Under the pieces are notes generated by a model. The model worked only from the letters and a program-made list of their open reading frames with translations. It was not told where the DNA came from and searched no databases. A DNA stretch of 64,000 nt from Zootoca vivipara. Its lineage: Eukaryota. The translations under genes were made by a program, and so were the position numbers. Every line of letters starts with the position of its first letter. Position 1 is the first letter of the stretch. The stretch spans positions 75,268,001 through 75,332,000 of the forward strand of contig NC_083278.1 of NCBI RefSeq assembly GCF_963506605.1, written 5' to 3'. This document shows, in pieces, positions 1 through 64,000 of the stretch.

Positions 1-2730
1 CAGTAGTGTCCCTGACCTTCAGTGAAGTCTCCCACATTCCCTCCTCTGAATGCCTCTGCGATTTCTTTCTACATCTCAAAACCACGCTCAACATTTTGGC
101 CAGTGGGTAATAGTTCCCAGTACAGTTTGGCCAGTGGGTAATAGTTCCCAGTACTTTTTTTGGCCTGGCGTTTTGGCACCCAAGTGTGATTCTGTGGAAT
201 ATTTTTTTCCCTTTTAAGTTTTCTATTTTATCAGACTTTGTGACGTTTTTTTGGACATTCAAGGCAGTGCCATTCCCAATCAGCCCTTCTCTCTGTATAT
301 TATCATTCCCACAAGAGATTTCTCTGTTGATTTGTAGGGGCAAACTGCTGCCAGCAATGTAGCAGCCTGTGTGGGGGACCTGTAGTGGATGCCAATTTGC
401 TACTGAGCCAAGCTCGAGGAATTGGTTACTTGAGAGGCAAACTTTACCCTTCTATATCCAGTAGGAGAGCCCCTAGACTACCAGAAATCTGCTCCACACT
501 AACTCTGAGCAGGGACTTCATTGTGGCTGTTTGGTGAAACTGCATCCCTGTTAAGATAGGACTTGTGCTCACCATTTGTACTTTCCAGGAACAATTGAAG
601 ACCTTGTTTCTGCAAGCTTTCTCAGCTGCGTTTGGTGGTATTTTGCATTGTTTTTAAACCTATTTTTCATTTTCTCTTATTTCTTTAAAGCTATTTGTAA
701 TTGTTTTTATGTAAGTTGCCTTGAGGCTGGTATGGAAAGTGATTCATAAATTAATAAAATAATGATGTTTATGTTTTTGAACCCTAATTTTTTATTCATT
801 TGTTTTGTAGACCTTCCTTGCTTCACCAATTAAACAAACATGGTAGCTAATTCCCTATATTTATGTATTTATACTGTTTCTTCAATCACTTAAAAATATT
901 ACTGGTGGGGAGGATGAATCCCAGTAGGCTAGAATTCAGTAAATGCCCATACCATTGTGATACATTTTATGTACTTTAAAAAGTTTATTATAGCTACTAC
1001 TGACTGGAGAAGAACTACACAGCATATAGGTGAGAAGATTTACGGTATATTCCCTGGTGACTAGAGGCATCTGTGTTTGTAAACTCTCTAATCCTGTATG
1101 ATAATACTGCATCTAATTTTCAAATCTTCAGGAACTGACAGGGAAGATTTATTGTTGGTGTACATGTTTGTTTGTGTAAGAAAGCTTTTAACTTTTTGGT
1201 TTACAAGTTTAAGTGCATGTAGTCTAGAGGTGACTTCTTTTAAGTGGAGCAATGATGGGAGATTGAGGTTAAAAACAAGTCCATTTCAGGCATTGGATCT
1301 ACTTGTATTCAAATAATATGGGGAGCAGGAGCCATGCTGTCTTTCTGGAACGATAGGGCAGTATGGGTGCAGCCTCCAATTACAAATTCAGTGAAGATCA
1401 GCTGAGGGTCCTTTGCCAGGAAGCATCCAATCCACCAGCATCTTGGCTGGAAGGGAAAGAAAAATCAGCTGCTTCAGGAGTGTATTCCTTCCTCAAACTC
1501 CAGAGCCTTGGAACTACCAGGGAGGACAACAATTAAGGGTTTCAAAGTTCATTGTAGGAAGAAACTTAAATGTTGATGATACTGAAATAGGCTGTAATTA
1601 AAGGGAATGAAAGGGAAAATAAGAACCATCTTAAGTATAGCATTCATTTGCACTTTTCTATAAATAGCTGTTTGTTTACAGGCAAATAACTGATTTCTTT
1701 GAGGTCAGTGTTGTTCTTTAATGATCTACTTCCACGTTCACAGAAGTGGTGGTTAACGTTTCAGTGAAACACTTGCAGCAGCCGTTGTTCAGCTGGTGTG
1801 TTTAACATTTAATAAGTTTGCAATTGCTTTGATCAGGACCTACTTTATGATTTATGGTAGATCTTATTGAAAGGAAGCCAACATTACAGTTCTTGTTAAG
1901 GATATGAACTTCATGATATTCTGGTGGATTAAAGGTATTCAACAGTGCAGTTTTATGCATGTTTGTTTACAAGTAAGTTCCCTGATGTTCAAAGCCACTT
2001 ACCTCCTAGTCAAGTGCATTGGATTGCAGATAATGGATGGCTTTCAAACAGAATTTTAGTATGGAATCACCATGCCTCATTTGCTCATATGTTACAAATG
2101 TTCCACATGATGCCACCCATTTGTAATCCTCTTGTGTTTTCTTAGTACTGCTTCCCTCATTTTTCTTACCACAGCAAGTCCAACTTTTCTGAGGTCAGAG
2201 TTGCATAATCTCCATATGCATAGAAAGTCTTAGCGCTAGTCTTCTGCCTTTTTTAGGAGGCATTGTTTGGTAGGACAACCTATTACAGATCAGTACACAT
2301 TTACAGTGAGCACCATTTTATAACCATATTTTTTTTAATTTAAAAACCCCTAAATTTCTTTGTGGTTGACTTTTAGAAAAATAGTGCTATCATGTAATTT
2401 TTTAAAAAAATATTAGGTATTTCAAAACAGGTACTTTTTGTGGGGCAAGTGGTCCTTGTGCATGCAAACTTTTTGCAGCATTTACATGACATGGCTGGCC
2501 TCAAAATGCCAGGCTGCATTCCTTCCCATTCCCATTTAATCTAGATTTACCTTTTCCAGGAAAAATCCAGTAAGTAAAAACCCACTGCAACTGTTTGTAA
2601 TATTTGTCTGAAAACACCCAAACAAACAAAAATCCCCTTCTCAGTTGCCAAGTTTAACAATAAATTATTGTTCCATGAGGCATCCCAAAGTGATTTACAA
2701 CATACAGGCATGATGCAGAGTTGCATATAT

Positions 2731-3000
2731 GTTGTTGGCATCCATCTGTCTTGAGAGACAATGGAAGAGTAATGTCAAACCACTGGAGAGTTACAGCACC
2801 TGCTGTGGCTGTAGAGACCAATACGGGAGAGACATGTTTTATTGCAGCTGGGGCAGATGAAGGCATCCAGTTTTGCTACTACATATGCACCATAGTGGGT
2901 TCTCTCTCTCTCTCTCTCTGCTCCTCCCAGTGGTCATTTCTTCTTTGGTCACTGCTGTGGATACACACCTTGACCGTTTCCAGGCACTGTAGTTGTTGCG
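2731..3000 (-). mobile_element. RTE-clade LINE 3' end
   Basis: Minus strand encodes FICPSCNKTCLSRIGLYSHSR, an RTE-type C-terminal zinc finger, and ends ...GAGACAGATGGATGCCAACAAC-like. Confidence 0.75.
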
Positions 3001-3129
3001 TCCCATGAGGAAACCTGAAATGATTTACAACATACATGCATGATACAGAGTTGTATATATTAGAACAGTTTAAAACAACAACAGTACATACATAAAATCT
3101 GCTGATATCATAATGCCATTATACAAATA

Positions 3130-3500
3130 TATGACCAAATTTGGAATGCTGTGTTCAATTCTGGTTGTCTCACCTCAAAATTGATATTGTAGAGTTGGGA
3201 AAGGTTCAGTATATGTCAACCAAAATGATCAATAGAACAACTTCCCTATGAAGAAAGATTACAGCATTTGGGGCTTTTTACTTTAGAGAAAAGGGAAGTA
3301 AGAGGTGAAAAGGGAAGTAAGAGGTGACATGTTAGAAGTTCATAGAATTATGCATTGCATGGAGAAGATAACACTAGAAGAAGTGGGCAGCCAATGAAGT
3401 TGGATGTTGGCAGGTAAAAACACTTGTTCACACAACACATACATAGTTCAACTATGGAACTCAATCCCAATGGTGTGACGGCAACCAACTTGGATGACTG
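3130..3500 (+). mobile_element. CR1 LINE ORF2 3' fragment, degenerate
   Basis: TTGGAATGCTGTGTTCAATTCTGG...CTCAAAA resembles the LEYCVQFWSP-like CR1 motif; similar to 62340-62714. Confidence 0.7.
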
Positions 3501-4933
3501 AGCTGGATAGGTCAGTTGGTAGAGCATGAGATTCTTAACCCCAGGGTTGCTCAGAATTTTTTATTCCTAATCCTGCTCAGATGCTGTATGCCCACTTGTG
3601 TGGATGGAAAATTGTATGATGAACATCTAGGGAAAGTCAATTGCAAATTTACAAAGTACTGAGATAAGCAATAGAGAACAGATTGGCAGGTGGGTCTGTT
3701 ATGCCTTCTTCTCTGGGAGATGGGAATGCTTAGCAGAGTTTGATCACCTATGTCCTTCACTACAACTTAGTGAATCTCCCCCCATTTTTTTGTCAGCTAA
3801 AGCTGACTTCCATGTTTTCTGTATAGTATTTTAACATATTTGCAACCCTGCAAATATTTTCCCACACCTCTCAGTGTATTTTCTCATCACTTTCCTTATT
3901 GCAAAAAGTCTAATCTTTTGTTGTAGTGAGTTTCTTGCTCCAGAGCTCCAAACCAGCTTTAATTGTGCAACCTGAATTTGCCAGTACTGTATATGATTGA
4001 ATCCCACTCAGAAATAGTGACAGTCTGTAAGTGCCCTTGGGCACAGTGGAACAAACAAATCACAAATCTTTCTACTTTTGATGTCTCTCGTTAAGAGACC
4101 TTGCTTGCTGCTCCCAGAAAATGCATTTGTTTTCAGTCAAAAGCTGGCTTTTCATAGGGTTGTTATATAGATACTTTATAATAAGCTGTGTTTATCAATG
4201 TGTTTCATATGCACTAGTAAAGTGGAATAGGCTACAGTTACCTTAATCATGTGTTTTAGCAAGAATTCACTGATTTAGTCTAAAACAATATTATCTACAG
4301 TCTATTTTAAAACTATATTGCAGTATTATGTGTAACTTACATAGTGTTAAGAAAATGAATGGCCATTTAGTACATCTAAAGGCCATTTAGTACATCTATT
4401 ATATCTCCCTAGTAGGCAAGGAGGACTATTAGGTAACTTTGTATGTACATATTTCAGGGCCAAAATAGTTAACATCCCCCCCCTCTCCACTGTAGGAGGA
4501 GGGCATGTCCATTTTTGATTGTCACACCAGTGCTAGAGGACAGGCTGTTTGACGTGTTTCTCCATGTCATTTCTCTGATAGAAATATTCTACTCAAAAAC
4601 AATTAGCCCTGCTGGGGTAAATGATTGCTCACTTGCTGTCTCTCTCCAGGACTAAGAGCATTTCTCTGTGTTTGTGTTTCTGAGGGGATTTCTCTGAGTA
4701 AATAGTGGAGTACTTGATAGCTACCAAAAGTGGACTCATTGATTTGCTGCTTCCAAATGTGTGCATGTGTCTAAAGATCCAAGTATGGATCTCTCACATC
4801 TGTTTGGTTTTTCACTTTGGTATCTCCAATTGACTGAACTTTTTGTTGCAAATGTCAAGTGACCACCTACCACTTGCTAGAACTTCATGAGCTCAATAAT
4901 AAAATCCTATCTTGAAAGCTGGCTGGGCTACTC

Positions 4934-4964
<31 letters not shown>

Positions 4965-7106
4965 GGGGGGTTACTGCTTCTAAAAGACAAAATGATTGGC
5001 ATACAGCAGACCTTTACAGCATATGATCCAACATGTTGCACACAGCGTACCAGTCTTATGCCGTGCCAAGCACTTGACTCTGGTAGGAAAAACAGAATGT
5101 CTACTGTGGTCTCTAGTACCTTGCTGGTGGAATGTTTTTGGCTTGGTGAATTACAAATTGTGCACCACACCATTTAAACATACAAAATTTTCAGTTATGA
5201 GATGCCTGCAACATTTATGCTTCCCTATCCTTTTTTTTTAATCCCATCAGCTCCAGCTAGCATGGCCATTGGTCAGGGTTGATAAAAATTGGCCTACAAC
5301 ATCTGGAGTGCCACAGGTTCCCCACTTCTTCTCTGCATTGACTGGTGGCAGCTCTCCAGCATTTCAGAAAAGGCAAAGTGCAAACAATGTGAAGCAAAGT
5401 CTTAGGGTCAAGCATATTCAGACTAGAAACAACGAACGGAATGATTGAGTGAATGAATGTATGAATATATATAATGAATATGTTACAAAGTCACATTTTT
5501 TCTGCGTTAAGGCCACTTCAGAGCTTAGGAAGGAGCAAAACAGAAAGAAAGCTTTCTCCATTTTGGTCAGTTGTGTGTATCTTATATTTATTGAGTAGAA
5601 TCGTATTTTGCTTTTCAGACTGCAGTTCTCAAAGTGGCTTGCAGGATAACAAACAACAGATGCTCTAAGAACCATGCACTTAAAACACACACACAAAACA
5701 GGTCCTGTAGAGCAGGAGCACTCACAGGGCAGTTGGTGTTAGGTGGCCCTGTGGTGGAAGAATATGTCGTCCAGCTTGAACAGGGAGGTGCCTGGTGCCG
5801 TCTTCATCCTCCACTGTATTAAGAGTAACACGTGTTTTCTAATTGTGCTACAACATTGCATAACAAACAGTGTGGGTGACTGAAATATTGAAATTGAAAT
5901 GTATGTACGGTGAATGTTTATGAAAACACACTTGAGAGTTTTATCTTCGAGTTTTCCTATCTGAGGTGGGAAGACAACATTTGCTTCCTTTTAAGGAGTC
6001 TAATTACATGTAGGACACACAGGCATGTAACAAAGCCTCAACAACTTCTGCTGTGCTGTTGATGATGTTCTAGAAAAGTAATCACAATTTTGGGACACAG
6101 TGATATTTGGAGAAATTGGGGGGGGGGGCTGTAGGGAAAGGATTAAGCATCCCTCTCCCTGCTATTGTTTTGCTCTAAAAAGGTAGTCTCCTCAGGGTGC
6201 TTTTCACAAATGGAGAATGTTAGGGTTTCATCATATATATTTGTGTGTCAGGTTTGCTCCTTAAATTTTACAGAATGCATCTTACCATCTTTGTTTTAAA
6301 GCTTATTTAATTTGCCTCTGAATAAAATAAAGCACAAACCTCAACTATTCCCTCCCCGCCTCAAGATTTGCACTTGTAGATTTCATTCGCAGAAGGTACC
6401 TATTGATAATGAAGTCTCAGTGTGATCAAAGCATCGTAAATAGAGGAAATATAGTTGAGCTATTTATTCAGCTGACTTCCATGGATTGAAGAGATGGGCT
6501 TTTGCCATGCGAAGCTAGATAATACAGAATTAAATGTCACTTTTCATTATGGAAGTAAGAAACAAAAGTGGAAAACATGCACATACTGTACAAATTATGT
6601 GTGATATAAAGTGTAAATTTCTCCATCCTCTCCCCCCTCCCCCGTTACTCAGCAGTGGCACAGTTTACATTGCATTCTAAAATATTGGACAATACAGGCC
6701 TACTTTGAGAACTTAAGAACTATGCTGGATCAGACCAAAGGCACATCTAGTTCAGCATCCTGCCCCACAGTGGCCAGCCTGGTGCTCATGGGCAGCCTGC
6801 AAGCCTGCTATGAGCACAATGGCATTCTCCCCACAATTGATACCCAATGGAGGCAGTACTTACTCCTACTGAGCAACACCACAAAGAAGCAGCAGTCAGA
6901 TCTTAACACAAGTACATGTACCATACGAGCAAAAATTACCATTTTATAAGGCAACCAGCCGGATAGGATTATGGCTGGACATTCATAAATGTCAGGATTC
7001 AAGCCCACAGTTCGTCTAGAAGAGAATCTGGGACCTCAAATGTGTCAGATGGGGATTCATTGTCTGCATCACAAAGCAGCTTTAGCCGAGGAAGGAGGCT
7101 GTCAGG

Positions 7107-7357
7107 CAGGGGTCAGCAAACTTTTTCAGCAGGGGGCTGGTCCACTGTCCCTCAGACCTTGTGGGGGACCGGACTATATTTTTTTGGGAAAAAATGAATG
7201 AATTCCTATGCCCCACAAATAACCCAGAGATGCATTTTAAATAAAAGGACACATTCTACTCATGTAAAAACATGCTGATTCACGGACTGTCCACGGGCCG
7301 GATTTAGAAGGCGATTGGGCTGCATCCGGCCCCTGGGCCTTAGTTTGGGGACCCCTG
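7107..7357 (+). mobile_element. hAT MITE family A
   Basis: TIR CAGGGGTC..CAAACT; near-identical inverted copy at 30438-30672. Confidence 0.88.
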
Positions 7358-7590
7358 CTGTAGGGGGTCTGGTCTCAGCAGAACAATAGGTCAGTGTAGG
7401 CCATGCAATACTTTCTCTGCTCTAGCCAGGCTTGTGCAGTTGTCAGGGTGACAGAGAGGCAGTGTTACAGTAATTTTACCTACTTTTGATAGTAGCAGTT
7501 CACATTTCAATAAATGAGTACCCACTGAGCATGCTTATCTTTTTTGGGCTGTTTTGGAGTTTCCCCCACAGATTTTGCCCCCTCAATATT

Positions 7591-7591
<1 letters not shown>

Positions 7592-7641
<50 letters not shown>
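7592..7641. repeat. (GT)n microsatellite; others at ~25013-25050, 35137-35164, 38108-38137, 43018-43071 and (CA)n at 58907-58948
   Basis: Direct inspection. Confidence 0.95.
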
Positions 7642-7645
<4 letters not shown>

Positions 7646-7734
7646 ACTGACTCCATCTACAAAAGCAGAAGCTTCTGCTGAAGGGGTCAGAGTTGCTGGA
7701 AACTGCAGGAGGAAAGAGATCAAAGCTCATCAAC

Positions 7735-7945
7735 GTTCATGGAGGATAAGGCTATCAGTGGCTACTAGCTATGGTGACATGCTCTGTCTCCACGGTCGGA
7801 GGCAGTAATGTTTCTGAACGCAGGTTGCTGGAAACTGCTTAGGTCTTGCTTGCGGGTTTCCCACAGACATATGGTTTGCTACTGTGAGAACAGGATGCTG
7901 GACTAGATGGGCCATTGGTCTGATCCAGCAGGCTCTTCTTAGGTT
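7735..7945 (+). mobile_element. CR1-type 3' tail repeat; related copies at ~6710-6860, 12010-12240 and 19050-19640 (minus strand)
   Basis: Shared motif GATGCTGGACTAGATGGGCC-TTGGTCTGATCCAGCA, seen in several copies. Confidence 0.65.
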
Positions 7946-10900
7946 CTGAAAAGACTTGCTTATGCGAAAGTGTTTCAAGCAGCCACTGAAAAGATTACAA
8001 TGAAGGCACCTGCCTGATTTCAACAGGCAGGGAGTTCCAAAAAGTGTAGGCACTGCCACACAAAAGACTTGATTTCTTACAAGTGCAGAACGAGCATCAT
8101 GTGGCTTCTCCAGCAGTGCCAGTTCCACAGATTGAAATGTTTAAGTGGGCACATATGAGGAAGGCAATCTTGTAAGTAAATGGTTTAAAGGTGTTAATTA
8201 AGTAAACTGGTTCCAAGCTGTTTAGTATGCATGTTAGAGTCTGGTTTTCGGTATTGCCCAAGATGTGTGCTACCAGTACAAAAACCAACAGGTCCATGAA
8301 ATCCTTAAACTGAAAAGGCTGGGTGAGGAAAGCTTTGTTGGGTGGGGTGTAGTTTTGTCCAGGTTCTATAGACTAAGTCCAGAAGAACTGAGAGTAATTA
8401 ATAATATGCTTGAACCTATAATTATCAGAATGGAAACACTGCATTACATTATACACTTTTGGGCTGAGATGCAGAACAGCCAGTAGTATGGATGTTTTCT
8501 GGGCTCCCTCCCTTATGCTTTAGCAATTCTCAGTGTTAAGCTGGCAGACTGAATTAATTTGGTTTCGAGTTGGTGTCAAAAAAAAGCAAGATGAGAAAGT
8601 GAGAGCGGCTGTGACAATAATGTTTTTTTTATTTTTTTGGCGGGGGGCAGGCACTTCTTTCACCCATTGAGGGGCTTTTTAGCATTGTGTTTGAATGTGG
8701 CCTGTATGTTACTACTTAAATTTATGAAAAAACACATTTATAGAAATTAAAACCATTTTATGGAAAAATGTTCTATCCAGAATGCTGAATATGTATTATT
8801 ATGAACTGTAAACTGCAAAGAGAAGTACAAACATGGGTTATTACTCTGAGATTTATATTTCTCTTAGTGCTCCTGAGCACTCCCACTACTGGTTTTTTAA
8901 AGATAGGTTCACATGAAATTACTCCTCTTTGATGAGCTTTTCTCAAACCAGCTTGTGATTTGCAATCAGAAGCCATGGTTCTTTTGTAGCAGAAGTAGTT
9001 CAGGCAGCTTTTGTGTAGAAGCTGCTGGTGGTTTGTATTATTATTATTATTATTATTAATCCAAGGATCATGGGGTGGTTTACAATATAAAAGCACGAAA
9101 ATACATGCCATAGTAACAAACAAAACCAATACCGCTCCCTCTCCGAAGTTTAAAAGGCTATAGATTTTTTAATTAGCCTAAGACCTGGGAGAAGAGGAAT
9201 GTTTCTGCCTAGTGCCTGAATGTATGTAATGAAGGTGCCAGATGAGCCTCCCTGGGAAGAGCAGGGAGCCACCACAGAAAAGGCCCGTTCTCATGTTTGT
9301 ATGCAGATGACTGCTTCACTGCCTTGGAGATCAGCATGGGGGGGGGGGGGAAATCATTGGGCGAAGACATTGCTGCCCACAACTTTAAATACTTGCTTTC
9401 TCTTTTTCACAACCTAAAAGAGTCAGTTATTAAGTCAGACTGAATTTGATACTATTTGCTTTTTTGGTTTATTATTCCAGGCAGCATCCCTCTAATAAAT
9501 CTTCACTAAGGCCAACATCAGCTGAATTCAGCTGCAATGCAGAAGCAAGCATTAGCTCGTGCAAATTCTGCTGCTTTTCTGTTTTGCAGTAAGGAATCAC
9601 TAGTGAATTAAAGATTTTGAGTTTCTCACGTCCAGACTTTATTCTGTCTGATGGGGTTGAATGAAAACTGGCCTGCAGTGGGATATTGCTTTAGTTACAA
9701 AAATGTGTGTTTACAGGTGTTTTATCCACCTCTCCCCTGGCTTAAAAGAAAACTAGTACTGGGATTTTAAGTTGATATTACGAATAAAGAAATGGGAGAT
9801 AGCCGGTGTATATATGTGTGTGGGGGGGGGGGAGAGCTTCAAATCAAATAAGATCTGTATTTGGCTTTGAGAGCTTGCTTTTATTGAATATTTGATGAAA
9901 CAGACTGCAGATCACTGCAGTACAGTACCAGCTGAATCACTGCTGGCAGTCTTGAGTAGGCTGCCTTTTTTGGGGATTGCAGCAGTTGAAATTCTGGTGA
10001 GATCTAGAGTGGGAGAGGGAAATAAGCATTAAATAGTAAAAGGAATAAAATGACCCCTTTAGAATTCGGCCTCCCCCAGAGCAGCACATGAGAAACCCTG
10101 CTATTTCATTAAATGTCTTAAAGCAGGCTAGGATTTGACTTGGGGTGATGAGCTCAGTACATAATAATGGCTCAAACTAGCATATAACAAAAACTTAGTT
10201 CAATCTACTAGTGAAATGGGAGTAAGCTCTGAAGTATAGCACTATTACGCAAGAGCCCTGCTGCTTGGGATAATTTAATGCTATAACATATTTGACAGCC
10301 ATTATTTTCCTTCCCTCCCCCTTCTCTCTCCAGGACAGGTATGCAGCAATTTAACAGCTGCCTCTCTGTTCCACTCTGTTCCCTCAATATTTGTGATGTG
10401 TGGCCTGGATTTAACAACTGTATCTGGGGTGGAAAATTTAATAACTATGTGGGATGAAAGGAGCTAGGTGGAGAGCTGCACTTCTCAGAGGTTCAAGATT
10501 TTTAATTTGTGGTTTTATTATTCATTGTTGTATTAAATGGATGTATTTTGTGATTTTGCAGTCTTGCTGAACACAGGCAAAGGAAAGCGGCTTTTCCATT
10601 GTACACAATGTTGAGGTTGAATTTGGCTCATTCTAGATGGCTTCATTTTGGGGTTGGTGAATGCTTTCTGTGATTTTAGCACCACATATTTGTGGGGGGT
10701 TGTTTGTGTGAAAGAAGTTGCTTGGGTGAAATAAGGAAGTTGTCGCTTCAGTGGGAAATCCTTGTTGGAGCATTGTTTCTACTAAAATGCATTGTACAAA
10801 ATTCAAATGATACCCATAATTCTGCTCAGATTTCTGTTTTCCTTGTGAGAGTAGTAATAGAAAGAGTGTTGGGAACTGAAAACATGTGTCCTCAAGCTAT

Positions 10901-13536
10901 CTCATTGGTAAATGAGAAAACAAAACAAACTCTTGATCATTCGCAAACCATAGCGAGATCAACAAAATAAAGGTTGCCATTACAAATGAGTGCAGAATAT
11001 TTTATTGTGGCTCCATCTTTGCCAAGTGCTCTTAGTGCTTCAGTTGATGACCTTGGGGCATTGTGCTCTGCTATAATTCATATTTTGCGGTTGTAAAGTG
11101 CAGTATCAATTGTATTTATGGTGTCTGCTACCCAGAAATGTGTATGAAATTAAACCGCTCTCATGTATTTTTGTGTGTTCTTAATTGTACAAAGGCTTGT
11201 ACAGCATCCCTTCTGGAAAAAAACCCTACCCTACATATGTGCCAAACTGTAGCTGTGTTCTAGAAGTCAGGGAGACCAGGGTCCCTGGCTGCCCATACAG
11301 AGCCTACGCTTGTACAATATGCTGCATGCTTAAAGTACCTAGTGGGACCAGCTGGCATGCTCCCATTTTCCCATGCATTGTTTGGTAGTAGGGGAAGGGT
11401 TGTAAGTCAGTGGAAGAGCATATGCTTTGGATGCAAAGATCCTGGTATGGCTGGTAAAATCTCCAACCTGCAACCCTAGAGAAGAACAAGCAATAAGTGT
11501 TGACAGTACTTAGATAGCGGGACAATTTATTTGATCCTGTATTAGGCAGATTCCTGTTCGCATGAATAACAGCATTCCTTCATGGTTCTGTGTTTGGTTT
11601 GCAAATGTGCATTCAGAACCATTGCCCATTAACTGCTTACCTGTTTGGCTTAACACATGTGGGTTTTATCTCTTGCCAAGTATAGTACTTAGTACAGAGT
11701 AGTGGATGAAATTAGAGGCTATAATAGGATGTGTTTCTTGCTTTTGTGCGTGGACCCCGAAGTACCAAACTATCACATACGTTTGAAGCCCACTGTACTA
11801 AACTTTAGTAATGATGATGGAGGGCAGAGAAGTGTGTCTGTAGCCATGTGGGGTAGCACAAAAGGGTTATTTTGCTGGAGATAGGAGGGAGAGCTGTGAG
11901 ATAGGAGGGAGAGTTGTTAAGAGATTCAGGGTTAACTTATAATGAAACATTTTATTATTTAAAATATTTCTTAACCACCTTCATAGGAAGATTCCATACA
12001 TAAGAATAAAACATAAGAAGAAGAAGAAAAAGAGCCCAACTGCATTAGACCAAAGGCCCATCATCTAGCCCAGCATCCTGTTCTCACAAAATCCAACCAG
12101 ATGCCTATGGGAACCCTGCAAGCAGGAAATGAGCAGAACACCACTCTCCCCCTTCATGTTCCCAAGCAACTGGTATTCAGAAGCACACTGCCTCCAACAG
12201 TGGAGGTAGTATGCAACTCTCATGGCTAATAACCTTATCTATGTACAACATTGTGCACAACACTTGTTTTGCAATCTTTGCGATATTGGAATGGGGAAAC
12301 TGCATTGTTCCTGAAACAAAATATTGCACTCTTTGATGCATTAGGATTAAAAGTATCTTATATAAAATGTTGCACTGAGTGCTGGATAAAAACAATACTT
12401 CAATAATAGATGCACTAGGTCGGGTAAAGACTTTTGGCACTCAATCAGCAACTGGGTAATAATTGTGTACTTATTGCACAGGGAAGCAATAGTCTGGAAA
12501 GACTCCCGAGGTAACTTAATAGCTTTGCCATCTTATACCCACTATTATCTAAACAGTGTTTAAAAAGAACAAGAGCTCTTCTGGACAGCTTCCAGGCTGT
12601 CAAATAGAAAAGACATTATCTACATATGCTGTGAAATGTTATCTCAGTTGTTAAGTGAACTTTCCATGACAGTGGTGTGTTAGAAGTCAGAATGACTAAT
12701 GAGAGAGAATCCCGAAGCAACAACAAAAGGTAATAGAATAATCGTCTGTTGAAGGTGCTTTGAATGTCATTCACAAGGAAAAGAAGGTAGCAAGCGTCTG
12801 ATAAAAGGCAAGCTGAATTCTGTATCACCAATCCAAAATATGTCATAGTGGCACAAACGTTTTCTAAAATAGTACTTAATAGCACTCAGTAAATTAAATT
12901 GTTGAAAGTGGTCTTGATTAAAATCTTGTGGGGGACAAGAAAAGATATAGAGAGAAGAGTGTTACTTTGTACCATGTGTTTACACTAACTAGTAGCCTAC
13001 ATAACAGCTGATGCTACTGCATGAAAGATGTTGGGCTACCATAGAAATGATTTTTTAAAAATTTTTTGATTGGTTTCAGGAGAATCATAATCTGCTGTTA
13101 CTACTTACAGTACAGTTTATGATCATCTTAACAGAAGGGTGAGAAATTAAGTGGCACTGTAGGGGTTTTGTATCCTTCCCTTGCAATGACTGTACCACTT
13201 ATTTGGACATCATGATGCCCATAGTCTGTGATCTAGATTAGAGGTGATTCACCATGATCTGTGTTGACCTCGAATCAGTGCACTCAAAAGCTGGAAAAAC
13301 AACAATAACCATTTGATAAAAAATTTAGGTTGCAGTTATATCATGACCTGACACTTGCATATTAATATATCAATTTAAATTCTGACACATGGAAAGAATT
13401 AGGTGGGCTTTTGGTAGTTTTCATAGTGCTAGTTGAGGAGCATGTAACAGCAGACATGCTATAAGTAAAAGAAATAAATTTTGCAATTCCACTTTTTTTT
13501 TAGATTGCTTTATTTTAAGTTAACTAACATTTAGCT

Positions 13537-13790
13537 CGTTGCTCGGTCCCAGCTCCTGCCAACCTAGCAGTTCGAAAGCATGTCAAAGTGAAGGAAGATA
13601 AATAGGTACCACTACAATGGGAAGGTAAACGGTGTTTCCCGTGTGCTGCTCTGGTTTGCCAGAAGCGGCTTTGTCATGCTGGCCACCTGGAAGCTCTACG
13701 CAGGCTCCCTCGACCAATAAAGCGAGGTGAGCGCCGCAACCCCAGAGTCAGTCACGACTGGACCTATTGGTCAGGGGTCCCTTTACCTTT
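13537..13790 (+). mobile_element. Sauria SINE, 5'-truncated
   Basis: Body CCTGCCAACCTAGCAGTTCGAAAGC..., tail GGGGTCCCTTTACCTTT. TSD ACTAACATTTAGCT at 13523-13536 and 13791-13804. Confidence 0.92.
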
Positions 13791-14495
13791 ACTAACATTT
13801 AGCTAAGATGGAGGAGTTGGAGCTTTTGTATTATAGAATGCTTAATTTTTCAGCAGCATTTAGAAAGGAGCTTGTCTCAATAGTTTATGACATTGGGGCA
13901 GATGAAAAGGTGATTACAGACAAATTTTTAATTCTGTCAGGCTTGTTAACTGATTTAAAAAGCATGACAAATAAATGACCTTGCTTTCTTTATTGCATAA
14001 TGACAAGGATAAGGATTAACTTTCACATGTGCATATTTGGGTTTGAAAGTCCTCCTTCGAGGACATGCCATAATATTTATTGCCATAGAACATTTTAGAT
14101 ATCCCATAATCTAAGATTCTTATGAATTATGACTGATAAAATATAAACTGGAAGTTGCTGCCCTGACCCTATTCACATGTAAGTTTTGTAACATGATAAA
14201 CTGCTGAAAAGCTGAACTACACTGTCGGGCTGTGCGATAAATCACCATACCATTGAATACCTGTTTTGAAATAACATTCTGATAAGTGTTTCAACAAGGT
14301 AAGCAAAAGGTGGACACTTAACAGTTTCCCAGGGGGTAGCTCAGCTGACTGGATACTTTACAGATACTTTGCAGATACTGTACTTTGCAGGCATGGTGTC
14401 TCCAGCTTTGTTTTCCCTCCTAACCAATAAGAAATGATGATAAGCCCTCACACAAACCAGCAAACTCTTTCAGCTTCACCAGTATCCTTCCACTT

Positions 14496-14817
14496 AGGTA
14501 AAGGGACCCCTGACCATCACGTCCTGTCGCGGACGACTCTGGGGTTGCGGTGCTCATCTCACTTTACTGGCCAAGGGAGCTGGTGTACAGCTTCCGGGCC
14601 ATGTGGCCAGCATGACTAAACCACTTCTGGCAAACCAGAGCAGCGCACGGAAACACTGTTTACCTTCCTGCCGGAGCGGTACCTATCTATCTACTTGCAC
14701 TTTGACATGCTTTTGAACTGCTAGGTTGGCAGGAGCAGGGACTGAGCAATGAGAGCTCACCCCGCTGCGGGGATTCGAACTGCCGACCTTCTGATCAGCA
14801 AGTCCTAGACTCTGTGG
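14496..14817 (-). mobile_element. Sauria SINE nested in a hAT-like element
   Basis: Reverse-complement match to the copies at 17353 and 54785, including the tRNA-like B box (GGGATTCGAAC on the + strand). Confidence 0.92.
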
Positions 14818-15107
14818 GATCAGCTAATTATGCAGAGTCTGCTAACAGTCCAGGAGGGACCCCCCCCCCCAAGGTTAGACAATCAAAGATCCACCAGCAA
14901 AGTAAAGAAAGAATGAATGTAAACAAAGAACTGGAAAGGTCTTCTTTCTTTTCTCACACTCACCCCCACCCATAAAAAAAACAGTAGGAAGAGTTTTTAT
15001 TTTTATTTTCTGGTGGTGGTGATGTTGGATCCCCCTAAATAGCTTTCCTCTGTATCAAAAAGGAAGAGTTAAAAAAAATTATTTAAAGAGACTATCTTTT
15101 GGCTTGT

Positions 15108-15330
15108 TACCGCGGGGAGGTACGATGGGACCCTCTGCTGCTGTGGGGATACATGGCAAAGCCCTCTGCTGAGGGGAACTGTGGTGCACCCTCCACCACT
15201 GTGTGCATGTGTGTGGGTACAGCGGAACCCTCTGCTGCTGTGGGGAAGTGTGATGCACCCTTCGCTGCCACGGGGAGGTACGGCAGGACCTCTGCCGCCG
15301 TGAGGAGGCTCGGTAAGGTCCTCCGTTGCA
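15108..15330. repeat. Degenerate GC-rich ~30-bp tandem repeat
   Basis: Recurrent CCCTCTGCTGCTGTGGGGA...-like units. Confidence 0.7.
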
Positions 15331-15791
15331 GTAGATATATATTGATATATATTGAGATATTGTGATAATTCAGCTGGTGATATAGCATGATGTTGAAAAT
15401 CAGATATTGCCCAGACCTACTACACTGATGCATGTTTCCATGAAGTGGTTGCAGCAGGTTTGGGTTCAACTTTTTAAAATTGAGGTAGTGAGCCACAAGC
15501 TAGTGGTGAGTGGAGACATAGCCAAAAATGGGTGGGATGTGGCATTTATAGTTTATATTTTTATACACATGTGTAAAGTAAGTCCTAAAGGTTTGGGTGC
15601 CTGCTGCCTTCTGTTTTGGCTTGCTTTGCAATGGGGAACCATGTGCATGTCCTGTGCAGATATATAGTTGCACGATCCCGTCATTTGCCATGATGAAGTT
15701 TGTTGCACAAAGTGTTCTACTATTGGCTGTGCAAATTTGCAGAAGAACACAACTTAATTAGTATTCTGCTCATGCTTCTTTGGATCCAACC

Positions 15792-16240
15792 TGTCAGGGA
15801 TGCTGGTGGCTACCCTCGAGTAACGACGCTCCAGACCGTCGTGTCTTTAAGGCTTTTATTGGTGCCTACTTATTTACAGTGAAAGAGATAGAGGAAACAT
15901 GACTGTTCAGTCTTCATCAGAATCTCGCAATGGCGCTTTCCGGCTATGCGCCCAGCAAGGTAGTTTGGGGACCCCAAAGCGCCGTCCCTTGCTCCTACAG
16001 GAGCTGGCACACCTCAAATCTGGTGTTGGGGGAAAAGGGCGCCTGTCCGATGCTCCGCCGCTGGCCATTTCCTGTATAGGAGCTCTAGGCTGCAGTCGCA
16101 GCTCTTGGATGCTGCTGGAGCCCTGTACTGACTTGCTCACTTCCTCCTGCCCTTCACTGGACCCGCTGCTGCAGCTCTGACTGGTTGAGGAGCTGGACTT
16201 TATGATGGGGGGCTGTTCTCTGTAACTCTGCCCCCTTACA
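15792..16240 (-). mobile_element. Solo LTR (449 bp), TG...CA ends, 5-bp TSD
   Basis: TGTCAGG...CCTTACA termini. CAACC at 15787-15791 and 16241-16245. AATAAA on the minus strand at ~15855-15860. GC/CpG-rich relative to flanks. Confidence 0.8.
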
Positions 16241-17352
16241 CAACCCAATTTATTTAAGGAGGGTATCAGACATGGAGTGGGGTAAATAATGAAATGTTTT
16301 GGTGTTGGAATTAATGTCTTGGTAAAGCATTCATTGTAAAAGTAAGTTCATGACCTAATGTAGTGCTTTATGCTCTCCTAGAATTCTGCAGGCAGCTGTG
16401 CTTTGATTAGTTGGCTCACATTTTGAAGATTTTCTTTAGAATTATAACAGCCAAGTTCTTGTATTCTGAAATGGAAACATGAGATCCAGATGACTGTTCT
16501 ATTCAGTGTCCTTTTCCTTTAGAAAAAAAAAAGATTACTTGCTCAGTTATCTGCAGTACTAACCTTTTCAGTCCAATAAAGCTCTGTCATTAGACAAAGT
16601 ACATGGAAGAGAAGTGCATCTCTATCACTAGCACACAGAAGAAAATGCTGCCCTGGGAATTTTCCTTCGTCCGTGGTGTGAGTTGTGAATAAGTCAAATA
16701 ACGTAACTGGCATTAAAAGAAAGGTGATGGTTTGTCACTGAATCATGAAGAGAGAGTCTCAGATTGATATAGGATACTCCTGCCTGTGGGAGCAATTTAG
16801 GACCCAAGCCAAACTCACTAAGCACTGCAGTTATGCTAGTTTGATTAAAATGGCCATAGATACCGTATCCGCTGCTGCTTCATGAAATCAAACAAATTAT
16901 AGGGATTTAGTTGGGTCTTTTAATCACAATAATTTGATTGTGCACTTCCAGTTTTATTAGAAATTGTGACTGTGCCAAAAACAATAATTTTATTCCAGTT
17001 GTCTCACTCCAGCATGCTAATGCTACCCTATGTGCATTTTCAAAGTGTTAAGAGTTCTACATCACTGTAAGTTAATCAACAATAGCTTTGGCTACAGCTA
17101 TATAGATTATATACTGTATCACACATGCCTTTCTCCCATTTTGACACAGCCCTACCACCTTGACTTGCAGAATGAATCTCTTACAGTAGCTTCGTCTCCC
17201 CTGCTTCATAGAAGCCAAAGGTTACATAATAAGGCAAGGGGCCTTTAGCCAGCCAGCCAGCTCTTCCTACGGAGGCATAGCCTACCATACCTCAGGCCTG
17301 GTCGCATAAGGCTTCATTTGTCTCTGTCCGGGCTGAGTGCCCGGATGGTGTA

Positions 17353-17690
17353 GGGACCCAGGTGGCACTGTGGGTTAAACCACAGAGCCTAGGGCTTGCT
17401 GATCAGAAGGTCGGCGGTTCAAATCCCTGCGACAGGGTGAGCTCCTGTTGCTTGGTCCTAGCTCCTGCCAACCTAGCAGTTCAAAAGCACGTCAAAGTGC
17501 AAATAGATAAATAGGGAAGATAAACGGCGTTTCTGTGTGCTGCTCTGGTTTGTCAGAAGCTGCTTTGTCATGCTAGCCACATGACCTGGAAGCTGTACGC
17601 TGGCTCCCTCAGCCAATAACGCGAGATGAGCGTGCAACCCCAGAGTCAGTCACGACTGGACCTAATGGTCAGGGGTCCCTTTACCTTTAC
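17353..17690 (+). mobile_element. Sauria SINE, full length
   Basis: tRNA-related head GGGACCCAGGTGGCACTGTGG...GGTTCAAATCCC and tail CCCTTTACCTTT. Confidence 0.93.
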
Positions 17691-19182
17691 CACTGTGACA
17701 ACGTCTTTTGTAGGTATTGAAACAGGGTCCATTGGAGCTGTCCAAGGTACTTGTGTTCTTTGCATGACTGAGATTTGAGAGTAAACGCTGCCTGCTTCCC
17801 TCAAACACCTGTAGAATTGGACAGCCCCTCTCCCAAAAAACACCAAATACCCCACCCACTGGCAATATGGATATATGAATGACGGGTGATGTTTGCATTT
17901 GCATTAGCAATATTTTCAGAATGTTCACATACTGGGTGGAGGAGGCAGGGAAGCACTCAAGACCACAACACCAGTTTTACGAAGTTATTAAGAATAGAAA
18001 AGATGGTAAGAGGAAACCCAAGAGGCAGGGTGTTGCTTCAAGAACCTTTTAAAGAGAAAATTTTAGTTCACACCTGTCTGCCTTATTATTGCTACTTACT
18101 ACACTCGATCTTAGCCAAAAGTATATTATTACAGCTACTTACAATCAGGCTTCTGGGTTTCTCACACATTACGTAGGAGCATAGATGGTCAAACTGAGGG
18201 ACAAAGGACTTTTTGGCAACATTCCAACTTTACAGGCCGGGACCCAAGTGAGCATTGATTGAAATGTTGAAATTAACAAGCCACTCATAAGACAGTCATG
18301 TAGCCAGGAAAGTGCCTAGGGACTAGAGACTGGAAACAATCAAAGTGGTAGTAGGCAAGAGATGGAAGCTGTCAAGCTGCAAAATACAGGCTTTCCTCAG
18401 CTTCTGGCAGAAAAAATGGACTTAATTCCTCATGTACAGATGATGGATGATTGGGGAGACTAAGCAATTTTAAAGAGATAAGTGTGCACAGGACAAGCCC
18501 CTGTTAGTACTTAACAACTGCATGAAAATTGTGATCCAAGAGCAGTATATTATAAAATACAGTGGCTAGGAGTATTGGTCACTCATATTAACATAACATG
18601 TTGACTCCATTGTGTATCCTGATATTACAAACAAGCTTTCAAAATAGCAAATTGTGTGCATTTTATTACAAACTGTGGTGACTCCCTGTCATTCTTTTCA
18701 CAAGCACCTGACACGCAACCCCCTCTTCACTTTATTATTATATGGCCTGCATCCTTGGCCCTCTCTTCCAGTACTATAAATTCTCAAGTCAGGTTTGAGA
18801 CCAAGATACCTAACCTACAAAGAAAGTTTTATCCAAAATTTGTACAGCGCTATGAATCCTGGGGGCCTTTTTAATGGAGCTGCTTGCACCAAATCTGTCT
18901 GAAAAGCTTTATTACTGTTTTAAGTGGACGCTGACCTACTTTGAGGGAAATAACTAGCCTAAGTATTGAATCCTTATATTTTGCTTTCATGCTATGGATC
19001 TTACTCGGGTTGCAGTGGACCAGATTATGTCTGTGATTGCACCTCCAGAAATTGTTATATTGAGATACATTGGCCCATCTAGTCCAGCCTGCTGTTCTCA
19101 CAGTGGCTTACCAGAAGCCTGCAAGCTGGGCAGGAGTGCAACAGCATTCTGCCCACCTCCAATTTCCAGAAACTGGTATTCA

Positions 19183-19615
19183 AATCAAATCAAATCAAAT
19201 CCTTTTATTGGCATCACAGTATTAAACATTTCAAGTCACTGGGATAATTAAAAGGACGAGGGTGAAGCTGTTGAGGGTAATAAGGTCACACTGTGATCGT
19301 GTGCACTTAGATATTCTGCTTCACCCTATTTCCTGAAAGGATGGTTTGTTGGGAACCCTTTTGGGTAAAATTGTGGCTAAAAAGGAAGTTACTAAGGCAG
19401 TGATAATTTTGTCCTGATCTGCCAGGAGAAACCTCATTTGACTTCTTCTCGGATTTACAGTATAGGCCGGAGGTCCAACATTTTGCTCAGCATTAGTGTG
19501 TAAACAGCAATCTAAGAGAATGTGGTCCATTGAATCAGATACTCCTTGGTTGCAGGCACACAAACGGGCTTGATATGGAGTATGTGAAAATCTGCCTTTG
19601 GGCACTGCTGAAGGG
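19183..19615 (-). mobile_element. Non-LTR retrotransposon 3' end with CCHC knuckle (RTE-X/L1-like), (ATTTG)n tail, 15-bp TSD
   Basis: Encodes RLCACNQGVSDSMDHILLDC. AATAAA precedes the (ATTTG)n tail on the minus strand. AGAAACTGGTATTCA at 19168-19182 and 19616-19630. Confidence 0.8.
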
Positions 19616-20002
19616 AGAAACTGGTATTCAGAGGCACAACACTGCAGCATTTCCACTGACATATTGGTAGTATATTTGTGGTCTCGGTGTAATGTAGGCA
19701 TAGGATTGATCTGATATCTTCTCAAAGCTCTCAGATTACTGTGTGAAAATACTGAAAAGTTTTGTTTTAAATTTCTTGCCTCAAATGAAGATGCTGTTTC
19801 TGTGCTTTAAAATGTTTTGTTGTGCTTGGCTGTTTTCAAGCCTCAGCAGTTTTATTTGCTTTTCATTGTAAACCACTTGGGCTATGATCTCATGGGGAAA
19901 TGGTTTAAACATTTTATAATTAAACTGTTAATGTCATGATCCAAAGCTTCAAGGTACTTACTCTCATGGAGGTTTGTATGAGGATGCTTCTTTTATTCAT
20001 TT

Positions 20003-20430
20003 TAATAATAATAATAATAATAAATTTATTATTTATTATTTATACCCCGCTCATCTGGCTGGGTTTCCCCAGCCACTCTGGGCAGCTTCCAACAGAAATA
20101 TAAAATAAAATAATCGATTAAACATTAAAAGCCTCCCTAAACAGGGCTGCCTTCAGATGTCCTCTAAAAGTCTTTGTTGTTCTTGTTTAGTTGTTTAGTC
20201 GTGTCCGACTCTTCGTGACTCTTCTAAAAGTCTGGTAGTTATTTTTCTTTTTGACATCTGGTGGGAGGGCATTCCACAGGGCGGGTGCCACTACCAAGAA
20301 GACCCTCTGCCTGGTTCCCTGTAACTTGGCTTCTCGCAGCGAGGGAACCACCAAAAGGCCCTCGGCACTGGACCTCAGTGTCCGGGCAGAGCGATGGAGG
20401 TGGAGACGCTCCTTCAGGTATACTGGACCT
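20003..20430 (-). mobile_element. L2-clade LINE 3' end
   Basis: Minus strand encodes GPVYLKERLHLHRSARTLRSS...VAPALWNALP and ends in a (TTA)n tail. Confidence 0.8.
20174..20222 (-). mobile_element. ~49-bp BovB 3'-tip insertion inside the L2 copy
   Basis: GTTTAGTCGTGTCCGACTCTTCGTGAC is identical to the BovB 3' end near 62731. TSD TCTAAAAGTCT at 20163-20173 and 20223-20233. Confidence 0.85.
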
Positions 20431-20545
20431 GAAACAAAACATTGAGCAGAATTCAGTGTGTGATGTGTTAATTAAATGAACGCAGCCTTAAGCACATCTC
20501 CATTTTTTCCTGGTATCACTGGTCCACATAACTTGTGGCTATACC

Positions 20546-20674
20546 CAGTGCTTTTTTTCCTCTAAAAAATGTTTCAGGGTACTCTCATTTCCTACTCATA
20601 TTGAAATACTGTCCCTCAATGAGGCCAAACTTATATTTAGGGGTATGCGTACCCCCAGGAAAAAAAAAGCACTG
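20546..20674. mobile_element. hAT MITE family C; second, inverted copy at ~58140-58280
   Basis: TIR CAGTGCTTTTTTT; TSD GCTATACC / GCTATATC. Confidence 0.85.
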
Positions 20675-20729
20675 GCTATATCTATATTCTGTTTCACACA
20701 TACATAGAAATTAACTATCATCTTATATT

Positions 20730-20977
20730 AGGTAAAGGGACCCCTGACCATTAGGTCCAGTCGTGACCGACTCTGGGGTTGCGCGCTCATCTCGCATTAT
20801 TGGCCGAGGGAGCCGGCGTATAGCTTCCAGGTCATGTGGCCAGCATGACATAGCCGTTTCTGGCGAACCAGAGCAGCACATGGAAACGCCGTTTACCTTC
20901 CCGCTGTAGCGGTTCCTATTTATCTACTTGCATTTTGACGTGCTTTCGAACTGCTAGGTTGGCAGGAACCTAGCAGT
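20730..20977 (-). mobile_element. Sauria SINE, 5'-truncated, with a short terminal inversion
   Basis: AGGTAAAGGGACCCC tail. Ends ...CTGCTAGGTTGGCAGG followed by inverted AACCTAGCAGT. TCTTATATTA lies on both sides. Confidence 0.92.
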
Positions 20978-21111
20978 TCTTATATTACATGTGTCTTATA
21001 TTACATGTCTTATATTACATGTGTCTTATATTACATGTCTTATATTACATGTCTTATATTACATGTGTCTTATATTACATGTCTTATATTACATGTCTTA
21101 TATTACATGTG
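20978..21111. repeat. Minisatellite, 9 copies of TCTTATATTACATG(TG)
   Basis: Counted directly; unit lengths 16,14,16,14,14,16,14,14,16 bp. Confidence 0.95.
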
Positions 21112-24100
21112 GTCAAATGTTGTAACTTAAAAAAGAAGAAGGTGGAAACCTTTTGAGAATCCTCACACAGGAGCTGCTTGGTTATATATAATTCTAGTTC
21201 CAGATTTGAAATGCTACACAGAGAGACTTATGCCCTGTAGGGCTAGCTTTGTGTGGTTTAATTAATTTTTGACCAGCATGTAAAACTGTAATTACTGAAC
21301 CAGCAGTAATTGAAAGTGAGAGAAATATCATCTGCCTTAAAAAATAAAAAAAAATAAAAAAGAGGGCATCAGCTAATAAACTAAATGGAAACAACAACTT
21401 TGTATACGTTTTGACAGTTGTTTTAACTTACATTTTGAGCTGGCTTGAACATCTGGAAAAAGCAAAGTATAAACTTAAATAGACGCCATCCAACTCTTTC
21501 TTCATTCTTCCAGTTTCCTCGCAAATATATGACCTATGTGGAAGTCCTTTGACAGAAGTGTCCAATAAGTGTGCTAATCATGGGTAATGGCAAACTAAGC
21601 AAGCATGACAGCTTCAAAATGAGCCTGGAGGGCCCATGTAACTGTTTAAAGTAGTGCAGTATTTTGGATTTCTTTAAAAATCATTCTGATATAGCCACAG
21701 CTGTAGCTGTGATTTCCAAACAGAAACAGGCTTATTTGAAGGCAGCTGTTGATGGGGGACGGTTCCAGCTGGGCAGCCCTGAAGGGGCAGAGACACCAAA
21801 GGCAACTATCCCTTTGGGTTTTTCCTTTGGGGTAGGATGAGTGCAGTACACAGGGGCAATTGATTGTGGATGGACTTGTGCACGTGTGGCTGTTAATCTG
21901 GCTTTCATGAGAAAGGTGGAATGTTGGGAGAAGCATTTAGTGAAAGCAAGAATGCTGCTGCTCATGGTTATGGATTCACTCTATGTGTTGGAATTTCTGA
22001 TTTTATCGTATTTTTTGTATTAATATGATAATCACTGCTTTTGGGAGAAAAAGCAGTATATAATTAATCAACAAAATCATAGCAACGTGCATTAAACAAA
22101 AGCAGAAAAAGTAAATTTCTAGCCTCCATGAAGAAGACTGAATCTATTATTCTATGACTCTTGCTGCTGGTTCAGTAAGTTACTGACAGCTAGCTATGAT
22201 AATAAAAAAATGCATATTAGTAGAACTTAATGTTAATCTTTACTTGTGGACTCACAAGTAGAGTTATTGCTTAAGAAAATTTATTTTTCAACCATAATAT
22301 TGGATGAAGCAGCTTATATTAATGTACAATTTGGTTCATTACTTTAAGTCTAGCTGATACACACACCATTGTTGTAACAATGACAGTTTACTTTATTTCC
22401 TGTGGTACTCGTTCCTGGTTCATGCTTTCCTCATTGTTCCTTTATATAACCTCATTCTCACCCTCCAGTTTGTATTATGCAGTGTCTAGTGACTGCCTTC
22501 AAAGCATGCTGTGAGTGTTTGGCATCTAAATGTCTTTGTGTCAAGAGGTTGCAGTGATAATGGCGTGTAGATGATGCAGCCTGAATTCTTGGGTCACACT
22601 CCAGAATGTTCTGCTCAGTTGGTGAGTGTAATTCAATTGCGGCAGTCCAAAGAAGAAATCATGCAGAAAAATGCATCTTTATGAGATCTGGGGGAGGATT
22701 TGTATATAATTTGTGATGCCAAACCTATGCTTACGTAATTCAAAATAAACTGTCTTGCTTATATGTTGATAATGTGAAGGCTATGGTTTATATTAAGTTT
22801 TAATTATCTCAGTTTGGCTTATTTCCCCCTCCTTTTTTTTTGGAACTCAAGAGTTTTAAATTTTTTGCAGTTGAAAACTAAAGCAAATGTCAGACTTTAA
22901 ATGGTTTCCTTTTCTGTACTCAACCACAGCTTCCACTTGTTTTTACAATGCCAAAATATGATTTAGCATTATTTCTGAACGGATACTATATGTCCAATGC
23001 AGGTAAGATTAGAGGTGCAGCCATGCATCAGACTGAAAACAAAAAACAAATCTCAAAGTGATTTTGTGGAGGATATCATAATGGAAAGAATGAGCTAGAG
23101 CTGTAGATCCCTCCCCTCCCCTTTTCTAATCAAATAGCTACCAATTTATTTTCTTTCTCTGAAAAAATATACCACGTGACAACGATAAATAAAATGTTCT
23201 GTTGCAACATTACAGGAAGGTTTGTCTGAATAAAAAAAAGAATTTTCATCACTGTTGTTTTCAGTAATTACATCCTAACCTTTTATTATTGTTATTGCTA
23301 CTTTGGAAAAAATACTTAATGCTAACAATTTGCAGGTTAATACTGTATGCATAAACAACATTGTCTCAGTTCAGGCGGCTTGCCATCGAAATAAAATAAC
23401 AGTGTAGAAGTACAGGTGTAATAGCTTATCTGAGCCTTTTTATTTAAGTACTACTGCTTCAATGTCTACTAGCATTAGCTGCAGTAGAGTAAGTGAGGCA
23501 GTTGAGGAAGGGCTTTATAGAAAAAGTGGTTTTCAGGAAGAGACCTAAAGGTAGGGAGAATGGTTCCATCACCACCACAGAGATCAGTATGACAGACACA
23601 TATAGGAGAGAACAGAAAAAGCATGTAAAGATGCTTGATTGTTGATAAGGTGCCTCAAGTTTGGTTGGAGATGTGTAAACCTAAATTGATTGTTACGGTT
23701 TCTCAGTTTTTACTAAGTTGTTTTAATAGCTTCAGATATCATTCAATGCAGATTTAGAGGAGCATAGGGGAGGGAGAATTGGTGAGAATTATCTCTCCCT
23801 TTCCGTTAGCAGGTTCCAGTGGTGCCTATGGTGTCATGAGTGGAATTCCAGCAATGGCATCTTGGAATTCAACCCATTATAAGCAGGGTTATCTATGTGC
23901 AGACCTAAAAACTTTGCCTAATTGATGTAAACGACACTTCATGTTACACATTCACTATAGTTTTTAACATGCCAAAGAAGAACTCTTTGTACCTTTTCCA
24001 GAAGAGAACACAGCTGCAATAGAGTATTTCTATTCTTGTTTGAAAATTGGTGCTTGGACTTGCCATATTAATGAGCTGGAATGGGAAAAAAAGAACAAAA

Positions 24101-25012
24101 TTATGACACTAGCGATAGATGTAAGACTGTTGCTTATAAACCCATCAGTTTTAGTTCGTGACGTAAGCTAGATTTTAGTATGACAGAGTGTCATTTAAGT
24201 AAATTAGTGAGCTCCATAGTGTTTGTTTGGAAGTTTCATGCTACCTAACATTCCATTTAGAACCATTTAATGAAGAGAGATTATAGATCACAGAAATAAG
24301 GATGTAACTGGTAACTGGAGAAACTGATAGCTTCTGAACTCTTGGCATTAACACAAGTCACAATGACTTCCTACACAGATTATTGTTGGACAAAATATCC
24401 ATTACTGCAAAGCGTTTTTGATATGGGGTTTAAGCCAAGGAGGTGCTGTTTGATTCTTCAAACCAGACCACTTACAGCATTTTCATTGCATAGCGGTTAC
24501 ACCCACAACTCATTAACATGTAGTATGCAAGTAGGAGGGGGTGGGAATCCCTCAGTTGAGAAGCGGAGGCGCTCCCCATAAGCAGGGGGACTCAAAATGG
24601 AAGTGTGGCACTGAAAAAGGAAGCGTAACACTAAAAACTGAATAGTTCGGATGCCGAAAAAGGTTTGCAAACTGGAACACCTACTTCTGGGTTTGCGGCG
24701 TTCAATTTCCAAGTTGTTCATGAACTAAGCTCATCAAAATCCAAGGTACCACTGTATATAGTATGTGCAGCAAGATGTTGGGGGAAGAATAGGTGCTGCA
24801 TTGTTGTATAGAGAGTTCAGGTGCAACCAGACCAGAGGAACCTAAGGTGGTTCATGGTTACTTTGCCCCCCTGCTATCTGACCCTCCTTTTCAGACCCCA
24901 TGTGATCTGAAGACCTTCAGTTGGGAAATTTCTGACAAGTGATGCTAGTTCTACTTGCACTGCCATTTGTAATTTGGATTGGGGGAGTCATGATGAACCG
25001 ATGAACTATTGT

Positions 25013-25054
<42 letters not shown>

Positions 25055-25628
25055 ATTTGTTCCAGGGAAATGGATATAAGTGGTATACTAGAGTAGAATA
25101 AGCACAGAGCTTTATGGAAATCTATGGAATTTTTGCCACTCGGCTTGCAGATAATCCATTCTTACAGCTGCTTTGCTTCTGGCCGTACCTAATCTATAAA
25201 TAAAACTGCATGGGATAACAGTGAGTGTTCCTTTGAAGGCACATTTTTTTCTTATTTAAATAAGATGTGTAACCAGCCCACATTGGGCTTGAATTTATTT
25301 TGGTTCTACCCAGTGGTACCTTGTGTGGACAGATCTTGTGAAGGTCCCACAAGATATTGTGAGACCTTCCCAGAGCCCAGGAAACAAAATGCTCTTTCTG
25401 CACCAGGCTTTCCTGCTACAGAAAGAATTTTTAAGCCCTCCACCTTGCTTACTGAGCTATGGGAAGGTAAGGATAGGCCTTGCATGACCTTCCCAGAGAC
25501 CAGTAAGATATGGGCAGTTAATTGGGGGGAGGGGTTTAAAGGGTCTTCCTTTGTACATGGGGCTACCGCTGAAGATTGTTTGGAAACTTCAGCTGGCTTG
25601 GCTGCTCACTGGGGCAGGACAGTTAGAG

Positions 25629-25764
25629 CAGGCTTCTTCAAACTCGGCCCTCCAGATGTTTTTGACCTACAACTCCCATGATCCCTAGCTAGCAGGGCCA
25701 GTGGTCAGGAATGATGGGAATTGTAGTCTCAAAACACCTGGAGGGCCGAGGTTGAGGAAGCCTA
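25629..25764. mobile_element. hAT MITE family B (136 bp, hairpin-like)
   Basis: Long TIRs; TSD AGTTAGAG / GGTTAGAG; inserted in the L2 fragment. Confidence 0.88.
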
Positions 25765-25772
25765 GGTTAGAG

Positions 25773-26220
25773 CATATAACACCAATCCTGGCCTATCAGT
25801 TTCCAGGTCCAATTCAAAGTGCTGTTTTGACTTTTAAAGCCTTAAACAACTCAGGGTCACAATACCTAAAGGACCACCTCTCCCCACATGAACCTACAAG
25901 AACTCTGTGATCATCATCTGAGGCCCTCCATGAGAGGCCTGAGGGTGGCAACATGACAGTGGGCCTTTTCTGCGGTGGCTCCCCATTTGTGAAATGCTCT
26001 CCCCAGGGAGGCTCGCCTGGTGCCTTTGTTACATATCTTTAGGTGCCAGGCAAAATCATTCCTCTTCAACTGGGCCTTTGGCTAATTAAATGTGACTGTG
26101 CCAGGCAGGGGAAGGAAGTATTTTTTTGTATCATTATGCTATGCATTTTGTGTTCTTATATACCAGTTTATTGCCCTGTGATCTTTTGAAAAAGGGCAGT
26201 TCTGTAAATTTAACAAGAAT
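25773..26220 (+). mobile_element. L2-clade LINE 3' fragment
   Basis: Encodes HITPIL...LTFKALNNSGSQYLKDHLSPHEPTRTL. Similar degenerate L2 pieces lie near 7950-8200, 9035-9300, 52130-52550 and 56880-57100. Confidence 0.7.
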
Positions 26221-26597
26221 AATATTTTTGCCTACTGTACTAAACACATAACTACAATGTTTCAAGTATATGGATATTGAAATATTTGTTTAAAAAACCC
26301 CAAACCAAAATATATCACAACTTTCATAAGTAAAATACACAGTCCCAAATGTAAGAACAGAGTTACAGCCCTTGCACTTTGCGTCATTGGAAGTAGCACA
26401 CAGAGATAAAACAAGGGTTTCTCAGCATCTTAGAGGTTTTCTGAAGACAACTGAAATTTTAATTTGCCATGCTCTGGTTCGTTTCTTGTCTGTGGTGGGG
26501 ACATCATAAAATGTTGATCAGTTTCAGTTTCAATATATCCAGGAAGTGTAACTGAACTTGGTGGTGTTTGAAGAAACTTAGCAATCTTTTTCTGGAA

Positions 26598-26781
26598 CAG
26601 TGGTTCCCAATTAGCTTAAGTACAGCAGACCCCTTGTTTTTTAAAAGTCAAGCTATCGACCCCCTACTTTTTGAAACGTTGATATTTGTACAGTCATTTT
26701 TGTTACATGAATGGTGCCACGGACCTCCTGTGGGTTATGCAGACCCCCTGGGATCCACAGACCATTTGTTGGAAACCACTG
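26598..26781. mobile_element. hAT (Charlie-like) MITE
   Basis: TIR CAGTGGTTCCCAA / TTGGAAACCACTG; TSD TTCTGGAA / CTCTAGAA. Confidence 0.82.
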
Positions 26782-27764
26782 CTCTAGAAGATAACTTATG
26801 CAAATCCATGAATATAATTAAAGCTTCCCAGATGCTGCCAACTAACCATATTCCTGAGTAAAATAAAACACCTAGATGTGGCATTTCTAAGAGCAAATAA
26901 GTGGCTTCCTGAAGGTTCCTTAGTAGCAGTTAATTTTATGAATTTTGTTAATTAATATAACCTGTTTTATGTCTCTGAAATGTAACGTTCTCATGATATA
27001 TCTTAATGTAGCTGGAAATACCAACAATTCTGAAGCTATAGAAAATAAAATCCAGCTTTCATGTGTCCTTTATTCAGCTTGGATTTAGGTAATCAAACTT
27101 CTGTGTTCAGTGCTGCACAGCTGATTTGACTGCATTGTTACATAATCCTTATTTCATTATATATATATTTGCTAAACCAATTATGCATTATTTATGGCTG
27201 CCTGTCAGTGGTCATTGAATTCACAGAGAAAATGCATTGTAATTATTTTAGAAGCTGAAGTTTTATTATGCAAAAAATAAATAAAAATAAAAATTGATGT
27301 AACATTTTGGTTAAGTCCTTCACCCCCCCACCTTGAATTATGTCTTTTAAATTCAACATGTATCCAGTCACAAGACAATCTTGATTTTTAAGAGTAATGG
27401 ATAATTGAAGCTGCTGATTAATTTCCTAAACTATAACATATGCTTAGATTAATGATTTAAATACCTTATGAAGTTTTAGGTTATGCTTAACAAATTATAG
27501 TCCAACATTGTTATAGGGTACATTTTTAATTGGCTGTTCTGAGGACCATGACTTTATTCTTAAAGTGAAAATATTGCTGGTTTTACCCAAACAAATCCCA
27601 CCATACTGTACTATGATTTTTCCTTATTTGTTAGTAGTTCTTGCCAATGACAAACCGTTGCTAGTATGGTTGGAGGTGGTCGTGGGAGGAGTGACAGTGC
27701 CTGCCTGCAGTGCTCTCTGCAATTAGAAGGGCACCTGTCAACGAACTCTACATCTGTGTAACAC

Positions 27765-27994
27765 CAGGGGAGGCCAACTCCCAAGAGACTGTGATCTACT
27801 CACAGAGTTAAAAACTGGCAGTGATCTACCCCCTTTTTTGGAGTTCAGGTCAAAGTTGTTGAGTTTTTTTCAGGGAGGAGGTAAAATGTTGAGCTTTTTT
27901 TAGAGGATCCGCAGTTGTTCAGCTTCTTTGTGGGGAGCCAATGATCTGCCAGTGATCTACCGCAGACATCCAGTGATCCTGTTTGACATGCCTG
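27765..27994. mobile_element. hAT MITE; related copy at ~37993-38182
   Basis: CAGG termini; internal AAAACTGGCAGTGA and CAAAGTTGTTGAG shared with 37993-38182. Confidence 0.7.
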
Positions 27995-28247
27995 GTATAC
28001 ACCATTATTAATGTGAATTAGAGAAGGTAGCCGAAAATACTGAATGACATGTCTCTTTCAAAATTATTACAATTTCCATGGGCAGTATGATAGACTGCTG
28101 TGCTGCTCATGAACAGGGTTTTTAAGCTCCACCTTAAAATGGTACTAGATTCAGGTTGGTAGCCGTTTTGCTCTGACACAGTCAAAATAAATAAAAAAAT
28201 TAAGAAATTGTCCAATAGTACCTTAGAGACCAACTAAGTAGTTCTGG

Positions 28248-28285
28248 GTATAAGCTTTCTTGTGCATGCACACTTCTTCAGATAC
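28248..28285 (-). ncRNA. Minimal hammerhead ribozyme (C11.1 mutated to A at the base of stem II)
   Basis: Minus strand reads GUAU-CUGAAGA-A-GUGUGCAUGCACAA-GAAA-GCUU-AUAC. Confidence 0.85.
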
Positions 28286-28414
28286 ACTGAAACAGAAGTC
28301 ACCAGACCCTTATATATAATTCTCATATATATACAGTACCCTTATATATATTCTGAGAAATACCCCACCCCACCCTACCACTATATATAAGGGTCTGGTG
28401 ACTTCTGCTTCAGT

Positions 28415-28452
28415 GTATCTGAATAAGTGTGCATGCACACGAAAGCTTATAC
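28415..28452 (+). ncRNA. Minimal hammerhead ribozyme (G8 mutated to U)
   Basis: Plus strand reads GUAU-CUGAAUA-A-GUGUGCAUGCACAC-GAAA-GCUU-AUAC. Confidence 0.85.
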
Positions 28453-30025
28453 CCAGAACTACTTAGTTGGTCTCTACCTAAGGTGCTATTGGACAGTTTC
28501 TTAAAATGGTAGTTCCCCAGTCCTTCTGGGCATCCCCCAGAATAGTTATTTCCCCCTACATCTACTGTATATTTGGAAAGTGGTTTGTATATTTGCTACA
28601 TACCCTCCAATATTCCTTAGATTTATTTAATGGAATGCAGGAGAAGTCTAGAAAGCAGATTCTGAAAACTGGGAGATAGAATTGCCAAAATGGAGAGGTG
28701 CACACAGCCAGGAGCTGCAAAGCAAAGGAAGTTAAAATATTTGGCTACATGCCTGTAGTCTACATTTCAAAGTAGTAATGATGTGGTGGTGTGGTGATGA
28801 TGAAGCTTATAGACGTGAACAGCCAAACTGCTGTGGTTTCATGAAATGTTAATGAAAATTCTAGCAGGAAGCTGAATTCATGAACAATGGAATATCTGGA
28901 AACAAGCAGGCATCTGAGAGAGAAGTGTAAGGTCAATTTGCCTGGGGTGAGCCCTCACACAGGCCCTAGGGACAATAGGAGTTGTGTGGGCAGTGAAGGA
29001 AATGAACACTCTAAAGCTGAATCAGAAGAGGTCCCAGGAGATGGAAAGCCAAGGAACTTAATGCCTTGAGGCTTGTTGAATCTGCCACATTATTTTACTC
29101 ACTATTGAAGGAAGCTATGTTAGAGATAGGGCAAATGACAGATAGAGAGTGTGAAGGCTTAATAGACTTGGCAGAAAAGAAAATGGGGTTGAACATTATT
29201 GTGTCGGGAGTATAGCGCTATGAGATCTGATTAGAGAAAAGAGAAGTTGTAGCTGCATGGAGCAACTCGAGGAAACAGGTTTTTTTTTGTTTAATGCAAA
29301 AAAACCTTACACAAAAACACAATGTTTCTTCAGATTCTATAAGTACATGACAGATCCAAGTAAATCGAAATACAATATTGTGCAATGTTACAAAGTTCTA
29401 TTAAACCTGTCAAAAAATTTTGAACCAATGGAGACTATTCAAGGAGAAAATGTTAACAGTGAAGTATATATTTAGAGTCAAAATCTTAGCACTATTGAAG
29501 ATTTTAATAGAGGTTTGGAAGCCAAACTAGCTTGTGCAGAAGAATGTTCTCAAATTTGGTTAAAGATACATGATTAAAAAATGTCATGTACTAAAAGATG
29601 CTCTTATACTTCCATGGCCCGATAATTGAGCTAGCAACAGCAGTAACACTAATGTAAGTAAATAGCTGCATTTCTCAAAATGCTTTGGCAACTAGGTCAA
29701 AGGTTCGATCTGTGTGGCCTGTTAGTGTTTAGAATTAGTTTGTGTCAATATTTCCCCAGACGCTTCCAGACTGCAAGAACATGAAGCAGCTCCTCTTATT
29801 TTACTGACTTGCTGGTTATTTCCAAACATGCAATTTGGGAAAAACCATCAGCAAAATTAAATATATTTTTAATAACTGCAGTAAGTAATATGTAGGTCTT
29901 ATTATCTCAGTCTTGCTGTCGTTTCCTTCTTTATATAACGGGAACTGCTAAGGATTCGGGGTTTTTTTTAAGTAAGGGAGGGTGTTTTTGTTGTTAAAAA
30001 CAAATTACTGTGATGCAGTAGCAGT

Positions 30026-30114
30026 CATAGCTGCCAAGTTTTCCCTTTTCTCGCGAGGAAGCCTATTCAGCATAAGGGAAAATCCCTTAAAAAAGGGATA
30101 ACTTGGCAGCTATG
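30026..30114. mobile_element. 89-bp hAT MITE
   Basis: Perfect 15-bp TIR CATAGCTGCCAAGTT; perfect 8-bp TSD GTAGCAGT. Confidence 0.9.
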
Positions 30115-30437
30115 GTAGCAGTTGGTGTGTTAGCTGTCAATTTCTGATTCAGTGTAAAACTACTTTATCACATCGTTTGTTGTAATCTCAGACCTTTCTC
30201 ACACACAGTGCTTTTTCTGCACAGAAAACAATCCACACAGCATAAAGCTTAAAATCTGCATATATGGTAACATGTAAGAAATGTACCGGTATGTACACCG
30301 ACTGGAAAACAGTCACCAATCACAGTTTCCCAGTGTGGGTATAATTAAATTAAACACACACATTTATTAGCATTGATCACTTGGGGAGCAATCCTATGTA
30401 CAAGAAGCAAGCCCTTGTAAATTAGGATGGCATAAAG

Positions 30438-30672
30438 CAGGGGTCCCCAAAATAAGGCCCGGGGGCTGGATGCGGCCCAATCGCCTTCTAAATCTGGCCC
30501 GCGGATGTTTTTACATGGGTAGAATGTGTCCTTTTATTTAAAATGCATCTCTGGGTTATTTGTGGGGCATATAGGAATTCGTTCAATTTTTTTTTCAAAA
30601 TATAGTCCGGCCCCCCACAAGGTCTGAGGGACAGTGGACCGGCCTCCTGCTGAAAAAGTTTGCTGACCCCTG
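30438..30672 (-). mobile_element. hAT MITE family A
   Basis: CAGGGGTC TIRs; perfect 8-bp TSD GCATAAAG. Confidence 0.9.
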
Positions 30673-30809
30673 GCATAAAGGTACAACAGATCCAAAGCTT
30701 GTTCAACTGCTGCTCTACCTAAGCCAAGCAAAGGAAAACAAGCCTTTCAGTATTGTCCTACATCAGGTTGTCCGGTCACGCGTCGTGATCACACTGAATG
30801 GGCTTACGA

Positions 30810-30945
30810 CAGGCATCCTCAAACTGCGGCCCTCCAGATGTTTTGGCCTACAACTCCCATGATCCCTAGCTAACAGGACCAGTGATCAGGGAAGATGGGA
30901 AATGTAGTCCAAAACATCTGGAGGGCCGAAGTTTGGGGGTGCCTG
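30810..30945. mobile_element. hAT MITE family B (136 bp)
   Basis: TIR CAGGCATCCTCAAACT...CCCTCCAGATGTTTTGG; imperfect TSD GCTTACGA / GCTTGGGA. Confidence 0.88.
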
Positions 30946-32989
30946 GCTTGGGATCTAGTTAGCCTAATCTTCCTCTCCTGGTCCTGCCCTTAGAATGTCC
31001 CCCGGAATGCTGAGCCAGGATGAGCAAGTTATGCTGTCTTATCTTTGACTGAGCCAGGGTTCAGGGCAGTGTTAGACACTGAGATATGAAAGCTAGGAGC
31101 TAAATGGTACCTTAAACCTAGGTTATGGGTGCAACAATGGGTTGCTTAGGTGTGCTTTTTTTATAACAAGAATACAAAGGTGAAAATGAATGAACTGCAG
31201 CTAAAATATTATGTTCATTTTTCACATGGTCTAGTCCTTCCCCTGCCCACCCCCCTAATATTCTTAAGAGGGCCTCTTCTCCAGTCTTCAAAAAGTAGCT
31301 GGAGGCAGGGAGGCAGAAAAAGGGCCTCCTTTCCTTCCACTCTGCAGTTTTAATCTGAAATCTTAGGCGCAGAACTGCGCCCAAAGCTCAGAAACCGCTT
31401 GCACTAATGAAATTCCCTGTTGCAAAATGTGCCTGGAACAATGGGAGCTTCGAACACTGATTGGGGGACCAAGGAAGAACAGTACATAAGTCAAATCACA
31501 GGTTGCAAGGATCCACAGTTCCATGAGAGCTCAAAAGGCAAGACTAGCCACATATTTCCTATGCTTTCCTTCTGAAAGATGGGCCAGGCACAGCATTTAG
31601 TGCGCATTGGATTTACTCCCAGCTGCATCCCGTGAACAGGGAGACTCCTGTTTAACAGGCAGGTCCTTGGCTGGAGAAACTAAGGGAAGCATCTCTGGAA
31701 GGGAGTTAATGGGAGGCACTGCTGAGAGTTTGCCTGAGTCGTCTTTGGAGGGCAGATTTCCACCCGCTAACCCACTGGGACCCTCTCCAGGATCCAGCAT
31801 TTATTGGGGTTTGGAATCTATTACCCACATACCACTGGGACCCTTCTAACTCCCCAAGCTCCTCCTACACCTTCTTAGGGTCTCACTCCCCACTCCACGA
31901 CACCTCCATGGCATTTGTGACAATACACAAGTTTTGAGTTACGTGCTCAAACGTGACAGTTTTGAAACTAGTAGATGCAGCTGAGTAGAATATATATGAT
32001 ACACTGCAGTATTTTCCTTTGAAGTATTATAAAAATAGATGGCAAATTTTCTGCTCGTACATGATTAGAGTTTGAATTTAAGCCTGTACGTTATCATGTG
32101 GATTATAAATGTGTGCCAGTGAAATTTATAGTACTGTAATATATTTTGAAAGACTCCCTATTGTTTCAATATGTTGGACCGTTTTCCATTCCATGTCATT
32201 TATGAAAGCCACATTGTTTCTTCCAGGAAAGCAGACAACACATCAACCCAGATTCTCGGAAGATTTGTATTTCAGCATGTTCTTTTAATTTAAAGCAACT
32301 TTTGCACTTTTAAAATAGCATTCTCCAAATACTTCACTGTAGCACTAGTGAAGGTGGCCAGGTCAGGCAGTATTATCTGCAGTAATGATAACTCTAATGT
32401 TCCAAGTACGGTAATTTATGTGTGCATAAACAAATCACTCTATAATGTTATTAGATATACTGCAGTGACCTGGTTTGAATGCAATGCTAAAGCAAACGAT
32501 GACTTAGCATGAACGTATGAGTGTTTGAGTTCCCAAAGAGGAGGCTGTAGCTGCTTCGTTCCTTCTATGGCCCTGCTGCTGCAGTGCTGCTCTGAGCTAA
32601 GCCATGGATTGGCAGAGAGTGCCATCTGAATCTGAGCTTGTAGTTTGCTTCACTCCACACAAACCATGACCTGGAATTATGGTTTGTTCTATGGCTTACC
32701 GCTTGTGTTTTGTCTGGAGCAAACAAATTATGAATCTGGACTTGGATGACATTCTTAGAATCATAGAATTGTAGAGTTGGAAGGCACCCTGAGAGTCATC
32801 TAGTCCTTCCCACTGCAATGCAGGAATATGCAAATGACCCTTATGAGGATCAAACCCATGACATTGGCATTATCAGCACTACACTCTTAACCAACCAAGT
32901 CCATCAATATGTCCACACTGCAGCTACAGATTGTGAGGCTTGAATTGTATGGCCCATGTGTTTTTTTATATAGCATTGTCTCTCTACAG

Positions 32990-33125
32990 CAGGCATCCCC
33001 AAACTTCGGTCCTCCGGATGTTTTGGACTACAATTCCCATCTTCCCCGACCACTGGTCCTGTTAGCTAGGGATCATGGGAGTTGTAGGCCAAAACATCTG
33101 GAGGGCTGCAGTTTGGGAATTCCTG
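32990..33125. mobile_element. hAT MITE family B (136 bp)
   Basis: Same family in opposite orientation; perfect TSD CTCTACAG. Confidence 0.9.
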
Positions 33126-33434
33126 CTCTACAGTGCTACAAAGGTACCAGACCTGTATGTCTTATTTCCAGCATTCCTTGTGGGAAACGGCTTGTTCCTT
33201 TTTTGAACATCTGGATGATGAAAGAGAACTTGTTTAGGTATTCTAGCAGGAGATGGCTCTCATGGCCAAGCACCAAATCCACTAATCTGGGCATATGGAT
33301 GTTTGCAGTTGTTATTGCTATTTATATAATGCCCTTCATCCGAAGATCACAGAGTAGTTTACAATATAATTCTGAAGTAAAATAAAAAAAATTCCTTCAG
33401 TAGCACCTTAAAGACCAACTAAGTTTTTATTTTG

Positions 33435-33472
33435 GTATGTGCTTTCGTGTGCATGCACACTTCTTCAGATAC
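33435..33472 (-). ncRNA. Minimal type I hammerhead ribozyme in the PLE 3' region (U16.1 mutated to A)
   Basis: Minus strand reads GUAU-CUGAAGA-A-GUGUGCAUGCACAC-GAAA-GC-A-C-AUAC: CUGANGA and GAAA cores, palindromic stem II, GUAU/AUAC stem I. Confidence 0.85.
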
Positions 33473-33659
33473 AGTGAAATGGAAGTTTCCAGGCACTTAT
33501 GTAGAGAAGGGGTGGGGAGGGGTGGGGATGGGGAGGGGGGATCACTCAGAAGGGTGGTGGAAATGGGTGATTGACTGACTGATAGCTGTTGATGACCGCA
33601 AACGACTGCAAATGGTTTTGCATGAAAAAGCAAGGGTTGAGATGGCTGAAGATCGCTTA

Positions 33660-35066
33660 TCATGTATAATGAGATAAGAATCCGATATCTCTGTTCAAAC
33701 CAGGTCCCTCCATGGTTTTGAGCTTGGTGATAAGTTGCAATTCAGCAACTTCTCTTTCCAGTCTATTTCTGAAATTCTTTTGTAGTAAGACAGCTACTTT
33801 GAGATCTTGTATAGAATGTCCTGGGAGATTGAAGTGTTCTCCTACTGGTTTTTCTGTCTTCTGGTTCCTGATGTCAGATTTATGTCCATTTATCCTTTGG
33901 CGTAGGGTTTGGCCTGTTTGTCCAATATAGTGAGCTGAAGGGCACTGTTGGCATTTGATGGCATACACAATGTTAGAGGATGAGCAATTAAATAGTCCTG
34001 AGATGGTATGTTGGATATTGTTGGGGCCAGTAATGGTGTTGTCTGGGTGTATGTGGCAGCAAAGTTGGCATCTGGGTTTATTGCAGGCTCTGGTACCAGT
34101 GTCCATGTTAAGTCTGGTGGTTGTATTATTGTGGGTGAGGAGTTGTTTAAGATTGGGTGGCTGTCTGTAGGCAATGAAAGGTCTTCCTCCCAGAGCTTGA
34201 GAAAGGGAGCGGTCATTGTCCAGGAGAGGCTGTAGATCTCTGATGATGCGTTGTACTGTTTTAGCTTGGGAGCTGTATGTGATGACTAGTGGTGTTCTGT
34301 TATTTTCTTTTTTGGGTCTGTCTTGCAGCAGGTTCTCTCTAGGTATCTGTCTGGCTCTGTTGATCTGTTGTTTAACTTCATCAGGTGGATATTTTAGTTC
34401 TAAAAAGGTTTGCTGTAGATCTCTTAGGTGAGATTCTCTGTCTGTAGAGTTGGAACAGATGCGGTTGTAACGTAAGGCCTGGCTGTATACGATGGATTGT
34501 TTGGTATGTTTGGGATGGTAGCTAGAAGCATGTAGATATGTTTGTCGGTCAGTTGGTTTTCTGTATAAGGTGGTGTCTATATGTCCATCCTGTATTTTTA
34601 TAGTAGTGTCCAAAAAATTTATTTCTTGCATAGATTGGTTCATTGTTAGGTTGATGGTGGGGTGAAAGTCATTGAATGTCTGGTGGAAGGTTTCCAGGGT
34701 CTGTTGTCCATGTGTCCAGATAATAAAAATATCGTCAATGTATCGCAGGTACAGGAGAGGTTTGAGTGGGTAGGAGTTAAGGAAACGTTGTTCTAAATCT
34801 GCCATGAAGATGTTGGCATACTGTGGGGCCATGCGGGTGCCCATGGCTGTGCCGCTGATCTGGAGGAACAGGTCATCACCAAATTTGAAGTGGTTGTGGG
34901 TAAGGACAAAGTGGCAGAGTTTGGTAGCAAAGTCCGCTGTGGTTTTATCTGAAATGGTGTTCCTTATGGCTTGTAAACCATCATTGTGTGGGATGTTGGT
35001 ATATAGAGATTCCACATCCATAGTGGCTAGTATAGTATTGTTAGGAAGATTGTTCAAATATTGTAA
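33660..35066 (-). CDS. PLE reverse transcriptase / GIY-YIG endonuclease ORF (N-terminally truncated, no internal stops)
   Basis: RT motifs ATMDVESLYTNIP, QISGTAMGTRMAPQYAN and YLRYIDDIF. Cys/His linker CNKPRCQLCCH. GIY-YIG motif IVYAIKC...HYIGQT...R...H...E...N. The first ~12 codons of the predicted 480-aa ORF are probably flanking DNA. Confidence 0.93.
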   Translation of the reverse strand, partial: LQYLNNLPNNTILATMDVESLYTNIPHNDGLQAIRNTISDKTTADFATKLCHFVLTHNHFKFGDDLFLQISGTAMGTRMAPQYANIFMADLEQRFLNSYPLKPLLYLRYIDDIFIIWTHGQQTLETFHQTFNDFHPTINLTMNQSMQEINFLDTTIKIQDGHIDTTLYRKPTDRQTYLHASSYHPKHTKQSIVYSQALRYNRICSNSTDRESHLRDLQQTFLELKYPPDEVKQQINRARQIPRENLLQDRPKKENNRTPLVITYSSQAKTVQRIIRDLQPLLDNDRSLSQALGGRPFIAYRQPPNLKQLLTHNNTTTRLNMDTGTRACNKPRCQLCCHIHPDNTITGPNNIQHTISGLFNCSSSNIVYAIKCQQCPSAHYIGQTGQTLRQRINGHKSDIRNQKTEKPVGEHFNLPGHSIQDLKVAVLLQKNFRNRLEREVAELQLITKLKTMEGPGLNRDIGFLSHYT

Positions 35067-36704
35067 CAGGGATAAAGCATATGGTAAGGGTCTTTCTAAC
35101 ACCCCCTCTTAGGTAGATGTAGTTTTGACAGCTACTCGTGTGTGTGTGTGTGTGTGTGTGTGTGGCTAAACCAGCTTCAGAGTGAATCGGAGTCTGAGCA
35201 ACCCCACTCAGAATCACCAGGCTTGCTCTTGTATAAGCAATACCTCAAGCAGATACTGCAATTACTGTTCATATCTGACAGCTCAGCTTGATGATTATTT
35301 TTTTGGTCTTATAACTTCAAAAACACATCAGTAACAATATTAGTATGAGTCATTCCTAATGAAAATTTGATCAGTTGCATGAACATTTTTTTATTAGAAT
35401 CAATCAAGAGCACATACTTAATGCCACTGTCTGCTAAAAGCGATTTGACCTTGTTTCATAGTGACTTGGTACAATAGAGAATTTAAGATGGTAAGTGAGA
35501 AACAGCAATAATATGAGGCACATCCACAAACCTTTCCATCCACTTTTCAAGTATTGCTAAAGACTGTGGATTCATGGAAGTCACATCAAATTGAGGGTTA
35601 CGGTTATGATGGCAGATAAATGCATAGTCAGTTTTAACTCAGTTGCATGATTGAAGTAGAAGTGCTGTGCTGACTATGCAAAAGACGGTTTTGATACTAA
35701 GCTGCCAGTGTTGAGCACATTAATATTCTCTCAGGACTTCATTTCAATCTGGCAATGCCAGAATCAGGACAGCAAAGCTGAGATTAATGGCAAGACTTGG
35801 AGACTTTGTGCAATGTTGTTGCACATAGCCTATATTATCTCTGTGCTGTTGTGTAACCTTGTTCTTGATCAAAATGATAGTAATGATTTTATGCCTTAAC
35901 CACATGTCTTTATGTTTGACAAGCTCAGGGCTGCTATATACATAAAGGTTTTAATCTGTATTACAAATCTAAACCCTCTAATATCCTCTGTGTTCAGAAT
36001 TTAGTTTTCCATTTGTCTCAATATATTTAAATTAATTAAACTTTATTCCCTATGATCAGTTAAGCCATAGTATGTAAGTGCTCCCAGATAGAGCCTATTG
36101 CACAGCACCAACAATCTCTAAACAGATTAGTAAAATAAGTGCTGTGGGAACAGCCATTTCCAAATTAGGTAATAGAATCATAGAATAGTAGAGTTGGAAG
36201 GGATCCCGAGGGTCATCTAGTCCAACCCCCTGCAATGCAAGAATCTCAACTAGATCATACATGACAGATAGCCATCCAACCAACCTCTGCTTAAAAACCT
36301 CCAAGGGACCCATTGAGCTGGTCTACTCTTGGAGATTTAAAGGAATTCTGGATGCTCTGGGTGAACATTCCAGTTGCCATGACTTCTGCTTCTATGGAGG
36401 CTCTGGTCTTGCTTTAGAATTGTGAGATGGAAATAGTTACCAACATAATCACTCCCTAGTGTTTTGGTTTGCGGGAATAGTTAGATTTGGGAATTGGTTT
36501 TCGGCATGGACAATACTTTGCTACATTGCTGCTGATTTTCCTTTTGAATCATTCATGCTCTCAATGGAATGGGGAAAAACCCCTACTCTGGCATTTATTT
36601 TTGCTGTCCACGCTTGACCAGCGTGTATTTGGAAATGCATCCCAAATTTTTTGTAGCATAAGAGTTCTAACATTCTTCTTTTTTTTGTCTCTGTCCTTCA
36701 ATAG

Positions 36705-36824
36705 GATGATGAAGTGGTTCTGCAGTGCACTGCTACTGTTCACAAAGAACAACAGAAATTGTGCCTTGCCGCAGAAGGATTTGGCAACAGGCTCTGCTTC
36801 TTGGAATCCACTTCAAATTCAAAG
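36705..36824 (+). CDS. RYR2: Ryanodine receptor 2, coding exon 2 (120 nt, phase 0-0)
   Basis: Pyrimidine tract plus ATAG acceptor, AAG|GTACTG donor. Translates [40 protein letters not shown], the RyR2 N-terminal sequence. Confidence 0.98.
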
Positions 36825-38108
36825 GTACTGGAAACTGTCTTGTTCTAATGCAGTGTTGAACATTACCGACATAACAGATCTTTTCTTCTTGTTGAAATAA
36901 TGTCCTCTGTGATGCAGAGTAAGTGTTACAGCAGGCAGAGTTGAGTTGCATTCCAGCATGTTATGTTTTTCTTATATGATTCACAACATATTATACCCAG
37001 CAAAATAAACTTGATGCTAATATACATAATGACAAGCTAAATTCTGAACAACTTTTTATCATACAGAAACCTTTGAGGAAGACTGCGTGACCTTCTTCTC
37101 CTTCACCCTACAGCCCCTCCTCACTTCTCCAAAATCTACTCTGGACTCTCCAGAGCTAATTTTGAGGATGGAGGCTCGGCTGTAGGTGGAAGTTTGCTCA
37201 TGTGATGTTGATTTCAGCCCATGTATTACAGATTTTTTCTGTATTGTTATCCTGTTGATGGACATGTGGAGAAAATGCATGAATTAGATTAATTTGCCTT
37301 CTTTCCTTTTTTTTTTGGAGAATGCTAATTTAACTTTTCTAGTGCAAGGTGTTCAGTGTGGAGAGTGAGGTTAAATAAATAACATCTTATCCAAGTGATA
37401 TATGTCCTCTTCAAGTTTCATAGCATATTAACAGCTAACATGACAGCCATTGCCAGTCAGTTTGTACTAGTGTACTGATCAAATATCATTCTTCCTAAGT
37501 TTCGTGGGATTCATGATGCTTTACTGTGTGTCGGTCTGCAGACTGCAGGTACTTTTATATTGTAACCTGCCCTGTGATCCTCGGATGAAGGGCTGTTTAG
37601 AAATGCAATAAATAAGAGCAATAAGAACAATAAATACTTGTACCATGTCATGTGGACCACAGGAAGCAAGGCATCATGGAGATTTGTATGTCTTTAAATT
37701 GTCTGCAAAATCCTTTTCTGACTATTGTCCATCTCATTGGTGCTGACGTTACCCTCCAATCTTCACAAACTTTGCTTGAAGCAAGTGCCCCTACAAGAGG
37801 GTACCTATCCCCATGCTCTTGAGACAGTCGTAGGTGAAAATGGATCCAGGATCTACACAGCAGAGACTTATCAGAAATCACCTTTCCTCACATGGCTATC
37901 TTCATAATCTGTGCTATCAAATGGGAGTCTACCAGTCAAAGATTTTTGAAGAAAAACATTTTGGACCTAAAATATTTTGGGGTCCACTATAGCAGGGCTG
38001 TCCAACTTCCAAGGGACTGCGGTCTACAACCACTATAATAAAACTGGCAGTGAGATACCCATTGGATTGGCTCATCAAAGTTGTTGAGCTTTTTTTAGGG
38101 AAGCCATG

Positions 38109-38140
<32 letters not shown>

Positions 38141-38290
38141 ATCCCGCAATCGACCCATAGATCACGATCGATCTGTTGGACAGGAATCAGTTGTGGCAAG
38201 TAAAGGATTCAGTGAATTATGACAATTTAATTTGTTAAAAGGATGTAAGCAGCACTAGTTATCTGTGGACTGTTGTCCATTATTTATTTA

Positions 38291-38612
38291 AAACAAAATA
38301 AAAAAATTCCTCCCAGTAGCACCTTAAAGGTAAAGGGATCCCTGACCATTAGGTCCAATCGTGACCGACTCTGGGGTTGCGCGCTCATCTCGCGTTATTG
38401 GCCGAGGGAGCCGGCGTACAGCTTCCAGGTCATGTGGCCAGCATGACTAAGCCGCTTCTGGCGAACCAGAGCAGCACATGGAAACGCCATTTACCTTCAC
38501 CTTAGAGACCAACTAAGTTTGTCATTGGTATGAGCTTTTGTGTGCATGGAAGGAATTTTTTTATTTTGTTTTGACTATGTCAGACCAACACGGCTACTTA
38601 CCTGTAACTAGA
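38291..38612. mobile_element. Short inverted PLE pseudo-LTR derivative interrupted by a Sauria SINE, 12-bp TSD
   Basis: ATTATTTATTTA at 38279-38290 and 38613-38624. Half hammerhead at 38528-38548. The 3' end ...CGGCTACTTACCTGTAACTAG is homologous to the reverse complement of 28145-28185. Confidence 0.88.
38327..38497 (-). mobile_element. Sauria SINE, 5'-truncated, nested in the PLE derivative
   Basis: AAGGTAAAGGG tail and Sauria SINE body, flanked by CACCTTA direct repeats. Confidence 0.92.
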
Positions 38613-39918
38613 ATTATTTATTTAGTTTCGGATAAAATTTTAAATTTTGGCGAGTAAAGGAAATATACTAAAATAATCTTGAATATAAGGCCTTTATTAT
38701 TTTTTCTGCCTACAAATTCCTTCAGCACAACCTTAATTAAATTTATTATCTCCACTGTGGTGCAGACTAATGTTTTACTTTCAGTCAGTCATTTTGAATG
38801 TATTATTCATCATTATAAAAAATTAATTGGAATATTAATGATTCATTATAATAGCAGTGGTTCTGAGGATTTCATCTGCCCTGCTCACTTGTAACTGAAT
38901 AATTCCCAGTAATAAAATATGTAAGGGTAGGTAACTTCAGTATTCTATAGTTTTATAAAATATTATTTAACAAATAAATTTTAATTAAACAGCAAATGTA
39001 TCCTCCCCAGTACTTCATTGTTGGTCCATAAATAAGATGTCCATGTAATCATATTACCATTTCTTTTTCTTTAGTTGGTTTTTTTTAAAAAAAGACTTAA
39101 GAACAACAGATGCTTCTCAGGCATCTAGAAAACTAAGATGCATTTAGTAAAAAAATTAATATAGAAAAGAACAGGTGACAGATCTAACAAATTCTAAGTT
39201 CAGAAGTACAACGTAAAGTGGATACATTATGCGTTTTTCCCCTGCCAATAATTTACAGCTCTTTCTAGTATGTCTGGCTTTAGCCCTCAGTGGTGGGAGT
39301 ATCCGAATAGAAAGGGAAAACATAAGAAATGGGGAAGGCTGAAGAAAGAGCAGTATTTTTAAAGCATGTATAAGGGGTCTCACTGAGAGAAAAGGAAGTG
39401 AAAAGAAACAGTGACAATGGAGTTAAAACAAAAGATGAGAAGGGAAAAATGGAGAAGATGATGGTGAAGAAGAAGAGTGCATGGAAACTGCTTTATCACA
39501 TAAAGGAGATGCAAAAACTAAAGAAGCTAAAGGACAAGCACAATGAGGATAGGAGCTAGGACTTTATAAAACAAATGACAAGGAGAAGACAACTGAGTAG
39601 ATATCAACCCAATACAACTGTTTTATCCAAAGAAAAAGCAGAAGATGTGAATACTTTTTTTGTGAAGGGAATGCTTCATTGCTTGTATGGAGACTTGCTG
39701 TCGTTCATGCTTCACAAGTTGCAGTGGTTTCATAGTCACTGCACTACTTGAGAAATAATCTTGCAGAGTGAGCAACTGGGGCAGGTGAGCAGTAAATCTT
39801 GGGCTTTAATCTGGGTTGGTTCATGTAAACTGCAGCTGGCACAGGCGGCGACTGATGGACTCTTGACCTGGGACTCGGCTAGATAGGTAAAGAAAATGTG
39901 TTTTATATGCGTTGTATA

Positions 39919-39951
39919 TGCAGTATAACACTGTGACACCAGATGGCGCTG
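39919..39951 (+). promoter_or_regulatory. Candidate CTCF site with upstream motif
   Basis: Core GTGACACCAGATGGCGCTG (39933-39951), preceded at 5-bp spacing by TGCAGTATA. Motif match only. Confidence 0.6.
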
Positions 39952-40312
39952 TGGAGTCCTGTCTTTTCTAACCAGATTTCCTTGTATGAGTTTACAACAC
40001 GTTGAACTGAAAGACGTCTTTGATGTGTCTAGATCCAGCCCTGGTAGGACAGCGTAGGGCCCGAGGATGTCATGTATGTGGGGACAACTTCTGATTTGCT
40101 CTCCATCCTCCTCCCTTGCAACAATATTGTGGAAATTGAGGTATTGCAGTTGTACAAATACTTAGCACCTACTTAAACCGAGAAGTACTAAGAATTGCCT
40201 CTCTGGTGGGAGAAGAGTTGTATGGCTTCCACATGTTGTGGTTCTCTCCCTCATTCTCCTCTCCTCACAAAGAAACTGGCTGCTTAGCATTGTAGTTGTA
40301 CAAACAATAAAA

Positions 40313-40662
40313 AAGGTAAAGGACCCCTGACAGTTAATGTCACAAATAACTCTGGGGTTACAGTGCTCATCTCGCTTTACTGGCTGAGGGAGCCGGCGTT
40401 TGTCCGCAGACAGTTTTTCCGGGTCTTGTGACCAACATGACTAAGCCGCTTCTGGCGAAACCAGAGCAGCGCACGGAAACACTGTTTACCTTCCCACCGG
40501 AGCGGTACCTATTTATCTACTTGCACTTTGATGTGCTTTCGAACTGCTAGGTGGGCAGGAGCAGGGACTGAGCAACGGGAGCTCACCCTATCGCGGGGAT
40601 TCGAACCGCCGACCTTCCGACCGGCAAGCCCTAGGCTCAGTGGTTTAGACCATGGCACCACC
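40313..40662 (-). mobile_element. Sauria SINE, near full length
   Basis: Reverse-complement match to 54785-55141. Confidence 0.92.
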
Positions 40663-43030
40663 CACAAATAATTAGCACTTAAACATAAAAACACTTGACC
40701 TTAACCTTAAACATATAAGTATTTATTATATGGGCTGGTGTGGTACAATAACAACATTCAGAAGTAAGCCCTACTGATTTCCATATAGATTGCTCCCTGA
40801 CAAGTGTGTACAGGATTGCAGCCTGAATTAGTCTTAAAAGGTGCTATCACAGGGCTGCTAACAAGGGCTTCCATGGATTTGGGAGTCATTCCCCCTCCTC
40901 AAGCTTATTCATTTTTTACTTTCCAGTATGTGGAATAAGGTTGAGGCATATATAGACTAGGACCTGGAAGACCAGGGTTAAAATTACTCTGTCATGAAGC
41001 TCATTTTGTGACCTTGGATCAATCACTGGGCAGGAGTCAGCTGTGGGTCTTTTCCCCTCTCTTTGCCCCATGCCCTTCCATGCCCCTGAAATTCATTTAG
41101 GGGGGCCTCGGAGAACCCCTGGAACATAGAAAAGGGAGGGGTAGGGCTTGTTCTGTCTGCAAGCCAAAATACTTGCACTGATGCAACGATCAGAAGAGCG
41201 CAACATTGAATTCCTCCCACTGTCTCTCAGTCTAACTGGCACCACAGGGTTGTTGGGTGGTTACCAGGGGGGAATAAAGAGAACCATGAGTGCTACTTTG
41301 AGCTCCTTGGAGGAAAAGAGATAAGATATTATATAAGATCAAATACAATAAATAAAACAAATACAAATTTTCTGCAGCTATTCAGAATAAAAATAGCATT
41401 ACAGTCAAGATCTATAAAGTTTTCATAATCCAGCATGAAATACATTAAACATTAGATCCCCTTGGGAGTTTTTCTTTAAAGTTTTTGTGTGGTGTGAAAA
41501 ACAAGATAAAAGATAGCAGTGACTTACCACCAGAGCTGGCCTATTTTTGCATTAGATAATAAACACGACCATAATATCCTTCAGGCTGTTGTGTGTATAT
41601 ATGCAATTGCAGCTTCCTTAAACTACTTCAGATTACTCAGTTGCCTATAATAGCTCATTTGGGCTGTTTATCATTTAGCTGATTGAAGCTTCTGAGCTTC
41701 TGTACTCAGTGCAAGGATCCTTTTCAAGTGTGAAGCACTCAATATCACAAACAGAATCAGTGAAACATTTAGAAACAATTTGCCCCTAGTTAAGAAAATA
41801 CTTTATTCCTAGAGGCTTTGGTTTACGTAGGAGGAAAGGAGTTAAATTAAATTTATTATAAGAACAATAATGGCTGTTTATCCAAATCCTCGTCTCCCAG
41901 AGATAAAGGAGTGTGTCCTAAATAAATGAATGGTTTTCCCCAGTGTTTTATAGTTGATACTATTTTAACTGTTCCTTCAATAAATAAAATACTGTGATAG
42001 AAAATTGTAAAAGCACAAAAGCGGACAATAATATTTGTTAAAAAGCTTTGTGAATCTAAATTGTGAATTTAACTGGCAAGTCCAAGAAAAACAAGGAGCT
42101 GCAGTTAGGAAAAGGCAAGGTTGGGTATGTCAGGAAAATGCATTTATGAGCATAAGCAGATAACAGTGAAGTCATGCAGTCATGCTTGCTGGCTTCTTTA
42201 TAATGTATACATTATTATGCAAAGTAGTGTGAATATTATTTGGTGTTCGGGGGAGGCTGGTTTTTACTATTTCTTTAAAACTGCAACTATTAGATAAATA
42301 TGTTGCAAATGCTATAATATGATGATTCTATAAAAGAAATATCAAATCATTTTAAGTATATAAAAAAAGACCGGTAAGGAACATAAAGATGTTCCATTAT
42401 AAAAACCATTCTGGGTTGCTGTCATTTATGTCACAAGTAAATGACAGCACCTAGTTTTGATTTCAATGTGGCTAAATTTCCACATCTCTGGGTTTTGGAA
42501 AATGGGTAACTGAACGGTGAGTGTGTGGACAGAAGAAATTTCTCCCTCTGTCCTATATAGCAGAAGGAAATATACCAGATCCCTTTCTGAACCAGATTTA
42601 AATAAAGCCAAATGCTTCCCCAAAACAAAATGTGTATAAACTTTACAGCAGAAGTGTTGGGTCGATTGCGTACTGATTACGGTTTTAGAATCTTGCATGT
42701 GAATGTTTGGTTCTAGGTAATCTTGGTTCTTAGGCTTTGTATACTGTAGTGGAACATTAAGCCTCTGCAATTTTTGAGGTATGATTTTATGGTGTACACA
42801 CACACTTACACTAATTAACTGGAATCTTAAAAATAGGTGAGGCAAGCAAAATAACACAATGAAGATTGTGCATACAGTTGTTAAGTTAGCAATTTTATTG
42901 GCTTTTAAGAGTTGCTTTCTTCACTAATATATTTAATCACAGTAATACATTGTACACGTGTATATTTGATGGCCAAGGTTAGCCAGAAAATGAGATTTAG
43001 CATGCTTATATATGACTTGTGTGTGTGTGT

Positions 43031-43076
<46 letters not shown>

Positions 43077-43299
43077 AATTCACTGCTACTTTATTCCTCT
43101 GTGATTTTTATGCCGCAGAAGATTTGTTCTCACTCTTGGTCTCTCTATTCTATGTCAATAATCTTCACTTATCACGATTAGGCATGTGATCTTACCATCC
43201 TTCATAATTTCACGCTTGAGTTATTTGAGACCTCTCACTCAGGTAGATGCCATTTTGCTCCCAGGACCTACAGCTACATTTCCCTGTGTCATTAATGTC

Positions 43300-43620
43300 A
43301 GTGTGCACTGTGACTGTTGACCCCATCCCAGCACTATCTACTAGGCTATCTAGATGAGGGGCAACACCTGCAACCATCATGCTAGGCAGGAAATTCACCT
43401 CGTGTACGCACATTGGAGCTGTCATCCTGTGAGTGTGATACAGCTATAATATCCCTGAAGGCCTCATCCACAAACCTTTCTTCTTCTCTCAGGTTTTCTT
43501 CTTCTCTCAGCCACCTTGGCTTCAAGGAAATGAAATTGTGGAGATCCAAGAGCTCATTGCACTGAAGACACAACCACAAGTTCTATCTGGCAGGAAGATA
43601 GTTGTACATGTGACACATTG
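43300..43620 (-). mobile_element. CR1 ORF1-like fragment (degenerate)
   Basis: Minus strand encodes CHMYNYLP...WLCLQCNELL...LREEERFVDEAFRD, resembling the CR1 ORF1 zinc-finger/coiled-coil N-terminus. Confidence 0.55.
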
Positions 43621-43684
43621 CGCAAAACAATGGAAAGCTTCTGATTTTCTGTCTGCGTAACTGTTTTTGTAGTTTATTGAGTTA

Positions 43685-43980
43685 CAGTGGTACCTCGACT
43701 TACGAACGATTCGACAACCGAATTTTTAGACTTACGAATGGGGAAAATGGCCGCACGCTTACAAATTTCTCGACATCCGAACGGAAACCGCGGCGGTTTT
43801 AGATAGGGTTTTTTCGACTTACAAATTTTTTGATAGGGTTGCTTCGACTTTCAATTTTTTTCGTTTCCAATGCATTCCTATGGGAAATCGCGTTTCCAAT
43901 GGCGCTTTCCCACTTACAATTTTTTTGACCTACGAAGGTGCCTTCGGAACGGATTAAATTTGTAAGTTGAGGCACCACTG
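43685..43980. mobile_element. Tc1/mariner (Tigger/pogo-like) MITE
   Basis: TIR CAGTGGTACCTCGACTTAC / GTAAGTTGAGGCACCACTG; TA TSD; CpG-rich interior. A related right end lies at ~24560-24754. Confidence 0.88.
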
Positions 43981-44819
43981 TACTTTATTAGAAGCTTGGG
44001 TTTTGTTTTGATCAAGGAAAGGAGGAGCAGAGCAGTGTACCCTGGACTTCTTGCCCTGCTGCCAAACTCATTTGGCTGTTTAACTTGCCTTGACACTTTG
44101 TTAGCTGGGGCAGACACACTTCATAAGCTGGGGCTGTCTGTTTCTAGTCTCCTCATGGCTGTGCGAGAAGGGAGAGCATGCAAACCTGAGACTTACAAAA
44201 GCCTTGTTCCTGTAATTATAAACCATGGTATAACGTATATCCAAAATAGCCAGTGAGTGCTAGACATCAAATAATAGTTGGAGCACTGCTGTAAACTGAA
44301 AATCATTATATTTTACTTTGCAACTCTGCTGTCAAATGCAGTCACAACGGCTCCTGCCAGTAGAATTTGATCTTAAATAATGTTACAGTATAAACCTGAT
44401 TGTGATTGACAATTGTTACTCTCTTGAATAGCAAAGTTCTGGTGACTGGTTTCTTTACTACTTGGTAGGGACTCTTTTCCCCCCTACATGTATACATGCA
44501 TTCCTGCTAGTAAGGTCGTCACCACCCCATCTTTACACAGATTCATTTAATTAATGTGAATTTCCTAGAATAGCTTATTGGAGTAAATTAGTTTTCATGT
44601 GCTCCCCCTGCCTTTCTTCAGATGGCTCTTTGGGTTAATTAAGGCTGCAATCCTAAACACATTTACTAGACTCTAGAGGGTAAGTCTCACTGAATTTAGA
44701 GGAAATTATTTTTCTCTTAACACACTTAGGATTGCCCTGTAAGTAAGGAATGCTCTGTCAACAACTAAATGATAAGCAGTGCTTCGCTGAATGCTGTCTT
44801 CATGTTTTTTTCCAACTAG

Positions 44820-44924
44820 AATGTTCCTCCGGATCTCTCCATCTGCACTTTTGTGCTGGAACAGTCCTTGTCTGTGCGCGCCCTCCAGGAAATGCTGGCC
44901 AACACTGAGGAGAAAGCAGAAGGG
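44820..44924 (+). CDS. RYR2: RYR2 exon 3 (105 nt, phase 0-0)
   Basis: TTTTTTTCCAACTAG acceptor, GGG|GTGAGC donor. Translates [35 protein letters not shown]. Confidence 0.98.
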
Positions 44925-47900
44925 GTGAGCAGCAATGACTCCACCTTTTAATTAATTTGCAATTGCTTTTGGATTCTATTAAGTGTCTTGTTGACCTTGA
45001 TGCTTTTTATTAACACCTCAGCTTTGGGAATCCTATCACACTCCCTATTTTATTGGAAGTTTACATTCTCAGAAAACGTGAATGACCAAAGCCATGGAAA
45101 ACTTAAAACCAAACATGAAAATGCCCCCCAGCAGTCATTATGTTTGCAAACCAGAAAAATGTATGAATATTTTGTTTTCATTATACTTTCCACATGACCG
45201 TTACAAAATATGGCATATATATCAGTCTTGGAAACCAGATAGGCATCATATACTTATATAATTTGAGTGCTTTATGCCTAGTTTTAATCATGCAATTTAT
45301 CAGTTTCTAATGAATATTGATTTTTAGTCTTCTCATTTTGTATTTTATATATGTTATATAATCAATATGGTGCTTGTATCTAGAAGTATATACAACTTTT
45401 ATTTTTTTAAAATACACATTAGTTAGTGTATTATACAAAATATAGTCTGATTTTCCTGTACCGCATAGTGATGGTATTAAACTTTTTAAATGATGTTTTA
45501 CATATGTTCTTTCACAATAATAAAGCTAGCTGGTGCTTGATAGATTTCTGCTTTTGCCTTTCTTCCTCTCTATTTCATCTTCTTCAGTTTGAAGAAGAAA
45601 TAACCAGCTTCTACAAGAAGAATTGCATCATTCAATCTTACCCTCTTGTACAGGTGTCTGATTAATTTCTGCAGTTCAGTTCTTGCAGTGTGTCACAACT
45701 ACCTTGAATTCCTGGTAACATTGTTTAGGAGTCCCCAGTAAATAAACAAGCACTTTATTGAACCTGGCCATAAATGAAAACCAATTAAGAGATGCTAGGT
45801 AAGATTAAAAGCAGTAGGAATGAAATATGTGCCTGTAGGAACAGTTCATAGTTGAAATAGGTAGAATTGGTTAGATCTTTTATAAATCTAACTTGTTGTC
45901 AATATTCCTTACTTGCCTTGAAATCAATTAAATCAAACTGTGTGGGCAAAGCTTTGGTGAACAGCTGACCCAAAGCTTCACTATGGGTCTTGTGGAGCTC
46001 TGTGTCATGGGGATTTTGAAGCTGCTCCAGCCTCCTAACTGGTCTGATATTTACCTTGAGCTGTCCAGGGTGCTACTTTGTTTGCTTGAATTTGCCTTAT
46101 CTTAGTGGTGGGGAACCACAGTTCTGGGGTGCAAATGCTGTCTATCTGACCCTTGGGACTTTGCGCAGGCCATACTTGCTCCAATACCTTCTTCACACAC
46201 CCCTTGATTTATTTATTTTTTGCTTGGCTAGGATGTGCCGTTGAACCCTAATAATGCTTCTTGTTTGCCTGAATGGAAGAGAGAGAGGTGTGTGTATGTA
46301 CAAAACCAGCTTACAAGACAAAGGTAAAAGGACGGGCTTGATGTGAACTGTGTCAGCCTGGAACCTTCTTGTAGTTATTTGAAGAAGGATGCTTATATAT
46401 TTGAGGATCCTGTTTTGAATGCTTCTCCCTCCCACTGCCAATACCGGTAGGAGTGTCCAACGTTTAGGACTGCACATGGCAAAATTCAGTGATATCCCTA
46501 ATTATAATAACTCGGTATCTGTTAAAACCAGTCTAAAAGCTGGATTGAGAACAAAGATCACAAGTGCCTAATAAACCCCACAAAAAAACCCCTCCAGGAA
46601 AATCAACAAAAGATTCTGATGTTTGGAGGACTTCATGGTGAAAGTCAGAGAGCCTATTACAGGATGAGAACAGGATGAGTTTCACTAGGCACTTTGCTAT
46701 AGGGATAATTAAATATAACCTCCCCACATTGCTACCCCATTTGCAGGCAGCACATGTTTGGGGGAGGGGATTCAAAAATTCCAGGAAGCTTTTGTTATTT
46801 TACCATCGGTGGCTTATTTGTTCATTGTTCTTTTTTTAAAAAAAAGAAAAATATGATTTCAGATTTTGAGATACAGTTATAGAAGAGCAAGTTGTCAGTT
46901 TGTTTTTACTATGATGTCCTGGTTACTGCAGTGTCTTGGGTGTCTTTGTGTAGCATGCTCAGAGCTCATCCCTGTGTTCTAATACTAATTGTGATAAAAG
47001 GTGGATTTCCTCAGCTGCAGCAGAAACAAATGGGAATGTTACCTCTTTAAAGTCCTGCGCTTGATCTGTCTCACGTGAACAGCAACTGCATCATCTCATC
47101 TTTCTTTAAACTAATATTTTGGAGTCTAAATAGTTTCTGTTTAATATCTTATAACCAAAATGTAATCAGAAAAGATTTGTATGATGGACTGGCCATAAAC
47201 CTTGTCATACTTAATTATAAAAATCTGTTCTTCTGTGATTTGTTCCAGAATCTTGTGCTTAGCATGTTGCTTGTATATCCAACCGTCTGGCCTAGTTTAT
47301 ATCAGAGCTGACATAAAGTACTATAATACACTGCACACATCTGTAGAAGCATCCTTCAGTTAATATAAAGGATAAAATGCAAATGGCTTATGTGCACAAT
47401 CCATGAAGACACTTTCCTTTTCAGAGCTATCATAAAGAATACTATTAATTAGAGTGAGCAAGAAACCATGTCCTTGTCCAATTTCCTGCTGGAAGCTTTG
47501 TCTTCCCCATTTTTAAGGTACACCGAGTATTGTCCCTTGTCTTGTTTCCTCAATCCCCACCTTTGTTTTTTGTGGTTCAGCCACTATTCTGTAAGAAGTG
47601 CCAGTTTTTCAGGAGAGGCAGAGTTATAATGGAAGGAACTGAATGAAGGAAATAATATATGATACTTAAAGTTTTGGAAAATAAGCTGTGGGGTGACAAG
47701 AACATTTTCTGTGCCTCATATGTGGGATATGATGCTGAAAAAGTATGTACAGTTTTCTGAGTTTTTAGGATGAAGCAATTTGGTAAGCAAAATATAGGCT
47801 CTATCTTAATATGGCTGGATCTGAACTTTGATTATAAATGGAAAGATAAATTGCATGCCTCTATTACAGAAAATAAAACCTCAGACTATGTAAACAGATC

Positions 47901-49618
47901 TACATCTTTCAGTTGCAATATAAAATTTGCTGCCAGGCTTGGTTTTACACCTGAGATTGCATCTGTAATAGCTCATAGGAAATGAATAAAATAAAGTGAA
48001 AATATATAAGCCTGATATGTATACACATGAAATATTTACTCTAGGAAAAAAAAATCAAGTTCTATGAAGTACAATTTTGTTGTTTCTTAATGGGGGAGGG
48101 GTGGCACCTGTACCCAAGCATCCTTGGAAAAGGCAGGTCCTACCCCCTACCCCCTTTGTAGCTATCATTCCAGCAGTGTTATGGACTCTAGGAAGACTAT
48201 TTTAGGATGCAGCTTCTAGGGCATATGCAGTGCTCGGATTTGGAATGCTACTTTTTTGTGCCTCCTTGTCAAAATTAAACTGTTGTGAAAGTGTACTGAG
48301 CATTACGTATTGGAGGCCAGAGCAGCCCTTTGAGAGCAAGATTACTACATAAGCCATGCAAAAATGATTGCAAAGCCAAAATATAATTGTTCTATCAGGG
48401 CAGTTTAGATAGATGCACTGATTATTGCATTGAACGTTGAGGCATTTGTAAACCATGCCATCTGAGAGGAATATGTCCTTTAACTGTGATGATACAGTGC
48501 TTGTCTGAATAAAGAATTGAGGGGTGTGTGTAGAAACCTTTTGACTTTTGCATGGCTGGAATGTAGCCTACTGTTGCCTCTGGCCCTGCTTGCCACTGAT
48601 AATAATGCAGCCCCCCTCATGAGGGAATGCAGACCTCAGGATGAAAAATATCCCGCTGTATACTGCCAAAGCTACATTCAGAGTCTCATTTCTGTGTGGA
48701 TTTCCTTTGGCCTCTTGAATGTAGACTTTATTGTGAGAAGAAAAATTGGGCACGTGTGGGCGAAAGTACTTTAAGTACTGCTAATTTTTTTAAATACGAA
48801 TTTTGAGTTCAGTTTAGTGTGTACAGTTTAGAAGATATTTCTTACTGGTGAAAGAAACGTGAAGAACTGCAATGGAGGGACAGCTAATGAATGCAACTAC
48901 GGTAATAATGAAGTCTGAACCCTAAGTGGATCCAACTTTTGCAGAAAGATTTCTGACTAAAACTTAGAGACAACAGCAACAACCACAACAACAACTACTA
49001 CAACAACATAGCAACAAGACGCAGCCTGGACTGATATCATGTTTATACTGTGTTACCAATTACTGACCAAACCAGTCTGCTTAGTGATGATACTGATGCA
49101 AAAATGTTTGCTTAATGTTTTGCTGGATTTTATTGCATTTTGAAATCATGTACAGTACTGACGTTTTTGCTTGTGATTTATAGGAAGCGCTTAGAGATTT
49201 TGTTATATTAATCAGCATGTAAATTATTCAAATGAAAAATAACATGCATTTAATTTCAGTACAAATAATATATGGCTATTGGGTGGGATTAAACTAACAA
49301 GGCCTGTGAATGGATGGACTTCTGTTTCTGCACTGGGGCTTTGCCCTCTTTCCTGCCCCCTGGAGGGATTGGGAGACACCCCCCCCCCGGAACAGTGCGC
49401 AGAGGAGGAAGGGTAATCACCCTGCTTGGCAAGTCAAAATCTCAGTGCAACGTTTAATTCCCCCCACAAGCATTTGTAAGAAAAGGGTTTGGAAACCATG
49501 TCCTTGTGATAACCATTCTTATTAATGGTATTTCTATCAAAATGTGAGTGCTAAATTGCAAAATACCACATTTAGTAAGGAACTCATTTTTGTTTTGTTT
49601 TGTTTTTTCTCCCTACAG

Positions 49619-49639
49619 CTAGTTGATGTGGAAAAATGG
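49619..49639 (+). CDS. RYR2: RYR2 exon 4, 21-nt microexon
   Basis: Long TTTTG-rich tract plus CCCTACAG acceptor, TGG|GTATGT donor. Translates LVDVEKW (human RyR2 QVDVEKW, from memory). Confidence 0.95.
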
Positions 49640-52155
49640 GTATGTGCTTGACTCTCTTGACCCAAAATAATCCTTTGTCTATCACAGAGTCTAAATTGTC
49701 TGTGTTTTTTGTATTCTGTCTGTACCACAACACTAATTTGCTTAGCTCAAAACAATTTTTTTTAAAACTTCTTTAATAATGATAGCTGGGACTGTTGAGT
49801 TCTTGAAATAGTTCCCAAACTTCTTAAAATACGACTAATGAAATGTGTTCTCATTCATCCTTGTTTAGTACAATTTTTTAAAAGGGATTCTCCCTTGTAG
49901 TTTTGAGCTTTGCAATTTCATCCTGTAAATGTATGTCCTTTAAATCTGTCATTATTTGTGACATTTGTCTGAACACATCTTAAGTGAATAATGCATGTGA
50001 ATACCATAATTTTTCCTCTGTGTTTATAACTGATGTATTGTTTTATTTATAAAATAGTGTGTATTAAGCTTTTCAAGGTAATGAACAGATGTCAGAGAAT
50101 TTATAGAAAACAATTCACTACATATATCTTGCCCAATCTCATCTTATTCTTCTAATTCTGTATTAAATCTGTGCATTGATATGTAATGAATTTCTGTGAG
50201 CTATTGGGATTGGAAACCTTTGACAATATGTCTTCCATTTGTGTGTGTTAATATCGTATTTGTGTGTAGAAATCTAGGCATGCAAGTAATGTATTTTCTG
50301 TGTGTAGAATCTCTTGAGCATGTCTAACTTTTTATTTTGTATAGTAAGATGTTGGCACTCAAAGTCTATTTGCATTATTTCAGAGGTATCTACTTTTGAA
50401 AAGTCTATGTTTGCATGTTTACATGATTCTAATTTTTATTTGCTAATTGTGTGGATTGCTGTGTCTTTAGTTTCTTCCCTCAAATTACTTTCGTTGTCTT
50501 CTCTATAATGAGTTATAAACCCATATTTTAAAAATAAATGCATTAGTATAATATGATTTTACAAGAATTCAAGAAAGAACTATACTATATTTCTCACATT
50601 TCAGCACCTTAGCTGTGGCTATGCCAGCCATATGGTAAAAATGTCCCCCTAAATATTTGTATCCCTTTTCAGAAACTTGAGTAACTAAAAATTAAACTGT
50701 CCTAAGTCATGGACTAGCAAAATAAGGATCACACTGTAATCCAACCCAGGAAACTTGTTTACTACACAGTGTAAATTAGGTAGCAGAAGTATCGGGCTCT
50801 TACTCATATACCCAATTGAATTCCTTTTCATTTAGAAACCTAGCATTGTATCCAGTGCTAGGCCTAATAAAAATAGACCCGCTGATGATAATAGAGATGA
50901 CTAGCTTAAGTTCATCAATTTAAATGGGTCTGCTCTCAATGGGACTAAGTTAGACAGAACCCTAATACTTCTTAATGCTATTAACCTCTCTTTGGAAAAG
51001 GACTATATTCTGATTTCTAATATTATTGTATTTTATAACTATTGTGTACATTAATTCAGTGAATTTTAAATGAACACAATGATGGGTATTTCTTTGAAAT
51101 GTTTCCATATGCTTGAGATTTGAGATTTGAGCAGTCTACAATTATATTGTTCAACAATATTGAAATGAAAAATTGTTTTCTAGATACTGTAAACGTATAG
51201 AATAACAAACTACATACTGTCTCTGCACCCTCTTACCCCTAATATTTCTCCTCTCATATTTGCATCTAATTTAGGATGACTGCCCTTAATAATCTTGCTA
51301 AAACTTTAGCACTGGCAAGTCCAAATGAGAGAGTGCCAAGCGTAGAGCAAAATACACATGCAGGTCTCCCAACCAGTGTTTTGTGCTGTTTACGGTTTAT
51401 CTGGTTATCAAAGGAGTAAGCAGTGTTAACAAATCAGTGCCTTCTGCCAGCTGTAGCATCCATAACATAAGGTGGCCACCTGTATTGTAAGGCTTTACCA
51501 CAGAAAGGTGGGAGATGTAAAACATAGGGAAGTATCTACATAAGCTGTGTTCCATATTTTTCTGGAGTTGTTACGGAGCATGTGGTTCCTTGGCTAGTTT
51601 AATGGATTTTCCAAGTTCCTTCATTTTGTTCCTAGAGCAGGTCTTGCGTTGATGTATGTAGGTGTCATTTAGTTTAGTTCACCTGTGACAGAACTGGCTG
51701 GGGGAGTGGAGAAAAAACAGATTCTTTTCCTTGTGGCAGGCCCAATGGTAGTTGTGTCAAACTTTATGCCACAATTAGTTCAGGTCTGTTGGAGGTCCCT
51801 GAAGCATCATCTAGTAATGGCCTGTGGAATAAGTTCAAGATGATGCAGCCTGAGGATATGGACATGGCCTTTGTAGCAGTGAGGCTATCTTGTGTCCTTT
51901 AGATCAGTGCCCTTCATGGCTGATAAAATCTAGGAGGGGGGAATTGACTAGATGGTGCAGGGAATGGTTAATGCTTCACTACATGAGGAAGTTACACTAC
52001 TTGCCTTGAAAGAGATGCAGTCACTCTTGAATATGTCTCCCCTGTATCCAGAAATTTTTAGAAAACAATCAGGGCTGTCTTAAGCATATGCGGTGCCGGG
52101 GTGCAAAGATTACAGAATGGGTCACTATTGAAAAGGCCTTATGCCTAGTGCATGC

Positions 52156-52270
52156 CTAGCTCAGTCTAGGCATGAGAATCCTAATCTCAGGGTCGTGGGT
52201 TTGAGCCCCATGTTGGGCAAAATATTCCTGCATTGTTGGACTAGATGGCTCTTGTGGTTCCTTCCAACAC
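52156..52270 (+). mobile_element. tRNA(Lys)-headed SINE with a CR1-like tail; related pieces at ~3500-3548, 32757-32900 and 36174-36310
   Basis: CTAGCTCAGT...AATCTCAGGGTCGTGGGTTTGAGCCCCATGTTGGGC head followed by GGACTAGATG...CCTTCCAAC. Confidence 0.65.
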
Positions 52271-52560
52271 CATGTGTCTATGAATCTAACTGATTTTAAA
52301 TGTGAGTCAACAGGTAGGGCCTCTGATCCAGATATCAAGGCACAGGCAGGCTCATACAGGGGCAAGTGGTCCTTCAAATAACCATGCCCCCAAACAATTT
52401 AAAGGCTTTAAAGGCCAAGACTGGCACTTTGAATTGGGCTTGGAAACACACTGGTAGCCAGTGGTGAATGCTTGCAATGTGCCTAGACTGCCTGGCCCCA
52501 CAAGCACAGAACTGGCCACATGCCGTATCAGCTGAAGCCACTGAGTGCATTTATCAAAGC

Positions 52561-52746
52561 CAGGGGTAGTCAACCTTTTTATACCTGCTGCCCACTAATG
52601 CCTCTTTCTTGATGGTAAAATGTCCTTACTGTCCACCAGTGCTCGATGGCAGGAGGATTCAGCTTGTGTTGTAGAACCCCCTACCGCCCACCTAGAATCC
52701 TGAAACACCCACTAGTGGGCGGTAGGGACCAGGATGACAACCCCTG
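52561..52746. mobile_element. hAT MITE inserted in an L2 remnant
   Basis: TIR CAGGGGTAGTCA / TGACAACCCCTG; TSD ATCAAAGC / ATCTAGGC. Confidence 0.8.
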
Positions 52747-53211
52747 ATCTAGGCTGAATGTAGCTAGTGCATTTGTAAGTGCAACCAGGTTCACACTTTC
52801 TAGGGTTACAGGTTAAGTTGGTGAAAGGCATTCCTGGCTACCATCACCTGGGCTTCCATAGAACTCCCACCCTGTGAACCTTGTCTGCAGTTTATTATAA
52901 TGAATTCGCAGAATTTACAATATTTGGTGAACCCCCCCTCCCTTATTTTAAGCATGTCACATTCTTTCATCTACAAAAATAGTTATCATATCCTCTCCCC
53001 AGGTGTATGGTTCAACAGAGTAAAGGTGTCTTATCAGATGGATGCCGTAGGCAGGACTTTAAAAGTTTATTAGCAAGAACCTTTAGTCTAGTGGGAGGTT
53101 CATACTCCCAATATCCCAGTTGTCTTCCTACCTGAGGATACTGGCAAGCTCCTAGTTAAGGAAAAGGTGTGAGTCAGCTTTGGATGTCCTGCCTGCAGGA
53201 CTCAGCTGAGT

Positions 53212-53230
53212 TTGCGCCATCTGCTGGATC
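53212..53230 (-). promoter_or_regulatory. Candidate CTCF site (reverse orientation)
   Basis: Minus strand reads GATCCAGCAGATGGCGCAA. Motif match only. Confidence 0.55.
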
Positions 53231-53923
53231 ATGCACTGTGGAAAGGATAGATCCAAACCTCACGGGTAAGTGCACATTTATCTGTGTTTTTTTGGTGGCA
53301 TCAGATGTATTAGATAAGCAACAAAATAATTTTGATGGGTACCTCTTTCATTTTATGATTATATCCCATTGATCATAGGAAGCAATTTAGGAGGCCATTG
53401 AGTGTCGCAATCATTACATTACATTACAGTTACGGAGTTTTTGCAAATAATTTAGAGTCTTACACAAGTTCTGACACAGGGATAGTTAAAATCTAGATGA
53501 AAAAAATAAATTTTTCAAGATACACACAACTCCACTGGAGAGCTGCATGTGTGCACTGATAGAATTTTTTGGAATTGTTGTGCATGAGTTATTAGTGATT
53601 CGTTTTTAAATCTACTTACTTTTATTTTTGCATATTTACAATATGTTCAGACCAATTACTAGTGTTCTGGGTCACTGCGTTTTTGTGCATTTGTCTTTCC
53701 ATGATATTAATCATTATATGTATGTATGTGTGATTTTAATATATTTGATACTGTGGAAGGTAAATTTGAAAAGTCAGTTTTTTTTCTAGTACTCAGTATA
53801 GTGCTAGGAATGCTACTTTGCAAAGTTGTTTTTAGAATGAGAAAAAAACCCTATTGTAAAAGTGCTGATGAGCAATAATATTTAATGTTTTTCCTCTTTT
53901 CCCTCTTCCTCGTGGTACTCCAG

Positions 53924-53938
53924 AAATTTATGATGAAG
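53924..53938 (+). CDS. RYR2: RYR2 exon 5, 15-nt microexon
   Basis: Pyrimidine tract plus CTCCAG acceptor, AAG|GTAAGC donor. Translates KFMMK, an RyR2-specific insert. Confidence 0.95.
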
Positions 53939-54784
53939 GTAAGCTTGAAAACTGTTGTTTAATTAATTTATCTCTTCTCGACCAAGAACAGTTCAGAAGA
54001 GATATAAAACTCTGTATCACAGTAAAAGTCAATTAAATAGTCAATTAAAAAAAAATCTTAACCAGACAGTTGTAAAAAGCCAATTGGTTAAATAGACTTT
54101 CTAGAACATACTGAACATCCAGTATTCACAAAAAAGGAAATTTGTAAGAAGATTTATACTGTTCTCCCTGGCCAAACATGGTTATATAGTGGCTAAGGAT
54201 CAGATTTAATAATGATTCATATTATAGTAAAATTATGAAATTTGGCTCAAATACATGGAACCTGGCTATAATGTCTGTAAAATTCTGTAATGCATTTGAG
54301 GTACTAAACTGCACCAAATGCCACTGGATTTCGGGATTTTTTTTCTGTCCCTCAACTTTGTCATAACTTTCCTCATTCTGTTGTTAAGCTTCAGTATTCA
54401 TGCCTTTAGCAGTTTATTTTCTCACAAAAAAATCTGAGCCTTTTCAATATGTGGTAAACCATATGGGTTTTCTAGTTTTTAATGGGGTTTATTAAACTGC
54501 TATTTGTTACTGTGTTGTGTGAGATGTGGATTGGATCTGGGAGGATTAACTTCACTTTTGCTACATCTGAGATGATTGCCTGCAGTGGTCTTTTCTAAAT
54601 CCCATCTAGCTATTAGAAGTGCAGTGTTATCAGTTAAGTTTATTTGTTTAATGTTTAATCACCATTTGTTTAATGCTTTTATTTTGTTGTATAAGCAGCA
54701 TTTTTTTTGTATAATGTCCTTAAAATCATTGCACTTCCAACAGTCAGTTTGTGTAGGTTTGAGACAGGGCATTCTTGGCATTCA

Positions 54785-55141
54785 GGGGATGCGGGTGCGC
54801 TGTGGTCTAAACCACAGAGCCCTGGGCTTGCTGATCAGAAGGTCGGCGGTTCGAATCCCCACGATGGGGTGGGCTCCTGTTGCCCGGTCCCTGCTCCTGC
54901 CAACCTAGCAGTTCGAAAGCACGTCAAAGTGCAAGTGGATAAATAGGTACCGCTCCAGCGGGAAGGTAAACGGCGTTTCCGTGCGCTGCTCTGGTTCGCC
55001 AGAAGCGACTTAGTCATGTTGGCCACATGACCTGGAAGCTGTAGGCCGGCTCCCTCAGCCAGTAAAGCAAGATGAGCACCGCAACCCCAGAGTCATCTGC
55101 GACTGGACTTAATGGTCAGGGGTCCCTTTACCTTTACCTTT
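54785..55141 (+). mobile_element. Sauria SINE, full length
   Basis: Head with GGTTCGAATCCC B box, (ACCTTT)n tail. Imperfect TSD ATTCTTGGCATTCAG / ATTCTTGGGACTCAG. Confidence 0.93.
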
Positions 55142-55193
55142 ATTCTTGGGACTCAGCTATACAGCTGCAAATAAAACATTTTAAATATACAAG

Positions 55194-55212
55194 GTGACAC
55201 TAGATGGCAATG
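55194..55212 (+). promoter_or_regulatory. Candidate CTCF site (forward orientation)
   Basis: GTGACACTAGATGGCAATG. Motif match only. Confidence 0.4.
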
Positions 55213-58200
55213 GTGAGCCTTATGGAAAATTCAATATATTTTAAAAAAGGCTTTTAAAACAAAGCATTTTCAGATCAGAACAGTTTTTGTATGTGTCTAG
55301 ATTCCACCTTGGTGGCAATTCAGTATATATCTAACAGTAGCTGACGATGTGCTGAGGCTGTGCTGCTCACCAGGCCCCTCTGGCTGTGTACTGAGAGGGT
55401 GAGGGTGAGGCAGTGGTGAGGCCAGCTCAGTGCCAGCATCCTGGTGGAGCCCATTTGGCACTTAAGCTGGCACATTTGCACTGCGGGTGTTTTGCCCTCT
55501 CCGTCCCAGTATGCAGCAGTGATGCAGCCAGAGGGAGTGTCCTGTTTGCTACTGGTTTCTAAGATGAAGATTAATTTGTAGCCAATATACGATTTAGGCA
55601 AATTAAATACAAATGTATTCAAAATCTGCATGTTCCCTGTGATGCTACTTCTGAAAGCTGGTTTAGATGCAGGTCAGCACTCAAGACGCAGAGTTTGGCA
55701 GTGCAGTTGATTCTTTTTTTCAATAAAATGGCATACAGCTCAGCAATACCTCCCGTCAGGACTGATGTTGCCCACCTTCTGCTTACTCTAGGTCTCTGTT
55801 TCCCACACAGCCTCAAACTATATTGGGGCACCTGTAATCTCTTGTTTCACCCTGTGCATCGCCCCATGTGTCCTTGGAGTCAAGGGGGGAGGCGAGCTTG
55901 TCCCAGGAGGAGGGCAGACTCCTGGGTTCTCCTGCAGCCTCTTGTCCCCCTCCTCTTCTTCAGCCTCTGAGTCTGAGCTGTTCCCTGTCACAGGCTCTCC
56001 TTGCTCACTAAAGCCTGTTGCTTCTTCAGCACCCAACCCCCCCCCCCCTGACCTCTCCTTGGTGTCCCACCACCACCAATCCTTGGGTTCTGAGCCTTTC
56101 TCCTCTGGGGGTTCCCTTGGGGGGTTCCCCAGCTGGTACCTCCCACCACTCCTCGTCATGTAACCAGCCCTCTTTGTAGCTCCGTGATGCAGTGTGGAGG
56201 ACCCATTCCCTCTCTACCTATTGTTTGTGTGCATGCATGCATGCATGCATGCATGCACGCACGCACGCACATACACACACTTGTTTATCTCTTCTCGTTG
56301 AGAGTGTGTGTGTGTGTGTGCGCGCGCATGTGAGTGGATTGTATTGGCTATGCCTTCTGCTGACATGCAGATTATGGACTTGGTGGCCAATTCATTGTGG
56401 TCCTTGGGCTGAGGAAAGTTAACCAGACCTGATTTAGTGCGTTATGAAGGAGACTTTGACTAAGGCTTCTCCACAGAATCTTAGCAGACATGAAAAATTC
56501 TATTCAGAGTGATAGTCTTGGTATTATGGGTGCTCAGATTATATGAAGTTTTGTAGGACAAAATCAGCACTGACTAATAATACCTTTGAAACCTTTCATG
56601 ATTTTTAACTCAGTCCAGCCTCTCTGGATATTTCACCTCCAGGTGTTGTTATTGTGGACCTGTCTCTTGTACCATACACATGAATGGCACTAAATGAATA
56701 GGTAAACAGTTTGTTACTTGAATAGTGCCCTCCGTGTACATGCTGCTTGAAAAAGAATGAAGAGCAAGTCTGTACCCTGAGGGTCTTACTATCTGGATAA
56801 CAGATATAGGAGAGACATCATAGCAAGGGGAAGTAAATGAAGGCAAGTAGACAAGGAAATAATACATTGTTTTTTCAGCTATATGTATTTAGGCTTAGTT
56901 GGGCATGGGGGCAAGGAAGTTGTTCCAAAGGCTTCATGAAAAGGGTTTGTTTTGAAGAAGGATTTGAAGTCAGCAAGAGAAGTGACATCATGAAGGTGAT
57001 ATGGGAGGCAGACACTTAGTGCCTTTGAGAGTCCCTTCTGCAATCTGTGTTCAAGAGCGAATGTAGTTAATGCAAGAAGGAAAGTGGATGAGAGTTCTTT
57101 TAAAATCACATGTTTTATAAACCTTCCATTGTATGTTTTACAACTGCTTGCATGATCCCCCCCCCATTAAGCCCAACGTGTGTGTGTGTGTGTGTTGGAA
57201 AAGAGCAGTTGATGATAGAAATGCTGTCTCAGCAGCAAAGACAAATATTTATATTTTATATTCAAGGCTACACTGTCAGTATCAATGCAGGAATGTATTA
57301 TCAATTTATTGAGGAATTACTGAATATATTTTTTTTAAAAAAATGCATATATGCCAAGCTATCTGTTGCTGGAAAAGCAGACCATATATTTTGCTTTGAA
57401 TATGTTAATCAAGATACCCGATTTATCATCTTCAATATGCTTCTAGCTATAGGTTCAGTCATTCGCCAGCAAATCAATAGCTTTAAAACAAGGAGCATTT
57501 ATCATCGTGGTGCCATAAATGATTGTGAGATGATTATCAATGAATTCAGTCTCTGGAATAGAGCCTATAAAATATCCCCTTATTAGTGAAATGTATGCAG
57601 GAATCTCATTTAGATGATTTATTCAAGGCCTTTCTTGCCTTTATTTTGCTTGCATGAGCTACAGCTAGAAAGCAATTCTCCCCTCTTCCTCTCCCCTCAC
57701 CTGGTTTTGCATGTATAGTTGATAGTGACAGATTCCATATACATTCTAGCTTTTGCACTGTCTGTCGCCCACTTTTGAGAGTTCCATCTCCTATTAAATG
57801 TTATCTTTTTAATCCTGAATCCTGATGCCTAGTGCAAAATTGCTTTAATTGTTGCCCCATGTGTTGAATTATTTTACTTGAGATGGTTGCGTGTTTGTTT
57901 ATACTGTATAGCTATGTGTATGGGGTGGACATTCTATGGCATGCACTGATAGGATTCTGGAATTACTGTAAATCCCCCCCCCCCATGTTAGGTAAGAGAT
58001 GTTCAGTAAATTCCAAGGCTAGGCCATTTCGTTGTGAAAGCACATTGCCTTTGAGGGCTCATTGCAGAGATGATAAAATATTGCTGAAATGAGGTTCCCA
58101 TAAGCTTTTTAAAAAAGTTACTTGTGCTCCCCTAAATGTGGCTTTTTTCAGGGGGGGGCAGGAGTACACATACCCCTAAACATTTTGTGAATCTAAGTTT

Positions 58201-58904
58201 GGCCTCATTGAGGGGCCGTATTTCAATATGAGTAGGAAAATGAGAGTACCCCTAAACATTTTTTTAGAAAAATAGCACTGGCCACGCCCCATACAAAACC
58301 TGAGGGTAGGGGAAATGAAAAATAGGGGTTGACCCTTGGCTTTCAACACAATGAACTACAGTCCAATGGACTGCATAGGCATTTCGGCTGCACAAATTGT
58401 AATGGAATACCATAGTGGAACACTGCCCAGGTCATAGAAGAGCAGCGTCTTCAGAGGCCTATCTTGCATCAAGAATTGTTACATATTCTATAGCCTACCA
58501 AAAGGGGTGGAATGGTTGTGCTACAATTTAGTAAGAACACAGACTGGCAAGGAGGTCTCTTGCCTAACAGGCTATGTTGTTGTCTCTTATTTTCTGGCAA
58601 TTATATTTACATCTTAATAGGTGGAGCCAATACACACACACACACACATCAAAATCTAAGAAAACTTATATTGAATGCTTGATAAATCTATTTAATTTTT
58701 TACAAGTCTATTGCTGTAAGTTGTAGAGCATGTGTTTTGCATGCAGAAGATCCCAGCTTCAACACCTAGTCTCTCCAGGTGTGGCTGGGAATGTCCTCTG
58801 TCTGAAACCCTGGGAGCTGCTGCCAATCAATGTCGGGAATATTCAGCTACACAGACCAATGCTATGATTTGGTATAAGGCAACATCCTATGTTTGTGTGT
58901 TCTA

Positions 58905-58950
<46 letters not shown>

Positions 58951-59057
58951 CTATTTTGACCCCTCACAATAGGGGCAATGGGCGAATCAAGATTTCCTTA
59001 TAATAGAAAAGAACAATTTCATGCCAACATGCTAATGAATCCCTCTTATTCATGCAG

Positions 59058-59132
59058 ACTGCTCAAGGTGGTGGCCATCGAACGCTCCTCTATGGACATG
59101 CAATATTGCTGCGCCATTCATACAGTGGTATG
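59058..59132 (+). CDS. RYR2: RYR2 exon 6 (75 nt, phase 0-0)
   Basis: CATGCAG acceptor, ATG|GTATGT donor. Translates TAQGGGHRTLLYGHAILLRHSYSGM. Confidence 0.98.
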
Positions 59133-60681
59133 GTATGTATGCTGATGTTAACGTCTTCTTTTGAGGCATCAAAAATAGAGGGCTGCAGTTGATGGCTGAT
59201 GGGGAAAACTGTATGCAATTGTCATAGATATTATACTCTGTATGTGTGGTAGTAGGGAATTCTGTGGCTATTCCTTTCCAGTGCAATCATCTGTGTTGGA
59301 TATAATGCCCTCTGCATTATGGAATACATTCCCAGAGGAGGTGAGGCAGATATCGACGCTGTATGAATTTCAGCGTGCTGTGAATATATTTTCATTTCGA
59401 CAAGCATCCTGTGAATGCTGTTTTTTTAATCACTTTGCTTTTTGATAGTCAACTATTTTATGTATGATATAGGTCCTGTGTTTTATTTTTTTTGTAAATT
59501 ACGTAGAGATGTGTGATTGTAGGCTATTGAGAAATATTTTAAATAAGTCAGTAAAAACCTGCACAAATGAAATCGTGAAGAATTGCATCCAAGAGATTAT
59601 CACAGTTGTTACCAATTGACTTTCAATAATAGTTTCATTGTTGTAACCACATGGATTTTTTTTTAATGAAATAGTGGTATACAAATATTTTTGTAAATAA
59701 AAATAACAAATAATGAGATTCACCTGACGAACCCTATCGGTGGAAGCCATGCAGGTCTTCCACTTTTGCAATGGGGTTGTTCCCTCGATGTGCTCCCGAA
59801 ATTAACTCTGGGGTGAGGGAACGGGGGGGGGCATAATTTTATTTAGCAAGCAAATGTGCTTGTGCAGACGGACCATTTGTAATAGTATGGGATCGGATTT
59901 CACTCCTACTGTTTATTTCTTTTGAATATATTATACTTCATCTGTAGTCTATACTCAACCTTAGAAATTTGGGTAACATCTCTGATGTTTATATGCTGCT
60001 TTTCAGGCAGGCAAACATTAAAAATGTTTAAACAGTAAGCATCAATTAAGATGGTTGAAGAATAACAGCAAGGCAAGCTGCAAGCTCCTCCCCTCAGTGC
60101 AAGGTGGTTCTTAGGCAGCCCTATGAGGAAGAGAGAGAAGTCACCTCAGTTGGAACACTTTGAGCAAGATAATGGACCAGATCTATTCTTATTGCCAGCC
60201 TCTATCTCCCTTTTTTTGTAATGTGTAATGTTGTTGCCTTATTTTATTTAACAAGTTGACACTGTGAAAGTAAGCACTTGCATTTTTTTTTTAAAAAACT
60301 GGTTCCTTAAGAATTTACAAGGTGAAGCCCCCAGAATGCAGCATGTTCCCTCCTTCAGGAAAAAGCAATGTCTTCTCACATTTGGGCTTCTCTCTTGCAG
60401 CATTCTCTCTCCTGCTTTCTCCTGCTTTCAGACTTTGTGGCTTTGCTATGTCTCCCACATATAGCAGTTGTTTATGCCTTGAGTTCTGAGTCTATATCTC
60501 TGTTTATGCTGGCACTCTGTATGTAAAAACGCCCCCTTAAAATAGCCCTTGCCCTCTTCTGGCAAGCCCATATCTGCAGTTGCTCCATCTCCCTCACAGT
60601 ATTATATAGCAAATTGTATGTATTATAAGTCTAAATGGAATAAGGAGCATAAAACTAGTTTTTCTTTTCCTTCTTTCTTAG

Positions 60682-60760
60682 TACCTGTGTTGTCTCTCCA
60701 CCTCAAGAACATCAATGGACAAACTGGCATTTGATGTAGGCTTGCAAGAAGATACCACAG
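60682..60760 (+). CDS. RYR2: RYR2 exon 7 (79 nt, phase 0-1)
   Basis: TTCTTTCTTAG acceptor, CAG|GTAAAT donor. Translates YLCCLSTSRTSMDKLAFDVGLQEDTT(G). Confidence 0.98.
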
Positions 60761-61785
60761 GTAAATAAAAGCTTAGCAAAAAAAACTGCACATTCTTTTA
60801 TATGGCAGCAAGTTGAAATGGGTTTAAATTTCCAACAGAAACTTACAGTATTATACAACTAACAACATTGGTTTGTATGTTCCATTAGACTTTAGAATAT
60901 TATATGTTCCTTTTTTTACCTCACAAATGCCTAGTTCCTTTCCTGTTAAAAATATATGTGAACATACAAACACTGTAAGTTATTTATTATTTGGAATCCC
61001 TAGTGAATCTTTCAACTGAGACTGGTTTTGACTTTCTTCTGTTCAGATAGTGTTCTGCTTGCAATTTTAAAGCTAATTCATTCAATATTTTATAGGGCAG
61101 TGGAGACCATCTCTCCAAGGTGAATTTAGTTGCATGTTTCTTATTATCAGCTTTGTGAGAATGCATATTATAAAGACTATATCCATTCTACAGAATAGGA
61201 AAATTGTGTGCCTATCACAGTTTGATTTTAATAGCAACATTTCTAGAACTATTCGTTTAACACTCTTATTTAACACTCACAGTGTGGCAGTTGCTATTTT
61301 TTGCTTTGCAGACTCGTCTTTCGTTGACAGGAGATGTGGAATCATTTGATTATATGCAGATATCACACTTCCGCAATCTTCCGCAATCTTTAAATGGTGT
61401 GGACTACCACCAAGTGTAGAATAGAAGTCCCATCCTAACCATGTTCCGTGTTCTCAAAAATATCATTTTAAAAAGAGGTCAAAGACAAAAATTAATTGTT
61501 AATGTAACAGTTGAACATTAACTGTGGAATTTTTAATATGAACTTGTCTCAGGTTATGGTCTAAAGGTGCAGTAGACCAACACCTTGCTGAAGCTGAGCA
61601 GGTCTGCATCTGGTCAGTGCCTGGATGGATGATTACCTGGGAACCACATTTATAGTGCCTTGGATTCCATGATGGAAAAAGGCAGGATACAAACGTACTT
61701 AAATAAATAAAGCTGCCAGCAGGCTAGCCATTTGCTTTTGGGGAGCTATTGAACTAAAATAATATTTATTACTACAAAATTGTGA

Positions 61786-62100
<315 letters not shown>

Positions 62101-62339
62101 TAGTGAGACAGACTCTAATTTTTAGATTATGTTTCTGATATGGCATTGGATCTGAAAGTCAATACATACATGTTTAATGTTTTATTGTGTTTTTATATAT
62201 GTTGGAAGCCACCTAGTGGCTTGGGCAACCCAGCCAGAAGGGAGGGGTACAAATAATCAAAATTATTATTATTATTATGTATTAGTCATTGACCTGGTTC
62301 ATATGACATGAAAATGTGTGGGCTCTTAGCGAGGAGCTC

Positions 62340-62714
62340 ACTATCGTGCCACATACAGAAACAGTTCTGGTCACCTTACCTCAAAAGATATTGTGGAGAT
62401 GAAAAAGTTTCATAAAAGGTCCAACAAAATGATCAAGGAGATGAAAAAAACCTCCCTTATAAAGAAAGGTTACAACATTTGTGGTGCAGAGCAAGTAGAA
62501 GTTCTTCACCCTCTCTCATAACACTAGAACTCATGAACATCCAATGAAGCTGAATTTTGAAAGATTCAAGACAGACAAAAGAAAGTACTTCTTCATAATC
62601 CACATAGTTAAACTATGGAATTCACTCTCACAATATATATAGTGGTTACCACCAATTTGGGTGGTTTTAAAAGAGGATTAGGCAAATTCATGAAGATTCA
62701 GGTTATCAATGGCT
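62340..62714 (+). mobile_element. CR1 LINE 3' fragment (interrupted by BovB)
   Basis: Homologous to 3130-3500 (GTTCTGGTCACCTTACCTCAAAAGATATTG..., AGACAAAAGAAAGTACTTCTTCA...). Boundaries are approximate. Confidence 0.75.
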
Positions 62715-63897
62715 GTTGTTGTTGTTTAGTCGTTTAGTCGTGTCCGACTCTTCGTGACCCCATGGACCAGAGCATGCCAGGCACTCCTGTCTTCCACTGC
62801 CTCCCGCAATTTGGTCAGACTCATGTTGGTAGCTTCGAGAACACTGTCCAACCATCTCATCCTCTGTCGTCCCCTTCTCCTTGTGCCCTCAATCTTTCCC
62901 AACATCAGGGTCTTTTTCAGGGAGTTTTCTCTTCTCATGAGGTGGCCAAAGTAGTGGAACCTCAGCTTCACGATCTGTCCTTCCAGTGAGCACTCAGGGC
63001 TGATTTCCTACAAAATGGATAGGATTGATCTTCTAGCAGTCCATGAGACTCTCAAGAGTCTCCTCCAGCACCATAATTCAAACACATCGTTTCTTTGGTG
63101 ATCGGCCTTCTTTATGGTCCAGCTCTCACTTCCATACATCACTACTGTGAAAACCATAGCTTTAACTATGCGGACCTTTGTAGGCAAGGTGATGTCTCTG
63201 CTTTTTAAGATGCTGTCTAGGTTTGTCATTGCTTTTCTCCCAAGAAACAGGCGTCTTTTAATTTCGTGACTGCTGTCACCATCTGCAGTGATCATGAACC
63301 CAAGAAAGTAAAATCTCTCACTGCCTCCATTTCTTCCCCTTCTATTTGCCAGGAGGTGATGGGACCAGTGACCATGATCTTAGTTTTTTTTTAATTGAGC
63401 TTCAGACCATATTTTGTGCTCTCCTCTTTCACCCTCATTAAAAGGTTTTTTAATTCCTCCTCACTTTCTGCCATCAAGGTTGTGTCATCAGCATATCTGG
63501 GGTTGTTGATATTTCTTCCGGCAATCTTAATTCCGGCTTGGGATTCATCCAGTCCAGCCTTTCGCATGATGAATTCTGCATATAAGTTAAATAAGCAGAG
63601 AGACAATATACAGCCTTGTCATACTTCTTTCTCAATTTTGAACCAATCAGTTATTCCATGTCCAATTCTAACTGTAGTTTTGTGTCCCACATAGAGATTT
63701 CTCAGGAGACAGATGAGATGATCAGGCACTCCCATTTCTTTAAGAACTTGCCATAGTTTGCTGTGGTCGACACAGTCAAATGCTTTTGCATAGTCAATGA
63801 AGCAGAAGTAGATGTTTTTCTGGAACTCTCTAACTTTCTCCATAATCCAGCGCATGTTTGCAATTTGGTCTCTGGTTCCTCTGCCCCTTCAAAATCT
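62715..63897 (-). mobile_element. RTE-BovB LINE, 5'-truncated and frameshifted
   Basis: ORF pieces FCFIDYAKAFDCVDH, NNPRYADDTTL, FELWCWRRLL and HGVTKSRTRLND in different frames, plus a (CAA)n tail. Confidence 0.95.
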
Positions 63898-64000
63898 ACT
63901 GGTCATCATTGATGTGTTCTGCTTTCAATGTTTTAAGTGGTGTGCCTCTAAAATATCCGTCGCTGGGAATGGCAGGTGCGGAGAACACTGCTGCACTCAT

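Follow-up and report, generated by a model that had tools for sequence, protein, structure and literature searches.

Minimal type I hammerhead motifs in the pseudo-LTRs of Penelope-like elements (PLEs) have been described across metazoans, turtles and snakes among them (Cervera and De la Pena 2014, PMC4209133). The motifs analysed here, from a window of 64,000 nucleotides of Zootoca vivipara DNA, share with these the pseudo-LTR location, a short stem I with a long stem II, a bulged base following A9, the G10.1–C11.1 pair and a palindromic stem III, and they likewise occur in thousands of mostly solitary copies, with opposite-strand pairs 100–700 bp apart. The published motifs are highly variable and number up to ~9,000 per genome by that study's own descriptor, whereas 17,721 letter-identical motifs are found here, a very young burst. 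The order of reverse transcriptase (RT), linker and GIY-YIG endonuclease is shared with the Neptune and Nematis PLEs (Craig et al. 2021, PMC8557442; Arkhipova et al. 2013, PMC3846280), as are partial tandems, 5' truncation, an adjoining inverted copy, a 30–40-bp tail at one end only and a target-site duplication, of ~10 bp in those elements versus 12 bp here. A CX2-5CxxC linker between RT and endonuclease defines Neptune/Nematis (PMC8557442), and our assignment is made by this linker alone, which does not tell the two clades apart. The Poseidon element of Anolis carolinensis (PAc; Frangieh et al. 2024, PMC11167929) resembles the present family in its AT-rich targets, in the hammerhead of its repeat and in a tail delimited by two 3' end points; neither shows RNA ends at the cut site. 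PAc is described without the linker that is present here, and its frame runs from stem II with reverse-transcription starts inside the frame, whereas both end points precede the first ATG here. Non-LTR retrozymes (bioRxiv 10.64898/2026.07.22.740005), like the short insertions in the window, are non-coding, carry a type I hammerhead and derive from PLE pseudo-LTRs. Their defining form is a head-to-tail repeat in which two or more successive units carry the motif, whereas the stubs in the window are single and inverted.

RYR2 exon 2, named in the preliminary description, lies at 36705–36824 on the plus strand, where the encoded residues matched residues 17–56 of the protein; exon 1 is located ~6.2 kb upstream of the window start. 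Three cut-short Penelope-like insertions occupy the introns near exon 2. Their presence and their PLE identity were borne out, but their clustering around the exon is nothing special: the surrounding 414-kb region holds 12 insertions of the element, and simulated placement put three inside 10.2 kb in 27% of runs, which rules out local grouping as a special feature. The three are independent products of truncation and inversion that differ in age.

Element 1 is a real 355-bp insertion (interior 28145–28499) with identical 12-bp target-site duplications on both sides (28133–28144 and 28500–28511). It consists of arm A (28145–28318, minus strand; reference 2863–3032, 75%), an old-subfamily pseudo-LTR end with tail, a central inversion junction (28319–28362) unique to this element among 237 loci compared, and arm B (28363–28499, plus strand), identified by arm mapping as an inverted pseudo-LTR end without tail. 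The arms differ by five substitutions and one 4-nt indel, with two of the five substitutions in the hammerhead core (chance 0.095), and are predicted to form a hairpin of -205 kcal/mol that would bury the motif of arm B. Element 3 is framed by a 12-bp AT-rich duplication (38279–38290, repeated at 38613–38624) and combines a tail-less arm on the minus strand (38291–38548), ending within stem II, with a short inverted arm with tail on the plus strand (38549–38612; reference 2968–3032). The longer arm is split by an unrelated SINE-like repeat of 171 bp (38327–38497) with its own 7-bp duplication and six further copies in the window. As elements 1 and 3 are only 75–78% and 83–94% identical to the young family, respectively, they stem from older subfamilies.

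Element 2 (33374–35065, minus strand) is a young, 5'-truncated copy comprising a partial RT, a CX4CxxC linker, GIY-YIG and the pseudo-LTR; the tail is absent, and a search for a target-site duplication revealed none. The associated reading frame (33663–35108, minus strand) matched Pfam RVT_1 (E 2.1e-12) and GIY-YIG (E 7e-5), in agreement with the RT/GIY-YIG frame reported earlier. The linker was matched at residue 342 of this frame, and reading of the sequence further places two Cys between VYAI and YIG and two His behind, a feature of endonuclease-bearing PLEs. Over 1692 nt, element 2 is 99.6% identical to a young full-length unit, and it begins at codon 434 of 901. Being the youngest of the three and lacking 433 of the 901 codons, it did not give rise to the two stubs, and the proposed arrangement of a driver with its progeny at this locus is thus unsupported.

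Four hammerhead motifs with four distinct lesions were found exactly where previously located, each having one broken element of the minimal type I hammerhead: motif A (28248–28285, minus strand) with C11.1>A, motif B (28415–28452, plus strand) with G8>U, motif C (33435–33472, minus strand) with U16.1>A, and partial motif D (38528–38548, minus strand), which is truncated within stem II, lacks the first core strand and carries G12>A at a CpG. Relative to RYR2, motifs A, C and D lie on the antisense strand; motif B is the sole sense copy, and its G8>U is a change of the lethal type. The classification as a pseudo-LTR hammerhead with palindromic AGCU stem III is supported by an intact natural copy, in which stems I and II fold, AGCU is self-complementary and the core letters are present. 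Rfam models run on the entire window gave 25 matches at E ≤ 5, none to a hammerhead family. The monomer folding energy was no better than that of shuffled sequences (z -0.26) and was left out of the evidence.

At the level of the genome, the 17,721 exact matches to the intact core face 0 for the reversed control, and the motif is therefore not a product of chance. Variants at U16.1 number 95 against these 17,721, while 16 of the first 100 matches listed (hand count) and 15 of 72 arms differ at N7; variation within the family falls on the free positions of the motif. The full unit measures 3,030 bp, also occurs in tandem with this period, and holds a single 901-codon frame, in a natural copy of which Pfam recognised RT followed by a C-terminal GIY-YIG; the motif is located ~130 nt upstream of the start codon. 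All 91 scored protein matches were 99–100% identical. Partial tandems with pseudo-LTRs, 5' truncation, a frequent inverted partner arm, target-site duplications and an optional tail characterise the copies as those of a PLE. The 3' ends of the arms fall into two clusters (39/82 and 42/82) separated by ~38 nt, the length of the tail, matching reports in PMC11167929 and PMC8557442. In summary, this is a young Penelope-like element with the Neptune/Nematis linker and a further member of an already known element type, which makes the finding in the window ordinary. No title or abstract opening in the literature covered, a scope that excludes most subscription papers and Repbase, describes the family or a hammerhead hotspot of 5' ends.

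Such a hotspot was observed when the 5' ends of the arms were mapped with a 28-member panel, a single reference having introduced bias. Within 35 nt at the front edge of the motif lie 31 of 82 ends, a stop rate 8- to 9-fold above that elsewhere, and 0 of 82 at the hammerhead cut site. This pattern bears on the role of the Penelope hammerhead in replication. Tentatively, it may mean that the motif, when folded, or else transcription beginning at the front edge, ends reverse transcription and triggers a strand switch, giving rise to thousands of short inverted stubs; we regard this as possible, with the odds somewhat against it. Among indexed data sets, none containing the sequence is catalogued as RNA. 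RNA data, comprising three raw-read runs from one study assigned by species label alone, contain reads that span the cut site and no accumulation of ends there. The one go-back joint (3693 to 3610; seven reads in one run, with eight extra letters) lies away from the cut site and comes from a library type ill-suited to circular RNA. The missing ends among both arms and transcripts could mean that the motif serves the pseudo-LTR solely as a structure or promoter, with no member of the family cleaving, even as a dimer. It would fit such a role that ribozyme mutants of the anole Poseidon left insertion in vitro unaffected, cleavage being protein-dependent (PMC11167929), and that eight of nine Xenopus dimers failed to cleave. 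Conversely, subfamilies only 75–78% alike have retained the catalytic letters while N7 and H17 vary, as is consistent with selection on catalysis in the element lineage, and a wholly non-cleaving motif appears unlikely.

Whether the short elements constitute a distinct retrozyme-like family, multiplied as complete units by the Penelope protein, had been left undecided between this and simple truncation. Short stubs with their own target-site duplications are indeed very common, their starts often fall at nearly the same place, and a 598-bp four-copy tandem with intact motifs elsewhere in the genome (L092) fits the form of non-LTR retrozymes. In the window, however, tandem arrangement is absent and the stubs are head-to-head single insertions. 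Among 237 loci, the centre of element 1 found no spanning match and the single match spanning that of element 3 has a different junction, so that no junction or set of unit boundaries is common to multiple copies; the search scored 40 of 3,299 genome candidates, and rare sister copies could escape it. The best two-arm relatives are 68–78% identical, with different centres in the three compared. We therefore consider a separate family highly improbable and retain truncation products, the other option put forward earlier.

The four lesions are most likely the result of neutral decay after three independent insertions of different age, a reading to which we assign a probability of roughly 85%. 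By analogy with the anole Poseidon, the protein would nick AT-rich DNA and reverse transcription would start at one of two internal sites; head-to-head stubs could then arise when synthesis stops early and begins a second time at the other nick. The motif presumably cuts solely as a dimer, for example in tandem transcripts, so that lone intronic copies would be inert, hidden from selection and subject to decay by point mutation, probably fastest at the C11.1–G12 CpG. Among 29 old-subfamily copies picked by tail alone, the whole core is kept in nine, one of which is intact at 13 positions, or four if C11.1>U is tolerated; a damaged core is the usual state in this subfamily. Changes in this sample amount to 7/161 in the non-CpG core, 11/288 in stem II and 6/106 in the upstream flank. 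Thus, the comparison of core and flank suggested in the preliminary description gave no excess in the core. The young sample showed 3/740 and 7/1059 for non-CpG core and stem II, respectively; its upstream-flank rates of 11–16% mix subfamilies and were excluded as a neutral rate. By hand count, eight of the ten core-damaged motifs among the first 100 matches listed carry G12>A, the lesion of motif D.

The preliminary description had named selection as the other option, and the lesions near exon 2 could be the trace of a host that removes or inactivates hammerheads cutting its pre-mRNA, as the retrozyme depletion reported for Xenopus introns (2026 preprint) might suggest. Strands and genes pooled, the catalytically severe G12>A exceeds C11.1>U, which leaves a G-U pair, by 1,935 to 1,589 genome-wide (ratio 1.22, p 6e-9); CpGs outside the ribozyme skew alike (11 to 7), in a small sample. 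Locally, sense copy B bears the G8 change, and the core changes are somewhat improbable: besides the value for arms A and B, motif C's lesion is one of four private substitutions of element 2 (chance of one in the core of a young copy, 0.03), and the core is intact in all 29 other young copies chosen by ORF. Against this stand the antisense orientation of three of the four motifs, the predicted burial of motif B, and core rates that do not exceed those of stem or flank. Moreover, an exact intact sense core survives in another RYR2 intron, ~0.6 kb upstream of a coding exon, and complete RYR2 cores are intact at 13 positions in two of five sense but zero of four antisense copies. Motif-bearing stubs are also deeply covered within other transcripts, with G12>A in 2–6% of reads under a 95% likeness filter that favours intact copies. 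Host selection at this locus is accordingly judged improbable, and neutral decay is preferred. With a young, abundant family and many open 901-codon frames, an annotated genome would permit a well-powered test of intronic ribozyme purging. The G12>A excess, the core change of motif C, the core differences between arms A and B and the G8 change of motif B count against neutrality.

The four hammerhead motifs and their four lesions were confirmed where the preliminary description had placed them: motif A (28248–28285, minus strand, C11.1>A) and motif B (28415–28452, plus strand, G8>U) in element 1, motif C (33435–33472, minus strand, U16.1>A) in element 2, and the partial motif D (38528–38548, minus strand, G12>A) in element 3. 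Of these Penelope-like insertions, element 1 (28145–28499, 355 bp) and element 3 (38291–38612) are flanked on both sides by 12-bp target-site duplications; element 2 (33374–35065, minus strand) carries a frame matching RVT_1 and GIY-YIG. RYR2 exon 1 lies about 6.2 kb upstream of the window start, exon 2 at 36705–36824 and the last coding exon near contig C3:75,512,900, all on the plus strand. Thus, intron 1 holds elements 1 and 2, intron 2 holds element 3, and motif B alone of the four is on the pre-mRNA strand. Element 3 was later interrupted by a different repeat; a SINE-like repeat, presumably similar to the squamate Sauria SINE, lies inside it (38327–38497) and elsewhere in the window (13621–13791, 14496–14667, 17516–17689, 20730–20900, 40349–40493 and 54962–55136; seven copies). 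A 136-bp MITE-like hairpin repeat with inverted ends occurs in two copies of opposite orientation (30810–30945 and 32985–33133) and gives weak, sub-threshold Rfam mir-5408 matches. A further short repeat end has two copies in RYR2 intron 1, 88% alike (32756–32827 and 36173–36244).

The intact 34-nt hammerhead motif has 17,721 exact matches in the 1.44 Gb genome (48 contigs), as compared to none for the reversed control. Stems I and II are predicted to fold, with the palindrome AGCU as stem III; the predicted folding energy was not better than that of shuffles, and Rfam returned no hammerhead match to the motif. Freeing the non-core positions gave 22,531 matches; by hand count, 35 of the first 100 listed departed from the motif, among them 16 with a change at N7 and 12 carrying C11.1>U. 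When 11 core positions were freed instead, 19,732 matches were obtained, and a hand count of the first 100 listed gave 10 that differed, 8 of them through G12>A alone. Variation of N7 and H17 by inheritance with fixed catalytic letters fits selection for the motif in the element's own lineage. In the protein search, all 91 scored matches (of 9,772 candidates) showed 99–100% identity, and many lay in frames that stay open for 925 codons between stops. The tandem array L091, elsewhere in the genome, is built of 3,030-bp units, in which the hammerhead motif precedes the ATG of a 901-codon frame by 133 nt. The protein linker contains CX4CxxC, a type that Craig et al. (PMC8557442) describe as a feature of the Neptune and Nematis clades. 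The family is a further member of an already known kind of element.

Element 2 shares 99.6% identity with L091, has four private substitutions in 1,660 nt and starts at codon 434 of 901. Conversely, identity to this young family is 75–78% for element 1, whose closest relatives are about 90% alike, and 83–94% for element 3, so that these stubs (short truncated pseudo-LTR insertions) are older and of different subfamilies. The proposal of a coding driver with short progeny at the locus was not supported. When insertions were simulated at the local density (12 per 414 kb), three fell inside 10.2 kb in 27% of runs. A distinct non-autonomous family, likewise proposed, was not borne out: among 237 loci compared (from a non-exhaustive search, 40 scored of 3,299 candidates), none spanned the element 1 centre and one spanned the element 3 junction, with a different junction. 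Head-to-tail units, required by the retrozyme definition in a 2026 preprint, were absent from the window. At L092:320–2742 (G000:C1, ~2.778 Mb), a 5′-truncated copy forms a four-unit, 598-bp tandem with an intact motif in each unit; judged by sequence, it would match the published retrozyme definition and would permit dimer cleavage.

The four lesions most likely represent decay. In an old-subfamily sample (29 copies, chosen by the tail alone, an extra ~38 nt on one type of 3′ end), 20 copies had no whole core, and one of the remaining nine was intact at 13 positions (four when C11.1>U was allowed). Changes amounted to 7/161 in the non-CpG core, 11/288 in stem II and 6/106 in the upstream flank, and to 7/24 (C11.1) and 10/26 (G12) at the core CpG. 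A young sample had 69 whole cores, 59 of them intact, and showed 3/740 changes in the non-CpG core and 7/1059 in stem II. U16.1 variants are few genome-wide (95 vs 17,721 intact), mixed in letter and scattered in position, and the motif C lesion is therefore private. The rates in both samples side with neutrality on the question, raised earlier, of selection against hammerheads. Against neutrality, G12>A exceeds C11.1>U at the same CpG across the genome (1,935 vs 1,589, p = 6e-9); other CpGs lean in the same direction (11 to 7, a small sample).

Selection could also be read from motif C, as one of four private changes lies in the core (chance 0.03), and from arms A and B, the oriented pieces of element 1, as two of their five differences do (chance 0.095); both values are, however, qualified by the post hoc choice of the window in a genome that contains these copies by the many thousands. 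Retrozymes are depleted in Xenopus introns according to the 2026 preprint. Across RYR2, whole cores intact at 13 positions number 2/5 in sense and 0/4 in antisense (small numbers). An exact intact sense core lies in an RYR2 intron at contig C3:75,487,586 (L152, G000:C3:75487551–75487718), about 0.6 kb upstream of a coding exon and with an inverted partner at 1.1 kb. A −205 kcal/mol hairpin is predicted between arms A and B, with motif B buried inside. Their pairing (28200–28504) would place ~120 bp of RNA duplex in intron 1 of RYR2, where it might serve as a substrate for A-to-I editing.

The 5′ ends of 82 arms (L172–L241) were mapped with a 28-member reference panel. The arms were picked by a 35-nt stretch 3′ of the motif (ranks 1–86 among 100 listed of 13,601, minus four tandem units). 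Counted from core C3, 31 of the 5′ ends fell at −20 to +14, three at +15 to +27 and none at the cut site (+28 to +32). The stop rate per nt was 0.012–0.013 at −20 to +14 vs 0.0013–0.0018 elsewhere, in a sample in which arms of one insertion are non-independent, all lie within the initial 4 Mb of a single contig (G000:C1), and an absent subfamily reference could produce false ends. Old copies showed the same pile-up by eye, and loose RNA read ends clustered at L091 3563–3570. The pile-up could arise from a stop imposed by the folded structure of the motif or from run-off at a transcription start; an internal promoter has been reported for Drosophila Penelope (PMC2377424). The 3′ ends of the same 82 arms fell at +76 to +96 (39 arms) and +122 to +132 (42 arms), with one elsewhere. 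These two clusters correspond to the tail described by Craig et al. (PMC8557442) and to the two reverse-transcription starts of the element of Frangieh et al. (PMC11167929). Elements 1 and 3 each consist of two arms joined head to head, of which a single one bears the tail, as PMC8557442 and PMC3846280 also describe. The same type of motif, together with solitary copies and pairs on opposite strands, is described by Cervera and De la Pena (PMC4209133).

Raw RNA reads from three runs of a single study (~6% of each run) and one contig set were aligned to L091:3250–3950. Depth reached hundreds to thousands across the stub (3562–3705) and almost zero across the frame start. In the raw runs, 60–94% of aligned reads continue into unrelated sequence, and the RNA is thus attributed to stubs embedded in other transcripts. 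At the cut site (3597/3598), no accumulation of molecule ends was listed at a threshold of one fifth of depth, in libraries whose fragmentation may hide ends. A single run, X23, was ~500 deep over the endonuclease end of the frame (L091:3250–3400), the frame start being nearly silent in every run. Directly after the stop codon (L091:3379–3458), 2–5 reads in each of the three raw runs skip 78 nt with GC..AG ends, which might be explained by a small intron or by a pseudo-LTR subfamily with a deletion.
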